From a virus: a stretch of 64,000 bases of DNA. Both the position numbers and the translations under genes were made by a program. The stretch spans positions 32,001 to 96,000 of the IMG/VR virus record IMGVR_UViG_3300043411_001114; one strand, written 5' to 3'. Shown here piece after piece: positions 1 through 64,000 of this stretch (within the stretch, counting starts at the first letter, position 1; every line of letters begins with the position of its first letter). The notes beneath the pieces are model-generated. The model was given only the letters and a program-made list of their open reading frames with translations, did no database searches and was not told the DNA's origin.

Positions 1-2
1 AA

Positions 3-203
3 GAAAGCTACGGCGGCCCCTATGACCCGGGCGGCCAGTGGCTCGGCGACGAGGACGGCGGCCCGGCACCTCGACGCGACTGGAACCCGAACTCCGGCTA
101 CGAGCCGTCCTACCTGGACGAGCAGAACCACGAGTTGGTGGCCGGGGACGACGAGAGCGGATACAACTGGGGTCCCGAGCCGGACCCCCGCAGCGTTTAC
201 TGA
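3..203 (+). CDS. 3' end of upstream hypothetical protein (partial, acidic C-terminus)
   Basis: Open frame from the window edge (ESYGGPYDPGGQWLGDEDG...PRSVY) to TGA at 201-203, with phage-typical GC3-rich codons. Confidence 0.6.
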   Translation, partial: ESYGGPYDPGGQWLGDEDGGPAPRRDWNPNSGYEPSYLDEQNHELVAGDDESGYNWGPEPDPRSVY

Positions 204-226
204 CAGCAAAGTGAAAGGCGGTCACA

Positions 227-784
227 GTGACCACGGCAACCAGTGCAGAAAAGAAAGAAGTTCCGGTCGACCCGGCGGTGGAGCCGGGTATCGAACCTCC
301 CGCAATGCCCACCCGCAGGGTGGTCGCCGAGGAGCCTGAGGACGACCCCCAGTCTCCTGAGAAGACCCCGATCGTCGTCACCGAACTGACCGACTCCGAG
401 CGGGCAGACTTCGCGTCCCTGATGACCTGCGGTCGGCGATCCAAAACCATCACCGTCATGGGTCACCCGGTGGTGATTCAGACCCTCACCACCGCCGACG
501 AGATGAGAATCGGCCTCTACACCAAGGACTTCGCCGACACCCAGTTGGGCTTCCAGCGGGCCTATCAGGTGGCGGTGTGCGCGGCAGGGGTCAGGGAGGT
601 GCAGGGCAAGCCGCTCTTCACCTCGCTGCGCGAGATCACCAGCGACGACGAGGTCTTCGACAGGTCGGCCGCCGAGATCAAGAAGTTCTACCCGATCGTC
701 ATCACCCAGATTTATCAGGCCATCATGGACCTGGAGCGGGAGTTCGCGGAACTGGCGATCAAACTGGGAAAACTGTCCGGCTAG
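227..784 (+). CDS. Tail assembly chaperone (short form)
   Basis: Lies upstream of the tape measure gene; slippery G GGA AAA near the 3' end. Confidence 0.85.
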   Translation: MTTATSAEKKEVPVDPAVEPGIEPPAMPTRRVVAEEPEDDPQSPEKTPIVVTELTDSERADFASLMTCGRRSKTITVMGHPVVIQTLTTADEMRIGLYTKDFADTQLGFQRAYQVAVCAAGVREVQGKPLFTSLREITSDDEVFDRSAAEIKKFYPIVITQIYQAIMDLEREFAELAIKLGKLSG

Positions 785-1155
785 ACGAGGTCTCCGAGTC
801 CGAGATTCGTCTAGCCTTCCACCAGGGCCTACTGAGCGGTAGCAGCCTCAACGCCTTCCAGGCGTGGGCGCTGAAATACGCGATCGTGATGAACCGACGG
901 ATTGAACTTCAGGACGCCGAGGATCGGCTGCAGCGCCAGACCTGGTATCTCGCCCCGGGCCGGTATGAGGAGTTGTTCCTTGCCGGAGCATTCGCACCAG
1001 ACCCTCTCACCATCGCCGGGAGAGACATAGAAGAAGTAGTAGACGATGTCGATGAACTCGACCGCTACTTCGACCAGCTGGAGCAGAAAAGGTCTGTCAC
1101 CGGCGCGGACGTCATGCACGCCCTGCGGCAGTCCGGTGAAGGAGAGTGGATGTGA
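227..1155 (+). CDS. Tail assembly chaperone, frameshifted long form (...KLGKTVRLDEVSESEIRL...)
   Basis: Joins ORF 227-784 to the 577-1155 frame through the -1 slip; canonical lambda G/GT arrangement. Confidence 0.8.
766..772 (+). other. -1 programmed ribosomal frameshift site (G GGA AAA)
   Basis: X XXY YYZ heptamer in frame (CTG GGA AAA); the -1 frame stays open to 1155. Confidence 0.85.
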
Positions 1156-3446
1156 CGACTCCCTCCGATTCCTCGTTCGACTACACCGACGATTCGGTCA
1201 TAGCCCGGGTCGCCTTCGACATCCCGCACCAGGCGGTCGGTGACGTCAGCCAGTTGACCGCCGCGATGTCGGCGATGCGCACCGAACTGGAATCCATCGC
1301 CCGCGCGCAGTCCGACTGGATGGACTACCTGCGCCAGGTGCCCGAGATCACCAGCCGAGCCAATCAGGCGATCCGCGAGCAGATCACTCTGATGGAGCGG
1401 ATGTCCTACGTCCAGGGTGAGGTCGGGATCGGCGGCGGGGGCGGTAAGTTCTGGGGCGGCGGTGGTGGTGCACCCGGGGCCGCTGGAGGCGGCGGTGGTG
1501 GAGGCGGTGGTGGCTACTCCACTGCGGCAGCGCCCGGCTACGTCAACCCCTTCCGCGATATGGCCTTCGGTACCGGTGCCCACGGCGGCGACGGCGGGGC
1601 CGGTGGGATGGGTGCCGCACTCGGTGCCCTGGAGAAAAACGACCCGCACACCTTCGCCAACGTCACCTCGGCCCGGGGGCAGGCCGTCAATCCGGCCCTG
1701 CTCGGCATGGTGGGAGGCGCTCTGGCGGCCTCCTACGGCAAGGGAACCCAGCCCGGCCAGGCAGGGTCGGGTGGTGAGGCTGACGGCTCCACCGTCCCGC
1801 AAGGCACCAGCGCGGCCCGTACCTCGGCGGGCAAGCCCGACCCGGGCAAGGGCGGCGCACCGATGGGTGCCGCATCCCAGAACGACCCCGGCGAGCCGTC
1901 ACCCGATGGCACCGACAACCAGAAGATGATCTCCAACCTCCTCAACGAGGCCAGGACGGGGCGAATCGGCCCCCGAATCGCCAGCATTATCAGGTCGGTC
2001 ATCGGCGGCGGTCGGGACGCCGGTGGCGGCGGTGGTGCGGGCGGCAGCGCCGACGGTGGCGGGGCCAACGACCTCATCGGGTCGGCTTTGGGCAGCCTGG
2101 GGAGCAGCATGCTGCCCGGCATGTTCGGCGGCAGGGCCGGGGGTGGTATCGCCGGGATGCTCGGCGCTCACAAAGGCACCGCCATCGGGCTGGGTGTCGC
2201 CGGTCTGGGCCTGGGTGCCATGGGTGCCGCCCAGAACATCGGCGAGCGGGTCACCGACCTGACCCAACTCGGTTCGGTGCAGGGTGGCGGTGCGGTCGAG
2301 GGTCACGGGTACGAGGTCTCGGCCAGGATCATGGCCCTCAACCCGTTCATCAACACCGACCAGGCCCGCCAGGTCATGCAGATGAGCCTCAAGTCCGGCT
2401 TCCGTGGCGGCGAAGGCGACATGGTTCAAGACTTCATGGTCAAGAACTTCAAAGACATGTCGATGTCCTTCGCCGACTCGCTGTCGGTCATCGAATCCAG
2501 CGCCCAGAAGAGCGGCGACTCGACCCTGGGCCTTGCCGACAAGATGAAAGACCTCCAGGGCACGCTCGACCTGATGAAGGGCCTCTCCGGCGAGGGTGGT
2601 GCCGCGCTGCCGGAGCGGGAGGCGCAGTTCGAGTCGACCGTCAAAACCCTGAGTTCGCTCAACGTCAGCCCGGAGAGCGCCAACCGGTCGGCGCTGGCGA
2701 TGCAGGAGATGTTCAAGGACAACCCGATCCTGCGTTCGGCGGCACCCCAGCTCGCCAACGCCGCCGCCCAGAACCCGATGTTCATGCAGCAGGTGGCGAT
2801 GCGCAACGGAATCACCGGAATGCTGCCCGGCGCGCTACCTGGGGCCTTAGAAGACGCCGGGATCGACACCCACGATGCTTTCCTCGACCAGGCCAAGTAT
2901 GTCGCCAACATGGTGAGCAAATACCCGGGCGGGAAACGCAACCAGGCCGCCATGTTCCAGGAGTTGATGGCCCAGCAGGGTGTCCCGATGGATCAGAAGA
3001 CCGCCTACGCCCTGTATGGGGAGGTTTCGGGCGGTCGCGACATCGCCGGTGACACGGAAAAGTCCATGCAGGCCGGGGCGGGTCACAAGACCATAGGTTC
3101 CAAGATCATGGACAATTTCACCCGCCAGTCCGGTGCCCAAAGCGCCGCCGACAACTTCTCGGCCAGCCGCCAGGACGGCTTCACCCCCGACGGCCAGCCG
3201 CCTCGGTCGCTACCCCAGTCCCGGGAGCAGGTGGGTTCGGGCAGCCTGACCGCCCAAGGAACGGTGAACGGCGAACTCCGAGTCACCGTAGACCAGCAGG
3301 GACGAGTCACCGCCCCGCCGACGATCCAACTCACCGGCCAGCAGAAGGCGGTCATGGCGGGCGGCGGGTCGGGGCAGCTGAACAGCGTCGGACCGGGCGA
3401 CCCGAACTACATGCACGCGCACAACACCTTCCCGGGCGGGAGGTAG
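1146..3446 (+). CDS. Tape measure protein (short, myovirus type)
   Basis: Follows the chaperone pair; Gly/Ala-rich and helical, 766 aa; start could be 1146 or 1152. Confidence 0.8.
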   Translation: MDVTTPSDSSFDYTDDSVIARVAFDIPHQAVGDVSQLTAAMSAMRTELESIARAQSDWMDYLRQVPEITSRANQAIREQITLMERMSYVQGEVGIGGGGGKFWGGGGGAPGAAGGGGGGGGGGYSTAAAPGYVNPFRDMAFGTGAHGGDGGAGGMGAALGALEKNDPHTFANVTSARGQAVNPALLGMVGGALAASYGKGTQPGQAGSGGEADGSTVPQGTSAARTSAGKPDPGKGGAPMGAASQNDPGEPSPDGTDNQKMISNLLNEARTGRIGPRIASIIRSVIGGGRDAGGGGGAGGSADGGGANDLIGSALGSLGSSMLPGMFGGRAGGGIAGMLGAHKGTAIGLGVAGLGLGAMGAAQNIGERVTDLTQLGSVQGGGAVEGHGYEVSARIMALNPFINTDQARQVMQMSLKSGFRGGEGDMVQDFMVKNFKDMSMSFADSLSVIESSAQKSGDSTLGLADKMKDLQGTLDLMKGLSGEGGAALPEREAQFESTVKTLSSLNVSPESANRSALAMQEMFKDNPILRSAAPQLANAAAQNPMFMQQVAMRNGITGMLPGALPGALEDAGIDTHDAFLDQAKYVANMVSKYPGGKRNQAAMFQELMAQQGVPMDQKTAYALYGEVSGGRDIAGDTEKSMQAGAGHKTIGSKIMDNFTRQSGAQSAADNFSASRQDGFTPDGQPPRSLPQSREQVGSGSLTAQGTVNGELRVTVDQQGRVTAPPTIQLTGQQKAVMAGGGSGQLNSVGPGDPNYMHAHNTFPGGR

Positions 3447-3449
3447 TCG

Positions 3450-4166
3450 ATGGCCAAACCCGTCTCTCCCAGCAGCTACCAGTTCCCCCAGGTTGCCGCG
3501 CCGATCACCTCCCCCGACGAGCGCGGGATCGCCAGCATTTATCACCCCGAGGTGGGCACCCTGCGGCTGCGCTCCAATCCCAAGGAGTTCAACTGGTCGT
3601 ACACGCTCAACAAACGGGTCGACCAGACCTACGGCGGTCGGGTCATCCAGTTGCTGGGGACCCGAATCGAGGACTTCACCTTCACCGCCGACTGCGGTTC
3701 GGGGCGCTGGGAGTACATGAACAAGGTCGCCAAATTCATGCGCGACATCATGATCAAGCAGCGAGGCGGGGCACCGGCGACGTTCGAATACACAACCCGG
3801 GGCTGGAAGTTCAACGCCTACATCGCCAGCATCCCGTTCGCGGACGCGGTCGAGGAGGTGGCCCGCGAGTTCGAGGTGGCCATGAAGGTTCAGGAAGATG
3901 TGTCGGGGCTGATGAGCCGAAACACCCTGTCCGCCGAACTGAGGCGGCTCCAGGACGGCATGGGATTCACCCGCAGCCGCTACAACGACCCGCTCAAGGC
4001 CGGTAACGGGGTACCCAACTCGGAGGCCTTCGCCGGTAGTCCCGAAGCGATATTGGAGAGCGTCCAAGAGCTTGCGCCGAGTTTCAATTTCCTGCCGCAG
4101 AACTTCGGCGGCGGAATCGGGACCCTGCTCGGCACGCTGGCGACCGGAATCCCGGGCGAGGAGTAG
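3450..4166 (+). CDS. Minor tail / tail-tube initiator-like protein
   Basis: Position after tape measure; NPxEFxWSY and RVDQTYGG pattern. Confidence 0.6.
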   Translation: MAKPVSPSSYQFPQVAAPITSPDERGIASIYHPEVGTLRLRSNPKEFNWSYTLNKRVDQTYGGRVIQLLGTRIEDFTFTADCGSGRWEYMNKVAKFMRDIMIKQRGGAPATFEYTTRGWKFNAYIASIPFADAVEEVAREFEVAMKVQEDVSGLMSRNTLSAELRRLQDGMGFTRSRYNDPLKAGNGVPNSEAFAGSPEAILESVQELAPSFNFLPQNFGGGIGTLLGTLATGIPGEE

Positions 4167-4169
4167 ATC

Positions 4170-4340
4170 ATGGCCGATTACGTTTCCAACACCCCGGTAT
4201 CTGGGCCACGCAACCTCGACTGGAAGGTGGCGTGGGACATCGGCGGCATGTCCTGGAGCTACGAGTGGGGAATGTTCTACTCAACCAGCGGCAGGGACGA
4301 CATGCTCCCGCTCCGCGAGCCTAGCTGGCCGGAGAAGTAA
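4170..4340 (+). CDS. Small hypothetical tail-module protein (56 aa, MADYVSNTP...)
   Basis: GAGGAG RBS; fills the gap exactly, TAA abuts the next ATG; below the ORF-track cutoff. Confidence 0.6.
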   Translation: MADYVSNTPVSGPRNLDWKVAWDIGGMSWSYEWGMFYSTSGRDDMLPLREPSWPEK

Positions 4341-4940
4341 ATGTCCCAGATGCTGCTCAAGGGTCATGGTGGTGCGAGATTCAAGCTCAGCGTGACCCAG
4401 TTCCGGTCGCCGATGTCGGCCTCGATCAACTCGGTTCAGGTCCGCTCGATGATGCATCACTTCCCGATCCGTGCCGGGCAGCCCGACATCCAGTTCACCG
4501 TCCAGTTCGCATCGCAGGACGACAAGCATGAGTTCCAGGACTTCGTCCGAGACCACCAGCGCAACACCCAGAAGGCGTCCTACACCGGCAACGGGGACGG
4601 GACGGTCACCCTCTTCTGGCCGGAGCGCAACATTGATAACTGGACCGGCTACATCACCACCATGCCGGTCTCCGAGTCGAGGTTCATCTACGCCCCCAAG
4701 GTGACCTTCGGGGTGGCCCTGGTCGACTCGCTGCTCAGCGAGCGGACCGTCGACTTCAGCCGTGGCAACAGTTTCTGGACCGTGGCCGGGTCTCAGATAC
4801 CGCAATTCATCATGGACGTGTTCGCGGTCGAGTCGCTGTTCAGGCTCCCGAACAACCCCAGCTCGCAGGTTATCCAGGAGGTCATGGGGGTCGGCCAGTC
4901 GGTGGCCGAGCAGATCATCAACAACACGACGGGGTTCTGA
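4341..4940 (+). CDS. Minor tail protein
   Basis: Operon position, codon usage. Confidence 0.6.
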   Translation: MSQMLLKGHGGARFKLSVTQFRSPMSASINSVQVRSMMHHFPIRAGQPDIQFTVQFASQDDKHEFQDFVRDHQRNTQKASYTGNGDGTVTLFWPERNIDNWTGYITTMPVSESRFIYAPKVTFGVALVDSLLSERTVDFSRGNSFWTVAGSQIPQFIMDVFAVESLFRLPNNPSSQVIQEVMGVGQSVAEQIINNTTGF

Positions 4941-4943
4941 GCA

Positions 4944-7802
4944 ATGACCAGCCCCGATCCTCGCGAAAAGGAATCCGAGCAGTACATCGAGCAGGGTAAG
5001 GACAATGTCCTGCTCAATATCGACCCGACCAGCCCGCCGCCGATGAAGACCCTGGTGTACTCGCCAGAAATCAAGATCCTCATCGCCCGGGGCAACAAAC
5101 AGTACGACGTTTCGGCCGACGTGGTGGCCTGGTCGCTCCGGCGGCCCGAGAACTCGATCGCCTCGCTCGTCTTCCGGCTCTCCAACAAACCGGCCTCCAA
5201 CACCGACCTGAAGAAACTGCGCTACAACCAGCTTTTCGAGCGCATGGATCGGGTCACGGTATTCCTGAAACGGATCGAGTGGGTTCAGGTCTTCTCGGGC
5301 TACCTCGACTCGGTTCCGCACGTCCAAATCTATCCGGGCACGGTGAACTTCCGGGCCTCCTGCACCCTCAAGCGACTCCTGCACACCTGGTGGGACCCGG
5401 GTCTGCCCGAGTCGCAACGCATCTTCGACCAGTCCGGCAGGGCTTTAACGGAGCTGGAAAACGGTGAGATGCAAACCGACATGGGTTTGGGGTCGCTGTT
5501 GCGTCGGCTCCTGGTCCTGGTCGGCGGCTGGAATCCCCAGAACATCCATATCCAGCGCTTCCCGTCCGGCTTCTACGACTACATGGAGGAGCAGATCAGA
5601 CGACTGACCCCGGGAGCGGAGAAGGACGTTCGATCCTTCAAGGAACTGCTGCTGGGCGAGGGTGACATCAGTATGGGTCCCGGAAGGGCCGCAGGACGCC
5701 AGCAGGGTGTCACCATGGGTGGCTACATGGTGTCGCAGCCCGAACGGATGCTGGAGGTCATTCGGGCGGTCGACGAGATGGGTATGGGGCCGGACAATAT
5801 GGACCTCGCCGCATCGCAGGGTTTGGGCACCGTCGCCGAGGGGGTCAAGGACTACCAGGATCAGGAGTTCTCCAAAGGCCAGACCGAGGTCGGCAAGAAC
5901 TGGTACGACGCGGCCCTCAAATCCGACGCCGCGATCCATTGCTTCATGACGATCGCCGCCGAATCGAACTGGATCATGTACGCCAACCGGGCGGCACCGG
6001 AGTCTCTGGGCTACCCCTACGACCCGGGCGCGATCTCCACCGACGGCTCCTCGGTGGGCCTGTATCAGCAGCAGAACAACGGGGCCTGGGGTTCGACCGC
6101 CCAGCGGATGAACGTCAAGGCCTCGACCCAGATGTTCCTCGAACAACTCAATCGGTACGAGTGGCGCAACATGGATCGGGCGGCGGCCTGCCAGGCGGTT
6201 CAGCGTTCGGCCTTCGCCGACGGCTCCAACTACAAGAAGTGGGAGCAGGCGGCGATCGAGCAGGTGCGGGCGATCCGATCCGGCACTGGTACCGCCACCG
6301 GTGCCGCCGGGGCCGCCAGCGGCAACCCGATCCCGGGCACCAACCTGGGTGGCACCCCGGTCGGCACCAACATCGCCCCGGCCCTGCCCGGCACCAGCAA
6401 CATCACCGGAGTTCCAGGAGTGCCTACGGTGAACGGAATGCCTGGGCCGACGGCGGCCGCGAGTGTGGTTGGCAAGCCGCTCTACGACTCGGGTGGCGCG
6501 CTGTCGTGCGCCCTGGCCCAGGTCGGGAAGCCGTATGTTCTTGGAGCCAACGGACCGGACGCCTTCGATTGTGGTTCCCTAATGCAATTCTCCTATCGCT
6601 CAATCGGGCTGGAAATCAGCAGAACCACCTACACCCAAGCCAGTCAGTTGGAGCGCATCCCGGCCACCAACCTCCGACCCGGAGACATGATCCAACCCGA
6701 CGAGGGTCATGTTGTGATGTACGTCAGTCCGGGGTGGGTTGTTCACGCCCCACAGCCTGGCGATGTTGTTCAGGTTGCTCCCATGTGGTTCGACCCGAAT
6801 ACTGCGGTGTGCCTGAGGGCACCCGGCGCGGAGTTCGGTGGAACCGTCCCGACCGCCTTCGACATCACCAAAGCCATGTCGGCCACCAACGCGGTGGCCG
6901 GGACGGTGACCACCGGACTGAACGGCAGCACCGGCACCGGGCAGACCGAGCCGGTCGCTCGAAACCTTTTCACCTACCAGTTCGCGGGCGGCCAATTCGC
7001 CAGCGCCATCTCGATAATGTTCGGAGGCGAGGTCGGCACCCAGGAGAAGGCGTTCATCAACGACGAGCCGCTGATTCAGACGGTGGTGTCCTTCGCTCAG
7101 GCAGGTTTGCGGAACTTCCAGTCGGCCCCCAACGGCGACTTCATCGCCTACTACCCCGACTATTTCGGTCTGGATGGCAAGGATGCGGTCTTCGCGCTCG
7201 AAGACATCGAGATGAAGAACGTCCAGATCGACCTCAACGATGACGCTATGGCTACCCACGTCTATATATCCGGCTCGACGCAGATGAATGGCAGCGGCGG
7301 CGGTGGCGTGATGGGGTGGCTCAACTCCAAGGGCGTGGCCACCGTCGAGAACCAGTGGCTGTTCGCCCGGATGGCGGCGGCGGCACCCCACGTCCCGGGC
7401 GAGTTCATTCCGAACGGTAAGGACGTGATGCGCAAGTTCGGTGCCCGGCCGCTGCAGAAGTCGATGTCATCGGTTCAGTCGGGGCCGATGGAGTTCCTGC
7501 TGGCGGTCCAGACCTTCATGACCAAATGGGCCGAACAGTATGCCACCACCATCGAGACCACATTCCTACCCGAGGTGTTCCCGGGCATGCGGCTCCACCT
7601 GGTTGATCACGGCCTGCAGGTGTACGTCGCCGAGGTCACCCACAGCGGCGACTACGAAAGCGGTTTCACGACCTCTATGGTCATCACCGCGCCCTCCAAT
7701 CCGGCGCTGCGAAACATGGCGACAAACATCTTCAACTCGACCGCCAAGGACATTGCGGACCGCCAGGACCTGACGTCGAACAAGTCGGAGGTGGCTAACT
7801 AA
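4944..7802 (+). CDS. Baseplate hub / tail lysin with lysozyme-like and NlpC/P60 domains
   Basis: AAES...SVGLYQQ...WG (transglycosylase-like); GKPYVLGANGPDAFDCGS, GHVVMY, VHAP (NlpC/P60 Cys-His-His). Confidence 0.85.
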   Translation: MTSPDPREKESEQYIEQGKDNVLLNIDPTSPPPMKTLVYSPEIKILIARGNKQYDVSADVVAWSLRRPENSIASLVFRLSNKPASNTDLKKLRYNQLFERMDRVTVFLKRIEWVQVFSGYLDSVPHVQIYPGTVNFRASCTLKRLLHTWWDPGLPESQRIFDQSGRALTELENGEMQTDMGLGSLLRRLLVLVGGWNPQNIHIQRFPSGFYDYMEEQIRRLTPGAEKDVRSFKELLLGEGDISMGPGRAAGRQQGVTMGGYMVSQPERMLEVIRAVDEMGMGPDNMDLAASQGLGTVAEGVKDYQDQEFSKGQTEVGKNWYDAALKSDAAIHCFMTIAAESNWIMYANRAAPESLGYPYDPGAISTDGSSVGLYQQQNNGAWGSTAQRMNVKASTQMFLEQLNRYEWRNMDRAAACQAVQRSAFADGSNYKKWEQAAIEQVRAIRSGTGTATGAAGAASGNPIPGTNLGGTPVGTNIAPALPGTSNITGVPGVPTVNGMPGPTAAASVVGKPLYDSGGALSCALAQVGKPYVLGANGPDAFDCGSLMQFSYRSIGLEISRTTYTQASQLERIPATNLRPGDMIQPDEGHVVMYVSPGWVVHAPQPGDVVQVAPMWFDPNTAVCLRAPGAEFGGTVPTAFDITKAMSATNAVAGTVTTGLNGSTGTGQTEPVARNLFTYQFAGGQFASAISIMFGGEVGTQEKAFINDEPLIQTVVSFAQAGLRNFQSAPNGDFIAYYPDYFGLDGKDAVFALEDIEMKNVQIDLNDDAMATHVYISGSTQMNGSGGGGVMGWLNSKGVATVENQWLFARMAAAAPHVPGEFIPNGKDVMRKFGARPLQKSMSSVQSGPMEFLLAVQTFMTKWAEQYATTIETTFLPEVFPGMRLHLVDHGLQVYVAEVTHSGDYESGFTTSMVITAPSNPALRNMATNIFNSTAKDIADRQDLTSNKSEVAN

Positions 7803-10800
7803 ATGGCCGAACTCTCATTCTCCCGCCGGACGGGCAGCGAGCGCGATATTCAGCCGGTCGCTATTGTCGCAGTCGACGCCTCGACCAGGACAGCGACCGG
7901 AGTCACCCGAACCCGGCACAGCATCCAGATCAACTGCGCCTACGCCACCGGTGACACCATCACGATCCCCGCCTCGGGCGAGCAATGGTATGTCGAGCGA
8001 TTCGACATGGAGTGGCGGCTCTACGGCCGGATTCCGTTCAATGACGCGACCCTCAACATCGCCCCCGAGGAGGGGCAGGTCTCGGTCGGCTCGGCCAGCG
8101 GTCCTCTGGAACTGAACGGCACCGAGGTTCGGGCCAACGGCGAGACCTTGCGCCTCAATGGGGTCTACTTTCGGGATACCGGCGAGCAGTTCGAGCGGTC
8201 GACCGACAAGATCAACTGGACCCCGGTCGCGGCAGGTCTGGCGGGCCTGGTGGAACTCATCGCCAACGCCCTCACCGGCTACGAGGGCGTGAGCCAGACC
8301 GACGCGGTGCAGGCGCTCAAGGACTGGGCGTCCCTGATTCAGGAGATTCTGGACAGCTTCTGGCTCTTCTGGACGCAGATGTGCGAGAACATCTTCGTCA
8401 ACGGCCTCAAGCGGCTCGGGGTGGGCGAGACCGACCTGGAGAAGATCGTCAACGGGTTGCAGAACTTCGTCAACTACGCCTTCAGCCTGATCTTCTGCGA
8501 CTTCACCGGCGACCTCACCCCGCAGACCTTCCTGGCCCGGCTGCGCGACCTGCTGGCCCCCCTCAAGGACAACCCGATCATTCTGGGATTCCAGGCGATC
8601 GCTCAAATTCTTGAGTTGTCCGTCGGCAACCTGCTCAACGACGCGGTCGCCGGGGCCACCGGATTCCTGGAACTCCTGTTCAACATCATCACCTGCAACT
8701 GGGAGGACATCGACCTCGCCTGGATCGAGGGGATCATCGGCCTGGTCGGAGAGGACACCCCGTTCGCGCCAGCAAACATCTTCAAGTTCATCGTCGGACT
8801 GATCGAGCCGCTGATGACCAACCCCTTCGCCCTGGGCCTGATGGCCATCGCCGAGGCTCTGGGCAAGGAGGTCTCGGGCCTGCTGGACGGGGCCATCACC
8901 GGTGGCATGGAGTTTATTCGGTTCCTGTTCGACCTGCTGCTCTGCCAGGTCGACCCCGATGAACTCACCGCCGTTCTCGGGATCGCCGGATCGACATTCA
9001 GCCCGGCCTTCATCGCCAAGGCGATCAACGACTTCTTTCAGTTCTTCCGCGACAACCCTTTCCTGACCGGGTTGCAGGACTTCCTGGGTCTGGTCGGGGA
9101 GACCACCGGCAATCTGTTACAGGACGCGGTGGCCGGTGTCACCGAGTTCGTCAGCCTTGTGGTGGGCGTCATCTTCTGCGACCCCGACAAGCTAGAGCAG
9201 CTGGGCGACCTGGTGGACGGCATCCTGCCCGGCATCGGTGACCCGTTGGGCATCCTGCGCCTGATCTACGAGAAGATCATCAGCCCCATCCTGAACAACC
9301 CTCTGGTGATGCTCATCAAAGGCTTTGCCGAAACCGTCCTGGGTATCGGTGGCGGACTGCTGAACCAGGTTCTGGTCGGTTCGGGCGACCTGATCAACTG
9401 GGTTCTGAAAATCATCAAGACCATCATCCCGCTCGGCACCGGAGCGTGGGCCGCCTTACTCCCGTTCGTCGACTGGGATGCCGTCGATGAGGCTGACGTC
9501 AATTTTCCCGATCTGGGTACCGTACTGGCCGGTTTCGATCCTTTCGATCTTTTCGTGCCGCTGCAGCAGTTCTTCGCCAACCTGACCAGCCTGTTTGGTT
9601 TGGACTTCCTGGACGAGGACTTCGATCCCCTAACCGCCGTCAGCGACTTCCTGACCCACGTCACTACCGACCTGAGTGGTTGGATTCAAACCAACGTCAT
9701 AGGACCGATAGTCACCGCCATACTCGGATCAGGTTTCACCAGTCTCGCTAACATAACTACGTTCTTCAATCGCCTCCGTCAGATCTTTAACGGCTTCAAT
9801 TTCATGGGTGGTTCGTTCAACCCAATAGACGCCGTCAGGGCGTTGCTTGAACTATTCTTCAACCCGGACAAGGTTCTACAACTCGATGACGACGACGAAC
9901 TGCCCGTCAGCACCATTAAAGGCATCGCCGATTTCGCCAACTCGAACATCATCCGGCCGATCGTTACCACGCTGCTGCTCGGTAGCGGGCTAGACCTCAC
10001 CAAATTCGGAATCAACACCCAGGAAGACCTCGACAATGTCGACATCGGCGTACTTGGCGACCTGGCCGGGAGTCTACTGACCTCTCTGGGCAACATTCCG
10101 GCCGACCTGCTGACAGGACTGATCCCTCCCGCGATCATGGGTGTGGTTCCGGTCGCCAACATCTCCGACACCTCGCCCAACCTCCTCCTTCAGGGGGCTT
10201 TCCTTGATGCGATTAGCGTCGAGGACAACGACAACTGGTTCTGGGACTCGACCACCAACATGGCGGGTAGCGTCGGTGGTTCTGCCAAGACGGTTATCTC
10301 CCCGGCCAAGAATCGGTACCTGTACTCACGACAGACCATTCCGGTCGCGGTGGGAGACAGGATTCGGCTGAACGGCTTCGTCAAGACGACCGGACTGACC
10401 GTTTCTCCCGGCGGTTCCACCCCGATCTCCATCTCCCTGATCCCGTTTATCCGAAACTCGTCAGGGGCCACCGAGGCCCAGACTCCGGTGGTCATCGGAA
10501 CACAGTTAGGTTCCTCGACAAGCTGGACGAATGTAGGCCAATCCTCCACCACCCACTACGAGGTCACCAACGCCAGTTGGGTTTATGTTGTGGTTCGTCT
10601 GGGTGTCGCTTCGACCGCCACCGCCGGAACGGTCTGGTGGGACGCGATCAGCCTCAAGAAGGTCGGCCTACTCACGCAAGGAAACGTAGACAGCCTTCTG
10701 GCCACATGGGAACAGTCCTGGACTACAATTTTCGGCACGAGCGGTGCGGGAAAGAATTGGTCGCATTTCGTGGCAGCCCTGAGTCAGCTTAATTGGACCG

Positions 10801-11573
10801 CAGGTCAAGGTGTGGAAAAGGGTGATGGTGCCAACGGAAATGTTGTAGGGGTCATCGACTCTATTGGGAAATCCATATTCGGTGACGCCTATAGCTACAA
10901 TTCCCCCGGCCAAGTAAAGACTGCGATGCAGCACTTTATCAACAAGCTGTTCGGTGTCAACACAGTACAGACCGAATTACAGACTGCCGTTATCCCGCCG
11001 TTGGATGCGTCGTCAATTGACCGAGGGACTCTCGATATCGGCCGCATTCCGACTGACGATGTTGGGGCGGCACTCACCACTACGGGATCGGGCGGTCTCA
11101 TGAAGAGGACGGGCCAAACCGCATACGCTGCAGGAAGTACTGGTCGCCGAATTATTGGAGATAATTTCTTTGATGCCACACCGGTAACTAGTCCCGACAT
11201 TACCGTCAGGGGGGCCAAAAAGGGTTTCACCGTAACTTTGGCCGGGTGGTATATGGTAGAACTTGCGTATAAACTCAATCCCGTAGCGACTTGGGGGTGG
11301 AACTTTGCTCCAGTTCTTTACGTCAACGGTACGGCAACAAAGCGCGGAACGGATTGCATGTACACCTGGGGAGCTGTTGGAAGTGCTGGGTCACAAAAAT
11401 CTGTTCAAAACAGCTTTATTGTATATTTGGGCACCAACGGTTATGTCGAAGCTGGATACGACGTCGCCTTAGGGGCTGGATTTGGTGACACCAACGTCCT
11501 GGGAGGTCCAGACGGAGGAACTGGCATAGAAAGCTACTTTTCGATCTCACTACTGAACCGTAGTTACGCATAG
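7803..11573 (+). CDS. Large minor tail / tail-spike protein with helical repeats and carbohydrate-binding-like domain
   Basis: gpV/gp5-like N-terminus (PASGEQWYVE), ~80-aa tandem repeats, NLLLQGAF...TVWWDAISL domain typical of mycobacteriophage minor tail proteins. Confidence 0.75.
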   Translation: MAELSFSRRTGSERDIQPVAIVAVDASTRTATGVTRTRHSIQINCAYATGDTITIPASGEQWYVERFDMEWRLYGRIPFNDATLNIAPEEGQVSVGSASGPLELNGTEVRANGETLRLNGVYFRDTGEQFERSTDKINWTPVAAGLAGLVELIANALTGYEGVSQTDAVQALKDWASLIQEILDSFWLFWTQMCENIFVNGLKRLGVGETDLEKIVNGLQNFVNYAFSLIFCDFTGDLTPQTFLARLRDLLAPLKDNPIILGFQAIAQILELSVGNLLNDAVAGATGFLELLFNIITCNWEDIDLAWIEGIIGLVGEDTPFAPANIFKFIVGLIEPLMTNPFALGLMAIAEALGKEVSGLLDGAITGGMEFIRFLFDLLLCQVDPDELTAVLGIAGSTFSPAFIAKAINDFFQFFRDNPFLTGLQDFLGLVGETTGNLLQDAVAGVTEFVSLVVGVIFCDPDKLEQLGDLVDGILPGIGDPLGILRLIYEKIISPILNNPLVMLIKGFAETVLGIGGGLLNQVLVGSGDLINWVLKIIKTIIPLGTGAWAALLPFVDWDAVDEADVNFPDLGTVLAGFDPFDLFVPLQQFFANLTSLFGLDFLDEDFDPLTAVSDFLTHVTTDLSGWIQTNVIGPIVTAILGSGFTSLANITTFFNRLRQIFNGFNFMGGSFNPIDAVRALLELFFNPDKVLQLDDDDELPVSTIKGIADFANSNIIRPIVTTLLLGSGLDLTKFGINTQEDLDNVDIGVLGDLAGSLLTSLGNIPADLLTGLIPPAIMGVVPVANISDTSPNLLLQGAFLDAISVEDNDNWFWDSTTNMAGSVGGSAKTVISPAKNRYLYSRQTIPVAVGDRIRLNGFVKTTGLTVSPGGSTPISISLIPFIRNSSGATEAQTPVVIGTQLGSSTSWTNVGQSSTTHYEVTNASWVYVVVRLGVASTATAGTVWWDAISLKKVGLLTQGNVDSLLATWEQSWTTIFGTSGAGKNWSHFVAALSQLNWTAGQGVEKGDGANGNVVGVIDSIGKSIFGDAYSYNSPGQVKTAMQHFINKLFGVNTVQTELQTAVIPPLDASSIDRGTLDIGRIPTDDVGAALTTTGSGGLMKRTGQTAYAAGSTGRRIIGDNFFDATPVTSPDITVRGAKKGFTVTLAGWYMVELAYKLNPVATWGWNFAPVLYVNGTATKRGTDCMYTWGAVGSAGSQKSVQNSFIVYLGTNGYVEAGYDVALGAGFGDTNVLGGPDGGTGIESYFSISLLNRSYA

Positions 11574-11587
11574 AAATAAGGAGTGTG

Positions 11588-11749
11588 ATGAGAGAAATTC
11601 GAGTATCGCCAGACGGCAACTCGGTAGCTATTAGAAGCGACGCTGACGTGGACGCTTCTAATGCTTGGGGTGTTATGAGAGCAGTTGGTGGCGGGTGCTG
11701 GATGCGCTCGTCTCAGGTTGCAGAATGGGAGGTCATTAGTCATGGCTAG
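11588..11749 (+). CDS. Small hypothetical protein (53 aa, MREIRVSPDGNSVAIR...)
   Basis: AAGGAG RBS; overlaps the next start; resembles the next ORF. Confidence 0.6.
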   Translation: MREIRVSPDGNSVAIRSDADVDASNAWGVMRAVGGGCWMRSSQVAEWEVISHG

Positions 11750-11936
11750 TATGGGTCACACCAAAAGAAACCCAGACACAGGAGTAATAGCCGTTCGAAC
11801 TCATTTCGATGAATCAATCCCCGAACTGGCTTCTATGGCATGGGCAACAATTAACCCAATAACCGGCTCGGGCCGTGCTACCAGTGAAGAGGTAGATTCT
11901 TGGGATGATTTGTTTGTTCCAGAACCTGAGGAGTAG
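11742..11936 (+). CDS. Small hypothetical protein (MASMGHTKRNPDTGVIAVR...)
   Basis: GGAGG RBS before ATG 11742. Confidence 0.6.
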   Translation: MASMGHTKRNPDTGVIAVRTHFDESIPELASMAWATINPITGSGRATSEEVDSWDDLFVPEPEE

Positions 11937-11945
11937 GGGTAGAGC

Positions 11946-13058
11946 TTGAAAGCCTCGTTTTTCTACGCTATCGGGACTAGCTACATCCTAAACATCATGA
12001 CCCCGGGCTTCGGGTCGATAGTATCGCTGGACAATGATCAGATTCTGCGATTCGGGAATAGCATTATTAACCCACGCGAACTTGCCCACTCCTCTATTCG
12101 AGGTCTCAACGGCGAGACCTTCATGTGGGACATGACGCCTCTAAGTGACCCCTTCCGGCTCATGCTCGACCCAGAGCTTTGGGACCAGCGGGAGATGGTC
12201 GAATACCCTGCCGTTGTCTTCCCGGGCAATATCAGCATCGGGTACGGGAGATCGTCGCTTATGGCGAAAATCATGAGTTTACCCAGAGGAAAAAAGTTTG
12301 CCATCGGCGGTTACTCGCAGGGGGCAGCGGTGTGCAGCACGGTCTATGAGGCTGGCCTGAAACCAGGCACAAAAGGGCCTTTGGAATCCAGGAGAGACGA
12401 TTTCCTGGGTGCGGTGTGTTTCGGTAACCCACGACGCCAAGTTAACCACCGAGGTGCATCTGGGGCGTTCGGAACCTGGTCCGGGTCATGGATTGATCAC
12501 ACCATCACCACGGGAAGCGGCGGGGCATTCCCGGACGGTGGCCCGCTCGGTCGTCTGACAGGTTGCGAACAAAAATGGGTGGAGTTCACGGCACCCAGAG
12601 AGTTAGTGTCCGCTATCGGGAACTCTGAGGCAGACGAGTTGTTGCGTTTTGCTGGTGGCATATTTTTGGGGACGCCTGACGTTTTTTCTTTTTTGAAGAA
12701 TGTCCTCAAAGATGGTGTTGTCGACGTCATGCAGGCAGTCAACGACTTAGTGTCCGGAAAGAATGGACAGCTACCCAACTACTTCATCGACGCCAACGGT
12801 AACCCCCGCGACGTCGGCGGTGCCGGGCACACCACCTACTCAATATTCCCACCTCCGAACTCTGGCGGGGTGCACCCCACCACCACCACAGTGATCGGTG
12901 ACAAGACCTACCACACGGCGGTCGGGCAGACCGCCTACCAATTGGGCGCGCAGTGGCTCAACGATCAGGCCGAACTGTATGTCGACGACCCTGTCATCGC
13001 ACCACCCCCTCCCGTCGTGAACTACGGCTGGTCGACCACACTATCTCCGCCGGTGTAA
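11946..13058 (+). CDS. Cutinase/LysB-like alpha/beta serine hydrolase, copy 1
   Basis: GYSQGA nucleophile elbow, FGNPRR, GHTTY His. Confidence 0.8.
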   Translation: MKASFFYAIGTSYILNIMTPGFGSIVSLDNDQILRFGNSIINPRELAHSSIRGLNGETFMWDMTPLSDPFRLMLDPELWDQREMVEYPAVVFPGNISIGYGRSSLMAKIMSLPRGKKFAIGGYSQGAAVCSTVYEAGLKPGTKGPLESRRDDFLGAVCFGNPRRQVNHRGASGAFGTWSGSWIDHTITTGSGGAFPDGGPLGRLTGCEQKWVEFTAPRELVSAIGNSEADELLRFAGGIFLGTPDVFSFLKNVLKDGVVDVMQAVNDLVSGKNGQLPNYFIDANGNPRDVGGAGHTTYSIFPPPNSGGVHPTTTTVIGDKTYHTAVGQTAYQLGAQWLNDQAELYVDDPVIAPPPPVVNYGWSTTLSPPV

Positions 13059-13060
13059 AA

Positions 13061-14212
13061 ATGAAGGCCTCATTTTTCTACTGTCATGGCACAAATTATC
13101 TTTACAACTTCATGACACCATTCATCGACAGCGAATTATTCAACACCCTGTCCCCGATCGCCCAAGAATCACTACTGTCCATCGACAATGACCTGTTTCT
13201 TCGGGTTGGAAACCAGCTTGTCTCTGGTGGTGGTCTCGTAGAGGCGGCCATACCGGGCCTCAACGGTGAGAAGTACATGTGGAACATGACTCCGGCCGAT
13301 GACCCGTTTCCCCGCATGCTCGACCCGGACCTCTGGGACGACCGGGTCATGGTTCCCTACCCGGCCGTCATTTTCCCCGGGAATGCCAGTATCGAGTACG
13401 GCAGGGCGTCGATGGTCTCCAAAATCTCGGCTTTGACTCGTGGAAAAAAGTTTGCCATCGGAGGCTTCTCGCAGGGGGCAGCGGTGGCTAGTTCGGTCTA
13501 CCTGTCCGGCCTGAAACCTGGCACAACAGGGCCTTTGGAATCACGGAGAGACGATTTTCTTGGTGCGGTGACGTTCGGCAACCCGCGACGCCAAGTTAAC
13601 CACCGAGGCGCTGGCGGACAGTTCGGCACCTGGTCGGGATCATGGTTGGACGACGCCCCGGGTGCCGGGGGGTGTTTTCCAGATTACGGTCCCCAGAAAA
13701 GGCTGACCGGATGCGAGGACAAGTGGGTGGACTTCGTCGCTCCGGGTGAGGTGATTACCGGGAACGGCACTTCCGAAAAGGAGTTGGAGTGGCAGTTTCT
13801 CTCGTCAATCATGGTTGCTTCCATTGACCCTGGTGAGGCGATCAATTGGGTGATCAAGTCGGGAATCGAGGGTCTTATCGACACGGTTGGCCAAATGATG
13901 AACGGAGGGGCCTACGGAAGGGTGGGAGTGAACTACTTCATCGACGCTGACGGTAATCCCCGCAACGTCGGTGGTGGGGGTCACACCGCTTACGGAATCT
14001 GGGGGCTGCCCAACTCCAGTGGGGTCATCCCCACCACCGACACGGTCATCGGAGATGAAACCTACCGCGCTGCGGTTGGACAGACGATGTATCAGGTCGC
14101 CCTCGAATGGCTCAATGACCAGGCCGCCGAATACACCACCGACCCTCTGGTCATCCCGCCACCCAACCTTCCCACCCCAGGATGGTCAACTACCATATAC
14201 CCACCGGCCTGA
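13061..14212 (+). CDS. Cutinase/LysB-like alpha/beta serine hydrolase, copy 2
   Basis: GFSQGA, FGNPRR, GHTAY; starts MKASFFY like copy 1, so the true start is 13061. Confidence 0.8.
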   Translation: MKASFFYCHGTNYLYNFMTPFIDSELFNTLSPIAQESLLSIDNDLFLRVGNQLVSGGGLVEAAIPGLNGEKYMWNMTPADDPFPRMLDPDLWDDRVMVPYPAVIFPGNASIEYGRASMVSKISALTRGKKFAIGGFSQGAAVASSVYLSGLKPGTTGPLESRRDDFLGAVTFGNPRRQVNHRGAGGQFGTWSGSWLDDAPGAGGCFPDYGPQKRLTGCEDKWVDFVAPGEVITGNGTSEKELEWQFLSSIMVASIDPGEAINWVIKSGIEGLIDTVGQMMNGGAYGRVGVNYFIDADGNPRNVGGGGHTAYGIWGLPNSSGVIPTTDTVIGDETYRAAVGQTMYQVALEWLNDQAAEYTTDPLVIPPPNLPTPGWSTTIYPPA

Positions 14213-14240
14213 TTCCCCATATCTCAAGACAGGAAAATTC

Positions 14241-14576
14241 GTGACAAAACATCTTCGCATCGAGGTCAACGGCAACGAGTGGGTGAACGGCGATTTCGCC
14301 GAAATCACCTTCGTTGACGGGCCTACCGGAGTCAAGATCGAGGGCAAAATCGAATCTGCCGCTGGCGGCAATGGCGGCCTGTTCGGGATGCTGATGGGCA
14401 AGAATCCCGGAGAATCGGCGGCGGCCCCGCAAAGGCGCACTATCACTCCGCGCGCCCCGATCCGTCGTCCCACCCCGAAACCGGACGAGGTGCTCGTTCC
14501 GGAGCCGGAGTTAGAGGAACACCTCAACTACGACCCGGTCATCGTGGAGACGGTGGAGGACGAACCGGAGGCCTGA
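14241..14576 (+). CDS. Hypothetical protein
   Basis: GTG with AGGA RBS inside ORF 13971-14576. Confidence 0.55.
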   Translation: MTKHLRIEVNGNEWVNGDFAEITFVDGPTGVKIEGKIESAAGGNGGLFGMLMGKNPGESAAAPQRRTITPRAPIRRPTPKPDEVLVPEPELEEHLNYDPVIVETVEDEPEA

Positions 14577-14634
14577 CCTTCGCCCCCACCCTGTCGGGGA
14601 CAGGCCTGCAGACCATAAATGGTGAGGAGGCCCC

Positions 14635-15051
14635 GTGTCCTACAGCCTTGCCATATCCAACGGCGATCTTGTTCAGCAAGGGTCGCGGCTCGGTCTTGTC
14701 TATGGGGTCGACAAACTGCGCCAGGACATCAATTGCTGGCTCCTGGAGCGTTATGGGGGCGATCGTTTCCATGTCAACATGGGGTCGATCCTGCAGGAGT
14801 TCATCGGCGGGATCATCAGCGAGTCCAGCCGGGCCGAGGTTCAGGCGGAAATCTTCCGGGTGCTACAGAACTACCAGTCGATGCAACTCAAGAGGTTCAA
14901 GGAGAACCCCCAGCAGCTATCGGCCAGCGAGTTGCTGGTCTCCGTCGACGACATCTCCACCTCGGTCGGTTACGACACCATCTGGGCCTCGGTGAAGCTG
15001 CGCAACGGGTCCAACCAGAGCACGACCATCAAAGTCGCGACCAACGCCTAG
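14635..15051 (+). CDS. Baseplate wedge protein (gp25/GPW-like)
   Basis: LAISNGDL...KLRQDI...GGDRFHVNMGS; directly upstream of baseplate J. Confidence 0.8.
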   Translation: MSYSLAISNGDLVQQGSRLGLVYGVDKLRQDINCWLLERYGGDRFHVNMGSILQEFIGGIISESSRAEVQAEIFRVLQNYQSMQLKRFKENPQQLSASELLVSVDDISTSVGYDTIWASVKLRNGSNQSTTIKVATNA

Positions 15052-15067
15052 TGGAGACCCTTGAGTT

Positions 15068-16918
15068 ATGTCGAAAAATCCTGACGCCGTCGCCAAAGAG
15101 ATTCTCGCCAAACTGGCTTTGACGGCACCCGGGTTCAGCCTGGAATTAGGCACCCCGGAGCGCAAGATCGTCGACGCGGTGGCCGAAGCCGTCAGCGAGG
15201 CCTACATCGACCAGTACCTGATCGGCTCCCTGCTCGACATCGAGTCCAAGGCCGGTCTGGAACTAGAGCAGTTCCTCGGAATCTTCGGTTTCGGCCGCCT
15301 GCAGGGCAGGAGGGCCACAGGAACTGTCCGGATCGAACTGAACAACGCAAACGCCCAGGACATCAACATCACGTCCGGCAGCCAGTTCTACACCCGCCAG
15401 TCGCTGCCGGGAAGCGGCAACCCGCTGTACTTCTCGTCCACCCAGGCGGTGGTCATCCCGGCAGGCTCCTACCTGGCTGACGTCCCCGTAGAGTGCACCG
15501 ACGTCGGCACGGTAGGCAATGTGCCACCCGACAGCGTGGTGTTCGTAGGAGACGTCCTGGGGGCCACTTCGGTCACCAACCTGCAGGCCTTCACCGGCGG
15601 CGTGGACGTCGAGACCGACGAGGAATTGCGGCAGCGGTTCAAGGACACCTTTCTGCGGTCGATCACCGGCACCGAGGACTGGTATCTCGGCCTGGCCTAC
15701 CAGAACAAGAACATCTCCAAGGCGGCCTGCTTCGGCCCGATCCGCAAGTACGCGACCCAGATCGAGGTGCCCAGCACCTCGGTGAGCCTGGACGCTTACG
15801 TCAGCGACGACGTCAAGTACGCCTGGGACGGCGACTGGCACGTCTCGGTGTTCAAAAACCTCGGCCAGGAGGACGAGAAGTTCTACCGCCGCAATATTGA
15901 CTTCACCTGGGTGTCCGGCTCGTCGCCCTCCTTCGGGAGGATCTCTGACGGCGATATGGTGACCGGTGACGTGGTGGACCTGGAGTTCGAGTTCACCACC
16001 CGCTCGTCGCGCAACGACCCGGTCAACGGGATCACCAACAAGATCGACGTCTTCGTCAACGGCTCCGACCCCTACACCGTGACCGAACGGACTAAGGTTC
16101 CGCCCTCCAACGGGGCGACTGCGGTGGTGCTGTCCGCCGACGAGGACGACCAGCTTTACGCCGGAAGTTTCGCCCGGGTCGGATCGACCGGTTCCCCGAC
16201 GGCGGGGAACCGTTTTACCCGCCTCGGAAGCACCCCCATCATCTCGTTCCCGTCCATCATCACCGTATCGACCACCAACTCCGGGGCCTCCGGCGGGGTG
16301 ACGAGAACAAACTACCAGCAGGGCATCGACTACCACCTCCTGCGCCCGGCTCCCGACCAGATCGTCACGCCCACGACTCTGCTGGCCGGATCGCCCTACG
16401 AAATCGCCGGTATCGAGTGGACCAGCACCGGCCCGGTCGCCGGGACGGCCATCACCCTGAACTACATCTACAACCGGGTTCCCGAGGTCATGCAGGCGGT
16501 CATCAAGACCTCGAAGCAGATCGCCACCGACGTCATGGTCCACCAGGCCGGATACCAGCACCTGAAGGTCTACCTCTCGGTCGAGTATGACCGTGGGTTT
16601 GTCGTCACCCAGGTCAACAACGCGATCAACGAGCGGCTCCGCTCGTATTTCGCCGGAATGCCCTTCGGGGCCTGGATCGAAATCTCCGACCTCACCCTGG
16701 CCGTCCATCAGGTTCTCGGGGTCGACAACGTCAAGCTCACCTACGCCGACGATCCCGGGGTCGACCCGGTGGCCAAGGACTACGGGATCAAGACCTACGG
16801 CGACTCGGCCGACGTCGTCTCCCTGACCGAGGATCCTTTCGAGGACGACTTCAAGCTGCGCGACAACCAGCTTCCCGTTTTCCTTGAGGCGATAGTCAGA
16901 CGGCGGGCGAACCGATGA
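15068..16918 (+). CDS. Baseplate J-like protein
   Basis: GTVGNVP...VTN..AFTGGVDVETDEELRQR motif. Confidence 0.9.
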   Translation: MSKNPDAVAKEILAKLALTAPGFSLELGTPERKIVDAVAEAVSEAYIDQYLIGSLLDIESKAGLELEQFLGIFGFGRLQGRRATGTVRIELNNANAQDINITSGSQFYTRQSLPGSGNPLYFSSTQAVVIPAGSYLADVPVECTDVGTVGNVPPDSVVFVGDVLGATSVTNLQAFTGGVDVETDEELRQRFKDTFLRSITGTEDWYLGLAYQNKNISKAACFGPIRKYATQIEVPSTSVSLDAYVSDDVKYAWDGDWHVSVFKNLGQEDEKFYRRNIDFTWVSGSSPSFGRISDGDMVTGDVVDLEFEFTTRSSRNDPVNGITNKIDVFVNGSDPYTVTERTKVPPSNGATAVVLSADEDDQLYAGSFARVGSTGSPTAGNRFTRLGSTPIISFPSIITVSTTNSGASGGVTRTNYQQGIDYHLLRPAPDQIVTPTTLLAGSPYEIAGIEWTSTGPVAGTAITLNYIYNRVPEVMQAVIKTSKQIATDVMVHQAGYQHLKVYLSVEYDRGFVVTQVNNAINERLRSYFAGMPFGAWIEISDLTLAVHQVLGVDNVKLTYADDPGVDPVAKDYGIKTYGDSADVVSLTEDPFEDDFKLRDNQLPVFLEAIVRRRANR

Positions 16919-17058
16919 TGGGAGTGATCCGCATGGCTAACCACCCCCTCAAGCCAGATCCTCACCACGCGGCGTATATCGGGCTGATCATGAGCCTGGT
17001 CGCCTTCGGCTTCGCTGTAGCGGCCTTGGGTGCGGCACTGGCGATGGGGGTGCGCTGA
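16915..17058 (+). CDS. Small membrane protein (47 aa)
   Basis: ATGA and TGATG overlaps at both ends; one hydrophobic helix (IGLIMSLVAFGFAVAALGAALAMGV). Confidence 0.5.
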   Translation: MMGVIRMANHPLKPDPHHAAYIGLIMSLVAFGFAVAALGAALAMGVR

Positions 17059-19550
17059 TGTCGTCATCAGCTTGGCCTCTCATGCCTCCGAAATCCACCG
17101 AGACCCGGCTGGAACATTTCGATGAACAGCTGTACACGGCCGATCCGACCACCCTGCTGTACAAGTTCGTCGACGCCCTCTGTGGCGACGCCGGTGCGGG
17201 GAGCCTGAAGAAGGAGATATTCCTCCAACGTCTCTCTGGTGCCATGGACGGCATCTATGGCTCCGACTTGGATTACATCTTCGGCAACACCCGGGTGCTG
17301 TCCCGCGTCTCGTCGGAGGCGTACACCTACAACACCATGAGCCAGATGCTCACCTCCGACCAGTGGGACGAGGTGATGGCCAAGGATGCCTTATACCGCA
17401 ACCGCATCCGGGAGTTCTTCATCGCCGCCGCCAAGGGCGGCACCGCCGAGGGAATCCGGCAGCTGGTGCATGCCGCCATCTCCTGCGACTGCCAGGTGCT
17501 GGAGAACTGGAGATATATTGATTGTGCAGATGAAGAGACAGAAATCCTTACTCGTTCAGGATACAAGCGTTATTCTGAGCTAAAAGAAGGTGAGGAGGTG
17601 CTTACACTGAACATATCTTCCGGGTTAGCGGAGTGGCAGGCCACCACCAAGATCAACGTCTTTCCCGTAATTGATCATGAAATGCTTTCTGTAGAGATGG
17701 GCGGCAGACACTCCTCCTTAACCACCATGAATCATCGCTGGCCTGTGAGCAGTAGGATTAAAAACACCGAAGGAATCCGTGGGTATTCAGACATTCGCAT
17801 TCGTGCATCCGCCGAAATAACAACCGAAGACAGATTTATTCGAGCCGCGCCAGCAATAAAATTAACCGATTTCGCTAAATTTTCTGACTCTCTTGTCGAA
17901 CTAGTCGCTTGGTTCGTGACTGAAGGTCATGTTCATGCCCAATCATCAGTTGTCACCATCGTGCAGTCCCACGCAGTTAATCCCACCAAAGTGGACAATA
18001 TCAGGGCAGCTCTGACCACACTCATCGGAACTTCTGTCAAGAATTTTGATCGCACCGGGGCAAGAAAAGACCAAAGCCCTGCTTGGCGAGAATGGGTAAG
18101 TTGCTCTAAACCGGACATTACTGTATTTCGGCTCAATTCGGCTGCCGGGCGACTGTTGATCGCCCAGGCTCCTGAAAAAATAGCGTCGATGGATTTCATT
18201 AATTCATTGACACGATCCCAGCTTCAGCTTTTCCTAGACACCTGCATCGCCGCTGATGGACATGTTCGAGGAGATGGTTACCGATCTTTCATTCAAAAAT
18301 CAATGGAGAGAACCGTTCCGATTCAGATTGCGGCGACTCTGCTTGGAATACCCACCTCCATCCAGAAGACGCAAGGAGTGTGCCACGTTTTAAGCCTTTG
18401 TGAGAGGCAGAAGTTCGTTCAACCTCTCGGACAAGGGCGGAAAAACGCAAAAATTGTCCGATACACAGGAACCGTATGGTGCCCCACAACCCCTAACGGA
18501 ACTTGGTTTGCTCGACGTCGGGGCACCACTTACTTCACAGGCAATTCCTTCGGTCTGGCCGGGGATGTCGGGCGGGCCGGGGAGGGTGGGTCCTTCTCGG
18601 CGGTTGATCTCGCTACTGGACACGAGGTGATCCGCAAGACCCGCAACCAGGCCGAGTCCTACGCCGACACCAGCGGCCTGGATGACGGGCCACACAATAT
18701 CCGGGCTAACCAGGCCCGATCCGAAATCACCATCGTCCCCTACAAGACCGACCTTCACCCCCGGGAGACCCGGGTGCTGCGGGATATGCTTGACCGGATC
18801 ACCCCGCAGGATACGGTGGTCACCATCAGCCCCGAGGGACTCAGCGTCAGTTCTCCCGTCACGGTACGGGCGATCACCTCCGACTCGACGTACTACCAGG
18901 TCGAGAAGATGGTCACCGGCACCCCGGTATTGGACGAGCTTCCGCCGCCGGAGATGCTGGCGATCGACCTCGATCCCACCGCGAACTGGCTCAACCCCCG
19001 AACCCCGGAACTGGCCCCCTACGCGCAGTTCAACATCACCCAGGAGTTCGGTTACTACTACCTGGTTTCGGGCGGTCGGCGGTCACCGATCGACGAGGTC
19101 ACCTACGGGGTTCTGGAGGAGAACGACAAGGTCCGTCTGGAGGCGGCCTTCGAGTGGTACGAGCAGAACGAGCAGTTCGGGCCGTGGACCGAGTACGAGA
19201 AGGCCGACAGCCCCGACAACTACCCTGGTGGCAAGTTCGGGCTGACTCCCAACAGCCTCCCGGCCCGCAACCCAGACCGGAGTCCGTACCAGTTCCAGTA
19301 CGAGTCGCAGTCGGCCTACATCACCCAGAAAAAACAGGAGGTGCTGGCGCTCGGCGGTAACGCCAACGACACCAGATACCAGCTTCCGATACAGAAGTCG
19401 ACGACGGCCAAGCGTGTCTACACACCCGACCTGGCCATCGCCTTCACGGCACCAGTTCGAGACTCGACGGTAACCAGCAGTTGGACGTCTCGCAAGCCTC
19501 GCTACGTCAGCAGCGAGTTACGCAACTCATCGTCATTCATCCGGTCGTGA
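17058..19550 (+). CDS. Baseplate/minor tail protein (gpI-like position) containing an intein
   Basis: Follows baseplate J; LDYIFG and KGGTAEGIRQLV motifs; internal low-GC intein. Confidence 0.75.
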   Translation: MSSSAWPLMPPKSTETRLEHFDEQLYTADPTTLLYKFVDALCGDAGAGSLKKEIFLQRLSGAMDGIYGSDLDYIFGNTRVLSRVSSEAYTYNTMSQMLTSDQWDEVMAKDALYRNRIREFFIAAAKGGTAEGIRQLVHAAISCDCQVLENWRYIDCADEETEILTRSGYKRYSELKEGEEVLTLNISSGLAEWQATTKINVFPVIDHEMLSVEMGGRHSSLTTMNHRWPVSSRIKNTEGIRGYSDIRIRASAEITTEDRFIRAAPAIKLTDFAKFSDSLVELVAWFVTEGHVHAQSSVVTIVQSHAVNPTKVDNIRAALTTLIGTSVKNFDRTGARKDQSPAWREWVSCSKPDITVFRLNSAAGRLLIAQAPEKIASMDFINSLTRSQLQLFLDTCIAADGHVRGDGYRSFIQKSMERTVPIQIAATLLGIPTSIQKTQGVCHVLSLCERQKFVQPLGQGRKNAKIVRYTGTVWCPTTPNGTWFARRRGTTYFTGNSFGLAGDVGRAGEGGSFSAVDLATGHEVIRKTRNQAESYADTSGLDDGPHNIRANQARSEITIVPYKTDLHPRETRVLRDMLDRITPQDTVVTISPEGLSVSSPVTVRAITSDSTYYQVEKMVTGTPVLDELPPPEMLAIDLDPTANWLNPRTPELAPYAQFNITQEFGYYYLVSGGRRSPIDEVTYGVLEENDKVRLEAAFEWYEQNEQFGPWTEYEKADSPDNYPGGKFGLTPNSLPARNPDRSPYQFQYESQSAYITQKKQEVLALGGNANDTRYQLPIQKSTTAKRVYTPDLAIAFTAPVRDSTVTSSWTSRKPRYVSSELRNSSSFIRS
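17523..18545 (+). mobile_element. Intein (341 aa) with LAGLIDADG homing endonuclease
   Basis: D|CADEETEILTRSG start; TTMNHRW block B; LVAWFVTEG and FLDTCIAADG; VWCPTTPNG block F; FTGN|S end; GC drop. Confidence 0.92.
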
Positions 19551-19571
19551 CCAGGCTGAGGAGAGCAAAAC

Positions 19572-22500
19572 ATGGCCGGTAAAACCGACTACTTTTATGA
19601 CTTTCACTACCCACTGCCGTTTGTTGAGTTGATCCTCAAACTGCTCGGCAAAAAGCAGGACGGCACCACGCAACTCACCGACACGGCGAACCGGGAATGG
19701 TTCTCCCAGCCCCGGCTGTCGTCCAGCGGCCAGACCGACTGCATCACGGTGAACTTCCGACTCCCGCTCTCGGTCAGCGAGATCAGCACCGAAATACTGC
19801 GGATGCCGTGCCTGGTGGAACTGTGGTACCAGGATCGCTCCAACAACTGGCGTCCCATCCTGGACACCCAGCGGACCCCGCTGAAAGTCAATGTCTCCCG
19901 GTCGGACACCGCGTCGTGGTACAAGTATTTCTCGAAGTGCTACCCGATTGTGGCGAAGAAGGTGCAGTTCCGCATCACCCGCACCAACGATCCTGCAGTG
20001 GACGGGATCCCGTACCCGGTGGGGATGCGCAATACCCTGATCCGGCGCAACGTCTATGACCGCGACTCGGGCGGCTCGTTCGAGGACGAGGTCGACATCA
20101 TGGGCAACGTGGTGTCGAAGTACATCAAGGACTGGGATGCCCAGCGGGCCGCCGACGACAACTACCTGACCTTCTGGCGGTCGGCACCACAGCCCGACCC
20201 TGCAGCGGTGGTGAGCCTCTATCTCGACGTCCGCGACGAGGAGGGTCGACCGCAGGTCATCGACAAAATCTATCTCGATCCTGTCTACAGCGGTCAGCAC
20301 CTGAACCTGTACTACAGCATCGACGGCCTGGTGGGCACACGATTCCTGTCACCCATCACGCTCGGGCCTGCGACGGGAACCGAGGAAGACCCGACGGTGT
20401 CGGGCATGGAGTGGCGTTCGGGGCAGGGTCTCCGGGATTCGTTGGACGTCGAGGACACCGACTCATCGTTCTACACCTGGCCGCTGTCGATCGGCCCCCT
20501 GCCCACCCAGGACGGCTGGATCGGGGTCGAGTGGCGACCCAATTTCGAGTCGGCCAACGTCGAACTGAACCACAACCCGATTCTGTTCCAGGCCGAACAG
20601 GTTTCCGGCAAATTCAAGCCGACCCTGCTTTACGACCCCGAGAACCGGACTTTCGAACTGGTGCTCGGAACCGGGCACGTCTACACCAGTTCGGCGATCA
20701 GTCAGGAGTTCGTCGTCGGCGACTCGCTGCGCATCGTCGCCGGATGGCGGTATGTGTCGGGTGGTGACGATGTGGTGGTCATCAAAGTCACCGACCAGCG
20801 GGGCCGAGTCCTGGCGAGCCTGAGCGAGGACACCGAACTGCCGGAGATCATCGGATTCGATGGCACCTGTCGGGTGGCGGACTTCCGAGGAATCCTGCCC
20901 AACCTCATTGTGAAGCTGGAGAACCCGGAACTCTCGTCGGAGAACTTTCTCAAAAACCCTCTCTACTACGTCGATCCCGACCCGGTGATTGTCGATGAGT
21001 CTGGTTCGCGCCCGGTGACGTCACTCAACAACGCCATCTACGCCGCGCCGTTCGTCGCCCGCGAGCACGGCTCTGGCGGCTCGGACTCCAGTCATTTCGA
21101 GGACAAGGAATGGACCCCGATCTGGCGCGACTACACCGCCGTGCGGGGGATGCTGCACCTGCCCAAGCCGGTCTCGATGAGCTACCTCAAACTGGAGTTC
21201 ACCAACCTGACAGAACAGCCCTACCCGATCTACGAGGCCGGAATCGAGACCTCCTACAAGGTCTTCCCGATCCAGGTCACCCAGCAGTCGTCAATCGGGC
21301 CGAAGCTCTACACCGGCGGCGGCGGCTTCCTCGGCATGGGGACATTCATCTCGATGAACGGCACCCGGTCGGTGAACTGGCTCGACCCGGTGTCGGTCAT
21401 GCAGGCGGTGGGCAGCGTTCTCGGCCCCCAGACGCCACCGGTGATCATCAGCACCGCCACCCCCTACATCGTTGACCGGCTGCCCAACAATGGGACGCAG
21501 GCCGTCGAGGAACAGACCCGGATCGAGGCCGCCTCGGCCTACGTCTACCCGAGGGAGGCCCTCAACCCCTACATTCTGGCCCAGGACCAGTACAACACCA
21601 CCATCAAAGCCGAGGGTCTGCAGGCCATCCAGCCCTACGTCGACGTCCCGTGGGAGGCTATCGAGGCCGCCAATCCCGGTTCTGTCACCAAGGTTCGGTC
21701 GACCGGCACCGTGCCGATCCGGGGCACCGACTGGTGGATTTATCCCGGCCAGCAGATCAAGGTCCCGGCGTCGGTGATGACCAAACTGACGTCGACCGAG
21801 ACTGTCACCGAGCGCAAACTGACACTGGAGAACCGAACCCGGTTCAACACCACGTCGGTACACCGCTACGAGACCAGGACGGTCAAGAGGGATGCGGCGA
21901 TCGCGTACTTCGCCGGGGTCCGGGAGGTTCAGCCCTACACCTCGACCTACATCACCGGCGAGGATCGGCCTTACTTCGAGTTCCCGAGCTACGACGCGAC
22001 CCAGTGGACTTACGTCGAGGAGAACGCCCAGAAGTCCCCTCAAGGCCCCATCTCTGCCCGCTACCCGAACATTCCCCTGATCATCAGCAAACACTTCGAG
22101 ACCCAGTCCGAGTTCGTCAAGGTCTCTATGGAATTTCAGGATTCGGGTTTGCTGAGGTCGAACTCGATGTGGGCCGACATCGACCAGGCGGTGGCCGGGA
22201 TCGAGGACACCAGACTCTCGCCCTACGTCAACACCGTCCCGGCCAACATCCCGGGCGGCAACTGGGCCGACGACCGTGCGGTCTGGCTCGACCCGGGAAC
22301 GGTCTGGGGCGCGGTGCGTGGCCTGGTCTCGATCAATGTCGACAGCGACCGGCGTTACCAGGGCCGTCGGGTGCTGCACTTCACCCGGGCCGCCGGGTCT
22401 GGTGAGGCCGGTATCAGCCTCGATCAGTGGACTAATTTCGTCCCTGGTGCGCAGTTCCGGATGGGGGCCGTCTTCTATCGCCCGAACAATACCGACAACG

Positions 22501-23363
22501 AACTGGTGATGACCCTGACCCGCTCGGACGGGGTGGAGATTCACCGTGAGGTGCTCGACTACGCCCCGGTCGGACGGTGGTTCGAGCGCACCACCCAGTT
22601 CGTCGAGATACCCGAGACCTTGCCCAACAACACCTTCGACAGCGGGCTGCTCGGCTGGGTGCCACTGGGCGGCTCCTGGGCCGCCGAGACGGCGGTGGGC
22701 CGGTCGGGCACTAAATCCGCCCGGCTGACCACAAACGGCACCCTGTCCAGCCTGACCTCGTCTCGCATGCAGTCGCTGACCGATACGGTGGTCACCGCCT
22801 CGGCCTGGGTCCGGTGGCAGGACTTGACCCCCGGCACCGACCTGATCTACCTACAGGTGCTGATGTACGACAACGACGACGAGTTGGTGGCCACCCACAC
22901 CCTGGAGAACAAAATCTCTCCGGCGCAGGCGACCATGACGTCGTGGGTACCGGTGTCGGGTTCGGTGACGGTTCCCGACGATCAGGGTGTCACCCAGGTG
23001 GCGTTCCGCATCCTGGTGGCGGTGGCGGCTGGCACGGGTGGCAAGGTCTGGGTCGATGACTTTGCCACCGACGTACCCGGAGCGCCCCGGCAGCAGTTCA
23101 CCGCCGCGCTGACGGTGGTGGGCGACGAGGAAGAGAGCCTGTACGTCTCCGACCTCTACACCGAGGTCACTCCGGTGCGGTATTTCGCCCGGCTGGGGAC
23201 GGCACCGGAAGACCTCATCGAGGTCACCGACCTGCGCTACACCAAGGGGGTGGCCACCGTGACCACCAGCCAGCCGGTGAACACCCTGGACGTCCAGGCG
23301 GTCATCAACAGCCCACGAGCCTGGGCTTTCGGCTGCAAAATAACTCCCGCCTACTTAAAATGA
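19572..23363 (+). CDS. Large minor tail / baseplate protein with carbohydrate-binding-like domains
   Basis: 1263 aa, beta-rich; LPNNTFDSGLLGW...VWVDDF module; end of structural operon. Confidence 0.7.
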   Translation: MAGKTDYFYDFHYPLPFVELILKLLGKKQDGTTQLTDTANREWFSQPRLSSSGQTDCITVNFRLPLSVSEISTEILRMPCLVELWYQDRSNNWRPILDTQRTPLKVNVSRSDTASWYKYFSKCYPIVAKKVQFRITRTNDPAVDGIPYPVGMRNTLIRRNVYDRDSGGSFEDEVDIMGNVVSKYIKDWDAQRAADDNYLTFWRSAPQPDPAAVVSLYLDVRDEEGRPQVIDKIYLDPVYSGQHLNLYYSIDGLVGTRFLSPITLGPATGTEEDPTVSGMEWRSGQGLRDSLDVEDTDSSFYTWPLSIGPLPTQDGWIGVEWRPNFESANVELNHNPILFQAEQVSGKFKPTLLYDPENRTFELVLGTGHVYTSSAISQEFVVGDSLRIVAGWRYVSGGDDVVVIKVTDQRGRVLASLSEDTELPEIIGFDGTCRVADFRGILPNLIVKLENPELSSENFLKNPLYYVDPDPVIVDESGSRPVTSLNNAIYAAPFVAREHGSGGSDSSHFEDKEWTPIWRDYTAVRGMLHLPKPVSMSYLKLEFTNLTEQPYPIYEAGIETSYKVFPIQVTQQSSIGPKLYTGGGGFLGMGTFISMNGTRSVNWLDPVSVMQAVGSVLGPQTPPVIISTATPYIVDRLPNNGTQAVEEQTRIEAASAYVYPREALNPYILAQDQYNTTIKAEGLQAIQPYVDVPWEAIEAANPGSVTKVRSTGTVPIRGTDWWIYPGQQIKVPASVMTKLTSTETVTERKLTLENRTRFNTTSVHRYETRTVKRDAAIAYFAGVREVQPYTSTYITGEDRPYFEFPSYDATQWTYVEENAQKSPQGPISARYPNIPLIISKHFETQSEFVKVSMEFQDSGLLRSNSMWADIDQAVAGIEDTRLSPYVNTVPANIPGGNWADDRAVWLDPGTVWGAVRGLVSINVDSDRRYQGRRVLHFTRAAGSGEAGISLDQWTNFVPGAQFRMGAVFYRPNNTDNELVMTLTRSDGVEIHREVLDYAPVGRWFERTTQFVEIPETLPNNTFDSGLLGWVPLGGSWAAETAVGRSGTKSARLTTNGTLSSLTSSRMQSLTDTVVTASAWVRWQDLTPGTDLIYLQVLMYDNDDELVATHTLENKISPAQATMTSWVPVSGSVTVPDDQGVTQVAFRILVAVAAGTGGKVWVDDFATDVPGAPRQQFTAALTVVGDEEESLYVSDLYTEVTPVRYFARLGTAPEDLIEVTDLRYTKGVATVTTSQPVNTLDVQAVINSPRAWAFGCKITPAYLK

Positions 23364-23412
23364 TGCTATAATTACGGGACACCACCACCACCCCCGTCAG
23401 GAGATCATCATC
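23363..23412 (+). promoter_or_regulatory. Extended -10 promoter with CAC-repeat leader
   Basis: TGcTATAAT at 23364-23372, then GGACACCACCACC and AGGAG; 25/27 identical to 56272-56298. Confidence 0.7.
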
Positions 23413-23598
23413 ATGCCCGACACCAAGACCGTCATCGTCATGCCGACCCGCAAGATGTCCAAGGAGCAGCTCGCCGAGCAGGCCCACTTCGCGCGCCGGG
23501 CCGGTGCGGACGTCAACCGTGCCCGTCAGGCCCGCAAGGGGTTCGCCAAGGGCGGCCGGGCCGGTGGACGGCGTGCGGCGATCGCTTCGTTTGGGTGA
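23413..23598 (+). CDS. Small basic hypothetical protein
   Basis: Own promoter and RBS. Confidence 0.65.
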   Translation: MPDTKTVIVMPTRKMSKEQLAEQAHFARRAGADVNRARQARKGFAKGGRAGGRRAAIASFG

Positions 23599-23673
23599 AA
23601 CCCCTGGATAACGCCTCCAAACCCACCTGAATAGGTGGAACGGCACCGGCCGCCGAACGGAGGTTTCCTCTCA

Positions 23674-23937
23674 GTGAGTCTGGCAGACCATTACGATCAA
23701 GCCAACAAGCAGGAACCCAAGCCGCGCGTCTGCAAGGTGTGTGACTGGTATCGGACTTTAGAGTCTCGGGACAGGATTTTCTTCGACGAAAAGGCCGAGG
23801 AAGCACTGTCCGGCCGGGGGAGCATGCAGCAACTCCGGCGCGCAATATTATCCACCGGTTTCTACGCGGCCCGTTCGACCTTCCAGGTCCACCTGAACGA
23901 GCACCATCGGGAACTGCTGCAGGAACTGCGGTCATGA
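23674..23937 (+). CDS. Hypothetical protein (CxxC...H, possible Zn-binding/HTH)
   Basis: GGAGG RBS before GTG 23674; ATGA overlap with the next gene. Confidence 0.6.
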   Translation: MSLADHYDQANKQEPKPRVCKVCDWYRTLESRDRIFFDEKAEEALSGRGSMQQLRRAILSTGFYAARSTFQVHLNEHHRELLQELRS

Positions 23938-25115
23938 GCCTGGAAGATCACTACAACGACCTGGAGCCATCCGGCGACGAGGCCGAAGAACACCCCTGGC
24001 GGGCCGACTGGGAGGGTGCTGAGGGCACCATCCAGACCGGTGCCCTGCCCGACGACTTCGATCCCCACGACTTTTCTGCCGTCCTGCACCGTCTCGGGTA
24101 CTCACCCGACGAGGTGAAAATGGAACTCGTCTCGGCCTCCCGCTGGGAGCAGCGCACCGCCGTCCGGGACGACGAGGGCCGCAAGACCGGCGAGATGGCG
24201 TCAACCTACCTCAACGCCTACAAATACAAGGCGGTGCGTAACGCGCTGTGCGTCCCCCTCCCGGCCCTGTACGCCGAGGTCAAGGCGTCCAAGCCGACTA
24301 AGAATGCCCCGTCCCCCACCGGACGCACGGCGGTGGTGGTGTTCGGCGACCTCCAGTGCGGCAAAGTCGATCACCTCGGTGGCCTAACCGAGATGCTGCA
24401 CCGGCTGGACGAAAAACGAGCGGCACTGAAAAAGTACCTCAAATCGGCCAAGGTGGAGTCGGTGATTATCGCCGACGTCGGCGACATCGTGGAGGGCTTC
24501 GAGAACATCCCGGCGCAGACCAGAACCAACTGCCTGTCGCTAATGGATCAGGTCGACGTCGCCGCCACCGAATTATGGAAGACGATCCGGGTCGCCGAGA
24601 AGTTCGGGCCGGTCGACGTCCTGTCGGTGCCGAGCAACCATGCCCAGTGGAGACGTGGGAAGAGCCTGGTCGGCAAACCGACCGACGACTGGGGGCTGCA
24701 CATCAATCAGCGCCTGGAAAGGCTCAATGAGGAAGCCGGTCTGCGGGTCGCCTTCCACCGCCCTCCAGACTGGGAAGAGACCCTGTCCTTCGAGGTTCAA
24801 GGAATCACGCTCGGGATGGCCCACGGCCACCAGGCCAACAGCCCCGACCGGGTCAAGGACTGGTGGGCGAAGATGACCCACGGCGGGGTGCTGGACTGCC
24901 AGATTCTGCTGACCGGCCACTATCACTTTCCCAGCCTCCGACCCAGCGGACGGGACGCCAAGACCGGACGCACCCGATGGCACATCCAGGCCTCCACCCT
25001 GGACAACGGTTCGGCCTGGGTGCGCAACAAGATGGGCGAGGATGGGGACCCGGCCATGACCGTTTTCGTCGTCGACCAGACCGGCTTCGACGTCCAGTCA
25101 TTCAGTTTGCTGTGA
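23934..25115 (+). CDS. Calcineurin-like metallophosphoesterase (Mre11/SbcD-like)
   Basis: GDLQ, GDIVEG, SNH, HGH, GHYH motifs. Confidence 0.85.
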   Translation: MSLEDHYNDLEPSGDEAEEHPWRADWEGAEGTIQTGALPDDFDPHDFSAVLHRLGYSPDEVKMELVSASRWEQRTAVRDDEGRKTGEMASTYLNAYKYKAVRNALCVPLPALYAEVKASKPTKNAPSPTGRTAVVVFGDLQCGKVDHLGGLTEMLHRLDEKRAALKKYLKSAKVESVIIADVGDIVEGFENIPAQTRTNCLSLMDQVDVAATELWKTIRVAEKFGPVDVLSVPSNHAQWRRGKSLVGKPTDDWGLHINQRLERLNEEAGLRVAFHRPPDWEETLSFEVQGITLGMAHGHQANSPDRVKDWWAKMTHGGVLDCQILLTGHYHFPSLRPSGRDAKTGRTRWHIQASTLDNGSAWVRNKMGEDGDPAMTVFVVDQTGFDVQSFSLL

Positions 25116-25128
25116 GAGAGGAATCGCT

Positions 25129-25428
25129 GTGAAAATTTGGGTCATCAAAATGTTTGGCCGCAAAGTTCTGGAAATAGAATCCAGGGAGGAAGTCACCGTC
25201 GACGACGTGGTGCGCAGGATGGTGGCCGCCACCGTCGGGATCGTCGTGGACGACGAGTGCGACTGCGAAGAGGACTACCGGGGGATCATCGAGGGGTTGA
25301 TCCCCTGCGAGTCGTGCGGCGAGATGTTCCTCCCCGACGATGAGGAAGCGGTGGACGCCGAGTTCGCCAACCTCACCGAGAGACTGATCTGGGGTCCCTC
25401 CCCGGAGGAAGAACCGGAAGAGGAGTAG
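25129..25428 (+). CDS. Acidic hypothetical protein
   Basis: GAGG RBS, CxxC. Confidence 0.55.
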   Translation: MKIWVIKMFGRKVLEIESREEVTVDDVVRRMVAATVGIVVDDECDCEEDYRGIIEGLIPCESCGEMFLPDDEEAVDAEFANLTERLIWGPSPEEEPEEE

Positions 25429-26293
25429 CGTCGTCGGTAATTACCGGCTCGCGCTTGGTGGTGAGCAGGACACGCAACTTGTGCAACCCCTTCATGGTCA
25501 CACGAACCTGCGGGGTGCCCAGATAGTAAACACCATCAGACCTATCGAAGTATCGTTCACCGATTTTTTCGGTCAGCCGACCGGCCTCAATTTGAGATTG
25601 ATAGGGTCGCCAGTGAGACCGAGACCCCCTGGTTCGATAAATCCATCCCTGCTGTCCCATGAATTTGAACAATCGGTTGGCACCGATTTTGATGCCATAG
25701 TCGTTGTGAAGAATCGCCGAAACATCTGCGACAGCAAATGTCCCCCTAGCGTCTGCTAGGGCGAGCCAGCTTTCCGCGACCGGCTCAATGAGCTTCACAT
25801 ACTCCTGAGTGTCCTGGTGGTTTCGCTTTTCGTCGTCCAGCGCGTCCTGGGTGGCAATCAGCGCCGAGGCCAGCGCATCGGCACGGCGGGCCAGAAGCTG
25901 GGTCTGCAGCGCCAACTCGCGGGCGTCGGACGGCTCGTCCGGGGTGTGGCGCTGCTGCAGTTCTTCGCGCATCCGCCGGAAGGCCTGGATCAACTGGACC
26001 TTGAAGTCGACCACGGCCTCGTTGTTGCGCATGAAGGTCAACAGCAGGCTGGCCTGGTACTCGTTGAGCACGGCGTAGGTCTCGGGACGCCCCGGACCTG
26101 CGGTTATTTTTGCGATCTCAAATCGCAAAACGCCAAACTCCTCGAATTTGGCCTGATGGGTGCGAACCAGGCGAAAAACAGAACGGTGATCGGAGTTGGT
26201 GCCCTGGGCGATCACCAGGGTCGTGGTGACGGGATCGCCGCCGTCAGCGGTTACCAGACCAACGGTGGTGTTGGTATGCTCAAGTTCTGGCAT
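25373..26293 (-). CDS. Rha-family / KilAC (ANT) antirepressor
   Basis: Rha-like N-terminus (LNEYQASLLLTFMRNN..VVDFKVQLI), C-terminal GANRLF..PYQ..VRVTMKG; likely start ATG 26293 with GGAG RBS. Confidence 0.85.
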   Translation of the reverse strand: MPELEHTNTTVGLVTADGGDPVTTTLVIAQGTNSDHRSVFRLVRTHQAKFEEFGVLRFEIAKITAGPGRPETYAVLNEYQASLLLTFMRNNEAVVDFKVQLIQAFRRMREELQQRHTPDEPSDARELALQTQLLARRADALASALIATQDALDDEKRNHQDTQEYVKLIEPVAESWLALADARGTFAVADVSAILHNDYGIKIGANRLFKFMGQQGWIYRTRGSRSHWRPYQSQIEAGRLTEKIGERYFDRSDGVYYLGTPQVRVTMKGLHKLRVLLTTKREPVITDDATPLPVLPPGRDPRSVSR

Positions 26294-26319
26294 GAGGACT
26301 CCGATTCCTTTTGTCGGAC

Positions 26320-26347
26320 GACCCCCGTCCCTGAACAGGCGGGGGTC
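26320..26347 (-). terminator. Hairpin between helicase and antirepressor
   Basis: GACCCCCG...CGGGGGTC inverted repeat right after the helicase stop. Confidence 0.4.
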
Positions 26348-26349
26348 AT

Positions 26350-29280
26350 TTATTTGGCCTCCCCGAACAGCAGCCATTCGAGATTCTTGGCCTCATCCGG
26401 GGTCTTAGAAGAACTATAGCTCAATTCCTCGCTGGTCCCCTGTACTGCGGCGGCCAGCGCGCGGCGCTCGTTGCATATCTGCCATATCCGTTCCTCCACC
26501 GAGTCCTCGGTGATGAGAACGTAGGCGGTCAAACCGTCCAGGTGGGAGTCTGTGCGGTCGATGCGGGCATTGCGCTGGGCCAGGTCGTCGTAGGAGTAGG
26601 TGGGGTCGACGCTGATGACATACCGGGCCTCCTGCAGGTTCAAGCCGTAGGTTCCCGCATCGGAGGAGCAGAAGGCGGTGATGTCGGGATCGGCCTTGAA
26701 GCGATCCTGAGCGGCCTGGGACTCCGCTGCGGACTGTCCGGTGGCGTAGTGCAGAACGTGCGGCACCGTTAGATGTGGGGCCAGCGGGAGCAGTCCCAGT
26801 TCCGTCCAGTGGCAGAAGACCACCGCCTTGTCCTGAGCCTCCCGGACACCCTCCAGCATCCCGTTGAGGACCTCGATCTTCCCCGAGTGGGTGGCATCGA
26901 ACAGGTCGGGCCGTTGGGCGAGAATGTCGGCGGCGACCTCGCTCTTCGAGTTGAGCAGCGCCGCCGGGTTGATGCAGGCGATCCGGGCCGCCAGGTAGTG
27001 GTGGGCGAGACTCTCGCCCTTATCCCGGGCCTGACGGGCGCTGTCGAGGATCAGGCCGAGCAACTGCTCGGTGCCCGGAGTGGCCTGGACGTACATCGGG
27101 ATGGTCTCGATGCCCCGGAACTGCTCCTGCACCCCGGGGTCGGTCTTGCGGACAGCCATCGTCCAGTCGCCGACCCGGTGCCGTATCTCCTGCAGTTTGA
27201 CGAGGTTCCAGTCGTAGGTGACGAACCCGAAGGATCGACCGGTTCGGGTCTTCATCGGGACATTGCGAACCCGGTCGGCGTAGCGCTGAATAAAGTCGGT
27301 CTTGGTCGATAGCGGGTTGTGCCCCTCCTGGCCGTCGAGGGAGAAGACGTCCCGGTACCGCAGCGGGTTGCCTCCGACCACGGTGGCACTCATCGGCCAC
27401 ACAATGGCATGACAGGCCCTCACCATCCTGTCGAGCGCCTGGCGGGCCTTGTTGGGGGTCGAGTCGGTGATCAGCTTGGAAGCCTCGTCAAGCACCCACA
27501 AGACCCGCTTCCCGGCAATCAGGGTGATCAAGTCTTCCTCGTCGTGCCAGAGTTTCTCGTAGTTCATGACGTAGACCTGGTGACCGGCGGCGTACATCTT
27601 GCGGCGCTTGGCCTTGGTGCCGTCAGTGACCACCGCGTCCAGCCCGGCCGGGGCCTGGAAGGTGCGGCAGAGGTTGATTTTGAGTTTGGACAGCGTGCAG
27701 GCGATGACCAGGTCGACGTCGTCGTGATTGAACAACTCCAGGGCACCGGCCCCTGAGCAATGGCTATTGTGAGTGACATTATGTCCCCGAGTAACGTAAA
27801 GATTGTTCTGAGCGGCTACGGTGATGCACACCTGTTCCTCAGACATACCTTCATCGAAGACGTTGGAAATGATTTTGTTCGGAATCTGACGCTGCACGGG
27901 CGGACAGTAGGCTTGGGCTTTGCGTGATAGCCGGAACGGCATGACGTCAGGCGGAAATACGATGCTGACACGCCAAGATTGACGACCAGGAATACGATCA
28001 CCGTTTTTGTCGGTGTACTTGGTGATTCTTCCCGAGGAAATGGTGGCTCTGCCCCGCAGGCCACGAACAAGATCAGCCACCTGATCCCGAAGAGCCTCAC
28101 TGGTGGTGGAAAACTCCACTCCAGTCTTTCCTGAGTAGGCATGGCCATCGGTGTCCAGAAGTCCCTGGAGTAGGGCTAATCTCTCAGCAGCAGAAGATCG
28201 TAAATAGTTCTCGGGAACATGTTTCTCGTAAGAGAATTGTCCCCAAAGACCCATGTCCTTCAAAACACGCCTGATCGAAGCCGGAACCATGGCGACTGCA
28301 GTGTGTTCGGTTTCCGTCGCCGTCACACGATTCCATCCGAACTGATCAATAATTTCTTTATCGGTGTGAATACTGTCAGCTCGGAAACACCCATCTCCAA
28401 GAAGAACCCCGAGCATGTAGGGGGGTAGTGGCAAGGATTCTGGAAGCGGCGAAAAATGAACTGTCTCAAGCGCCGGAATCTGCCAGCGATGCTTTCCCCG
28501 TTCGGGCAGGTTGACCATGATTTCTTTGGTGGTGAGAGTTTTCCAAGGAGCCTCTTCGATACGCTCTTTTCTGGTCGGGTCACTGAGGGAAGGACCACGA
28601 CGTCGGGTGCTGGATTTTCGTACATTCCAGAGGTGATCTCCGTCGCATCTGACGAAAGTCTTGTCGTTGAACTCGACGCGATAAACAGAACGCACACCCT
28701 GAGGGTGTACTGCAATCACCGAAGTGGCCATGCCGTCTGAGCCAATAACCTGATCGCCGGGCCGCAAATCCCCCATGGTGCGCCATCCTGTCGGGGTGAG
28801 CACAGGCTCACTGACGGGTTCCGCCTTCCCGGACCCGGCCGCCCAATTCCAGAACCAGAACCTGTCGGTGTTTGTCTGACCGTTCCTGGCCCGCTCCAGC
28901 GCCCGGTTCATACTGAACGTCTGGAACGGCTTGAGGGTGTAGCCCTCGATGTCCAGCGGGGCGTTCCAGCGGGCCACGTCCTCCCGGACGGCCTGCGCCG
29001 AGGGTGTCCAGACGGGATGGTAGCCGTCCTTTTCGAGCGCCTCGATGAACTGGTCGGCCAGGTGCAGGCCGTTGAGGATGAGATACCGGCTCACCCAGTC
29101 CTTGTGCCGTTCCAGGAACAGCCCACGGCTGGTCTCGTCCAGCGGTTCGAACGACAGGTTGTCGGGATAGTCGGGATGCTGGTCGACCAGGATGATGCGC
29201 GATTCGGGGACACCGGAGTCGAGTAGGGCGATCACGTCCCTCTCGGTGGCATCGAGGGTCACGGTGTCCTGGTCGGTCAT
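26350..29280 (-). CDS. SNF2-like helicase containing an intein
   Basis: AGSGK|S Walker A, LDEA, SAT, GTYGLNLQEA, QRNARIDR. Confidence 0.9.
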   Translation of the reverse strand: MTDQDTVTLDATERDVIALLDSGVPESRIILVDQHPDYPDNLSFEPLDETSRGLFLERHKDWVSRYLILNGLHLADQFIEALEKDGYHPVWTPSAQAVREDVARWNAPLDIEGYTLKPFQTFSMNRALERARNGQTNTDRFWFWNWAAGSGKAEPVSEPVLTPTGWRTMGDLRPGDQVIGSDGMATSVIAVHPQGVRSVYRVEFNDKTFVRCDGDHLWNVRKSSTRRRGPSLSDPTRKERIEEAPWKTLTTKEIMVNLPERGKHRWQIPALETVHFSPLPESLPLPPYMLGVLLGDGCFRADSIHTDKEIIDQFGWNRVTATETEHTAVAMVPASIRRVLKDMGLWGQFSYEKHVPENYLRSSAAERLALLQGLLDTDGHAYSGKTGVEFSTTSEALRDQVADLVRGLRGRATISSGRITKYTDKNGDRIPGRQSWRVSIVFPPDVMPFRLSRKAQAYCPPVQRQIPNKIISNVFDEGMSEEQVCITVAAQNNLYVTRGHNVTHNSHCSGAGALELFNHDDVDLVIACTLSKLKINLCRTFQAPAGLDAVVTDGTKAKRRKMYAAGHQVYVMNYEKLWHDEEDLITLIAGKRVLWVLDEASKLITDSTPNKARQALDRMVRACHAIVWPMSATVVGGNPLRYRDVFSLDGQEGHNPLSTKTDFIQRYADRVRNVPMKTRTGRSFGFVTYDWNLVKLQEIRHRVGDWTMAVRKTDPGVQEQFRGIETIPMYVQATPGTEQLLGLILDSARQARDKGESLAHHYLAARIACINPAALLNSKSEVAADILAQRPDLFDATHSGKIEVLNGMLEGVREAQDKAVVFCHWTELGLLPLAPHLTVPHVLHYATGQSAAESQAAQDRFKADPDITAFCSSDAGTYGLNLQEARYVISVDPTYSYDDLAQRNARIDRTDSHLDGLTAYVLITEDSVEERIWQICNERRALAAAVQGTSEELSYSSSKTPDEAKNLEWLLFGEAK
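27766..28824 (-). mobile_element. Class 3 intein (353 aa) with LAGLIDADG endonuclease
   Basis: GK|AEPVSEPVLTPTG (Ala1); DHLW, VCITV and VTHN|S give the W-C-T triplet; LGVLLGDG and LQGLLDTDG. Confidence 0.92.
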
Positions 29281-29310
29281 CCTGCGATTTTACCCTGCCA
29301 CCAGGGTGTT

Positions 29311-29340
29311 TTGCAGATTCTCAGACAGTGGTGGTACAAA
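29311..29340 (+). promoter_or_regulatory. Putative SigA-type promoter
   Basis: TTGCAG-18-TACAAA with TGn extension, at the divergence point. Confidence 0.45.
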
Positions 29341-29344
29341 TTAC

Positions 29345-29720
29345 GAAAATCCCTCGAACATAAGGAGACACCACCCCGGCGTTATGCGGACGAGTCCGCC
29401 GGGTTACCAAACCAACCGTTTCCTGCTGCTACCTGGCACCTAATACGTCCTCGTAGTTGTGCTCACTCCCCAAACGCTCGGACAGGCGGGCTACCTGATC
29501 TGTGGGTCGCGAACCCGGTGATGGTCGGATCGAAGCCCCTTGGCCAGAAGAGGTCAAGGGGCCAGACGTGGTGCGGGACAATCGGTGAGCGGTCAATGGG
29601 AGGTCATGGCCCTGGGAGGTCCCAGAGGGCATGGGTTACTTGTGTCCTCTTCCTCCGAGGAATAACTGCAGGTCTGGAACACCACCAATACAGACTGAAG
29701 ACTTTCAAACTACTTTTGAG
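29345..29720 (+). ncRNA. Candidate structured non-coding RNA or long leader
   Basis: ~450-nt gap with no convincing CDS and several hairpins (29535-29562, 29605-29633). Confidence 0.3.
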
Positions 29721-29734
29721 CTACCCTGTAGGGC

Positions 29735-30097
29735 ATGAAGGTTAAAGACGACCAGTCATGGTCCTTGCAGATGGCTGAGTTCTCCGCAGACGAGTCAAGC
29801 ATCAAGTTCCGGGATTTTCTGGTGTTGTGGGTGGATACCGCAGAGATGGTCATGCAGGACGGTAATGGCTCGAAGCACCCCCATGACAGTCTCAGCAAAG
29901 CATTCGAGGTAGCTGAGCAAAGTTTGGGGTATTTATCGGTGGAATGGCTGGGCCAGATGCTGCTGGTGATCGTCCAGCACTGGGTTAACGGCGATCGGGT
30001 GTGGGATGCCATGAGCGTGTGGGAGCGCAGGATGGTGGAGCAGGCCACCGCCCTGAAGCTGGTCGAACTGCAGGGTTCTGCGCAGATGGGCGAGTAG
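29735..30097 (+). CDS. Hypothetical protein
   Basis: 120-aa ORF ending just before a promoter. Confidence 0.6.
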   Translation: MKVKDDQSWSLQMAEFSADESSIKFRDFLVLWVDTAEMVMQDGNGSKHPHDSLSKAFEVAEQSLGYLSVEWLGQMLLVIVQHWVNGDRVWDAMSVWERRMVEQATALKLVELQGSAQMGE

Positions 30098-30110
30098 TCT
30101 CCACACCGGC

Positions 30111-30181
30111 TTGACTTTACTGTTTTTATAGCTCATACTAATAGAGCAAGCAGCCACCACCACCAACAAGGGAGTCACCAC
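30111..30181 (+). promoter_or_regulatory. SigA-type promoter with CAC-repeat leader
   Basis: TTGACT-17-CATACT, then CCACCACCACCA and AAGGGAG. Confidence 0.75.
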
Positions 30182-30898
30182 ATGACCGCCACCATCGCCA
30201 CCACCGACATCGCCACCATCCTGGCCAACGCGGAGGCCAACTACGTCAAGGCGATCCTGGCCAAGACCGAGGCCGAGGCGCTGGAGAACGTCAAGAAGTC
30301 CGGCTCGTCGGTCGCCCAGCGCAAGGCCTCCATCAACAAGGCCCTCGCCGAGGCGAACAAGCAGGCCATCGCGGCCCATGTCGCGGCGTTGAAGTCGATC
30401 CCGACCGAGGCCTCGGCCCTCGCCGCGATCGGTGACGAGGTCTCCGACAACGGCCTGACCACCGACCAGGCGGTCCTGGCGATGGAGCACGTCCTGCACA
30501 TCAAGGCGGCGAAGGACCTGATCGACGCCACCTACGAGGCGACCCGGGCGATGGTCTACCGCACGATGGACCTCGCCTTCGCCGACGAGGAGTTCCCCGA
30601 GCACACCAACGGGGTGATCGACGTCCCCGAGACCGGGAAGCGTTTCGCCCGCGAGGGTGCCGGTCGCAAGCCCGCCACCATCGACAACAAGGCCCTGGCC
30701 GACGCGATCGGTGCCGAGTTGTGGGACGAGATCAGCACCGAGCAGGTCACCGTCAAGCGTGTGATCGACGAGGAGAAGCTGGCGGCGGTGGTCGCCGACC
30801 ACCCCGAACTGCTGGAGGCCATCCGGGGCGCAGTCGTCCCGGGCGAGTGGAAGACCCCGCGCCTGATGGTGCGCAACATTCCCCCAACGAAGGAGTAG
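30182..30898 (+). CDS. Hypothetical helical protein
   Basis: Strong codon bias, promoter and RBS. Confidence 0.75.
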   Translation: MTATIATTDIATILANAEANYVKAILAKTEAEALENVKKSGSSVAQRKASINKALAEANKQAIAAHVAALKSIPTEASALAAIGDEVSDNGLTTDQAVLAMEHVLHIKAAKDLIDATYEATRAMVYRTMDLAFADEEFPEHTNGVIDVPETGKRFAREGAGRKPATIDNKALADAIGAELWDEISTEQVTVKRVIDEEKLAAVVADHPELLEAIRGAVVPGEWKTPRLMVRNIPPTKE

Positions 30899-30900
30899 TG

Positions 30901-31464
30901 ATGGAGCACGACCTCGATGTGATCGACGTCGTCCCGACCGGAAGCCCCGAGGTTGACCCTCGGGGCGTTTCGGTTGTGGAGCCGCTGGAGATTGACGAGA
31001 CCCCGGTGGAGAGGCCGGGCGGTGAGTTGATGGCCGATGCGGGACTGGAGTTGTCCTACTCAACCGACTCGGCGGCAGAGTTCTTCAACCGCTCGAACCA
31101 GTGGCTTTACTGGGGCCTGCGGGAGGGGGTGTTCACCTACGAGGACGGCACCACGATCGAGCCGATCCGCATCGGCCCCGATCAGCGCCGCCGATTCACC
31201 CTGGCGGTGATCAAAGAGATCATGAAGTGCTGCTACCGGCGCGGAAACTTCAGCAAGAACGACGTCGAGATCATCATGACCCGCATCAAGCTGGCCGAAA
31301 AGGGCGTCGAGTGGCGCGAGGTCGAGGGCTGGCGTTACGCCAAGACCGGCCGGTCGACCTGGCGGTGGGTTCCGCCCGACGAGGCGGTTCGAGACCAGTT
31401 CACCGGCGAGTGGGAGTGGGTCGGGAAGATCAAGCAGCGTCGGGGCAAGAAGCCGCGCCAGTGA
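30901..31464 (+). CDS. HTH (MerR/excisionase-like) DNA-binding protein
   Basis: YSTDSAAEFFNRSNQWLY...RIGPDQRRRFT; AAGGAG RBS. Confidence 0.7.
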   Translation: MEHDLDVIDVVPTGSPEVDPRGVSVVEPLEIDETPVERPGGELMADAGLELSYSTDSAAEFFNRSNQWLYWGLREGVFTYEDGTTIEPIRIGPDQRRRFTLAVIKEIMKCCYRRGNFSKNDVEIIMTRIKLAEKGVEWREVEGWRYAKTGRSTWRWVPPDEAVRDQFTGEWEWVGKIKQRRGKKPRQ

Positions 31465-32630
31465 CCAAGCCCGCCGACGCGATCAGATCGGTGATCGACG
31501 AGTCGCTTGCCGGTCAGCGCGACAACTTCCGTAAGGTTCTGGCGGCCCGATCCACCGACGAACCGCTGCCGGTGGCCCGCACCGAACTGCTGTACGTCTG
31601 GGATGCCTACGGCAATCAGTTCCTGGACTTCGGTGCCCTCAATGCGCCGATCGGCCACCTCTCCCCTGCGGTTCTGGGGCTGGTCAAAGACCAGATGCGG
31701 TACGCGATCACCGGACCCGAGCAGGGATCCTCCCTCGACCGGTGGCCGATACAGTACGCCGCCGACCTGGCGTCCTCGTTCGCCGGACTCTGGGGCGGTG
31801 CCGGGGTGCAGGTGCTGTTCTGTGAGGGTCAGCACGATGCGGTCTCGACCGCCGCCAGGATGGTGTGGTCCAGCGACCGGACCCGGCTCACGGTGCTCTC
31901 ATCCGGGCTGCACGACTGGCTCTCTCCGGCCCTGGGGAGGGTGAACCACCGCAGCCCGCTGGAGGTGCCACACATCGGGGGCTGGACGGGCGGGCTGCTG
32001 GTGTCTCCGGTGACGACGTCGGGACACGACATTCCGGCGCTGGGGGAGTGGATCAGCACCGCCCGAAAGGCCGCCGTCCCGGTGATCGTCGACGAGACCC
32101 TGTCCGGGTTCGGACGTCTCGGCGGCTCGATGTGGTCGCGGTGGGCCGAGTTCGCCGACGCGGTGATCCTCGGCGGCCCGGTCGGTGCCGGTCTGCCGCT
32201 GGGGGCGATCGTGGCCCGCCGTTCGTTTTTCACCGACCGGCCGGGAACCGTCTCGCCCGGCCCCCATGCCGGTTCGCCGGTCTCCTGCGCGGCAGGTTCG
32301 GGCCAGTGGGCGGCGATCACCCCCGACCTGCTCGACAATGTCGTGTCCTCGGGCGAGGCTATGTCTAGCGCGCTAGACGAACTGGTGAACCAGTTCCCTG
32401 ATCTGGTGTCCGGTCACCACGGGCAGGGCCTGTACCGCGCCCTGAGGTTCCAGAACCCGATCCCCGACTTCCACCTCCACGCCCGCCGTCACGGCCTCCT
32501 GCTGGCCCCCACAGACACCGATACGGCGATCCTGGCACCACCGCTGGTGATCTCCTCGCTGGAGGCCCGCCGTGGGGTGGATATGCTGGCCGACACCTTG
32601 TTGTCGCTGGACGGTGCCGGTCTGCGCTGA
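31461..32630 (+). CDS. Class-III aminotransferase-like protein (PLP lysine apparently absent)
   Basis: YVWDAYGNQFLDF, IGH, IVDETLSGFGRLG, GLPLGA; GTGA overlap start. Confidence 0.8.
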   Translation: MTKPADAIRSVIDESLAGQRDNFRKVLAARSTDEPLPVARTELLYVWDAYGNQFLDFGALNAPIGHLSPAVLGLVKDQMRYAITGPEQGSSLDRWPIQYAADLASSFAGLWGGAGVQVLFCEGQHDAVSTAARMVWSSDRTRLTVLSSGLHDWLSPALGRVNHRSPLEVPHIGGWTGGLLVSPVTTSGHDIPALGEWISTARKAAVPVIVDETLSGFGRLGGSMWSRWAEFADAVILGGPVGAGLPLGAIVARRSFFTDRPGTVSPGPHAGSPVSCAAGSGQWAAITPDLLDNVVSSGEAMSSALDELVNQFPDLVSGHHGQGLYRALRFQNPIPDFHLHARRHGLLLAPTDTDTAILAPPLVISSLEARRGVDMLADTLLSLDGAGLR

Positions 32631-32702
32631 CCAGGTGAAACTTCTGCCGAGAGACCAGAACCAGTGACAGTAGTGACGGCCTATCAGTGCAAGGCGAGGG
32701 GC

Positions 32703-33071
32703 ATGGCGACCCGCATCGAAATAGGTCTCCCGCGAGACCAAATAATGCAAAAATACCTGGTCAGGCGCATCTTCAGGGAGGTCGAGTTTCGGGTCACCGA
32801 GTCGACCGGTGACGTCGTCGTGGGGTACATCACCGGCTTCGACGACCGGTGCCTGCAGATGTCGACCTCCCCGGCGCACGTCGGGGATGAACCCCGGTCG
32901 GTTCTGATATTCTGGCCCGTCTCGCGCATCGAGGAGACCGGCCGCCGGGTCGATGACCTCGACCACGAGCACCGGTCGAAGATTCGCAGCTACTCGCACG
33001 CCCTCAAACTCCAGTGCGAGAGTTTCCTGACCAACAGGGGCCAGGGCAACCGCCCCCGGGATGGGGTCTGA
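32703..33071 (+). CDS. Putative Sm/Hfq-like fold protein
   Basis: YL.......V.F.V...TG..VVGYITGFDD has Sm1-motif spacing; likely start ATG 32703. Confidence 0.5.
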   Translation: MATRIEIGLPRDQIMQKYLVRRIFREVEFRVTESTGDVVVGYITGFDDRCLQMSTSPAHVGDEPRSVLIFWPVSRIEETGRRVDDLDHEHRSKIRSYSHALKLQCESFLTNRGQGNRPRDGV

Positions 33072-33098
33072 CACGACCCCGAGGCCCGCTGAGTCCCG

Positions 33099-33107
33099 TG
33101 CTACAAT
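33099..33107 (+). promoter_or_regulatory. Extended -10 promoter of the replication operon
   Basis: TGcTACAAT in the intergenic gap. Confidence 0.5.
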
Positions 33108-33150
33108 AAGTGTCTAATTAGGGATTCGAGCAAAGGGATGGGGTGGTGGT

Positions 33151-33534
33151 GTGTTCTCCGACATGGACCCTCTGGAAGAGGATATGGGCGTCCGGGTAGA
33201 AAACATGACCGTCGACCAGATCATCGCCTACGTCAAGGCCTACCACGCCGCCTTCGGGTTCACTGTCCGCATCGACGGCCAGCCCGAGCGGGCCATCTTC
33301 CGGTCCCTGCAGCGGGTGTACGGGCAGGCTGACGCGGGGCGGATTGTGAAGTGGGTGTTCTACAAATACCGGGGCCACTACAACGACGAGTTCATCGGCC
33401 CGATGGCCTTCTCCAAGGGTCGCAAATGGTTCACCGACAAGATGCACTTGGAGATGCAGCAAGCCATGAAAGAGCAAAAGCCCAGGTCGTACGCCCCCAA
33501 GGGGCTGGGTGTGCGGAGCCTGATCGACCTGTGA
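33151..33534 (+). CDS. Hypothetical protein (possible replication initiator partner)
   Basis: Coupled by GTGA overlap to the DnaC-like gene. Confidence 0.6.
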   Translation: MFSDMDPLEEDMGVRVENMTVDQIIAYVKAYHAAFGFTVRIDGQPERAIFRSLQRVYGQADAGRIVKWVFYKYRGHYNDEFIGPMAFSKGRKWFTDKMHLEMQQAMKEQKPRSYAPKGLGVRSLIDL

Positions 33535-34319
33535 GAGACATCCGCACCCGGTATCTTCCTGACGACGAGTCGTCCCGGCTGTACCGCAACCATCCCCACA
33601 TCGGCCGCTCCTACCTGGAGTACTGCCCGACCTGCAACGCTACCGGCACCTACCGCTGGCGCGGCAAGGAGCACTCCTGCGACTGCGAGGAGCAACTGCA
33701 GTTGCACAAGTGGTATCTGGCGTCCGGGATCGGGGTCACCTACCAGCGGCTCGACTTCGACGACTACCAGGGTCCCACCGACGTCCTCGACGGGGTGGTG
33801 AAATACCTGGAGCGTCGAGAGGACTTCCTTGCCCGGGGGATGGGAATGTTTCTCGTTGGGAGCTATGGAACTGGTAAAACGATGCTGGCCAATCTGGTGC
33901 TGAAGGAGATGGTGAAGGACGGCCATACCTGCTTCGCCACCACCTTTTCTCAGACCGTCGAGATGTTCACCGCCGGATGGAGCGACAAGGTCGAGAAGGA
34001 GTATTTCCAGCGCAAGTTCATCGGCTCCCGAGTCCTGTTGCTCGACGACCTCGGCCGCGAACTGCGGGGCACCAAACTGGCTTTGGCCGAGACCACCTTC
34101 GATGCGATCCTGCGGCAGCGGGTCCAGGCCGGGAGGGCCACCATCATCACCACCAACATGGAACCCGAGGAACTCGGCGACGGGTACGGGGCGGCGATCC
34201 TCAGCCTGATCCGGGAGAAGAGCCTGCAACTGGTGTTCGGTGGCTCCGACTTCCGCATCGAGGCCAACAGCCGCGAGGTCGACGAGATCATGGCCGGAGA
34301 GACCAGGCCGATCGTATGA
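33531..34319 (+). CDS. dnaC: DnaC/IstB-like helicase loader
   Basis: CxxC..CxC Zn site, GSYGTGKT, LLLDDLGRE, IITTN. Confidence 0.9.
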   Translation: MRDIRTRYLPDDESSRLYRNHPHIGRSYLEYCPTCNATGTYRWRGKEHSCDCEEQLQLHKWYLASGIGVTYQRLDFDDYQGPTDVLDGVVKYLERREDFLARGMGMFLVGSYGTGKTMLANLVLKEMVKDGHTCFATTFSQTVEMFTAGWSDKVEKEYFQRKFIGSRVLLLDDLGRELRGTKLALAETTFDAILRQRVQAGRATIITTNMEPEELGDGYGAAILSLIREKSLQLVFGGSDFRIEANSREVDEIMAGETRPIV

Positions 34320-35587
34320 CCGTCTCGATCGAGCGCAAGGTTCTCTCGCTGATGACCACCCAGTCCGGGATTTCCCGGGTCTGGGATATGGGTCTGCGGG
34401 CCGAGGTGTTCGACGACCCGATGAACCGGTTCGTCTTCACCTTCATGGTCGACTACTGGATCGACGCCCAGATGCGTCAGCCACCCACCTGGGTGGTTAT
34501 GGAGGCCGAGTACCCCCAGGTGGTGCTGGAAGACCCGGATTCTATTGAGGAGTCGCTCGACTGGTTGGTGTCGTGGCTGCAGAAACGGTATGCCTCGGTC
34601 CAGGTGCAGGATCTGTTGCGTCAGGCCGCCAAGACCTGCAACGCCGACCCGTCGGCGACCGTGGAGCGGTTGTGGCACGACGCCTACGATGCGGCTCAGG
34701 TCAACGCCCCCCGATACAGCCGGGTCGACGTCACCAAGAACGTCGCCGCCCGCCGGGAGCGGTACAACCGCGACCTGCAGGATCAGACCCGGGCCGGGGT
34801 TTCTATCGGGTTGACCGAACTCGATGACCACACCCGGGGCATTCTGCCGGGGGAACTCGCCGCCGTCGCCGCCTACACCAAGACAGGCAAGTCGTGGCTG
34901 CTGGCCAACGCCTTCGTCGCGGCGCTCAACAACGGACTGAGGCCGATGTTCTTCACCCTGGAGATGGGTGTCCCCGAGATTGAGGACCGGATCGACGCCA
35001 TCTACTCCGGGGTCAGCTACCAGCGCTTCTCGCAGCGCCGGATGCTTCCGGCCGAGATGATCACCATGCGGGAGGCCCAGAACCGGATGGAGGGCCAGCA
35101 CGCCGGTTTCATCGAACGGCCCGACCGGGGCGAGCGGACGGTCAAGCACATGGTCTCCCGCGCCCGGCAGGAGGGTGCCGACCTGCTCATCATCGACCAG
35201 CTGTCGTTCATCGACGCCGAGCGCGAGTACGGCGGCGACTCTGCGCTGAGAATGAAGCACGGCGACATCATCTTCGGACTCAAGGACGAGATTGCCCGCG
35301 AGTCGGCCGGGAAGATACCCTGCCTGCTGGCCGTGCAGTTGAATCGTCAGTCCGCCGCTTCTGGCGGACGGGGGGAGCTGTATCACTTCGCCAACTCGTC
35401 GATGGTCGAGCAGACCGTCGACCTGGCTCTGGGACTGCGGCGCAACAATGAGATGCGCGACAACAACGCGATGATCCTCGACATCATGGGCAGCCGCCGC
35501 TGCGACACCAAGAGCTGGACTTTGGCCTGGCACCTCACCGACCGAACCGAGATCAGAATCCGAGAGGAATATGTCGACAACACCTGA
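34316..35587 (+). CDS. dnaB: DnaB-like replicative helicase
   Basis: AYTKTGKS, FTLEM, IIDQL, QLNR. Confidence 0.92.
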   Translation: MTVSIERKVLSLMTTQSGISRVWDMGLRAEVFDDPMNRFVFTFMVDYWIDAQMRQPPTWVVMEAEYPQVVLEDPDSIEESLDWLVSWLQKRYASVQVQDLLRQAAKTCNADPSATVERLWHDAYDAAQVNAPRYSRVDVTKNVAARRERYNRDLQDQTRAGVSIGLTELDDHTRGILPGELAAVAAYTKTGKSWLLANAFVAALNNGLRPMFFTLEMGVPEIEDRIDAIYSGVSYQRFSQRRMLPAEMITMREAQNRMEGQHAGFIERPDRGERTVKHMVSRARQEGADLLIIDQLSFIDAEREYGGDSALRMKHGDIIFGLKDEIARESAGKIPCLLAVQLNRQSAASGGRGELYHFANSSMVEQTVDLALGLRRNNEMRDNNAMILDIMGSRRCDTKSWTLAWHLTDRTEIRIREEYVDNT

Positions 35588-35714
35588 CAGCGGTGACACC
35601 GCTCACGTTCACACCTGGACCACCGACCGCCAACCCTGCTCGTGCGGGGAGCCGGTGCCGTCCTGGCTGATCGCGGCCTGGGACAGGTACGCCGAGAGGA
35701 CGAGGAAGACATGA
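35571..35714 (+). CDS. Small hypothetical protein (47 aa, HxH...CxC)
   Basis: GAGAGG RBS; ATGA overlap with the next gene. Confidence 0.45.
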   Translation: MSTTPDSGDTAHVHTWTTDRQPCSCGEPVPSWLIAAWDRYAERTRKT

Positions 35715-35971
35715 GGGTGTGGGTCGATGCCAGCCGCGAGCCGGAGGTCGACTGGGCCTGGTCGAAGATGCCGGTCAGCGCCATCCGCATGCTTGCCGGA
35801 GGGTGTGTCGAGAAGATCAGCCTCGCCCCCGACCAGCCGGAACTGACAGACCCGGTAGCCGAGTGGATAAGTTCCCATGATGTTCGTCCCGTCACGACAA
35901 CCCACGGAACCACCGATGGCGTCCGGTTCCCGCGTGGGCTGCTGACGGTCAAGGTCAGGGCGGTCTTGTGA
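35711..35971 (+). CDS. Degenerate receiver-like domain protein
   Basis: MRVWVD..R.P...W......AI.ML....VEKISL.PD pattern. Confidence 0.45.
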   Translation: MRVWVDASREPEVDWAWSKMPVSAIRMLAGGCVEKISLAPDQPELTDPVAEWISSHDVRPVTTTHGTTDGVRFPRGLLTVKVRAVL

Positions 35972-37017
35972 AAAAGGCCCTCCCCAAACTCGACGCCTAC
36001 AGCCGGTACAACGAGTTCCGCCGCCGCCTGGATGCCCGGGCGGTGCTCGACCACTACGGGATCGAGAACGAGCGCGACGAGCAGGGCAAGGATGACACCA
36101 CCGAGGTGATTCACTCGTGCCTGCTCGACCGGGTGGAGCCGCACCACAATAACAATGACCAGAATCCCAGCGCATCCTGTAATTTGGAGAAAAAACTTTA
36201 CGTTTGCCATGCCTACTGGGGCGGCGACCTTTTTCATCTGATCCAGAAGATGGAGAACAAAAACTCCTTCGAGGACATCGTCCCGTTCCTGTCGGGCTTC
36301 CTCGAAGGCAGTCAGGTCGAGCCGGATCGGTTCGCCGACGAGTTGGAGAAACTGCTCGCCGCCCCGGGTGGGTATTCGATCGAACTGCCGTCCTACGCCG
36401 ATCGGGTGCTGGCACCGTGGGCCGTCGTGCACCCCTACCTGCACGAGCGGGGTGTCGACAGCGAGACCGCGAGCCGACTCCAGGTCGGGTGGCGCGAGAA
36501 CGACAACCGGATCACCATCCCGCACTTCTGGGAGGGCAAACTGGTCGGCTGGCAGGCCCGCGCCGTGCCCGATCGCCCCGGGCTGTGGCCGGGAACCGCC
36601 GACCCGATGCCGAAATACCGGTCGACCCCCGGCTTCCCGAAGTCGACCACCCTCTACTATGACCATTCCCGGCCCTTCCCCCGGCCCGGCTCGACGGTGG
36701 TGGTGGTCGAGTCTCCGTTCTCGGTCATCAAGGCGACCGCGTTGGGTCTCGATATTCCGGTTCTGGCCACCTTCGGTGCCAAGGTGTCGACCCTCCAGAC
36801 CACCATGCTGGCCGACTTCGGTGAGGTCATCCTCTGGCCCGACCCCGACGCCGCCGGTCAGGTGATGGAACAGGTCGTCACTCAGCGACTGCGCCACCCG
36901 GGGCTGCGGATCGTCACCCCCGACCCGGGCAAGGACCTTGCCGACTACGACTCGCTGAGTAAGGTCGTCCAGAAGATCGGCGACGCCGAACCGGCGCTGC
37001 TGAAGTCGCTCGGATAG
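35968..37017 (+). CDS. dnaG: DNA primase (Zn-finger + TOPRIM)
   Basis: N-terminal C/H Zn site with NPS; RITIP..GWQAR; VVES; DPDAAG; KD. Confidence 0.9.
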   Translation: MKKALPKLDAYSRYNEFRRRLDARAVLDHYGIENERDEQGKDDTTEVIHSCLLDRVEPHHNNNDQNPSASCNLEKKLYVCHAYWGGDLFHLIQKMENKNSFEDIVPFLSGFLEGSQVEPDRFADELEKLLAAPGGYSIELPSYADRVLAPWAVVHPYLHERGVDSETASRLQVGWRENDNRITIPHFWEGKLVGWQARAVPDRPGLWPGTADPMPKYRSTPGFPKSTTLYYDHSRPFPRPGSTVVVVESPFSVIKATALGLDIPVLATFGAKVSTLQTTMLADFGEVILWPDPDAAGQVMEQVVTQRLRHPGLRIVTPDPGKDLADYDSLSKVVQKIGDAEPALLKSLG

Positions 37018-37027
37018 AAAGGTTCTC

Positions 37028-37267
37028 ATGGGCAAGAACAAGAACACCATCAGGAAACTGCCGACCGGTGAGAAGGTCGTGCACGCCCCCGACGAGAAGC
37101 TGACCCTGGTTTCCCCCAACCGGATGCTGCAGCTGCTCAACGCCACCTCCGGTGACCTCCAGGAGGCCGAACAGCAGCGCCAGGATCGCCTTCTGGAGGC
37201 GATCGTCACCAAGCGGGCGGCCCAGGACACCGGCGACGCGGTTCCTGCCGACAAGCGCCCTGTCTGA
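37028..37267 (+). CDS. Hypothetical protein
   Basis: AAAGG RBS, codon bias. Confidence 0.6.
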   Translation: MGKNKNTIRKLPTGEKVVHAPDEKLTLVSPNRMLQLLNATSGDLQEAEQQRQDRLLEAIVTKRAAQDTGDAVPADKRPV

Positions 37268-37937
37268 GGTTTACGACTCCCGCCTCGATCCGGAGCCGGG
37301 GGCCGGTTTCCCCTCCTGCTCGGTGGCCCTGTGTCGATTACCCCGCAACCGCCGCGACCCGCACGGCTACTACGCCGAGATCGGCGTCCCTCCGTGGGCG
37401 TCCCCGGCCGAGATTCGCCGCGCCGTCCGGGGGCTGTACCGGGAACTGCACCCCGACACCGGGTCGAGGCCCGACACCAACCGCCTGCAGCGGGTCAAGC
37501 TCATCGCCGAGGTACTCCTCGACCCGGTGACCCGCCACCATTACGACACCACACCGCCCGGCCGCAGGCTCCTGGACAAGGTCTACCGGGCCGAACTCGG
37601 TGCCGTGGAGGAACTCGGGGACTTGAGTGCCGAGGAACTCGACCAGGTGCTTGCACCGGTCCCCACCGCACCCTCCCGACCGGACTGGTACGACTACCTC
37701 AGCGTGGGGCGGCACCCGGACGATCGAGACAAGGTGCAGGGGTGGTACCGGTGCCTCACCGGTGTCGCGCCCCTGGTTGGCTACCGGTCACGGATCGTCG
37801 TCCTGATCCATGACGGCCCGGCCTTCTACCACCCCAGGACGTCGACCCTGGCGATTCCGCGATCCTGGGAGCCGTCGACAGCCCTGGCTCTGGGGCTTTT
37901 TGTTGCTGAGGTTGGTGCCTCACCCCACATGGTGTAG
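37152..37937 (+). CDS. DnaJ (J-domain) protein; true start probably further downstream
   Basis: YYAEIGV...EIRRA.R.L....HPD...EVLLDP..R..YD. Confidence 0.8.
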   Translation: MTSRRPNSSARIAFWRRSSPSGRPRTPATRFLPTSALSEVYDSRLDPEPGAGFPSCSVALCRLPRNRRDPHGYYAEIGVPPWASPAEIRRAVRGLYRELHPDTGSRPDTNRLQRVKLIAEVLLDPVTRHHYDTTPPGRRLLDKVYRAELGAVEELGDLSAEELDQVLAPVPTAPSRPDWYDYLSVGRHPDDRDKVQGWYRCLTGVAPLVGYRSRIVVLIHDGPAFYHPRTSTLAIPRSWEPSTALALGLFVAEVGASPHMV

Positions 37938-38004
37938 TATCGGTAACAACCGGCATGTGATTCGGTTCAGGTTTATCCTGCTTAACAACAAGAAAGAATG
38001 TGTG

Positions 38005-38943
38005 ATGAGAACTGGTTTGGGTGCTATAGAGAAGGCACTGCAGAACACCGGCGGCGGCTCCGGTGGAGGTCCGAAGGGTCGGTATCTGACCTACTTCGGT
38101 CTCAAGGACGGCGAGTCCAAGGTCGTCCGGTTCCTGACCGACATCGGCGACCTGATCGCCTGCGATTTCTACGAGTTCGTCCGCGACAAGAACGGGAAGT
38201 TCCAGACCTTCGTCGTCCCGGCCTCGCTGCACACCGAGGACCCGTCCTGGTCGGGCGAGGACTGGGTCATCAAGTTCGGTGGCAAGACCACCGACTACAA
38301 CACCAAGGCGCTGGTCGATCCCACCGCCAAGGAGCGCATCGTCGGTCTGGCCGTCGAGCGCGAGGAGTTCCCGATGGACGTCGGCGGTCGCCGGGTCATG
38401 CGGACCCAGGACAAGCTCGATTCCTTCGAGTCCCGCGAGGGCAAGAAGTTCCCGACCCGGAACTTCATGGTCGTCAAGCAGAACGCCAAGTTCTGGAACA
38501 GCCTCAAGGCGTACTACGACGAGTACGGCACCATCTGCGACCGTGACTACAAGATCACCCGCAACGGCACCGGTTTCGACATCTCCTACTCGATCATCGC
38601 CAAGCCCCAGGACGAGGGGTGGAACCTCGACGGTTCCTCGCTGGCCTCCCTGCGGCAGCGTTACGGGTACGGCACCGGCACCGACATGGACGGCAACGAG
38701 TTGACCTCCGAGTCCGAGGACCGGTTCCTGTACTGCTCTCAGACCCTGACCGAATGGGTCGAGAACGCCGCCTCCGAGGAACGCGCCCGGTCGGCACTGG
38801 TCGCCGACGTGATCGACTCCCCTGCCTCGGAGGCACCGTCCTGGGCGACCTCGGCTCCGGACGAGCCGCAGGCTCAGGTGGCTCCACCGGCGGCCTCGCC
38901 GGACACCTCGTCGCTGCGCGCCCGCCTGGAACGTCACCGCTAG
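38005..38943 (+). CDS. ssb: Single-stranded DNA-binding protein
   Basis: LKDGESKVVRFL, DRDYKITRNG..FDISY; acidic/Pro-rich tail; sits between primase and polymerase. Confidence 0.75.
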   Translation: MRTGLGAIEKALQNTGGGSGGGPKGRYLTYFGLKDGESKVVRFLTDIGDLIACDFYEFVRDKNGKFQTFVVPASLHTEDPSWSGEDWVIKFGGKTTDYNTKALVDPTAKERIVGLAVEREEFPMDVGGRRVMRTQDKLDSFESREGKKFPTRNFMVVKQNAKFWNSLKAYYDEYGTICDRDYKITRNGTGFDISYSIIAKPQDEGWNLDGSSLASLRQRYGYGTGTDMDGNELTSESEDRFLYCSQTLTEWVENAASEERARSALVADVIDSPASEAPSWATSAPDEPQAQVAPPAASPDTSSLRARLERHR

Positions 38944-39179
38944 GGTGATCCTAGACCCCTCACTCCGGTAGGCCTACGGGCCGACCCCATCGGAGACCCG
39001 GACGTTTGAGGACGCCGGTACGGGGCCGACCTCCGCTCGATATGGGGATAGCGAGCGGGGGTGCGGAAGGGCACCAGGAGGTCAATTGACCATCAGCCAG
39101 TCCCAGCCTCCTGGTGCTCTCCCCCACCCCGGATCATTCCCACTAAACACCACCACACCGACAGGCGGGCCTTTTCCGA

Positions 39180-40577
39180 GTGACTCTCCACCAGCACAGC
39201 GAGTTCTCCTTCCTCGATGGCAGGGCCAGGACGATGGAGATCGCCCAGGCAGCCCAGGCCGCCGGGTACGACTCGGTGGCCATCACCGACCACGACGAGG
39301 TCGGTGGCCACATCGACTTCCAGAAATCGTGCAGGAAGGTGGGAATCAAGCCGATCTTCGGCACCGAGGCCCGCTGGGTACGTTCGATCGGGGCTAGCCG
39401 TGAAGCTAAGTCTGCCGGTCGCGACTCGTCGCACATCGTGCTGCTGGCACAGAATCAGACCGGACTGCGTAACCTGTGGGCCTTGTCTTCGCTGGCCTAC
39501 GAGCCTCACTACTTCTACGGTAAACCTCAACTCGACGTCGACCTGATGTCTCGTTATTCGGATGGACTCTGGGCGAGCGACGGATGCTCACTCACCAGAT
39601 TTACCGGCTTCGTCAATGACAATGACGAGGATTCGGCCCTGGAGGAGTGGGGTATCCTGCAGGATATCTTCGGTGACCGGTTCTACTCCGAGTTGCACAC
39701 CTTCCAGATCATCGACCCGGTGACTGACGAGGATAAGGCGCTTAACGCCCGCGTCACGGCAATGAATCAGGCCAAGATGCGGTTTGCCGAAAAGCGTGAC
39801 GTCCGGCTGGTCGCCGTCCATGACGCCCACTACGCCTACCGGCACCAGTGGGAGGAACATCGGCTGGTCTACAACCTGTCCACCCAGGCCTACCGCAAGG
39901 ATCAGGTCGAGTCCAAGGGCCAGGCCGCCGACTGGCTGATGGACCCCGACGACACGGTGTACTTTCTGGGCCGTCACGGCATTCCCACCTCGACCGCCCG
40001 GTCGGCGATCGCCAACGCCCGCGAGATTTCCGATCTGTGCAACGTCGAGATCAATCCCACCCTGTCGATGCCGCGCCTGTACCCGTCCGACGCCGAGGAC
40101 TCGGCGGCCTTCCGCGCCGCGATCGAGGAGGGGTTCCGTCGTTTCGTCGTCGACAAGGGGTTGCCCGAGGACGTCTACCGCCGCCGTCTGGAGTACGAGT
40201 CCGAACTCATCGTCGATCAGGGCATGCCGGGATATTTCAACGTGGTCGCCGATTACGTCCGTAGCGCCCGGGACGGCACCTACATTCAGTGGGTCGACCG
40301 AACCGCCAAACCCAGTCCCTGCCTGTGCGGCCCGGGCCGTGGTTCGGGCGGCGGCTCGCTGGTCAACTATGTCCTGGGCATCACCAGCCTCGACCCGATC
40401 AAATATGACCTGATGTTCGAGCGGTTCATCAACCCTGATAGGGCGAGCGAAAAGAGAAGAATAGAATTAGATTCTGGTGAAGTTCTAGAACTCAATCCAG
40501 GTGACTCGGTGCAACTCAGTGATGGTCGCGTTGTTGTGGCGAGGGACCTCAAGGAGGGGGACGATATATCTTGCTAG
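39180..40577 (+). CDS. dnaE: DNA polymerase III alpha, N-terminal part (PHP + start of palm) with a 44-aa appended tag
   Basis: LHQHSEFSFLDG, AITDHD, GPGRGSGGGSLV.Y.LGIT.LDP..YDLMFERFINPDR. Confidence 0.92.
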   Translation: MTLHQHSEFSFLDGRARTMEIAQAAQAAGYDSVAITDHDEVGGHIDFQKSCRKVGIKPIFGTEARWVRSIGASREAKSAGRDSSHIVLLAQNQTGLRNLWALSSLAYEPHYFYGKPQLDVDLMSRYSDGLWASDGCSLTRFTGFVNDNDEDSALEEWGILQDIFGDRFYSELHTFQIIDPVTDEDKALNARVTAMNQAKMRFAEKRDVRLVAVHDAHYAYRHQWEEHRLVYNLSTQAYRKDQVESKGQAADWLMDPDDTVYFLGRHGIPTSTARSAIANAREISDLCNVEINPTLSMPRLYPSDAEDSAAFRAAIEEGFRRFVVDKGLPEDVYRRRLEYESELIVDQGMPGYFNVVADYVRSARDGTYIQWVDRTAKPSPCLCGPGRGSGGGSLVNYVLGITSLDPIKYDLMFERFINPDRASEKRRIELDSGEVLELNPGDSVQLSDGRVVVARDLKEGDDISC

Positions 40578-41435
40578 AAAAAGTGAAGAACGAGAAGTTC
40601 CGTCGCGCCAAGTGTTTGTTGGTAATAGATCGAGATTGGCTTTCTGAAAAATATCTTGAAGAAAGACTCTCTAAGAGGGAGATAGCTAAGCAGGCTGGGT
40701 GCGATGTTAGTATTATTACGCGCGAGGTTGTTCGTCATGGGTTTTCAAGAAAAAGACCGGAGTGCAAGCCTCGAATCATTCTTCCCGACACGGAGTTCAG
40801 GGAAGATTATTTGTCCGGAAAACCAATGACAGACATGGCTGTTCGGTTTGGTTGTTCGGAGGACGTTATCAGACGTGAAGCTCGTAGGTTTGGTCTTCCT
40901 CCGAGGAAAAATGTTCCCATTCCTCAGGACCTGGAAGAGCTTTTGGTGGAGCGCAAGTGGTTGTGTTCCAGAGTTGCACGACATTATCAGGTTTGTGAAG
41001 ATACCGTCTATAAATGGATAAGAGAAACTGGGCTTAGTGATAGGCACCCAGTCCTTGCCAGGAGGGGAAGGCGGGGAATCAGGGGTTATCGGCATGATCT
41101 AGGCATGAGTTTTCGTAGCCGTTGGGAAGCCAATTACGCCAGAATACTCAATTATGAAGGAATTGTTTTTGAGTACGAGAAGCATAAAATTGAGGTCGAA
41201 AACGGACATAAATACGTTCCCGATTTTCGATTGATGAACGGTACGTTTGTTGAAGTGAAAGGACTTTCGACCAGAAGTAATTTGTGGAAGTTTGAGGATG
41301 CTGTTCGGCGCTATCCAGACAAGAATTTTGTTCTTGTGGACAAGCCTGTTTATAAGATTTTGGAGCGCGAATATCGCCATCTTCCTGGATGGGAGACCAA
41401 TGCCTAAGGTTGTTGCGGTTTCTGTTATTCGTACA
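40443..41435 (+). mobile_element. Low-GC element splitting dnaE: N-tag + endonuclease gene + new start/C-tag
   Basis: Removing 40443-41435 restores NPDR-GDL-PDIDVDF in frame; codon usage changes sharply at both ends. Confidence 0.85.
40571..41407 (+). CDS. Putative homing endonuclease: tandem HTH repeats + PD-(D/E)XK nuclease
   Basis: Three HTH-like units (IAKQAGCD, MAVRFGCS, VARHYQVC); FRSRWEA...YVPDF...VEVKG; AAGGAGG RBS before TTG. Confidence 0.85.
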   Translation: MLEKVKNEKFRRAKCLLVIDRDWLSEKYLEERLSKREIAKQAGCDVSIITREVVRHGFSRKRPECKPRIILPDTEFREDYLSGKPMTDMAVRFGCSEDVIRREARRFGLPPRKNVPIPQDLEELLVERKWLCSRVARHYQVCEDTVYKWIRETGLSDRHPVLARRGRRGIRGYRHDLGMSFRSRWEANYARILNYEGIVFEYEKHKIEVENGHKYVPDFRLMNGTFVEVKGLSTRSNLWKFEDAVRRYPDKNFVLVDKPVYKILEREYRHLPGWETNA

Positions 41436-43553
41436 GGAGACCTTCCTGACATCGACGTCGACTTCCAGAAGTCGAAGCGCGGCGACGTCAAGATGTATCT
41501 CGGTGCCCGATACGGGCACGACAATGTCTGCTCGATCGGCACCCGCTCCCGCTCTGGCCCCAAGCAGATGGTCAAAGACCTCGGCCGCGCCCTGAAGATC
41601 GACTGGGTCGACATCCAGAAGATCGCCGACCTCATCGGTGAGGTCGACGATATTGAGGCTTCCGAGGACGATCTTGCCGACGACCTGGCCGCCCCGACCT
41701 GGAGCGAGGTGGTGGCCGCCCTCGACTCCGACCTGGCCCCCTGGGCGCGCAAGTACCCCGAACTCTTCGACCGGCTGGAGAACATGGTCGGCCTGGTGCG
41801 TCAGGCCGGGGTGCACGCCGCCGGGGTGGTGGTCAACACCGAACCGCTGCTCGGCAATATCCCGACCAGAATCAAAAAAGGCATCCGTTCCACTCAGTTC
41901 GACATGCATGAATGCGCTGAACTCGGCGGCGTGAAGGACGACCTGCTGGCCAACAAGGGCCTGGACGTCCTCGACGTCGCTCGCACCCTGATCTGGGAGC
42001 GGCATCAGGTCTGGCTCGACTATGACGGCTTCGGTTTTGGCATCCCCGAGGGGTGCCCGAAGCATCGCGTGGTGACCTTCGGCGACGAGCATTACGCCGA
42101 CCCGGCCATCTGGGAGCAGATCGACCTGGGCATGACCGCCGGTATCTTCCAGATCGGCACCCCGTCGGGCACCAAGCAGGCGATGCGGTTCAAACCCCGG
42201 TCGTTGCCCGAACTGGCCGACCTCGCCTCCATCAACCGTCCCGGCGTGATCCGGGCCGGGCAGTTGGATCACTACCTCAAGCGCCGTAACGGTGACGAGG
42301 ACATCACCTACGACCACCCGCTGATGGAGCCGATCACCGCCCGCACGATGGGCATCCTGGTCTACCAGGAGGACATGATCCGCACCGCCCGCGAACTGGC
42401 CGGATTCACCGCCGGTCAGGGCGAGGAACTCCGTAAGGCGATCGGCAAGAAGCTGGCCGACAAGATCGCCGAGATCAAGCCCCGTTTCATCGAGGGTTGT
42501 ATGGCCAATCCGGACTTCACCGGCCCGGGCGGCACCAGGTCTACCGCCATGAAGATTTGGGCCTCGCTGGAAGCCGCCGGAGCCTACAGCTTCAATAAAG
42601 CCCACGCCACCGGGTACGCGATGCAGCCGTGCTGGGAGATATGGACCAAACACCACTACTTCGATGAGTTCATCGTCGCCTGCCTGACGGTAATGCCGGA
42701 GAAGACCGTCCAGCTGGTGCGGGAGTGCCGGAAAAAGGGTCGTCCCATCCTGCCCCCCGACATCAACACCTCGGGCGAACACTTCACCTTGACCGACGCC
42801 GGTATCCGATACGGGCTGACCGATATTCGGGGGGTCGGCAAGGCCGCCGCCGTTGACATTCTGGCCAATCGCCCTTACCGGGGCATCGGTGACTACTTGC
42901 ATCGCACCCACCCCAACAAGGGCGGTAAGAAGGGGGTCATCGACTCGCTGGTGAAGGTGGGGGCCTTCGACTCCATCGCTCACGGGATGGACCGTCAGGC
43001 CCTTCTGGACGAGGTCTACTACCACCGGGCCGGGCTGGAGGTCTCGCCCAACAAGTGGGGGAAACTCGGCCAGGACGAGAGGGACGCCATCGTCGCCTCC
43101 AAGTGGGACAAGAACCCCGACGACTACCCGGTGTTCCCCTTCGGGGACGAGAAGTTCATTGTCGCCCTGGAGACCGAACTGCTGGGCACCCACGTCAGTA
43201 TCGACCCGATGGCTCCGTATGCGGCCATGATCGAGGCTGAGTGCATCTCACACCCTGCGGAGGTCGATGACTACGACACCTCCTCCCTGATCGCCATCGG
43301 TGGCGAACTGGTCAAGGTCAAGCAGCACAAGCAGCGCAACGGCAAGGACATGGCGTTCCTCGGCATCCGGTGGAATGAGGAGGACTTCGACGTCGTCGCC
43401 TTCGCCGACTCGTGGGAGGCTAATCGCGCCATGCTGCAGGAGACCGGGGTGCCTGTCGTCTGCGAGGCCATCAAGCTGCCCGGCAAGGGTTGTCTGCTCA
43501 GTCAGGTCATCCGTCTGGACTGGATGTGTGAAGAATCGAAAACAGGAGAATGA
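41400..43553 (+). CDS. dnaE: DNA polymerase III alpha, C-terminal part with a 12-aa N-terminal tag
   Basis: GGGAG RBS, MPKVVAVSVIRT then GDLPDIDVDF, GVHAAGVV, GIFQ, NRPG, VYQE, YSFNKAHA, PDINTS, OB fold. Confidence 0.92.
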   Translation: MPKVVAVSVIRTGDLPDIDVDFQKSKRGDVKMYLGARYGHDNVCSIGTRSRSGPKQMVKDLGRALKIDWVDIQKIADLIGEVDDIEASEDDLADDLAAPTWSEVVAALDSDLAPWARKYPELFDRLENMVGLVRQAGVHAAGVVVNTEPLLGNIPTRIKKGIRSTQFDMHECAELGGVKDDLLANKGLDVLDVARTLIWERHQVWLDYDGFGFGIPEGCPKHRVVTFGDEHYADPAIWEQIDLGMTAGIFQIGTPSGTKQAMRFKPRSLPELADLASINRPGVIRAGQLDHYLKRRNGDEDITYDHPLMEPITARTMGILVYQEDMIRTARELAGFTAGQGEELRKAIGKKLADKIAEIKPRFIEGCMANPDFTGPGGTRSTAMKIWASLEAAGAYSFNKAHATGYAMQPCWEIWTKHHYFDEFIVACLTVMPEKTVQLVRECRKKGRPILPPDINTSGEHFTLTDAGIRYGLTDIRGVGKAAAVDILANRPYRGIGDYLHRTHPNKGGKKGVIDSLVKVGAFDSIAHGMDRQALLDEVYYHRAGLEVSPNKWGKLGQDERDAIVASKWDKNPDDYPVFPFGDEKFIVALETELLGTHVSIDPMAPYAAMIEAECISHPAEVDDYDTSSLIAIGGELVKVKQHKQRNGKDMAFLGIRWNEEDFDVVAFADSWEANRAMLQETGVPVVCEAIKLPGKGCLLSQVIRLDWMCEESKTGE

Positions 43554-44653
43554 TGAGTAATACCGCCGTGGTCGACAAGCTGCTGGGCGAACTGCAGTCC
43601 AAGTTCGGGGCCGGGGCGGTGATGCGGGCCAACGAGGTTCCTATCCGGCCGCCCATCACCTCGGGGAGCCTGTCTCTGGACTTCGCCACCGGTATCGGGG
43701 GCCTGCCCTCGGATCGGGTCATCGAGGTCGCCGGGGACGAGGGTAGCGGAAAAACTACGCTTGGTCTGTTATCTATGATGCACTTCCTCGACACCTCCCC
43801 CGACCGGGTCGCGGTCATCATCGACACCGAGCACAAGCTCACCATGGACTGGGTCGAGTACCTGATCGGCATCGACCGGATGCAGAGGGTCATCTACCTC
43901 TCGCCGGATCATATGGAGCAGGCCACCAACATGTACGTCGACGCCGTCTCGTCGGGTCAGGTCGGTTTCGTCCTGTTCGACTCGATCGGCGGCAGCCCCA
44001 CCAAGGCCGCCACCGAAAAGGAGGCCGAGAAGGTTCAGGTCGGCGGCAATGCCGGGGCGGTCACCAAGTTCGCCCGCCTGGCCTCCACCCACGCCAGCAA
44101 ATATCACTGCCTGACCTTCTGTATCAACCAGGTCCGCACCGACATGGAGGGCTTCCGGCGTCACATGACACCGGGTGGGCACGGCTTCAAGCACGCCTGC
44201 GTGATGCGGATCAAGCTCCGGCGTGTCACCTCCGACAAGGTCGAGGCGGTGGTCAACGGCGAGAAGATGGTCGTCGGCTTCAAGGTGGCGGCCTCGGTCA
44301 TCAAGAACCAGGTAGGGGCACCGGGCAGAACCGCATGGTGGTGGTTCTACAACGTCGACACCCCCGAGTACGGGTTCGGGATCGACACCCTGGAGGAGGT
44401 CGTCCGGCTCTCGGTCGCCACCAAGATCGTCGCCCAGAACGGTTCCTGGTACAGCCATCCGGCGCTGCCCGAGTACAAGACCTCCGGCGAGCACAAGGTG
44501 CAGGGCATCAGCGGACTGCGGTCTCTGATCGCCGCCGACCCGGCCCTGCAGCAGACCATCGTGTCCGAGACGATGGCCGTCCTGAAGGACGACACCGCGC
44601 TCGCCTCCGAGATCGCCCCGTTCGACCCCGAGGCCGTCGAGGAAGACTTGTGA
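43550..44653 (+). CDS. recA: RecA-like recombinase
   Basis: SGSLSLDFATGIGGLP, GDEGSGKTT, DTEH, FDSI, INQVR, TPGGHGFK. Confidence 0.95.
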   Translation: MMSNTAVVDKLLGELQSKFGAGAVMRANEVPIRPPITSGSLSLDFATGIGGLPSDRVIEVAGDEGSGKTTLGLLSMMHFLDTSPDRVAVIIDTEHKLTMDWVEYLIGIDRMQRVIYLSPDHMEQATNMYVDAVSSGQVGFVLFDSIGGSPTKAATEKEAEKVQVGGNAGAVTKFARLASTHASKYHCLTFCINQVRTDMEGFRRHMTPGGHGFKHACVMRIKLRRVTSDKVEAVVNGEKMVVGFKVAASVIKNQVGAPGRTAWWWFYNVDTPEYGFGIDTLEEVVRLSVATKIVAQNGSWYSHPALPEYKTSGEHKVQGISGLRSLIAADPALQQTIVSETMAVLKDDTALASEIAPFDPEAVEEDL

Positions 44654-45147
44654 CGGTTGGTTGGGTTCTTTCACACCGGGCTGATCCCGAGGTTGTCCCT
44701 ATGGCCGACCGTCACTACAACCGTCAGAAGATTGGTAGTCCGCAATTCGTGCCGCCGGGCCGGTGTCATGTCCTCAAGATCGGCACCGCAGAACAGTTGA
44801 GAACTCCCGATTCCGGAGGGGCGTTCTGGGTAACCTCCTATCCTTTCGCTGAATATGTCAAGCATGCCTGGGCGGGTGCCTGGGTATGTTCGGCTTTCAG
44901 GAATGAGGGTGCCGGTGTTTCTTCGGAACTGATTAAGGGAGCGGTGTTGTCGACTCGATCGAAGTGGGAGGTTCCTGAGTTGGGGATGGTGTCTTTTATT
45001 GACCCGTCAAAAGTTCAGCCGAGACCGATAAGGGGTCGAAAGACGTGGGGGCACTCCTGGTTTGAGGCAGGGTTTTCCCATGTCGGATACACCAAGGCCG
45101 GTTTGTGGGTTTTCCAGATTCTTCCCGATCGCATTGGGGCACTGTGA
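44650..45147 (+). CDS. Putative Mom-like GNAT-fold protein
   Basis: ADRHY, CSAFRNEG..SSELI, SFID, W.EAGF.HVGYTK; GTGA overlap with recA; lower GC. Confidence 0.5.
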   Translation: MTVGWVLSHRADPEVVPMADRHYNRQKIGSPQFVPPGRCHVLKIGTAEQLRTPDSGGAFWVTSYPFAEYVKHAWAGAWVCSAFRNEGAGVSSELIKGAVLSTRSKWEVPELGMVSFIDPSKVQPRPIRGRKTWGHSWFEAGFSHVGYTKAGLWVFQILPDRIGAL

Positions 45148-45623
45148 GGGCCGTGGAGCCGGGCTGGGATGCACGGTTCTGGGCCAAGGTTCAGAAGACC
45201 GATGGCTGCTGGCTCTGGACTGGCCATGTCACCCCCGAGGGTTATGGTCGGTTTTCTCGCCAGCGCCGCCTGGTCGGCCCGCACAGGCTTTCCTACGAGA
45301 TGGTTCATGGTCCTATCCCTGACGGCATGCAGGTAGACCATCACCACACCTGCCCCAAGAACTGCGTCAACCCAGACCATCTCCGCCTGGCCACCCAGAA
45401 GCAGAACATGGAGAACCTGAATGGCGCGACGGCCCGGAGCAAGAGTGGAGTTAGAGGCGTCTGGTGGAACGAACAGCGCCAGCGGTGGTGTGCCCAGATT
45501 TGTCACAACTACAAGATGATTCACGTCGGTCGGTATCTCACCCTGGAGGAAGCCAAGGCTGCTGTGGTCGCCAAACGCAACGAGCTTTTCACTCACAGCG
45601 ACATGGACACGGGGAGCAGGTAA
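45144..45623 (+). CDS. HNH endonuclease with AP2 domain
   Basis: RFWAKV..TDGCWLWTG, HRLSY, VDH..C..CVNPDHL...N; SGVRGV.W....W.AQI....VGRY...EEA. Confidence 0.9.
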   Translation: MRAVEPGWDARFWAKVQKTDGCWLWTGHVTPEGYGRFSRQRRLVGPHRLSYEMVHGPIPDGMQVDHHHTCPKNCVNPDHLRLATQKQNMENLNGATARSKSGVRGVWWNEQRQRWCAQICHNYKMIHVGRYLTLEEAKAAVVAKRNELFTHSDMDTGSR

Positions 45624-45988
45624 TGCGACACGAGCTTGGGTGGGAGGCGTTTGAGCGCTACGTCAACCGGGTGCTGGGACTGCAGGCCACCGTCGCTTCG
45701 GGCAGCAAGGACTATGACCCCGGCGACGGGGTGGATCGCCGCCATCACACCGAGACCGACTACGCCCTGATGGTTGACGCCAAGTTCACCGAGCGCAAAT
45801 CTTTCTCGTTCTCGGCCAAGGTGATGGGTCAGTACGTCCGTCGTGCCGCGATGGCCGGGAAGAAATTTGTCCTCCCCGTGCGCCTTCTGGACACCGCCAG
45901 CGGCGAGAATCATGATTATGTTGTTGTTCCCCTACAGGATTATGTAGCGTTGCTGGAAACCTACCGAAAGAGTGCCGAAATTGACTAA
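45623..45988 (+). CDS. Small PD-(D/E)XK nuclease (resolvase-like)
   Basis: FE...ASGS...GDG...VDAK. Confidence 0.65.
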   Translation: MRHELGWEAFERYVNRVLGLQATVASGSKDYDPGDGVDRRHHTETDYALMVDAKFTERKSFSFSAKVMGQYVRRAAMAGKKFVLPVRLLDTASGENHDYVVVPLQDYVALLETYRKSAEID

Positions 45989-46748
45989 AGCCTATGGTTC
46001 AATTCTGGACTCCCTCGCCGACCAGCAGTTGCTGATTCCGTACTTCCGCAATGCTTTGGTGAGCGGGAAGTGGCCCGACAGCTATCAGGTGAAAATCGAC
46101 TCCAGCCCCTACTACGGCACCGGCGACGGGTATTTTCACCCCTCCACCCACTCCCTGATGGGGGCCAGGGAGTTGTACTACCGCTTCCATCCAGAACACC
46201 GGGATCATGTCATTCGGGAGCCGCGCAACCCGCAGTCGGAGATGACCTTCGCGGTCGGGTCTGCTATTCACGGGGTGGTGCAGACCCAGTTCCAGATGGC
46301 CGGTCTGATCCGCGACGAGTCCGACGTCGAGGTCGAGTATGTGATCGACGAGCACCACGTCCGGGGCCGCATCGACTTCATTGTCCACCACCCGGACGGC
46401 AACACCTACCCGGTGGAACTCAAGACGACGTCCAGCCGAAACTACTCGTTCCTCAAGGGCATCAAAGAATCCTGGGACGCCCAGCTGTCGATGGGCCTGT
46501 ACGGCACCGGCTACGCCACCGGAATCCTGTTGGTGCAGGAGGTCGGCTACCCCTACCAGATGCAGGAGTTCCGGGTCGACCGCAACGACGAACTGCTGTC
46601 GGAGATCTTCGACAAGTTCGCCCGGGTTCGGGAGTGCATCGCCAATAACACCCCGCCCGAGCACTGTTGCCCCTCCGACTCGGTGGCGATGAAGGCCTGC
46701 CCGGCCCGCTATTCCTGCTGGCTCAAGGATAGGGTTGTCGTCGAGTGA
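45972..46748 (+). CDS. Cas4/RecB-like exonuclease
   Basis: HPS, GSAIH, GRID, VELKT, Q, C-terminal C...CP...C. Confidence 0.85.
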   Translation: MPKLTKAYGSILDSLADQQLLIPYFRNALVSGKWPDSYQVKIDSSPYYGTGDGYFHPSTHSLMGARELYYRFHPEHRDHVIREPRNPQSEMTFAVGSAIHGVVQTQFQMAGLIRDESDVEVEYVIDEHHVRGRIDFIVHHPDGNTYPVELKTTSSRNYSFLKGIKESWDAQLSMGLYGTGYATGILLVQEVGYPYQMQEFRVDRNDELLSEIFDKFARVRECIANNTPPEHCCPSDSVAMKACPARYSCWLKDRVVVE

Positions 46749-47128
46749 CCAGGAGCCGTTCCTCCGCCCGCGCCGCCGGTTCCCGAACCGAGCGGCTGGT
46801 CGCCGACTATCTCGCGGCCTCTCTGGATGACGACCGTATCGACCGCAGGCCCAAGTACGGCTCCAAGGATCGGGGCGACGTCGGCGGCCTCAGGGTTCAT
46901 GGACAGCGTCTGGTGGTGGAGGTCAAAGACTGCGCCCGCACCGACCTGCCCGGGTGGACGTCCGAGGCCCACGTCGAGGCCTGCAACGATGACGCCCTGG
47001 CCGGTGTGGTGGTCGCCAAGCGTCGGGGAACCACCGAGCCGGGGAAGTTCTGGGTCTTCATGACCGTGGACGACCTGCTGGCTTTGATGACCGGCGAGCG
47101 GCACGGACACCGGAAGGACATCGTGTGA
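46745..47128 (+). CDS. Holliday junction resolvase
   Basis: G.RTER.VADYL...G.KDRGDV.G...VVEVK. Confidence 0.85.
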   Translation: MTRSRSSARAAGSRTERLVADYLAASLDDDRIDRRPKYGSKDRGDVGGLRVHGQRLVVEVKDCARTDLPGWTSEAHVEACNDDALAGVVVAKRRGTTEPGKFWVFMTVDDLLALMTGERHGHRKDIV

Positions 47129-47847
47129 GTTTCGACCACGAGGGTGATATGGCCGAGGCCGTCTCCCGCCGACTGCACTCCGAGCACCTGGAGGCCATCG
47201 CCGCAGCGGGCGACACTTTCGTTGACGAAGAGCCGGTGATGGTAGCCAACGTCAAGGCGCTCTTTGATCGGATAACCTTCCGCTGGCGGGCTGATGAGAG
47301 GTCTCAACTCGACCGCATCCGCGCCGCCGCCGACACCATCGTCAAAGACATGTTCGTCGACGCCTACGGCGCGATGGATGACTTCTTCGCCGAGGTGAGG
47401 GTTCCCGAGATCAATGAGCACGGGGTCGTCCTGCACGATCAGGACGGGAGGATCGTTTGGCGCTGCGACGACCGGGGCGACCCGATAGAGGACTGGTCAT
47501 GCATGACCGGCCAGGACATCGAGGCCTGCCTGTTCCGCCTGAGTCGCATCAAACTGTCGGTCGCCTCGCAGGTTCACGAACTGCTCATGGAGGCCGTGTT
47601 CGCCAAACACGTTCATGACGACCAGTACCAGGAAGCCTATGCTGAAATGCTGGACGAGACCATTCCCGGCAGGAACGCCTACGCCTCCCGGAAAACCCGT
47701 CAGGATAAATACCATGCTTTTTTCAGGTATTACCTGTGGAGTACGTCTAAGGTGTTTCTCGATGAGGTCACTAATTTCTGTCGCCTGCTGGAGCGGGTTC
47801 GGTATTGGCGGATCGACGATATGAAGATTCAGGCGAAGCGGGCCTGA
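47125..47847 (+). CDS. Hypothetical helical protein
   Basis: Coupled ORF, 240 aa. Confidence 0.65.
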   Translation: MSFDHEGDMAEAVSRRLHSEHLEAIAAAGDTFVDEEPVMVANVKALFDRITFRWRADERSQLDRIRAAADTIVKDMFVDAYGAMDDFFAEVRVPEINEHGVVLHDQDGRIVWRCDDRGDPIEDWSCMTGQDIEACLFRLSRIKLSVASQVHELLMEAVFAKHVHDDQYQEAYAEMLDETIPGRNAYASRKTRQDKYHAFFRYYLWSTSKVFLDEVTNFCRLLERVRYWRIDDMKIQAKRA

Positions 47848-47851
47848 ATCA

Positions 47852-48412
47852 ATGGGACGCCGATTACCTCCCTATGACCCTGATCGGGATGGCGATTACG
47901 CTACCTCGAAACGCAGGATTCAGGTCTTTAAGAGGGTGTATCAGCACTACTACCACTGGCAGTCACTGAGGGAGACCGGGGAGGTCGGTGACACTCTGTC
48001 GGTGGACGGCGAGGAGATTTACATCGGTGACCTGATGGTGGGCATCGACACCCTTCCCAACCGCCAGCGTCAGGCCTTCGAGTTGATCTGCTTGCGGGGG
48101 TTCACCGAGTCGGCGGCGACCGCCATCCTCCTCCCCCACTCCCGGTGGTCGACCCCCGTCCAGCAGTACAGTGACGACGGCTTGAAGAAGATGGTCGCCG
48201 CCTACGACGCCAAGCAGAATGGAACGTGGGATTCCCGGGCGGCGAAGCTGAAGAAACGAAAATCATGTAATGACCCGCCGCAGAGTTATGAAATAACGAA
48301 TAACAAAGACTTCGGATGTAGCCTGACTGCAGAACTGAACAGTAATGCAATTCAGGATTCGGCTCTGCAGTCAGAGTCCGAAATCGCCCCCGACGACGAT
48401 GATCAAAAGTAG
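47852..48412 (+). CDS. Sigma70 region-4-like HTH protein
   Basis: IDTLPNRQRQAFEL.CLRGFTES.A. Confidence 0.7.
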   Translation: MGRRLPPYDPDRDGDYATSKRRIQVFKRVYQHYYHWQSLRETGEVGDTLSVDGEEIYIGDLMVGIDTLPNRQRQAFELICLRGFTESAATAILLPHSRWSTPVQQYSDDGLKKMVAAYDAKQNGTWDSRAAKLKKRKSCNDPPQSYEITNNKDFGCSLTAELNSNAIQDSALQSESEIAPDDDDQK

Positions 48413-48484
48413 TTCGGAGCGCAGGGGTGACTGAAAACCAAGTTTTCTCACGCCTTAGTGGGCATCTGGCTATGAAGGGTCACG

Positions 48485-48751
48485 ATGTCTTTGTTGGACG
48501 GTCTTTACAGCGGAATAAAGTCCAATCTGGAGGAGCAGGCCAACGCTATCCTGCGCGAGGGACGCAAGGGGGTCACCGCCCTCTCGGAGAAGAAGGACTA
48601 CCTGACCGAGGAGCAGTTGAGCCTGCGCCAGGCCAGGGAGGTTCTCAACTCGAACGGGTTCCCCGACCCCTCGATTCGGCAGGGCCTTTATCGTCGGGCG
48701 CACAGCCCGACGGCCGGGAAGCGACCCGGCCGTCACCATCACGAGGACTGA
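48485..48751 (+). CDS. Hypothetical protein
   Basis: GAAGGG RBS, codon bias. Confidence 0.6.
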   Translation: MSLLDGLYSGIKSNLEEQANAILREGRKGVTALSEKKDYLTEEQLSLRQAREVLNSNGFPDPSIRQGLYRRAHSPTAGKRPGRHHHED

Positions 48752-48770
48752 TCGACCTCAGAGGATCACC

Positions 48771-49529
48771 ATGACCCGCTCCCGCAGGAACCATCCCCGG
48801 GTTGATGCCCGCGAACTGCAGCGGGAGGTCAACCAGGAGGTGAGGGAGATTCAGGCCTCCACCGGAGGCAGGCTCCCCGAGCACCGGTGTCGGGTCTGTC
48901 AGGACCCCGAGTCACGGAAGCGGGTTAATCGCCTCCTGGCTTACGGGATGCGTGTCCCGGAGATCGTTGAGCATGTCGCCGATCTCAACGAGAAGCGCCC
49001 GAAGAACGGGCAGATCACCTACTGGTCGATTCTGCGTCACTCCGAACGGCACTTCAATGTGCAGGACCCGGCCAATGCCGCCTATCGACGCATTCTGGAG
49101 CGGCGCAAGAAGCAGGCCGAACAGGATCTGGGTGAGGGTGCCGCACACCTCCTCACCGGCATGGCCTTCCTCGACATCGTCGCCCAGAAGGGCTTCGAGC
49201 ACCTCATCGACGAGACCACCGTCGTCGAGTACCAGGAGGGCCTCAAGGCCCAGTTGAAGCTGGAGGAGATGCAGCGCGAGGGGTCGATCGAGGAACAGGT
49301 CGCCGAGATGCGGCGCGACGTCTCCATCCTTCAGCAGGCCGTCAAGGATGTGGTTCCCACCGCCCTGCTGGCCGAGATTTCTTCCCGCATTGACGAACTG
49401 AAGGGCACCACCCGCGACGATGCCATTGACGCCGAGCTGGTCGATGACGACTATGATGACGAGGACGATGATCGTGGTTACGATCCGATGATCGGCCCCG
49501 ACTCCGGGGACCCCTTGGAGGATGCGTAA
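48771..49529 (+). CDS. Hypothetical protein with CxxC/H-H and HTH-like region
   Basis: CRVC...RHSERH; acidic tail; GAGG RBS. Confidence 0.65.
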   Translation: MTRSRRNHPRVDARELQREVNQEVREIQASTGGRLPEHRCRVCQDPESRKRVNRLLAYGMRVPEIVEHVADLNEKRPKNGQITYWSILRHSERHFNVQDPANAAYRRILERRKKQAEQDLGEGAAHLLTGMAFLDIVAQKGFEHLIDETTVVEYQEGLKAQLKLEEMQREGSIEEQVAEMRRDVSILQQAVKDVVPTALLAEISSRIDELKGTTRDDAIDAELVDDDYDDEDDDRGYDPMIGPDSGDPLEDA

Positions 49530-52500
49530 ATGGTCACCGAGGCCACCCGCCAGGTCATTCACTCCTCGGTCGACCTGCCCGGGTTCAGTGTGTCCACCGC
49601 GTCCCGGACACCCGAGTCGCCGCGCGCCGGATCGCTCTACGACACCACCACCATCGCCGCCGCCGTCCCGGTCTGGTTTCATCCCGGCCCGGATGGAAAC
49701 TACATCGTTCTGTTCTCGCGTCGATTGACGGCGGCCAGCCCGTCGGCTCAGGCCCCCACCGGACCCATCTTCTACGGCAGCGCCACCGCCGCCAGCGATC
49801 CGTGCTGGATGGTCGTCAACCCCTCCGGTTCGGTGGTCAGCAAGGTCGTCACCATCCCCAGCCAGACCTCCGGAACCAGAGTCCTCACCTCGGCCGCCAG
49901 TTCCGGTGAGTACCTGTTCGTCCTCAATCGGTATCAGGCCGAGGAAGACGGTCCGTTCACGGCGCTGCTGCAGCACTTCCGCATCTCCCGGGAGCAGGGG
50001 GTCAGCCTCGTCGCCGAGGAGGAGGTGCCCCGCGATCTGTCTCTGGGACTCTTCGTCGATCGCAGCCACATCTGGGTTTTCGGTGATGACGGCACCGGGA
50101 AGTTGGCGATGGCCCGCAAGAACTGGGGCCGTATCGGCGGCTCCGACCTCAGCCCCTCGCGCGACTGGCAGTTCCGTTCCTCGCTCGGCTGGAACTCCAG
50201 TCCCGAGCAACTCATCGCCCTCCCTGGTGACATTCCCGCCGCCGGGCCGTGTTCGGTGGCCCGGTACCGAGATCACTACTACCTGGTGGCCACCGAGTCG
50301 ATCCCCGCCGCCTCAGGGGCGAGCGGTGCCTCCGGTGCCTCCGGTGCCTCGGGGGCCAGTGGGCTTCCCGTCAGCCCCATCCAGACCATCCTGAACCAGC
50401 TGGTCGCGGTTCTCAACGGCGTCATCAATGGCTTCATCACCGTCGGTGCCGGAGCGATCGCGGTCATCACCGACCTACTCACCCGTGCCGTGGAGGCGAT
50501 CACCGAAATACCGGGAGCCAACGAGTCCGGCATCCCCGCCCTGGTGTCCGGTTTCCTCAATGCCCTCACCGGGATCGGGACGGTCATCAGCAACCCGGCG
50601 AATGCTCTGGCCAACATCATCGCCGCCATCGCTGACCTTCCCGTCATCGGCGGTGTGGTGACGATGGCACAGGATTTTCTGGAGTCGGCGATCGACACTA
50701 TTATCGGCATCGCCACCCCCATTCTGGCCGGGCCGATCGCGCTCCTGGAGCAGATCATTCGCACCATCACCGGAATCTTCATTCCCGGCGCGAGTGGTGC
50801 TTCGGGCGCGAGTGGTGCCTCAGGCGCATCCGGTGCTTCGGGGGCCTCCGGTCCTCCCACCCTGTACTCCCGGGCCTTCACCAGCCGCCGTGTCGATGCC
50901 AAGTGGGACCCCTACCCACTTGCTCATGAACTCGGAATCCCCGACGAGCAGTACCTCGGTTCCGGGGTGTACCTGCAGGGGCAGTTGCCCGTAGCTCCCG
51001 GATTCACCACCACCGTCACCTCATCGGGTGTCACCATCCTCGAACCGTCCAGCGACCACGTCCAGGTCTTCACCGGCTCGTCTCCGCACACCGTCATCCT
51101 TCCCGCCGCCGCCAAACGCACCGGAACGATCACCAACCCGGACGGCACCGTCATCACCCCCGAGGTCGTGCTCCCCGTCATCACCATCGCCGACGCCACC
51201 ATCTCCGAAGGCCGTTCGGGCACCACCTCCATCGTCAGGATCACCGTCACCCTGTCCGAGCCGTCCGACGTTCCCGCCTCGGTCTCGTACAAGACCGTCG
51301 AAGATGAGGACGGCGAAGACCCGGCCACGCCGGGAACCGACTACACCGAGGTGTTGGAGGGAAGCATCGTCTTTGCGCCCGGGGTCATCGAACAGCAGGC
51401 GATCGTGTCGGTGCGGGGCGACATTGTCATCGAGGAGGACGAGACCTTCCTGGTCACGCTCTTCGATCCTGTCAATGCCGCACTTGACGAGGATGACACG
51501 GCGGTCGTCACCGTCGAAAACGATGACAATGTCGTCTCCATCATCGAGTCGCTGATAGAGGACTTTCAGAACATCGTCAACGGAGTCATCAGCGGTGCCA
51601 TCAAGATCGGTTCGGCGGTGGTCACCACCGTGGCCACCATCCTGGAGCAGGCGGCCCGCACCTTCACCGGTGTGGTGGGCAGCGTTGGTGGTCTGGCGGT
51701 CGGGCTGATCAGCGACTTCCTGTCGCTGATTTCCGGCGGCGCTCTGGAGATTCCCGACGCCCCCGACCCGGCCGACGTCCTGGCGCAGATCATCTCCCAG
51801 ATCACCGGATTCGGCAGCTCGGTAGAGGGTTCGATCGTCCTGCTGGCGCAAACCTTCTACAACACCGTCACCACCACCGTCACCAACACCATCGTCCGAT
51901 CGGTCAATCTGTTTCGGGACCTGGTCGCGGCGATTACCGGAATCTTCGGCGGTGGGTCGTCGCTGATGATGACCCTGGGCGACGTCGGTGCCTCGGGGGC
52001 CTCGGGGGCCTCTGGTCCTCCCCCGATCTCCTACCTGCCCTACACCATCCATAACCAGTCCACCGCCGACGTTCAGGTCATGCCGTATGCCCGCGACAAG
52101 ATGATTCGGGTTCCGCACGGGAGCGGCATGACCTTCACCCCTTACGTCGCCGATCCGGTGTCGATCAAGAACTGGTCGTGGGTGTTCGCCTTCGACCGGG
52201 CACCCCGCCCCCGCAGCGGCTTCCCCTATGTCCTCACCACCCGGCTGACCCACTCCGATTTCCCGGACAGGTTCACCTACTGGACACGGTGGGACGTCCT
52301 GGACCCCGTCGCCCCGAAGACCGTTCTCAGCGGTTTGATCGCCGCCGACCCGGCGCTTCTGCCCGCGCCCCCCGAAGAGGTTGTTGATGCGATGAGCCGC
52401 TTCGTCAGCGTGGTCGGGGCGGTGGTCGACGGCGTCATCGCGGTCGGTGCCGGGGTGGTGGGAACGGTCAGCGACATCATCACCGAAGCGGTGCGGGCGA

Positions 52501-52772
52501 TCACCGGAAGCGATCCCACCCCCAGCGCCGACGTCCCCGGTCTGGTGACGGGATTCCTGCAGGAGTTGGCCACCGCCGGGGTCACCCCCGACGCGGCCCT
52601 GTCCTTCGAGAACCTCATCCGGCAGATCACCGGCGGCACCAGTACCAATGTTCCCGACCCGCTGGAGTTCGTCACGGCGGCGGTGGACGGCATTGAGGAC
52701 GTCATCGAGGATATTTTCGAGGCCATCGCCGCACTGTTCCAGTCTCTTGTGCGGGGCATCACCGGGCAGTGA
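49530..52772 (+). CDS. Large probable virion protein with Calx-beta domain, helical repeats and (GAS)n linkers
   Basis: ITIADATISEG...VTLS.P....SVSY.T...ATPGTDY...G.IVFAPG.....V.V.GD...E.DETF.VTL. Confidence 0.75.
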   Translation: MVTEATRQVIHSSVDLPGFSVSTASRTPESPRAGSLYDTTTIAAAVPVWFHPGPDGNYIVLFSRRLTAASPSAQAPTGPIFYGSATAASDPCWMVVNPSGSVVSKVVTIPSQTSGTRVLTSAASSGEYLFVLNRYQAEEDGPFTALLQHFRISREQGVSLVAEEEVPRDLSLGLFVDRSHIWVFGDDGTGKLAMARKNWGRIGGSDLSPSRDWQFRSSLGWNSSPEQLIALPGDIPAAGPCSVARYRDHYYLVATESIPAASGASGASGASGASGASGLPVSPIQTILNQLVAVLNGVINGFITVGAGAIAVITDLLTRAVEAITEIPGANESGIPALVSGFLNALTGIGTVISNPANALANIIAAIADLPVIGGVVTMAQDFLESAIDTIIGIATPILAGPIALLEQIIRTITGIFIPGASGASGASGASGASGASGASGPPTLYSRAFTSRRVDAKWDPYPLAHELGIPDEQYLGSGVYLQGQLPVAPGFTTTVTSSGVTILEPSSDHVQVFTGSSPHTVILPAAAKRTGTITNPDGTVITPEVVLPVITIADATISEGRSGTTSIVRITVTLSEPSDVPASVSYKTVEDEDGEDPATPGTDYTEVLEGSIVFAPGVIEQQAIVSVRGDIVIEEDETFLVTLFDPVNAALDEDDTAVVTVENDDNVVSIIESLIEDFQNIVNGVISGAIKIGSAVVTTVATILEQAARTFTGVVGSVGGLAVGLISDFLSLISGGALEIPDAPDPADVLAQIISQITGFGSSVEGSIVLLAQTFYNTVTTTVTNTIVRSVNLFRDLVAAITGIFGGGSSLMMTLGDVGASGASGASGPPPISYLPYTIHNQSTADVQVMPYARDKMIRVPHGSGMTFTPYVADPVSIKNWSWVFAFDRAPRPRSGFPYVLTTRLTHSDFPDRFTYWTRWDVLDPVAPKTVLSGLIAADPALLPAPPEEVVDAMSRFVSVVGAVVDGVIAVGAGVVGTVSDIITEAVRAITGSDPTPSADVPGLVTGFLQELATAGVTPDAALSFENLIRQITGGTSTNVPDPLEFVTAAVDGIEDVIEDIFEAIAALFQSLVRGITGQ
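50311..50363 (+). repeat. 9-bp tandem repeat encoding (ASG)n; also at ~50787-50852 and ~51988-52016
   Basis: GGNGCNTCN/AGY repeats. Confidence 0.85.
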
Positions 52773-52831
52773 TTTCGTGGTGTAGTCTCTACCCAATAAC
52801 CCACCCCACCATTTTCTGAACAGGAGTTACC

Positions 52832-53854
52832 TTGCTGGTCGCAGACTTGAAATCTCACCTCTCACAGGTGGATGAGCGTGCTATTGAAACCACCCTCGGT
52901 GCCCTGGAGGTCGACCCCGAGGCCCGGTACATCCGCACCGCCTCCGGCGAGGAGTTCGCCCTCGACGAGCAGGCCGAGCGGAGCCTGTCCGCCTACCTCG
53001 GGGTCTCCAAAACCTACCTCGCGAAGTGCCCGCCCGACCTCAAGTCGCACAACCTCAACTACTGGCTGCAGCGCCGCGAGAACGCTGCCGCCGTGATCGA
53101 GGCCACCGGAGACCACTGGGTGACCATCCACAAGCCGGGGTTGATCGTACTCCCTCTGGCCCGGGTCGCCGACGTCATCACCGCCACGATGGACCCCTCC
53201 TACGAGATCGTCCAACTGCTGCGCGACGACACCCGGTTCCATGTCGACATCATTACCCCGCATCATGTTGAGATTCCTCGCGACGAGCGCATCGAGGATC
53301 GTACCCGGCCCAATGACGAGCACCAGGTGGGCGACATCACCCACGGCGGGGTTCGCATCCTGTCCAACCCGTCCGAGCAGCAGGCTCCCCAGGTGTTGAC
53401 CTACCTCCACCGGCTCTGGTGCACCAACGGGTCCACCAGCCCCGAGGCGGAGGGCATCATCAAACTCAAGGGCCACACCCTCGATGACATCTTTGTCGAG
53501 ATGGAGGCCGCCTGCCGCCGGGTGATGGGTGACCTCGACCAGAAACTGGCCGACTACGCCGCCCTGGCACACACCTACCCGCCCGGTAGCCCGACCCGGT
53601 TCGCCTACCAGCTGGGCCGCGAATACGGGCTGGGTCAGCGCCTGATGGATCGGGTGATGGAGCGGGTCAGCATTCTGCCCGAGGACGCCTCCCTCTACGA
53701 CGTTCAGCAGATTTTCACCGAACTCGCTAACTCCGGTTCGGTCAACTACAAGACGATGGTTCGTCTTCAGCACCTCTCGGGTGATCTGGCTTTCTCCACC
53801 GATGCCGTCACCCATCGTTGCGGCCAGTGCGAGAGGTTGTTCCCCGGTGAGTGA
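52832..53854 (+). CDS. DUF932-like protein
   Basis: GVRILSN...YLHRLWCTNG; CAGGAG RBS before TTG. Confidence 0.65.
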   Translation: MLVADLKSHLSQVDERAIETTLGALEVDPEARYIRTASGEEFALDEQAERSLSAYLGVSKTYLAKCPPDLKSHNLNYWLQRRENAAAVIEATGDHWVTIHKPGLIVLPLARVADVITATMDPSYEIVQLLRDDTRFHVDIITPHHVEIPRDERIEDRTRPNDEHQVGDITHGGVRILSNPSEQQAPQVLTYLHRLWCTNGSTSPEAEGIIKLKGHTLDDIFVEMEAACRRVMGDLDQKLADYAALAHTYPPGSPTRFAYQLGREYGLGQRLMDRVMERVSILPEDASLYDVQQIFTELANSGSVNYKTMVRLQHLSGDLAFSTDAVTHRCGQCERLFPGE

Positions 53855-54284
53855 GATTATCGACCTCTCCCAGTTGGGAAAGCAGAGGGCACCCCAGCCG
53901 CCGCCCGAGGCGGTTGAGGTGTATCCCTCGGAGATGCCCAAGATCAAGGCGGCCCTGAAGTCTTTGGAAGACATGTTCGCGCGCAAGGTGGTCGATGATC
54001 CCCTCGCCGCCGCCGAGGCTTTCAATCAGGCCGCCGGTAACGTCTTCCATGATCTCGGGTTCGTCGTCGAGGTCGAGTGGTTCGAGGCCAAGGAAAACCC
54101 CTACGGCGAGGCCAAAATGCACATCCCCCGGGTGAGTATCGCCGGACGGGTTCGCAAAGAGTCCGAGGTCGACCACGACCGGATGCGTCACGACGTCGTC
54201 ACCGGCTTGGCGGACGGCCGCCCCGGCTACATCCGGGAGGACGGCACCGAGCACGAGGACCCGATCCGGAAGGTCATCACCTAA
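53847..54284 (+). CDS. Hypothetical protein
   Basis: GTG overlapping the previous stop; GAGG RBS. Confidence 0.6.
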   Translation: MSEIIDLSQLGKQRAPQPPPEAVEVYPSEMPKIKAALKSLEDMFARKVVDDPLAAAEAFNQAAGNVFHDLGFVVEVEWFEAKENPYGEAKMHIPRVSIAGRVRKESEVDHDRMRHDVVTGLADGRPGYIREDGTEHEDPIRKVIT

Positions 54285-54286
54285 CC

Positions 54287-54688
54287 ATGCCCGACCTGCC
54301 CGCCAAGGCCACCGCTCAGACTTTCTCTGCCGAGATGGCCACCGAGAGGGGGCTTTCTCCGGTGCAGTGGAGCGATAAGTGTTTCCTGTGCAGCAGGGAG
54401 ATCGCCGAGTCCGATCCCCGGCAGTTCTATCAGGGCAAGTCGGCGATGATGCTCTGCCACACCGGGTGCCTGAATATCATGACCACCAGCGGCGGTAAGC
54501 CCGCCGACTACCATCGGGCCGTGGCCGGTAAGGCCGCCCCGCCACCGGCGGAGCCGGGTTACACCGGCCCGGGCTGGCTTGATTTTCCCACCCTGGCTGC
54601 CCTCCAGGACTACGTTAGGGCCAAGGGGGACATACCGTCCCACATCAAGGTGACGGTGGCCAGGGCTGTCATCCAGGCCGGTGAGTGA
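54287..54688 (+). CDS. Hypothetical protein (CxxC...HxxC Zn finger)
   Basis: CFLC...CHTGC. Confidence 0.6.
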   Translation: MPDLPAKATAQTFSAEMATERGLSPVQWSDKCFLCSREIAESDPRQFYQGKSAMMLCHTGCLNIMTTSGGKPADYHRAVAGKAAPPPAEPGYTGPGWLDFPTLAALQDYVRAKGDIPSHIKVTVARAVIQAGE

Positions 54689-54938
54689 GTCACCTCAGCC
54701 TCGTGTCGAGGTAGACATCAGGGGAACCCTGGTGGGTTTCTTGCGCCGCGACGTCCGGCAACTCAGCAATGACGAGCGGAGTCGGGTCGAGGATCTGGTC
54801 GCCGAACAGCAGCGCGAGGCCGGTCCGGGACGGTCGGTGACCCGACTGGTCATCGAGACCGACTATCCCGACCCGGATCGTTTGTCCTACGTCGCCAGCT
54901 ACCGGGTGACCATGTCGGGAGACTCGGAGGCGTCGTGA
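54681..54938 (+). CDS. Hypothetical protein
   Basis: Overlapping start. Confidence 0.55.
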   Translation: MSESPQPRVEVDIRGTLVGFLRRDVRQLSNDERSRVEDLVAEQQREAGPGRSVTRLVIETDYPDPDRLSYVASYRVTMSGDSEAS

Positions 54939-54989
54939 ACCTGCACTCCTGGCGGTCACTCCCTAGAAGAGTTGAGGGAAGGGTGGCCG

Positions 54990-55091
54990 ATGACGATACC
55001 AAGAATCGCGCTCGTCCTGGTGGCGTCGGCCCTGATTGGATTCGGTACCGTGTATCTGGCCGTGTGTGAGTTTGCGAGTTCGGTGGAGTGA
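54990..55091 (+). CDS. Small membrane protein (33 aa)
   Basis: GAAGGGTGG RBS; single hydrophobic helix. Confidence 0.45.
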   Translation: MTIPRIALVLVASALIGFGTVYLAVCEFASSVE

Positions 55092-55093
55092 CC

Positions 55094-55240
55094 ATGATTA
55101 TGGGTGAGCATCCGGCGCTGTCGGATCAGGAAATTGAGGCCATCGCCCGGCAGCGGTGGGAGTCCGGCCTCAAGACCTCCCTCTTCGAGTTCGTGCCCTT
55201 CGTCATCGGTGTCTCCGACGAGTGGGTGCATTACTCATGA
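55094..55240 (+). CDS. Small hypothetical protein (48 aa)
   Basis: GGAG RBS; ATGA overlap with the next gene. Confidence 0.45.
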   Translation: MIMGEHPALSDQEIEAIARQRWESGLKTSLFEFVPFVIGVSDEWVHYS

Positions 55241-55560
55241 GGTGTGAGGTCAAAGAGTTCGCCCGCGCCTGGTGGGCGCACGGCGGTGGTGCCGCCATCC
55301 TCTTCCTGACCATTGTCACCGGGGTGTTCCGCTCCCCTCGTGACGTCCTGTTCTGGTTCTCCGCGCTGTTCCTGGTCGCTCACACCGTCATGGCCCTGCA
55401 CCACTACCTCAAATCCCGTTCGATGCGGGTCACCGCCGTGGTGGAGAGTGTGTATCCCTCCCGCCCCGTGCCGGTCCAGACCTTCCTGCCGCCCCCGATC
55501 ACCAGCCTGGTCTCCCTGCACATTCCGCCGAATCTTCTGGGGAAGAGTTCCAAGACTTGA
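55237..55560 (+). CDS. Membrane protein (2 TM helices)
   Basis: Two hydrophobic segments. Confidence 0.55.
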   Translation: MRCEVKEFARAWWAHGGGAAILFLTIVTGVFRSPRDVLFWFSALFLVAHTVMALHHYLKSRSMRVTAVVESVYPSRPVPVQTFLPPPITSLVSLHIPPNLLGKSSKT

Positions 55561-55630
55561 TGCTTGGGCTATAGATGGGTTACAATTAAGGGGTACGCAC
55601 CGCCACCACCACCCCGAAGGAGTAGCCGAC
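55557..55630 (+). promoter_or_regulatory. Promoter with CAC-repeat leader
   Basis: TTGATG-18-TACAAT, CACCGCCACCACCACCCC, AAGGAG. Confidence 0.7.
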
Positions 55631-56206
55631 ATGGCCCTCACCTACCCCGCCTCCCCGGCCCGGATCAAGTTCATGCGCGACCTGCTGGTCGAGCGCGACG
55701 TCCCGGCCGAGGCCGCCGCCCGCCTGTCCTCCCGTCTGGACGACAACAACGTCACCAGCAACGAGGCCAAGAGCTACATCGAGTGGATGCTGGCCCGCCC
55801 CCGCGTCGCCACCGCCGCACCGCGCCGCTCCGGCCCGCAGGTCGGTGAGGGGTTCTACTTCCATCAGGGTCAGGTGGTGAAGGTCGAGCGCTCCGATCGT
55901 GGCGGCTACCTCTTCGCCCGCATTGTCACCGGCGCGAAGTTCCTGAAGGCCCCCAAGGGGATGCTGTACCGCATCACCCCCGACGAGGAGATGACCCCCG
56001 AGGCGGTCGCCGCCTACGGTGTGCAGCACGAGGTCTGCTGCAACTGCGCGACCAAGCTGTCCGATCCGGTCAGCAAGAAGGTCGGCCTCGGCACCAAGTG
56101 CGGCCCCGACCTGCTGGGTAGCGACTCCTACAAGGCGGCCCGCAAGGCTGCGGAGGCCGAACTGGCCACCGCCAACGATGACCTGGTGGCGCACTTCACC
56201 GCCTGA
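55631..56206 (+). CDS. DUF6011-like Zn-finger protein
   Basis: CCNC..KLSDP.S...GLG.KC. Confidence 0.75.
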   Translation: MALTYPASPARIKFMRDLLVERDVPAEAAARLSSRLDDNNVTSNEAKSYIEWMLARPRVATAAPRRSGPQVGEGFYFHQGQVVKVERSDRGGYLFARIVTGAKFLKAPKGMLYRITPDEEMTPEAVAAYGVQHEVCCNCATKLSDPVSKKVGLGTKCGPDLLGSDSYKAARKAAEAELATANDDLVAHFTA

Positions 56207-56213
56207 AAACTCC

Positions 56214-56256
56214 AACAAGGCCGGGAGCGGAGAAAATCCGCCCCGGTTTTGTTGTT
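56214..56256 (+). terminator. Intrinsic terminator
   Basis: AACAAGGCCGGG...CCCGGTTTTGTT hairpin with T-rich tail after the stop. Confidence 0.6.
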
Positions 56257-56317
56257 TCTTAACCTGTAGCCATGCTATAATTAAAGGACACCACCACCCA
56301 CCACCAAGGAGCCAGAC
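56252..56317 (+). promoter_or_regulatory. Promoter with CAC-repeat leader
   Basis: TTGTTT-18-TATAAT (TGc extension), GGACACCACCACCCACCACC, AAGGAG. Confidence 0.75.
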
Positions 56318-57010
56318 ATGACCGCCACCACCGCCACCAAGACCGTCACCTTCAAGTCCGGCCTGCTGGGCACCGTCGTCCTGAACTCCTACGTCGACCC
56401 CTTCCCGGGCGCGAAGGGCACCGACACCAAGCCGGGCACTTGCCCCCGCTGCGGCGGCTCCGGCTACTTCGACTGCTTCCGCCACATCTACTCCGGTCGC
56501 TGCTTCAAGTGCTTCGGCGTCGGCACCGTTCCGGTCAAGGTATCCACCCACCGGCGGCACGCCAAGATCGCCGCCTTCGCCACCGAGTACGCCGATCAGA
56601 TCGCCAACGCCAATGCCGTCTTCGAGGCCGCTCAGCAGGCCGCCCGCGCGGCCGAGGACTTCGCGGCCGACTGGGATGCCGCCCACGCCGAGGCCGCCAT
56701 CCGCAACGCTCGCGTCCAGGGATTCCTCGGCGAGGTCGGCGAGAAGATCGCCGCCACCGGCACGGTCGCGGTCGCCAAGTACATGTCCGGCTCCTACAAC
56801 CGCTCGGCTACGATGTTCCTGATTGTCAACGTCGACGGCGGCCAGGTCATCAAGATCTCCGGCTCTGCCAACAGCCTCTTCTCCGTCAGCCGGGGCGATC
56901 GGGTTCAGGTCACCGGCAAGGTGAAGGCCCACACCGTCTACAACGGTCAGGATCAGACCGTCCTGACCTTCGCCCAGGCGACCGTGCTGGATGCCCCTGA
57001 GGAGGTCTGA
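56318..57010 (+). CDS. Zn-finger + OB-fold protein
   Basis: CPRCGGSG...CFKCFG.G; GDRVQVTGKVKAH..YNG.DQT.L. Confidence 0.75.
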   Translation: MTATTATKTVTFKSGLLGTVVLNSYVDPFPGAKGTDTKPGTCPRCGGSGYFDCFRHIYSGRCFKCFGVGTVPVKVSTHRRHAKIAAFATEYADQIANANAVFEAAQQAARAAEDFAADWDAAHAEAAIRNARVQGFLGEVGEKIAATGTVAVAKYMSGSYNRSATMFLIVNVDGGQVIKISGSANSLFSVSRGDRVQVTGKVKAHTVYNGQDQTVLTFAQATVLDAPEEV

Positions 57011-57027
57011 TCGCCTCCCTCTCGACC

Positions 57028-57069
57028 GCTCAGCCCCCGGGAACCCCCGTCCCCCGGGGGTTGAGCTTT
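57028..57069 (+). terminator. Intrinsic terminator
   Basis: GCTCAGCCCCCGGG...CCCGGGGGTTGAGC then TTT. Confidence 0.7.
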
Positions 57070-57088
57070 ATCCGAAAGGTTTCTGTCC

Positions 57089-57421
57089 ATGAATGAAGAT
57101 GACCCCCATGACATTCCGGTGCCTCCCCACCTGCGTCACCCGCCTCGGGTGGAACTCACCTTCATCTGCCTGGCCTGGATGCACCGCCTCGCCGAGGCGG
57201 TCGGATCCGAGGTCTTCGCCGAGAGGCGCGAGCGTGCCCTGTACTACCTCGCGCACGCCGAGAGTCGGGTAGTCACCCCGGCCGAGAGGATTGTCGTCGA
57301 GGGGCTGCACTTCACTCTTGAACTGCTGGTCGAGGAGGATAAGCGGGTGCAATCGCTCATCGCTGCCGCCTGCGCGCAGATGCGGGTGGACGACATGGTG
57401 AAGATGAATGAGTTGGATTAG
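57089..57421 (+). CDS. Hypothetical protein
   Basis: GAAAGG RBS. Confidence 0.6.
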   Translation: MNEDDPHDIPVPPHLRHPPRVELTFICLAWMHRLAEAVGSEVFAERRERALYYLAHAESRVVTPAERIVVEGLHFTLELLVEEDKRVQSLIAAACAQMRVDDMVKMNELD

Positions 57422-57454
57422 GTTTTCGGGTTCTGGTGTGTGTATAATTGAGGC

Positions 57455-57625
57455 ATGCTCACCACCGCCGCCATCCAGAACATCCCGGAGCGTGTCTCCT
57501 GCCCCCAGTGCGATCACAGCGCACGCATCGTCGAACTCCGCGCCTTTGGGGTCGACCGCCACCGTTCCACCCTGTCCTGCGGTCACGTCGTGACCAGGGA
57601 CTCGATCGGGCTAGACGTCAACTAG
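57455..57625 (+). CDS. Small Zn-ribbon protein (56 aa), probably leaderless
   Basis: TATAAT at 57443-57448, 6 nt before ATG; CPQC...CGH. Confidence 0.6.
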   Translation: MLTTAAIQNIPERVSCPQCDHSARIVELRAFGVDRHRSTLSCGHVVTRDSIGLDVN

Positions 57626-57699
57626 CCCCACAAGGCTGCGGGTTGCCATTGCCGGGTTTGGTGGTGGTGCTAAAAACCTGGCGACAGCGCCACCCGCAC

Positions 57700-57740
57700 A
57701 AGTCCCCCCGGGAGAGCAATCCCCCGGGGGGACTTTCTTG
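57700..57740 (+). terminator. Intrinsic terminator
   Basis: AAGTCCCCCCGGG...CCCGGGGGGACTT then TCTT. Confidence 0.7.
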
Positions 57741-57757
57741 TTACCATAGTTTTCAAC

Positions 57758-57886
57758 ATGAGCCGTTACGCCGATAAGAGAACCAGGCCCGGGTGTCGTG
57801 TCGAGGGGTGCCAGCATACCGCCGTCCAGTTGAGAATCCGAATGGGCATCCTGGGTTGGTACTGCGCAGAGCATCTAAATAAGTGA
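57758..57886 (+). CDS. Small Zn-finger protein (42 aa)
   Basis: C....C...YC..H; CATAGT -10-like box just upstream. Confidence 0.45.
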   Translation: MSRYADKRTRPGCRVEGCQHTAVQLRIRMGILGWYCAEHLNK

Positions 57887-58027
57887 GAGGAATGTTGTTG
57901 TGACCAGCCCTGAAGTCGTGGGTGGCGACGATGATCCTGTCGCCGACACCGCAGACCTGGACACCCGCAACAACGCGAACACCCCGGGAATGTGGGAGGA
58001 CAATTTCTCGTGAAGGGACCAGGTCTC

Positions 58028-58267
58028 GTGACACCACCACCACCCCAGCGCCCCCTCCCTCCCCCCGAGCCGTTCGAGAAGAAGATTGTTACCGGATACC
58101 TCACCGACCGCATCTCGATCGGCAAGAAGGACGGTTCGGTGGCTCTGGTGCTGTCCAGCCCGGTCTCTGACCTCAACCTGATCTTCGAGACCAGCCCGGC
58201 CGGTGCCCGCCAGGTGGCGGCCTCGCTGCTCAACCAGGCCGACGCCCTCGACCCCCCGACGACGTGA
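58028..58267 (+). CDS. Hypothetical protein
   Basis: GTGA overlap with the glycosyltransferase; start uncertain. Confidence 0.5.
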   Translation: MTPPPPQRPLPPPEPFEKKIVTGYLTDRISIGKKDGSVALVLSSPVSDLNLIFETSPAGARQVAASLLNQADALDPPTT

Positions 58268-59586
58268 CCATCGACCTCAGCATTCTGGTTTGCAGCACCC
58301 ACACCAGGTGGGACAATTTCGGCCAGGAGATTCAGCGCCAGCTGTGGGGTCAGTACAACGACCTTCCCGAGGAGTACCAGGCCCGGGTCGAGATTCTGAT
58401 GCTCACCGACAACAAGTCGATGATGCTCGGCCATAAGCGCAACATTCTGGTCGGGATGGCTCAGGGACGCTACGTCCAATTCGTCGACGACGACGACCGC
58501 ATCGAGCCGGACATGCTGCGCACCATCCTCGACGCCACCGACAAGAACACCGACGCCATCACTTTCCTGGCGGCCGTCTCGCTCAATGGTGAGCCGCCCA
58601 AGACGTGCCGTTACTCGCTGCGGTACCTGAAGGACAAGAACACCGCCACCGGCTACGAGCGGGTGCCCAACCATATCTGCGCCATCAAGCGGGAATTGGC
58701 GACCAGGGTATCGTTCCCGCATCTTCCCTTCGGGGAGGACTCCGGCTATGCCAAACTGCTGCGCCCCCTCCTGAAGACTGAGGCCCATATCGACCGGGTG
58801 TTGTATCGGTATGATTACAATTCCGAGACCACCGAGACCCAGCAGCATCTGCGCAATCGTCCGGCACCGGCCCGGGAGGGTGTTGCTCCGGTGGCCGACA
58901 TTGTCATCCTCTCCAATGCCACCACCAAAGACCTGAGGGCCTTGACCCAGGCCGCCGTCGACAGTTGCCGCTCTGGGGCCAACGGCCTCCCGATCGGGAT
59001 CGCCGTCCTCGAACAGAAGCCGGGGATCGTCTACCGCCGCTGCGCCACCATCCACATGGATCAGCCGTTCCACTACAACCGCTTCGCCAACTTCGGTGCC
59101 GGTCGGGGGTCGGCATCCTGGATCGTCATCGCCAACAACGACCTGGTCTTCTACGACGGCTGGCTCCACCAACTGATCGCCGCCGATCACCCGCTGGTGT
59201 CTCCGAAGTGTCCCCGTGACCCGCGTCAGGCCGAGTTCACCACCAACACCACCGGCGACCGCACCGGCAGGCACCTGTCGGGCTGGTGTTTTATGATTTC
59301 CCGCGACCTGTGGGAGAAGATCGGCGGCTTTGATGAGTCGGTGAGTTTCTGGTGCTCCGACGACGTGGTCATTGAGCAGGCCCGGTCTGAGGACGTGCTG
59401 CCGATGCTCGTCCCGGCGTCGGTGGTTGAGCATGTCCAGTCGGCGACCCTCAAGACCCAGCGCAACCGCGACGACCTCACCTGGAAGCAGGTCGACATCT
59501 TCATCAACAAGTACGGCAGCCACCGTCTGCGGGATCACCCCGAATATCTTCGGTGGAAGAAGAGTCAGGCTATAATTAGTCAGTGA
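58264..59586 (+). CDS. Two-domain GT-A (family 2-like) glycosyltransferase
   Basis: LSILV..GHKRN...GRYVQFVDDDD..GEDS; second domain N.GA...IANNDL...GWCFMI...IGGFDE...SDD. Confidence 0.9.
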   Translation: MTIDLSILVCSTHTRWDNFGQEIQRQLWGQYNDLPEEYQARVEILMLTDNKSMMLGHKRNILVGMAQGRYVQFVDDDDRIEPDMLRTILDATDKNTDAITFLAAVSLNGEPPKTCRYSLRYLKDKNTATGYERVPNHICAIKRELATRVSFPHLPFGEDSGYAKLLRPLLKTEAHIDRVLYRYDYNSETTETQQHLRNRPAPAREGVAPVADIVILSNATTKDLRALTQAAVDSCRSGANGLPIGIAVLEQKPGIVYRRCATIHMDQPFHYNRFANFGAGRGSASWIVIANNDLVFYDGWLHQLIAADHPLVSPKCPRDPRQAEFTTNTTGDRTGRHLSGWCFMISRDLWEKIGGFDESVSFWCSDDVVIEQARSEDVLPMLVPASVVEHVQSATLKTQRNRDDLTWKQVDIFINKYGSHRLRDHPEYLRWKKSQAIISQ

Positions 59587-60320
59587 ATTTCAGCATCGGG
59601 ATCGTCGCCCACCACTCTCGCCATGACCGCGCCACCAACCTCGCCGATGCCGTCGGTGCCGAGGTGGTGATGGTCGATCCTGGCCACATTAAGGCCGGTA
59701 AGAATCACGAGAGGTGCTATGAGTGGCTGGCCGAGACCGGGGCGTCGCCGTGGTCTGTGGTCATTGAAGACGATGCCATTCCTGTCACCGACTTCCGACA
59801 GCAGTTGGCCGCCGTGCTGAAGGTTACGCCCAGCCCGATCACCAGCCTGTATCTCGGCAGGTTCCGGCCCCCGCACTGGCAGTCCCAGATCGCCCAGAAG
59901 ATTGGTGGCGATCAGCATTTTCTGATGGCCACCGAACTCCTCCATCATGTCGGTGTGGCCGTCAAGACGTCACTGATTCCCGGCATGCTGGATTTCCTCA
60001 ACAATGACTCCGACTATCGCACCAAGCGCAGGCTCCCCATCGACGAGGCGATCGGTCGTTGGGTTCGGGCCGAGGGCAGGAGAGTCGCCTACACCACCCC
60101 CTCGATTCTCGATCACGAGCATCGGATCCCCACCGTCATCACCAAGCACCTGAGTCAGCACAAGGGTGAGACCGGCAAGCGGCCCGGTAATCAGCCTCGC
60201 AAGGCCTGGGTCTTCGGTGCCCGGCCCGACTGGAAGTCTTACGTCGCCGATATTCCCGAACCCTGCCAGCCCCGCATCAAGCCACTCAAATCAGTGACGA
60301 CGACCAGCGAGGAATCATGA
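59583..60320 (+). CDS. Glycosyltransferase
   Basis: NH....VVIEDDA...SLYLG...PIDE....PSILDH. Confidence 0.8.
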   Translation: MNFSIGIVAHHSRHDRATNLADAVGAEVVMVDPGHIKAGKNHERCYEWLAETGASPWSVVIEDDAIPVTDFRQQLAAVLKVTPSPITSLYLGRFRPPHWQSQIAQKIGGDQHFLMATELLHHVGVAVKTSLIPGMLDFLNNDSDYRTKRRLPIDEAIGRWVRAEGRRVAYTTPSILDHEHRIPTVITKHLSQHKGETGKRPGNQPRKAWVFGARPDWKSYVADIPEPCQPRIKPLKSVTTTSEES

Positions 60321-60919
60321 CCCTACCCAAACGCACTCTGACCGTGAATTTTCAGCGTTCGGTCACTGCCGGGCAGGCCGACCTCCTTGAGGTCACGGTG
60401 ACTCCCCTCGCCGAGCCGAGCGCCCCCTCCCAGTCGTCTCTGGTCGGGTTCAGCACCACCCAGGTCGTTGTCCTGGCCGATGAGTCCAATGCCGTGGAGT
60501 TCGAGTTGGTGCCCACCGACCATCCCGGCCTAACCGAGCGTGTCCTGTACCGCATCGCCTGGCGTCACCGTTACCTCGGACGACAGTACGTCAAAGACTT
60601 CGTGATGCCCGACTTCGATGTCGCCTTCGAGGACTTGGAAGAACTCGGTAACGTCATTGGTGGCGAGACCTACGTCCAGTGGTCGGACCTCGACAGCCTG
60701 CCCCGCAAGGTCAACGTCGCGGTCGTCCCCACCACCGGTGCCGACGCCACAGTCACCCACAATCTGGGCACTGATGACCTGATCGCCGTCTTCCGGGACT
60801 CCAACACCGACGAGTCGGTGGTGCCTGTCTCATGGGCACCTATCGGCAGCAACACCATCACCGTGACGTTTGAGACGGCACCCACCACCGGTCAATACCG
60901 GGCCATCGTCATCGGGTAA
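60317..60919 (+). CDS. Hypothetical protein, probably virion-associated
   Basis: C-terminal VTHNLGT...TVTF..AP..GQYR module. Confidence 0.6.
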   Translation: MTLPKRTLTVNFQRSVTAGQADLLEVTVTPLAEPSAPSQSSLVGFSTTQVVVLADESNAVEFELVPTDHPGLTERVLYRIAWRHRYLGRQYVKDFVMPDFDVAFEDLEELGNVIGGETYVQWSDLDSLPRKVNVAVVPTTGADATVTHNLGTDDLIAVFRDSNTDESVVPVSWAPIGSNTITVTFETAPTTGQYRAIVIG

Positions 60920-60980
60920 AAAAGCCGCCCTGCCGCCAGCGGGTTTTCGGACTTGAATAGGTGGAAGGCGGGTGGTTCGG

Positions 60981-62144
60981 GTGACGCAACGGTTCTGGCC
61001 TCTCGCTGCGGGCCGCATCATCACCAGCCCTTACGGCCCCCGCGACGGCGGCTATCACTACGGCACCGATTTCGGGTTCCCGGGCGGCTCCGCCGGGAAG
61101 CCGGTGTTTGCCATCGACTCGGGAATCGTCGTGTACAGCGGTGCCGCCCAAGGCTACGGCGGCCCCGACCCGGCCGGGTGGATCGTCATCAAGTCCGACT
61201 CCGGGGTCTGGGAGTACGGACACATCGTGCGGGAGCCTCACATCCGCCCGGGGGTGATGGTCGACGCCGGGACGAAGATCGCCACCATCAACCCCAACAG
61301 TGCCACCAACGGCGGTACCGCACCGCACCTGCACCTGTCCTGGATGCCGGGAAGGTATGACCCCAACCAGAAGAAGGACCCGATCCCGGTTCTGCGTGAC
61401 GCCGCCGAACCCGGGCCGATCAAGGAGAAGAACGTGGGCTGGAGTGGAGACCCCGTCTGGCTGGCTGACGTCCTGAAGAACTGGAAGAAGGGTTCTCGTC
61501 TCAAAACCGTCGAGATGCCCGACTGGAACCAGTACGGGCATGGCGACTTCGGGCAGATCTGGGGGGTGATGGTCCACCACACCGGCAACGCCAACGCCGA
61601 CGCGATGTCGATCCGCAATGGCCGCCCCGACCTCGCCGGTCCGCTCTCCAACCTGCACATCGCCCAGGACGGGACGGTCACTGTGGTCGCGGCCGGGGTC
61701 TGCTGGCACGCCGGGTACGGCTCCTATCCGGGCATCCCCACCAACGGCGGCAATCAGGTTCTGATCGGCATCGAGTGTGCCTGGCCCCGCGACACCTCCA
61801 TCACCCCGGCCACTCAGACCCGGGAACGGTGGCCCGACCCGCAGATCATCGCCATGCGTGACACGGTGGCCGCCATCCTCGACCGTCTCGGATATGGCCC
61901 CGACCGGGTGATTGCTCACAAGGAGTACGCCGGTCGCTCCCAGGGAAAATGGGACCCCGGCAACCTGGACATGAACTGGTTCCGCTCCGAGGTCGGCCTG
62001 GCCCAGCGTGGTCAGTTCATCCCCAAGCCGACACCCGTCCCCACACCGCCGGACACTTCCAAGGTCTATCCGCGCGACTACACCGACCGCGAGCTTCTCG
62101 AAGACATCTGGAAGACCCTGCAACCCCTGAAAGGCAAGTCATGA
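60981..62144 (+). CDS. lysA: Lysin A (M23 peptidase + amidase-2)
   Basis: HYGTDF, YGH, PHLH (M23); VMVHHTG, CWHAG, IGIE, HKE..KWDPG (amidase); start 60972 or 60981. Confidence 0.92.
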   Translation: MTQRFWPLAAGRIITSPYGPRDGGYHYGTDFGFPGGSAGKPVFAIDSGIVVYSGAAQGYGGPDPAGWIVIKSDSGVWEYGHIVREPHIRPGVMVDAGTKIATINPNSATNGGTAPHLHLSWMPGRYDPNQKKDPIPVLRDAAEPGPIKEKNVGWSGDPVWLADVLKNWKKGSRLKTVEMPDWNQYGHGDFGQIWGVMVHHTGNANADAMSIRNGRPDLAGPLSNLHIAQDGTVTVVAAGVCWHAGYGSYPGIPTNGGNQVLIGIECAWPRDTSITPATQTRERWPDPQIIAMRDTVAAILDRLGYGPDRVIAHKEYAGRSQGKWDPGNLDMNWFRSEVGLAQRGQFIPKPTPVPTPPDTSKVYPRDYTDRELLEDIWKTLQPLKGKS

Positions 62145-62536
62145 TCTCCCTCCTGAAGCTCGACCCCCAGGTTCGGCAGTGGCTCTATGCGGTCGCCGCC
62201 TTCGCCTCGGCCCTCGTCCCGCTGCTGGTGACCTACAACGTCATCAGCGCCGAGTCCTCCAACTCCTGGCTGCAGTTGATCGGGATTCTCGGTGGTGTGG
62301 GTGCCGCCGGTGCCACCACCGCTGCGGTGGTCACCTCCAAGCAGCGCAAGGAGGGCACCCTGGACTTCACCGGTTCGGCCGACGAGCAGGCCGTCCAGGC
62401 TATCGAGTACACCGCCCACGCCGCCTCGGAGGGGGTGGCCCGGCTGCAGAAGATCATCCAGGCCGCCTCTTCCGCCGTGCCGCCCAACCCGGTGTCCCCC
62501 AACAGCGACCCGTCCAGCGCCAACTATCAGCCCTGA
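62141..62536 (+). CDS. Holin
   Basis: VRQWLY plus two TM helices, between lysA and lysB. Confidence 0.85.
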   Translation: MISLLKLDPQVRQWLYAVAAFASALVPLLVTYNVISAESSNSWLQLIGILGGVGAAGATTAAVVTSKQRKEGTLDFTGSADEQAVQAIEYTAHAASEGVARLQKIIQAASSAVPPNPVSPNSDPSSANYQP

Positions 62537-62545
62537 GGATCATCT

Positions 62546-63196
62546 ATGTACATCGGCGGTCAGTGGGTAGGTCTCGGCCTGGGTGACAGCAGCCCCGAGG
62601 TGCGGGAACTCAAGCGCTTCATGAGGCGCAAGTTCTCCTACGCCAAGAACCTCGACGACACCACGCTCTACGACCAGGCGATGGTGACCGCTGTCGCCGA
62701 CATGCAGGATGATGACGTTGTGGAAGAGTGGCGTTCTGTTTCGGGATATCCCGACTATGAGGTGTCAGATCAGGGACGAGTGCGGTCGTTTCGGAGAAAC
62801 CGGCAGGGACAAGTGTTGCGCGTAAATCGCATCACTAACGGATACCTTCAGGTGAATCTGTACATAGGATCGGGAAAGGGGTCTCGCAAGCTGGTGCATC
62901 GGTTGGTTCTGGAGGCGTTTGTGGGACCGAAACCGTCTGGCCATGAGGCCTGTCATAACGACGGGGATCAGACAAACAATCGACTCACCAACCTGCGTTG
63001 GGATACTCCTAAAAACAATGCTCGTGATGTGAAATTGCACGGTCGTCAATTTCAGGAAAACAAGACTGAGTGCCCCCGGGGTCACAGCTATTCGGGAGAC
63101 AACATCTACCACCGTCCTGGCGGCGGCCGGGGGTGCAAAGCGTGCCGCGCCGAAGCGACACGAAGGAGCAGGGCTAGAAGGTCATCATGCGTATAG
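62546..63196 (+). CDS. Fusion of the original LysB N-terminal 54 aa to a NUMOD4-HNH endonuclease
   Basis: MYIGGQWVGLGLGD...VADMQ, then EEWRSV.GY..YEVSDQGRVRS, VHRLV..AF, CHNDGD..NN...NLRW, CPRGH...CKAC. Confidence 0.9.
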   Translation: MYIGGQWVGLGLGDSSPEVRELKRFMRRKFSYAKNLDDTTLYDQAMVTAVADMQDDDVVEEWRSVSGYPDYEVSDQGRVRSFRRNRQGQVLRVNRITNGYLQVNLYIGSGKGSRKLVHRLVLEAFVGPKPSGHEACHNDGDQTNNRLTNLRWDTPKNNARDVKLHGRQFQENKTECPRGHSYSGDNIYHRPGGGRGCKACRAEATRRSRARRSSCV

Positions 63197-63366
63197 GTGG
63201 ACAGTACGTTGGCATAGGTCTTGGGGATTCCAGCGAAGAAGTCGGCAAGATTCGTGATTTTGGAAGACGAAAGTTTTCGTACTGGAAGGACCTTCCTGAC
63301 GCGCGAAACGCACAGGGGCTTCCGTTGTATGACGAGGCGATGGCCGCCGCTGTAGCCGAGACTCAG
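62708..63366 (+). mobile_element. HNH element carrying a replacement lysB 5' end
   Basis: 659-bp low-GC3 block with CAG|G at both junctions; its removal gives an in-frame VADMQ-ARYNT. Confidence 0.8.
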
Positions 63367-64000
63367 GCCCGCTACAACACCGGTTTCGGTCAGTTGGCGA
63401 CCGGCAAGTATGTCCCGGGCATCGTCAACTACGAGACCAAGGTCGTGATGGGCTTCATTCCCCGACCGAAGCGTCCCGACCAGCGCCCGATGCTGTTCAG
63501 CGTCTGCGGCACCGGGGTCCCGTGGTGGGTCGGCCCGGACGCCGACACCGCCCGCGCGGTCGAGGACAAGTACCGCTGGCAGCCGATCGGCTACCCGGCC
63601 ACCGCCGTCCCGATGGGCAAATCCATCCAGGCCGGGAAGGACGAACTGGAGAACCAGTTCCACATCCACCGCGAGCAGATCATCGCCTACGGTGCCGCGC
63701 TCCTAGGCTACAGCCAGGGCGCGATCGTCGTCTCCGAGTTGTTCGAGGAGCAGATTCGTCCGATCTCAGGCCGTCTTCGGTGGGCCTACCTTCACCTCAC
63801 CAAGGCCTGCACCTGGGGCAATCCGAGCCGCGAGAAGGGCAAGGTCTGGCCCGACGCCGGTGGGCCGCCCGCCTCACCGCACACCCGGGGTGTCGTCGAC
63901 AATCGCATGATCGACACCCCCGACTGGTGGCGTAACTACGCCCATAAGGGCGATCTGTACACCGACTGTCCGGACGATGAGTCGGGCGAGAACCGGACCG
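63187..64000 (+). CDS. lysB: Lysin B (mycolylarabinogalactan esterase), truncated by the window end
   Basis: MRIGGQYVGIGLGD...LFSVCGTG...WQPIGYPA...GYSQGA...TWGNP.R...H.GDLY; absent from the ORF track because it has no stop in the window. Confidence 0.92.
   Translation, partial: MRIGGQYVGIGLGDSSEEVGKIRDFGRRKFSYWKDLPDARNAQGLPLYDEAMAAAVAETQARYNTGFGQLATGKYVPGIVNYETKVVMGFIPRPKRPDQRPMLFSVCGTGVPWWVGPDADTARAVEDKYRWQPIGYPATAVPMGKSIQAGKDELENQFHIHREQIIAYGAALLGYSQGAIVVSELFEEQIRPISGRLRWAYLHLTKACTWGNPSREKGKVWPDAGGPPASPHTRGVVDNRMIDTPDWWRNYAHKGDLYTDCPDDESGENRT

Follow-up and report, generated by a model that had tools for sequence, protein, structure and literature searches.

Mobile elements that lodge in essential genes are thought to survive through splicing, at the RNA level in the case of introns and at the protein level in the case of inteins. 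Dassa et al. 2009 (PMC2677866) described 'fractured genes' in phage-like metagenomic loci, three DnaE loci included, in which split inteins flank a free-standing homing endonuclease gene. In the Aeromonas phage Aeh1, NrdA is split by mobE into NrdA-a and NrdA-b, which carry insertion-derived tails (Crona et al. 2011, PMC3045599). These tails are needed for activity and not for the halves to bind each other; they have no detectable homologues, and a degenerate intein origin was suggested by the authors as speculation. Aeh1 NrdA is one biochemical case of a third route, in which tails reassemble the fragments, with the origin of the tails left unexplained. The locus presented here and its relatives tie this third route to degenerate split inteins. 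Our literature searches, which were incomplete in coverage, returned no paper describing natural splicing-dead split inteins as docking modules.

The window is a stretch of 64,000 nucleotides, positions 32,001 to 96,000 of the IMG/VR virus record IMGVR_UViG_3300043411_001114, from a mycobacteriophage-like virus, a Bixzunavirus-like (cluster C-like) actinophage. Its dnaE consists of three overlapping ORFs encoding the N-half, a nuclease with HTH modules and a T7-endonuclease-I-like domain, and the C-half (Table 1). A preliminary description, made from the letters of the window, had proposed just such a dnaE in two ORFs parted by an HTH and PD-(D/E)XK nuclease gene, broken at the active-site loop, and the ORFs and Pfam matches bear this out. 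The break falls between the NPDR and PDIDVDF motifs and divides the Pfam profile PF07733 at position 100, and therefore lies inside the palm/NTPase domain. Unsplit LinStu DnaE aligns over its residues 32-452 with N-half residues 2-421 (62% identity) and over 454-1153 with C-half residues 14-707 (58% identity). Because these alignments omit both the tail (N-half residues 422-465) and the head, the two are extra sequence, added by a low-GC insert as had been claimed. By the junction, the head comprises C-half residues 1-12; BLASTP homology restarts at residue 14. The stop/start overlaps, likewise as described, amount to 7 nt between N-half and nuclease gene and 8 nt between nuclease gene and C-half, and look like ordinary translational coupling. 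The hairpin around the Shine-Dalgarno-like site is weak: the fold of 40520-40600 has a z of -2.24, matched by 4 of 200 shuffles. A programmed frameshift joining the three ORFs into one intein-like precursor was considered and rejected, there being no slippery site before the N-half stop.

Table 1. Features of the interrupted dnaE, in window coordinates.
Feature	Coordinates	Strand	Description
DnaE N-half ORF	39180..40577	+	465 aa
DnaE N-half core, ending NPDR	39180..40442	+	PHP and first part of palm/NTPase; PF02811, PF07733 (positions 4-100); GC3 0.82
Tail of N-half	40443..40577	+	44 aa and TAG stop; putative dead N-intein remnant, block B region to split site; charge -5; GC3 0.43
Shine-Dalgarno-like AAGGAGGGG	40551..40559	+	AAGGAGG-like, 5' of nuclease TTG start; within hairpin
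Nuclease gene, homing-endonuclease-like, free-standing	40571..41407	+	278 aa, start codon TTG; N-terminal HTH DNA-binding modules, C-terminal T7 endonuclease I-like PD-(D/E)XK nuclease; GC3 0.44
DnaE C-half ORF	41400..43553	+	start ATG at 41400
Head of C-half	41400..41435	+	12 aa; putative remnant of first C-intein beta-strand; charge +2; GC3 0.25; own ATG, GGGAG site
GDL-P codons GGA GAC CTT CCT	41436..41447	+	cassette-like composition; stand in place of PD[FY]-P of unsplit relatives
DnaE C-half core	41448..43553	+	catalytic DxD strand, rest of palm, fingers, HhH; PF07733 (positions 100-260), PF17657, PF14579; GC3 0.85

The insert, at 993 nt, has a GC content of 0.457 against 0.62-0.63 in its flanks, and tail, nuclease gene and head share one common foreign base composition that is also apparent at third codon positions (GC3, Table 1). 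Within the nuclease, Pfam identifies Phage_endo_I (PF05367) at residues 178-237 (E 2e-10) and the HTH modules HTH_28/23/38, while PHROG families annotated as HNH endonuclease match the HTH region (residues 20-114) and PHROG endonuclease or resolvase families match residues 167-258. The translation shows PDF and VEVKG, and with them the core motifs (E ... PD ... ExK) in company with separate DNA-binding modules; tblastn with the gene finds matches among phage endonuclease I genes. A DNA similarity search of the insert against known phages gave no match, and an IMG/VR search for close relatives of the nuclease gene or of the cassette yielded distant nuclease domains alone (47% identity at most, over 50-130 residues), with the tail found in no relative. 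Among the related loci fetched (L046-L069), 23 of 24 are unsplit and the remaining one has no recognisable motif; the closest relative (84% identity) is unsplit, and the cassette is absent from every close relative examined. Since the foreign composition is common to all parts and the close relatives examined are all unsplit, the whole piece appears to have arrived as one cassette. The nuclease-like composition of the tags, and their absence from those relatives, further indicate that the cassette supplied them, in keeping with the original proposal.

Two earlier points have to be modified. Deletion of 40443-41435 was said to restore NPDR-GDL-PDIDVDF; the placement of the break stands, but the GDL triplet that this deletion leaves is not native, since unsplit relatives read NPDR-PD[FY]-PDIDVDF. 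The codons of the triplet are cassette-like, and it matches the G-x-L that stands ahead of PD in all split DnaEs examined. AT-ending codons at 40401-40406, 40434-40442 and 41436-41447 suggest that the foreign or co-converted tract is slightly wider than 40443-41435. These possible co-conversion codons and the presence/absence polymorphism of the cassette among relatives are indirect signs of homing, and foreign-composition tails on both fragments, brought with an endonuclease gene, are as found by Crona et al. 2011. Mobility is most clearly indicated in the window, where the cassette has a foreign composition and an intact nuclease gene and the other examined members of the polymerase lineage are unsplit.

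The Hint or intein origin first suggested for the tags is now supported: the tail is homologous to inteins over the stretch between block B and the split site, and the first C-intein strand is the homologue of the head. Taken alone, the window tail has weak similarity, 7.3 bits (E 0.33) in a six-frame search of the window and 12.8 bits when scored as the 44-aa tail. A word-based protein search with the tail region found no match, and Pfam run on the window tail by itself gave no Hint or intein match; the intein signal required a family profile. Against HMMs of other phages' tails, built without the window tail, it scores 12.8-14.1 bits, a level reached by 0 of 5000 shuffles, and the window head aligns with the heads of other split DnaEs. 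The five best PDB sequence matches of the tail profile are four labelled inteins and 9hth, identified as a split intein, all aligning from block B through the GD motif. Among 1.84 billion proteins, the same profile matches intein N-fragments with TxxH in RNR and PolB (E down to 2e-8); of ten profile-matched proteins checked, eight, among them seven of the eight non-DnaE ones, contain Pfam Intein_splicing with E <= 0.001, and five of these exceed the curated cutoff. The tails are acidic (-4 to -17), and the heads are basic in 7 of 8 pairs.

Structure models were made for two relatives, L093 and L146, whose modules are somewhat larger than the 44 + 12 aa pair of the window, and in both AlphaFold2 predicts that tail and head fold as a Hint domain or its central half. 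For L093, modelled as a tail-stop-head read-through, pLDDT is 88-96 over the tag domain except at the tail-head junction, and the top Foldseek hits are all inteins or Hint domains. In the reduced module of L146, a natural read-through, tail and head strand are predicted with confidence, and the head-equivalent strand (pLDDT ~93) belongs to the segment 15..82 over which the model aligns with inteins. For L146, VIA matches intein 7oec with a Z of 9.3 (66 residues, rmsd 2.3 A) and gp41-1 and Npu DnaE with a Z of 7-8, spanning their natural split sites; the class 3 DnaB intein 6bs8 is also among the structural matches. By alignment, the 56 residues of the window would correspond only to the central strands, that is, to the central part of the 125-140 residue Hint fold.

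At the same time, the splicing chemistry is gone from the window module, and the residues reported missing at the outset are indeed missing. The first tail residue is Ala, leaving no nucleophile (Cys/Ser/Thr) at position 1, and the alignments place the module without the strands bearing blocks A, F and G, block F being where a class 3 Cys would sit. At the TxxH position of block B the window reads NPGD and its relatives ExGS, DxDAE or similar, whereas T-x-N-H or T-x-D-H stands there in the active intein matches of the tail profile. The last two head residues are R-T, with Gly after them, and neither a terminal (His-)Asn nor a +1 Cys/Ser/Thr is present; relatives' heads end in H-G then S or A, or in N/D-G. 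The arrangement by which Dassa et al. 2009 recognise fractured genes, intein halves on adjacent gene fragments with a free-standing endonuclease gene between, is present, and the full catalytic motifs that they take as the mark of trans-splicing are absent from the window module. Because every splicing residue is lost, the module most likely only clips the protein halves together.

A wider search for the tag pair found such pairs at the same dnaE site in other phages; in the Bacteroides phages and phiST, no homing endonuclease lies between them. Alignable tails and heads occur in the Cellulophaga phiST group, Bacteroides phage BS-TP1 and many IMG/VR contigs, and homologous split DnaEs make up 1036 protein clusters at E <= 0.01 (Bacteroides/gut phages); at more than 1000 clusters in gut phages, the arrangement is common. 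In the records, such proteins of the BS-TP1 and phiST type carry no annotation beyond DNA polymerase or PHP-domain protein. The phylogeny of these dnaE genes is treated by Benler et al. 2021 (PMC8008677), in whose text no mention of the dnaE split was found. The tail/head pairs of the Bacteroides phages are evidently under purifying selection, judging from dN/dS, which is ~0.08 in the tail and ~0.13 in the head. Three phage groups whose intervening DNA is otherwise unrelated have all kept the hydrophobic pattern, the EGDD motif at the end, the position of the stop and complementary charges; in phiST, the stop of the N-half is followed 1 nt later by an ATG, with no intervening gene. Cys is retained at position 1 in the L094 group and P0150, and the tag family of split DnaEs as a whole conserves neither a nucleophile nor a terminal Asn. 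The tail most like that of the window belongs to protein P0202, whose metagenome contigs continue downstream with genes other than a nuclease gene or the C-half, and an IMG/VR search for its relatives came back empty. Module size forms a shrinking series, from ~110 residues in Bacteroides phages through 68 in phiST to 56 in the window. Dead split-intein modules at this dnaE site thus form a widespread family, of which the window has the most reduced example.

Overall, we consider it probable that a mobile cassette has broken this gene and that its dead split-intein tags reassemble the DnaE halves without splicing. The cassette, made up of the free-standing HTH/PD-(D/E)XK homing endonuclease gene with a tail-coding stretch before it and a head-coding stretch after it, would have invaded an actinophage dnaE in the loop that joins the FERFxNPxR helix to the catalytic PDxDxDF strand. 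Tail and head would be split-intein leftovers, the former the last N-intein strands (block B to the split site) and the latter the first C-intein strand. Since all protein-splicing chemistry is gone, dnaE should yield two polypeptides, translated together with the nuclease from the overlapping ORFs. Between them, the acidic tail and basic head could then form the central beta-sheet of a Hint fold and dock the palm halves on each other; a composite active site would result, and the insertion would be neutralised without RNA or protein splicing. The nuclease, in turn, would cut uninterrupted dnaE alleles, and repair would copy in the whole cassette, tags included. The non-covalent reassembly of the halves by the tags is what we infer. 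Split-palm halves might associate without tags, and 'clasp' is perhaps too simple a description, because the tails of Aeh1 NrdA are unneeded for binding and required only for activity.

Indeed, the tags could be intein-derived and cassette-borne and still be dispensable, the halves assembling through complementary split-palm surfaces and the tags marking only a translation stop and restart. The binding of Aeh1 NrdA halves without their tails (PMC3045599) fits such vestiges, as do the extreme reduction of the window module relative to the Bacteroides phages and the loci L149 and L150, which have a similar minimal tail without an adjacent C-half within the short contigs fetched; moreover, the cassette is in no close relative, so selection on the window copy is not measurable. 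We nonetheless think this unlikely, given the purifying selection on relatives' tails and heads (dN/dS ~0.1), the features kept in three phage groups, and the high confidence with which even the reduced L146 module is predicted to co-fold. That the polymerase itself is dead, with the phage replicating by another one, would be compatible with a contig that is a metagenomic fragment, estimated at 74% complete. This is very unlikely, however, since both halves are intact ORFs with 1126 aligned residues, catalytic motifs and host-like GC3, and large phage families have kept the same split.

Splicing at either level is less credible still. Class 2 and class 3 inteins lack Cys/Ser at position 1, and with an intein ancestry for the tags, a class 3 structural match (6bs8) and relatives that keep a Cys there, one could imagine a working split intein of unusual class whose halves are ligated by protein trans-splicing. 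The missing block A, F and G strands, NPGD at block B and R-T then Gly at the head end, a length that spans only part of the Hint fold, and the lack of a nucleophile or terminal Asn conserved across the family make this extremely improbable. Group I introns with homing endonuclease genes are often present in phage DNA polymerase genes, and an insert of this length, AT-richer than dnaE, could be a self-splicing intron whose chance read-through yields tail and head. We regard this as barely conceivable: an Rfam scan over 40200-41700, carried to E <= 10, matched neither group I nor group II introns, only 128 nt precede the nuclease ORF and 28 nt follow it, the heads have their own start codons and ribosome-binding sites, and the flanks encode peptides homologous to modules of split DnaEs that lack any intervening gene (phiST).

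Returning to reassembly by dead tags, a bolder formulation is that tail, nuclease gene and head together are a mobile element complete in itself, which joins introns and inteins as a third kind able to neutralise its own insertion, one that homes into the dnaE of unrelated phage lineages with its own non-covalent repair kit, and in which a 44 + 12 residue Hint core suffices to hold an active site together. We advance this tentatively, as a real possibility that we stop just short of favouring. If true, it would supply a natural, minimal, cysteine-free heterodimerisation pair, and dead split inteins would be a common, overlooked end state of intein evolution. Should the 44 + 12 aa pair bind tightly, protein engineering would gain a docking pair that is both natural and very small.

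Set beside known systems, the locus resembles the fractured genes of Dassa et al. in that the break hits a conserved site in an essential replication gene, a free-standing endonuclease gene lies between N- and C-intein pieces, and upstream hairpins and closely packed ORFs recur. Their split inteins, however, keep all six Hint motifs and five catalytic residues and trans-splice (PMC2677866), whereas the window lacks all catalytic residues and blocks A, F and G, so that no ligation is expected, a distinction drawn from the start; and where theirs are GIY-YIG or Vsr-like, the nuclease here has HTH modules and resembles T7 endonuclease I. With cyanobacterial Ssp/Npu DnaE the window shares two DnaE chains whose ends carry Hint-fold pieces that associate electrostatically, and Npu DnaE residues 52-114 align with the reduced-module (L146) model (Z 7.1), but the cyanobacterial proteins have another insertion site, full trans-splicing activity, halves at separate loci and no endonuclease gene between. 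BS-TP1/'Gratiaviridae'-like contigs and phiST have the same break between xxR and PDxDxDF, alignable tags and G-x-L before PD, yet their modules are larger, flank a PIF1/Dda-like helicase gene, a PAPS-reductase-like gene, small ORFs or nothing in place of a homing endonuclease, and sit in a DnaE clade unrelated to that of the actinophages. In Aeh1, as here, a free-standing homing endonuclease fragments an essential gene, and AT-rich foreign DNA extends one fragment by a C-terminal tail and the other by an oppositely charged N-terminal head, with no RNA or protein splicing. There, an RNR gene and an HNH nuclease take the place of DnaE and a T7 endonuclease I-like nuclease, and tail function was tested biochemically, whereas in the window it is proposed; here, the family's homology to inteins emerges from sequence and from the predicted fold of relatives.

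In the window, dnaE is carried as two open reading frames parted by a nuclease gene, with extra residues at the broken ends; the preliminary description had proposed as much, and ORFs, Pfam domains and alignments all agree with it. The source contig is 112 kb long, with a completeness estimate of 74%, and the window is its bases 32001-96000. The dnaE region resembles that of the Bixzunavirus (cluster C) mycobacteriophages (~71% nucleotide identity over the C-half), with protein identities of 62% (N-half) and 58% (C-half) to gp208, the unsplit DnaE of phage LinStu. Pfam finds PHP in the N-half ORF and divides the Pol III alpha NTPase domain between the two, with positions 4-100 in the N-half ORF and positions 100-260 in the C-half ORF, which also has the finger and HhH domains. 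N-half residues 2-421 align with LinStu DnaE 32-452, and C-half residues 14-707 with 454-1153. By this alignment no polymerase part is absent, and the additions are a C-terminal tail of 44 residues on the N-half and an N-terminal head of 12 on the C-half. The three ORFs overlap stop to start by 7 nt and then 8 nt, a purine-rich site lies upstream of each ORF start in the dnaE region, and no promoter-like or terminator-like sites were found on the coding strand inside the insert. A non-coding gap of ~237 nt (window 38943-39179) immediately precedes the GTG start of dnaE.

Features of the split dnaE locus, with third-position GC (GC3)
Feature	Position	Strand	Length	GC3	Remark
DnaE N-half ORF	39180-40577	+	465 aa		
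N-half core				0.82	
Tail				0.43	
Nuclease ORF	40571-41407	+	278 aa	0.44	
Head				0.25	
DnaE C-half ORF	41400-43553	+			start taken as the ATG at 41400
C-half core				0.85	

The cassette is foreign and the tags are part of it: GC content is 0.457 over 40443-41435 against 0.62-0.63 in both flanks. The uninterrupted relatives examined lack the 56 tag residues. An uninterrupted motif, NPxR, three residues, PDxDxDF, is present in 23 of 24 related DnaE loci from IMG/VR (the other has no recognisable motif), and the dnaE of LinStu is also uninterrupted. The closest relative, 84% identical over the matched N-terminal segment, likewise has an uninterrupted dnaE. The break had been placed correctly, but the proposed restored sequence NPDR-GDL-PDIDVDF fails in taking GDL as the native triplet, where the closest relatives read PD[FY]; the GDL-P codons are A/T-ending and cassette-like, and every other split DnaE found has G-x-L here. 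AT-ending codons just upstream of the tail (AAA TAT, 40401-40406; CCT GAT AGG, 40434-40442) may mark a co-conversion tract. The insert DNA had no match among 50,697 phage records.

The middle gene bears the signature of a homing endonuclease, since it joins a modular DNA-binding region to a nuclease domain, interrupts an essential gene at its most conserved stretch and is absent from sister genomes. It encodes several helix-turn-helix modules (aa 20-114, matching PHROG families annotated HNH endonuclease) and a C-terminal T7 endonuclease I-like PD-(D/E)XK core (Pfam PF05367, E 2e-10); aa 167-258 match endonuclease and resolvase families of PHROG, both the PD and the ExK motif can be recognised, and the product is predicted to cleave DNA. 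Outside the window, just after a capsid-like gene, the genome has a paralogue built in the same way (contig G000:C1:3678-4691; L002:1162-2175). Its product of 337 aa combines HTH repeats with a PD-(D/E)XK nuclease whose motif reads PDF…VEIKG; identity in the nuclease part is 33%, and the gene is apparently intergenic, splitting no other. Upstream tail-coding sequence pairs with the Shine-Dalgarno region and TTG start of the nuclease gene in a hairpin (window 40526-40586); the signal is weak (z -2.24, equalled by 4 of 200 shuffles), and the arrangement recalls hairpins that have been described as sequestering the RBS of free-standing phage homing endonucleases.

Tag pairs of this kind, which the preliminary description had suggested seeking around nuclease genes in other split phage genes, do recur, at the same dnaE site and with other cargo or none. 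In Cellulophaga phage phiST and in Bacteroides phage BS-TP1, tblastn matches to the junction region continue into the tail; the dnaE genes of both are split at exactly the window's break point, and a Bacteroides-phage N-half with its tail has 1036 relatives at E <= 0.01 (protein clusters). Between the halves, BS-TP1 and most relatives carry a PIF1/Dda-like helicase gene (L005:3797-5122), and locus L147 a PAPS-reductase-like gene (3751-4641). Loci L092 and L145 have a gap of a few hundred bases (with a small ORF at L145:3764-3999), L093 has nothing, and in phiST the C-half ATG falls 1 nt after the N-half stop. These contents are unrelated; the split junction, once formed, seems to serve as a landing site for genes. 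The 'Gratiaviridae' dnaE genes and that of phiST form one clade (Benler et al. 2021, PMC8008677), in the text of which we found no mention of the split. A minimal tail closely resembling that of the window, NPG at the block B position included, ends a metagenomic DnaE N-half (P0202 family; L149:2371-4020, L150:3-968). Downstream come a small M23-peptidase-like gene and further ORFs, but no C-half as far as the contig reaches.

Tails and heads can be aligned across all split-DnaE groups (three alignments), and as a pair they are conserved in relatives at the sequence level. The module becomes smaller from group to group: ~76 + 31 residues (Bacteroides phages), 53 + 16 (phiST group) and 44 + 12 (window). 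Scored with HMMs from which it had been left out, the tail of the window reaches 12.8 bits for the model of all tails and 14.1 bits for the phiST-type model, and none of 5000 composition-preserving shuffles attains either value. A six-frame search of the window (1091 pieces) also ranks it first, if weakly (E 0.33). For the Bacteroides-phage group, dN/dS estimates are ~0.08 (tail) and ~0.13 (head), with dS close to saturation. In 7 of 8 tag pairs an acidic tail goes with a basic head.

Profile comparisons show the tags to be homologous to inteins, the origin originally suggested for them. The BS-TP1 tail has a sub-threshold Pfam Intein_splicing match (E 0.0014). The five best sequence matches of the tail profile in the PDB are the inteins Pab PolC, TFIIB, PI-PkoII and Mja KlbA, and 9hth, identified in the structure search as the split intein of Aes123 PolB1; each alignment runs from block B to the GD motif preceding the endonuclease-insertion or split site. 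Among 1.84 billion proteins the profile has 85 matches at E <= 0.001 (down to 2e-8), including dead tails on other DnaE N-halves. Ribonucleotide reductases and a family B polymerase contribute genuine N-intein fragments and mini-inteins that have TxxH; the contiguous inteins also carry the terminal HN. Ten proteins were checked against Intein_splicing: matches at E <= 0.001 are reported for 8 of 10 overall and 7 of 8 apart from two DnaE N-halves, which are also reported as having no intein match, and five exceed the curated cutoff. Some DnaE tails begin with Cys (L094 group, P0150), which we read as a vestige. In that Bacteroides-phage subgroup (L094:3855-4030; also L095-L099), the L094 head ORF (3876-3983) stops at a TGA one frame off the rest of the C-half (…CTT CCG TGA GCC GGA TAT…), and a +1 shift at CCG-TGA would bring back the PDIDVDY strand. 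Because L094 and L099, both read, have this layout in common, it is probably no sequencing error; a programmed +1 frameshift or another break in the gene may explain it.

In relatives, tail and head are predicted to co-fold. In L093 they share a frame, separated by one TAA; read through that stop, AlphaFold2 gave pLDDT 88-96 over the tag domain, the tail-head junction excepted, and the ~50 best Foldseek matches in the PDB were all inteins, Hedgehog Hint domains or bacterial intein-like domains. The reduced module of L146, read through two TAA codons (natural linker, 8 residues), has pLDDT 85-94 in the tail and ~93 in the head strand, and its structural matches are Hint domains only: intein 7oec (VIA Z 9.3, rmsd 2.3 A over 66 residues), a class 3 DnaB intein (Z 8.3, rmsd 1.4 A over 55 residues), and gp41-1 and Npu DnaE (Z 7.1-8.1). 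Since the matched L146 range (15-82) takes in tail and head, and the matched intein ranges (e.g. 40-105 of 128) cross natural split sites, the earlier term 'half-Hint' is apt for these models, which represent the central sheet of the Hint fold. In the window, the strands bearing blocks A, F and G are gone.

Judged by its residues, the window module cannot splice, because its tail starts with Ala, NPGD stands at the block B position, R-T closes the head with Gly as the next residue, and the fold parts housing the block F/G residues are absent; the missing Cys/Ser1, TxxH, HN and +1 nucleophile had been recognised correctly. Across the family, neither nucleophile nor the terminal Asn is conserved. 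Overall, the preliminary interpretation is supported. The split architecture, foreign tags, intein homology, lost catalytic residues and, in relatives, pair conservation and predicted co-folding are established. In the proposed mechanism the window's 44 and 12 residues would bind each other, their pairing would help the halves of the palm to assemble an active site, and the nuclease, whose gene is still present and apparently intact in this copy, would drive homing of the whole cassette.

A literature search of partial coverage found no description of natural splicing-dead split inteins at this dnaE site. The 'fractured genes' (PMC2677866) have the same arrangement, but the window's counterpart of their split intein is dead. 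The proposed function follows the logic of the mobE tails on Aeh1 NrdA (PMC3045599), where insertion-derived tails can be essential and yet need not be what keeps the two fragments together; the authors speculated on a degenerate intein origin for those tails and found no homologues. The present locus ties this once-observed rescue mechanism to a widespread, sequence-recognisable end state of inteins.

Follow-up and report, generated by a model that had tools for sequence, protein, structure and literature searches.

If a homing endonuclease gene is to persist in an essential coding sequence, then it is thought to need an intron or intein, or the gene must be split and its products reassembled. 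The lysin B gene (lysB) at the end of the 64,000-nt stretch of viral DNA analysed here (the window) raises the question of whether there is another way, as its 5' end occurs twice: once fused to an HNH endonuclease gene, and once in front of the catalytic part of lysB. A first-pass annotation of the locus had proposed a splicing-free homing strategy, in which the element restores its target by carrying a diverged, recoded duplicate of the LysB N-terminus.

The phage carrying this lysis cassette comes from wastewater and activated-sludge metagenomes. The cassette that hosts the element includes an endolysin gene (lysA) and a holin gene whose stop codon is 9 nt upstream of the native lysB ATG (Table 1), and the gene order lysA-holin-lysB is common to relatives L013-L019, L031, and L035. 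The presence of LysB indicates a host with a mycolic-acid cell wall; a LysB profile found no prophage copy in 185,579 species genomes, and therefore no host is named. A promoter and terminator scan of positions 60800-64000 gave no promoter-like site, and its sole terminator-like site, on the minus strand upstream of lysA (60942-60925), is at chance level. By megablast, no phage genome matched the region; the informative comparisons came from blastn and tblastn.

Table 1. Features of the lysis cassette and the inserted DNA, in window coordinates.
Feature	Position	Strand	Basis
lysA (M23 peptidase and amidase_2 endolysin)	60972..62144	+	Pfam PF01551, PF01510; ORF list
Holin	62141..62536	+	Near-threshold Pfam mycobacterial holin matches; position in relatives
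Putative native lysB Shine-Dalgarno GAGGA, now that of the fusion ORF	62535..62539	+	Read from sequence
Copy 1: native lysB 5' end, 54 codons, GC3 0.889	62546..62707	+	Empty-allele identity; phrog_102 match
Left junction CAG/G	62705..62708	+	Sequence; empty-allele comparison
Inserted cassette, 659 bp: HNH gene and foreign lysB 5' end	62708..63366	+	Empty-site alignment; composition; repeat spacing of 659
In-frame GTG, possible own start of the nuclease (MEEWR...)	62720..62722	+	Free-standing relatives; I-HmuI alignment
NUMOD4 motif	62723..62863	+	PF07463, E=6e-13, aa 60-106
HNH_3 catalytic domain	62888..63025	+	PF13392, E=2e-12, aa 115-160
Zinc-ribbon-like C-terminal stretch, C-x3-H...C-x2-C (C176, H180, C197, C200)	63071..63145	+	Invariant columns in 11 aligned sequences
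Putative Shine-Dalgarno AGAAGG of rebuilt lysB, inside the 3' end of the nuclease ORF	63176..63181	+	Read from sequence
Copy 2: foreign lysB 5' end, 60 codons, GC3 0.533	63187..63366	+	ORF; protein comparison; codon usage; relatives
Codons GAG ACT (E-T) directly 5' of the junction; GAC ATG (D-M) in native alleles	63358..63363	+	Allele comparison
Native lysB body, GC3 0.866, catalytic esterase domain	63367..64000, on to 64221 beyond the window	+	3HC7 match; codon usage; empty allele

Both occurrences of the LysB N-terminus (copy 1 and copy 2) lie exactly where the first-pass annotation had placed them. The encoded proteins are 57% identical with a 6-aa indel (E=3e-21), and the DNA is 58.6% identical, with a longest identical run of 9 nt and third codon positions near saturation. 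The cassette is inserted directly after lysB codon 54. Copy 1, displaced by it, retains the original ribosome binding site (RBS) and ATG; it reads in frame into the nuclease, giving a 216-aa fusion ORF (62546-63196) with a 54-aa LysB N-terminus followed by NUMOD4 and HNH_3. The cassette has a GC content of 0.52-0.57, versus 0.62-0.72 in its flanks, and the claimed partition of codon usage holds as well: the third-position GC content (GC3) of copy 1 resembles that of the lysB body (p=0.83), whereas copy 2 resembles the HNH part (0.56; p=0.76) and differs from the body (p=5e-8). The start of copy 2 overlaps the nuclease stop codon (63194-63196) by 10 nt, the overlap reading ATGCGNATAG, and its reading frame is that of the native body; thus, an intact chimeric LysB (63187-64221, 344 aa) is encoded without splicing. 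RNA folding around the new lysB RBS gave no structure beyond that of shuffled sequences (z=0.54). Gene callers mishandle such loci: the source's own lysB call is N-terminally truncated (298 aa), and the annotation of phage Eish contains an over-long 'lysin B'.

If the 659 bp were instead a spliced intron or an intein segment, then copy 1 would be rejoined to the ARYNT residues that begin the lysB body, and copy 2 would be a non-functional passenger. Excision of 62708-63366 does give a native-looking lysB frame, and mycobacteriophages do have group I introns with nuclease genes (PMC3706429). However, Rfam at E<=10 gave no intron family over positions 62300-63700, only two chance-level matches, and Pfam gave no intein or Hint domain. 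The fusion ORF stops well before the lysB body and lysB restarts in another frame, at a copy 2 that comes with a separate RBS and ATG and reads in frame into the body; its protein sequence is conserved in the nine 344-aa alleles listed. Splicing is very improbable, and the splicing-free arrangement proposed earlier is retained.

Comparative analyses identify the nuclease as a NUMOD4-HNH protein. Both Pfam matches are well above their cut-offs (PF07463, 49.2 bits versus 23.4; PF13392, 47.1 bits versus 24.8). PHROGs assigns residues 3-55 of the fusion to the LysB family phrog_102 and the remainder to HNH, with phrog_1492 matching the nuclease at E=1e-64. Residues 2-100 of I-HmuI (1U3E) align with fusion residues 61-162 (E=1e-11). 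None of the core residues H137, N138, D139, N149, and N158 varies among 11 aligned sequences, and the CHNDGD...NN...NLRW motif is invariant in 9/9 fusion variants. The zinc-ribbon-like stretch is presumed to be the DNA-binding part. The in-frame GTG could be a separate nuclease start, as the closest free-standing relatives, P0002 and P0003, begin 2-5 residues before EEWR and I-HmuI residue 2 aligns to fusion residue 61; variant P0127 lacks this GTG (V to A).

The LysB body matches D29 LysB (3HC7; E=2e-39, aa 100-341) with the GYSQG serine motif aligned. This motif is invariant across the LysB cluster, and the match to phrog_102 has E=2e-97; the gene is thus a predicted mycolyl-arabinogalactan esterase like D29 gp12. 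The N-terminal domain has a sub-threshold, tentative match to PG_binding_1 (E=0.018). The insertion site is the most conserved motif of this accessory domain (MQ/xRY, with the slash marking the junction here and throughout), and its Met is kept by all 14 other LysBs compared and altered solely in the present copy 2.

If copy 1 is the native end of lysB, then element-free relatives are expected to have a single lysB in which copy 1 continues directly into ARYNT, a comparison that the first-pass annotation had named beforehand. This was found at the DNA level in L035, a contig of 2.4x coverage whose lysB appears to be frameshifted near codon 86. It aligns with 61150-62708 and then with 63328-63688, skipping 659 bp, and codon by codon it follows copy 1 until CAG and then the sequence that follows copy 2. 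The empty allele reads ...GCCGACATGCAG/GCCCGCTAC... across the junction. At the protein level, the same direct joining is present in the 338-aa alleles P0156 (8 contigs), P0158, and P0161. Copy 1 matches L035 at 52/54 residues, and the 338-aa alleles exactly or nearly so. As both the 338-aa alleles and one metagenome contig join copy 1 to ARYNT, copy 1 is the native end, and it is the cassette that was imported. A degenerate pattern for the empty junction had no match in IMG/VR.

The insertion is clean, with no native base lost on either side. CAG/G recurs at the second junction (63364-63367), as had been observed earlier, and is a possible microhomology; the homologous position of the two junctions is partly a consequence of how the repeat is defined, but it is not trivial that identity with the empty allele switches precisely at CAG/G. 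The duplication is in principle symmetrical, and this symmetry is all that favours the opposite polarity, with copy 2 as the ancestral start and copy 1 as the part that came with the nuclease. This reading is refuted by the empty alleles: every element-free relative is of the copy-1 type in an equivalent holin-lysB setting, including more distant ones that share the lysA-holin-lysB order. In codon usage, moreover, copy 1 agrees with the genome and copy 2 with the nuclease.

The duplication could also be an assembly chimera of two co-occurring lysB alleles, as both allele types coexist in metagenomes and the window is from a metagenome-derived viral contig. However, the 216-aa fusion is present as 9 variants on ~29 contigs of up to 146 kb from independent JGI, ENA, and Logan assemblies, always with the frame and catalytic motif intact. 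A second contig, L007, has the same architecture with 97.9% identity over 5.3 kb, its 112 differences being scattered, and a chimera would leave the HNH gene between the copies unexplained. An assembly artefact is thus extremely improbable.

Occupied (344-aa) and empty (338-aa) LysB alleles fall in one 90% protein cluster, and thus constitute a presence/absence polymorphism at a single site. Together with one hybrid allele, they occur side by side within one phage population, and they share interleaved LysB body haplotypes. For instance, occupied P0165 and empty P0156 are 1 aa apart, whereas occupied alleles differ among themselves by up to 13 aa. Similarly, occupied alleles (P0127, P0128) and empty ones (L035, P0158) alike carry the copy-1 variants K27 and R34. 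Interleaving of this kind could be due to ordinary phage recombination instead of homing. Additionally, the hybrid allele P0159 has a copy-1 N-terminus that ends in AETQ and so shares the E-T change next to the junction; it marks repair or recombination there.

Such observations bear on a rival explanation, in which the locus is the fossil of a single illegitimate recombination that brought in an HNH gene and the adjoining lysB 5' end from another phage, the nuclease is now inactive or irrelevant, and the pattern reflects ordinary homologous recombination among co-circulating phages with occasional deletion and no homing. Between the window and L007, the cassette has 5 differences in 659 nt compared to 107 in 4,696 nt elsewhere (p=0.008), but divergence is patchy and mosaic along the 5.3 kb, and the lower cassette divergence is therefore suggestive, not decisive. 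Three of the five differences in the nuclease are non-synonymous and two synonymous, and about 10 residues vary among the 9 variants, so selection on the nuclease may be relaxed. A deletion through recombination between both copies could account for P0159, and mycobacteriophage lysis cassettes are highly mosaic, at least 18 HNH insertions being known in their vicinity (PMC3706429). Against a fossil, the ORF has stayed intact with invariant catalytic and zinc-binding residues in every variant, and the insertion entered the most conserved motif of the domain at no loss to either flank. Furthermore, copy 2 is invariant in nine occupied alleles except for N41D, even though the body haplotypes attached to it are diverse. 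We consider a fossil unlikely, although it is an explanation to be reckoned with.

The origin of copy 2 is indicated by its best matches (78-83%), all of which are lysB genes with an HNH gene directly upstream, e.g. KingMidas and Ramsey gp33/gp34 of the cluster F mycobacteriophages. The 6-aa insertion of copy 2 is common to these lysB genes, and their GC3 is also depressed. In contrast, the best matches of copy 1 are lysB genes without HNH. By its affinities, copy 2 is thus the lysB allele type that in cluster F mycobacteriophages accompanies an upstream, free-standing HNH gene. The earlier proposal is therefore upheld in that the element carries a diverged duplicate N-terminus, but not in that this duplicate was recoded: it is a foreign homologous allele. 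No record with two LysB N-termini was found among 734 and 587 matching phage genomes. A search of IMG/VR with P0002 recovered only 41-47% identical relatives, none adjoining lysB. Two further ideas were considered and rejected: a lysB-specific HNH clade, as HNH genes adjoining lysB are only 40-54% identical to one another, and a donor paralogue within the phage's own genome, as the 112-kb record has a single copy.

A related arrangement is present on contig L031, where lysB codons 1-7 run in frame into a 40%-identical HNH, and the complete lysB behind it has a 5' end of low GC3 and again a 10-nt stop/start overlap. From its structure, L031 is a second, independent in-frame capture, and this too is evidence against a fossil.

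Taken together, the observations are likely to be best explained by a foreign end-replacement cassette that had a one-sided illegitimate origin and spread by homing. In the donor, lysB would have been directly preceded by a free-standing HNH gene, as it is in cluster F mycobacteriophages and on contigs L031 and L032. Its nuclease would cut or nick the recipient lysB near ...ATGCAG/GCC, a site that we infer from the clean junction alone. At the right end, homology with the donor lysB body would allow repair, with leftward copying of the donor 5' end and then of the HNH gene. Upstream homology would be missing at the left end, because the donor gene order differs, and this end would be joined illegitimately, possibly at the CAGG microhomology. 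Subsequent spread would be ordinary homing, with copy 1 as the left homology arm and the lysB body as the right. Copy 2 would serve as a resistant version of the target, with three changed bases in 6 nt beside the site; the E-T codons are the candidate immunity change. Its divergence from copy 1 would also hinder excision. Translation of the nuclease would begin at the start codon taken from lysB, on the late lysis mRNA.

This arrangement resembles the WHO elements of Torulaspora and Lachancea, in which a nuclease gene is accompanied by a diverged copy of a target-gene end, and which replace the 3' end of FBA1 while the old end remains as a fragment (Coughlan et al. 2020, PMC7282813). In both systems, the end is replaced without splicing, the displaced fragment provides a homology arm (a putative one here), and the target becomes a chimera with discordant ends; the WHO copy confers resistance. 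The present locus has the defining features of an end-replacement element, as a nuclease lies beside a diverged, in-frame copy of a gene end and the native end is retained on the far side, contiguous with the gene in empty alleles. However, it is outside the WHO family, as Pfam finds only NUMOD4 and HNH_3 and no Hint or LAGLIDADG domain. Here, in mirror image, the 5' rather than the 3' end is replaced, the nuclease is I-HmuI-like and not an intein-derived LAGLIDADG zinc-finger protein, and the carrier is a phage and not a diploid yeast. Moreover, the displaced fragment is no silent pseudogene but keeps its RBS and ATG and is fused to the nuclease, and there is a single fragment without stacked clusters.

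Similarly, the fungal mitochondrial mORFs (Allomyces macrogynus atp6; Glomus atp6, atp9, cox2, and nad3) combine an endonuclease ORF with a diverged, foreign gene end in phase with the core, and have the native end duplicated on the far side, where it matches close relatives (Beaudet et al. 2013, PMC3630166). In these organelle genomes, the end concerned is C-terminal and not N-terminal, the nucleases are LAGLIDADG or GIY-YIG, and it can be the rebuilt gene that is in phase with the nuclease ORF, whereas here it is the displaced fragment.

Among phages, the HNH genes between lysA and lysB in cluster F (Ramsey gp33/gp34, KingMidas gp32/gp33) are also NUMOD4-HNH_3, lie immediately upstream of lysB with a stop/start overlap, and occur with the same type of lysB 5' allele, which there represents a co-conversion tract. 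In contrast to the present case, they are intergenic, with the lysB 5' end simply replaced and neither remnant nor fusion, and their nucleases are 44-46% identical to the present one. One-sided illegitimate break repair at microhomologies is documented for T4 intron homing, where one-sided homology suffices for acquisition and microhomology junctions permit invasion of ectopic sites; this is a laboratory intron system with extensive end degradation, whereas no native base was lost here (PMC2988022). Finally, mobE in Aeh1 nrdA and mobA in a T4 topoisomerase gene are free-standing HNH genes inside coding regions, without intron or intein and with host function kept (PMC2988022). Those target genes are split into two reassembling polypeptides, whereas lysB is made whole by the carried end. 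The literature search found no phage report of gene-end replacement, a trick known from yeast and fungal mitochondria.

End replacement is, to our knowledge, a third solution for a nuclease gene in an essential coding sequence, shown experimentally only for the yeast WHO elements and inferred for the fungal mORFs. We also know of no fungal element described as capturing the start codon of its host gene in frame. A phage example would mean an independent origin with an unrelated HNH nuclease, and would be a tractable system, as occupied, empty, and hybrid alleles already exist naturally. It also offers a concrete mechanism to account for the mosaicism that is well known within individual lysis genes of actinobacteriophages. 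It is possible, though we put it somewhat short of probable, that the locus is an actively homing phage end-replacement (WHO-like) element, perhaps the first outside fungi, in which the displaced 5' fragment serves both as left homology arm and as initiation leader of the nuclease. Such a process, in the milder forms of L031 and cluster F, may generally drive the mosaic 5' ends of actinophage lysis genes.

The lysis cassette lies at the end of the window, and its open reading frames are listed below. The first 54 residues of the fusion ORF are a LysB N-terminus (phrog_102), and the remainder is a NUMOD4-HNH_3 nuclease, with both domains exceeding Pfam thresholds and residues 61-162 aligning to I-HmuI residues 2-100. 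lysB starts 10 nt ahead of the nuclease stop with its own AGAAGG and ATG, in frame with the rest of the gene (the body). LysB residues 100-341, the catalytic domain, match the D29 LysB structure; therefore, the duplicated part described below belongs to an N-terminal accessory domain, which is possibly PG_binding_1-like (sub-threshold match). JGI's own lysB call for the source record (P0155) is 298 aa and starts within the second copy of the duplicated part (copy 2 below), as automated gene callers cut lysB short because of its overlap with the fusion ORF.

Coordinates of the lysis cassette ORFs
Feature	Coordinates	Location
lysA	60972-62144	lysis cassette at window end
holin	62141-62536	between lysA and fusion ORF
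fusion ORF, 216 aa	62546-63196	between holin and lysB body
lysB, 344 codons	63187-64221	end just beyond window

As the first-pass annotation had proposed, the LysB N-terminus is present twice, as copy 1 (62546-62707) and copy 2 (63187-63366), with 57% protein identity and a 6-aa indel. DNA identity is 58.6%, the longest identical run is 9 nt, and 17 of 54 third positions are common to both copies. The codon usage it described is also borne out: copy 1 has native GC3-rich codons (GC3 of 0.889, vs 0.866 in the lysB body), and copy 2 has nuclease-like AT3-rich codons (0.533, vs 0.56 in the nuclease part), differing from the body (p=5e-8) and not from the nuclease (p=0.76). Both GC content and GC skew shift across 62700-63400, and a repeat finder paired 62664-62708 with 63323-63367 at a spacing of 659. 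An assembly chimera, which would have explained the duplication away, is contradicted by the recurrence of the fusion protein as nine variants, all of 216 aa, in ~29 contigs from JGI, ENA and Logan with lengths up to 146 kb. A 6.4-kb contig from a different metagenome has the same architecture at 97.9% identity. An Rfam search returned no intron, even at E<=10, and a Pfam domain search returned no Hint domain; together with the start signals of copy 2, these results agree with the earlier splicing-free reading.

Element-free relatives establish which copy is native. The activated-sludge contig L035 has the lysA-holin-lysB order of the window with a single lysB, whose DNA corresponds to copy 1 as far as ...GAC ATG CAG and then to the sequence 3' of copy 2. 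Its blastn matches cover 61150-62708 and then 63328-63688, which leaves a clean 659-bp insertion (62708-63366) with CAGG at both edges. L035 has a coverage of 2.4x, and its lysB frame apparently shifts near codon 86 (L035:1384-1865), either through an error in sequencing or because the gene is broken. Stronger evidence for polarity is the 90% protein cluster of the window LysB, which holds both 344-aa occupied alleles (with copy 2) and 338-aa empty alleles, the latter read as proteins only, in which copy 1 is directly joined to ARYNT (P0156, in eight contigs, P0158, and P0161). Similarly, more distant relatives (60-70% in LysB) keep this gene order, lack the nuclease, and have N-termini of the copy-1 type. 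Therefore, copy 1 is native and the inserted cassette (nuclease gene plus copy 2) is imported, as had been anticipated.

The suggestion that copy 2 is a recoded duplicate, however, is contradicted by its best matches (78-83%). All are lysB genes of cluster F mycobacteriophages with a free-standing NUMOD4-HNH gene directly upstream, in pairs with stop/start overlap (e.g. KingMidas gp32/33 and Ramsey gp33/34), and both the 6-aa insertion and the GKIRDFGRRKFSYW signature of copy 2 recur in these HNH-linked alleles. The best matches of copy 1 are HNH-free lysB alleles. Copy 2 is thus an allele of foreign origin that moves together with HNH genes. In cluster F, HNH-linked lysB has depressed GC3 in the first ~55 codons (0.65-0.67 vs 0.80), and its identity to HNH-free lysB reaches 98-100% only past about codon 75, a 5' pattern typical of a co-conversion tract. 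A related N-terminus type (70-72%) is found in cluster O phages, in which the HNH gene is absent. Two such N-termini occur together in none of the 734 and 587 phage records that match copy 1 or copy 2, and the duplicated, fused arrangement is thus unrepresented among sequenced phages.

At the same lysA/lysB site, KingMidas and Ramsey (L004:1962-2680 vs L005:1905-2680) have HNH genes that are only 47% identical and first 20 lysB codons with 84-91% DNA identity; the lysB 5' allele is better conserved than the accompanying nuclease. In Mycobacterium phage Eish (MN585975, L006:2213-3517), 'lysin B' is annotated at 434 aa, as the lysB frame stays open over ~96 upstream codons that run through the HNH gene in an alternative frame. 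The HNH frame of Eish lacks a stop present in Ramsey, and the sequence differs after ...HRLDS, which looks like a decaying nuclease with an over-extended gene call.

Closest to the window nuclease are two free-standing proteins of 162 aa (identities of 69% and 63%) that start 2-5 residues ahead of the EEWR motif, and therefore the left junction lies within ~5 codons of the natural start of the nuclease. An in-frame GTG at 62720 could be this start; it is lost in the fusion variant P0127, with the ORF otherwise intact, which weakly suggests that translation begins at the captured lysB ATG. No variation is seen in the catalytic and zinc-ribbon residues. Two genomes compared have 3 non-synonymous vs 2 synonymous differences in the nuclease, and constraint outside the invariant residues looks loose. 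The 112-kb record has one nuclease copy.

Occupied and empty alleles interleave among LysB body haplotypes: a single residue separates P0165 (occupied) from P0156 (empty), vs up to 13 between occupied alleles. The copy-1 variants K27 and R34 are found in occupied fusions (P0127 and P0128) and in empty alleles (L035 and P0158), and copy 2 is invariant in nine occupied alleles except for N41D. Between the window and L007, a second occupied contig, copy 1 has five differences (all synonymous), the nuclease five, copy 2 none, and the following 180 nt of lysB 14. The inserted cassette differs at 5/659 nt vs 107/4696 nt elsewhere (p=0.008), with divergence patchy along the comparison. No position differs in 59546-60345, 60746-60945 has 11 differences, and the sequence past 64146 has 15-17 for every 200 nt; such strong patchiness between two near-identical phages indicates recent mosaic recombination around the lysis cassette. 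Additionally, the LysB variant P0159 is a hybrid with a copy-1 N-terminus and an AETQ end, E-T being the two residues that set the copy 2 end apart from native ADMQ. Either it carries a short conversion tract left by repair from an occupied template, or it arose by excision through recombination within an 11-nt near-identical interval; both routes put a recombination event at the junction. Fourteen other LysBs all keep the Met that is altered in copy 2, and the insertion site is within the most conserved motif of the domain, MQ/xRY.

HNH genes adjoining lysB are only 40-54% identical among themselves. In contig L031 (Ga0114976_10000353, 1803-3355), the native lysB ATG shares an ATGA overlap with the holin stop, and seven native GC3-rich lysB codons (MKIGGQW) lead in frame into another NUMOD4-HNH gene, which has only 40% identity to the window nuclease. 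Next is a complete lysB with low GC3 over its first 20-40 codons; as in the window, its ATG and the nuclease stop overlap by the 10-nt ATGCGNATAG. L031 is a second, independent capture, in which native codons from the remnant up to the end of the foreign tract were lost, the outcome expected of one-sided repair with some resection. In contig L032 (Ga0208784_1002399, 1051-1760), a third HNH gene (235 aa) immediately precedes a lysB in which Ile (IRIGGAYVG) takes the place of the usual Met codon. The frame of this lysB is open upstream, within the nuclease 3' end, so the lysB start has probably moved. Elsewhere in the window, dnaE (39180-43553) consists of two ORFs (39180-40577 and 41292-43553) with a 278-aa ORF (40571-41407) between them, and is another gene of this genome into which a mobile-looking gene has come, with no obvious splicing.

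In yeast, WHO elements replace the 3' end of FBA1 by a resistant copy, and the old end stays as a fragment (PMC7282813); fungal mitochondrial mORFs bring a foreign C-terminus to Allomyces atp6 and four Glomus genes (PMC3630166). The lysB cassette follows the same logic as the mORFs and, if copy 2 confers resistance, as the WHO elements. However, it is their mirror image, as the 5' end is replaced, and it differs in its HNH nuclease, its phage host, and the in-frame fusion of the displaced fragment to the nuclease. A literature search, of incomplete coverage and thus no proof of absence, found no description of this arrangement in phages. One-sided illegitimate repair is documented in T4 (PMC2988022), and Pope et al. 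noted HNH-associated rearrangements near mycobacteriophage lysis genes (PMC3706429).

For the observed insertion, with its polarity, foreign origin, polymorphism, and hybrid allele, the proposed route would begin with an HNH-lysB pair in a donor and a recipient with a different upstream gene, broken near ATGCAG/GCC. The right end would have been mended by homology, copying through the donor lysB 5' end and HNH gene, and the left end joined illegitimately, perhaps at CAGG. Subsequent spread would occur by break-repair homing of the ordinary kind, for which copy 1 and the body would supply the arms. The resistant target would then be copy 2, and translation of the nuclease would begin at the captured lysB start, in the late lysis transcript.
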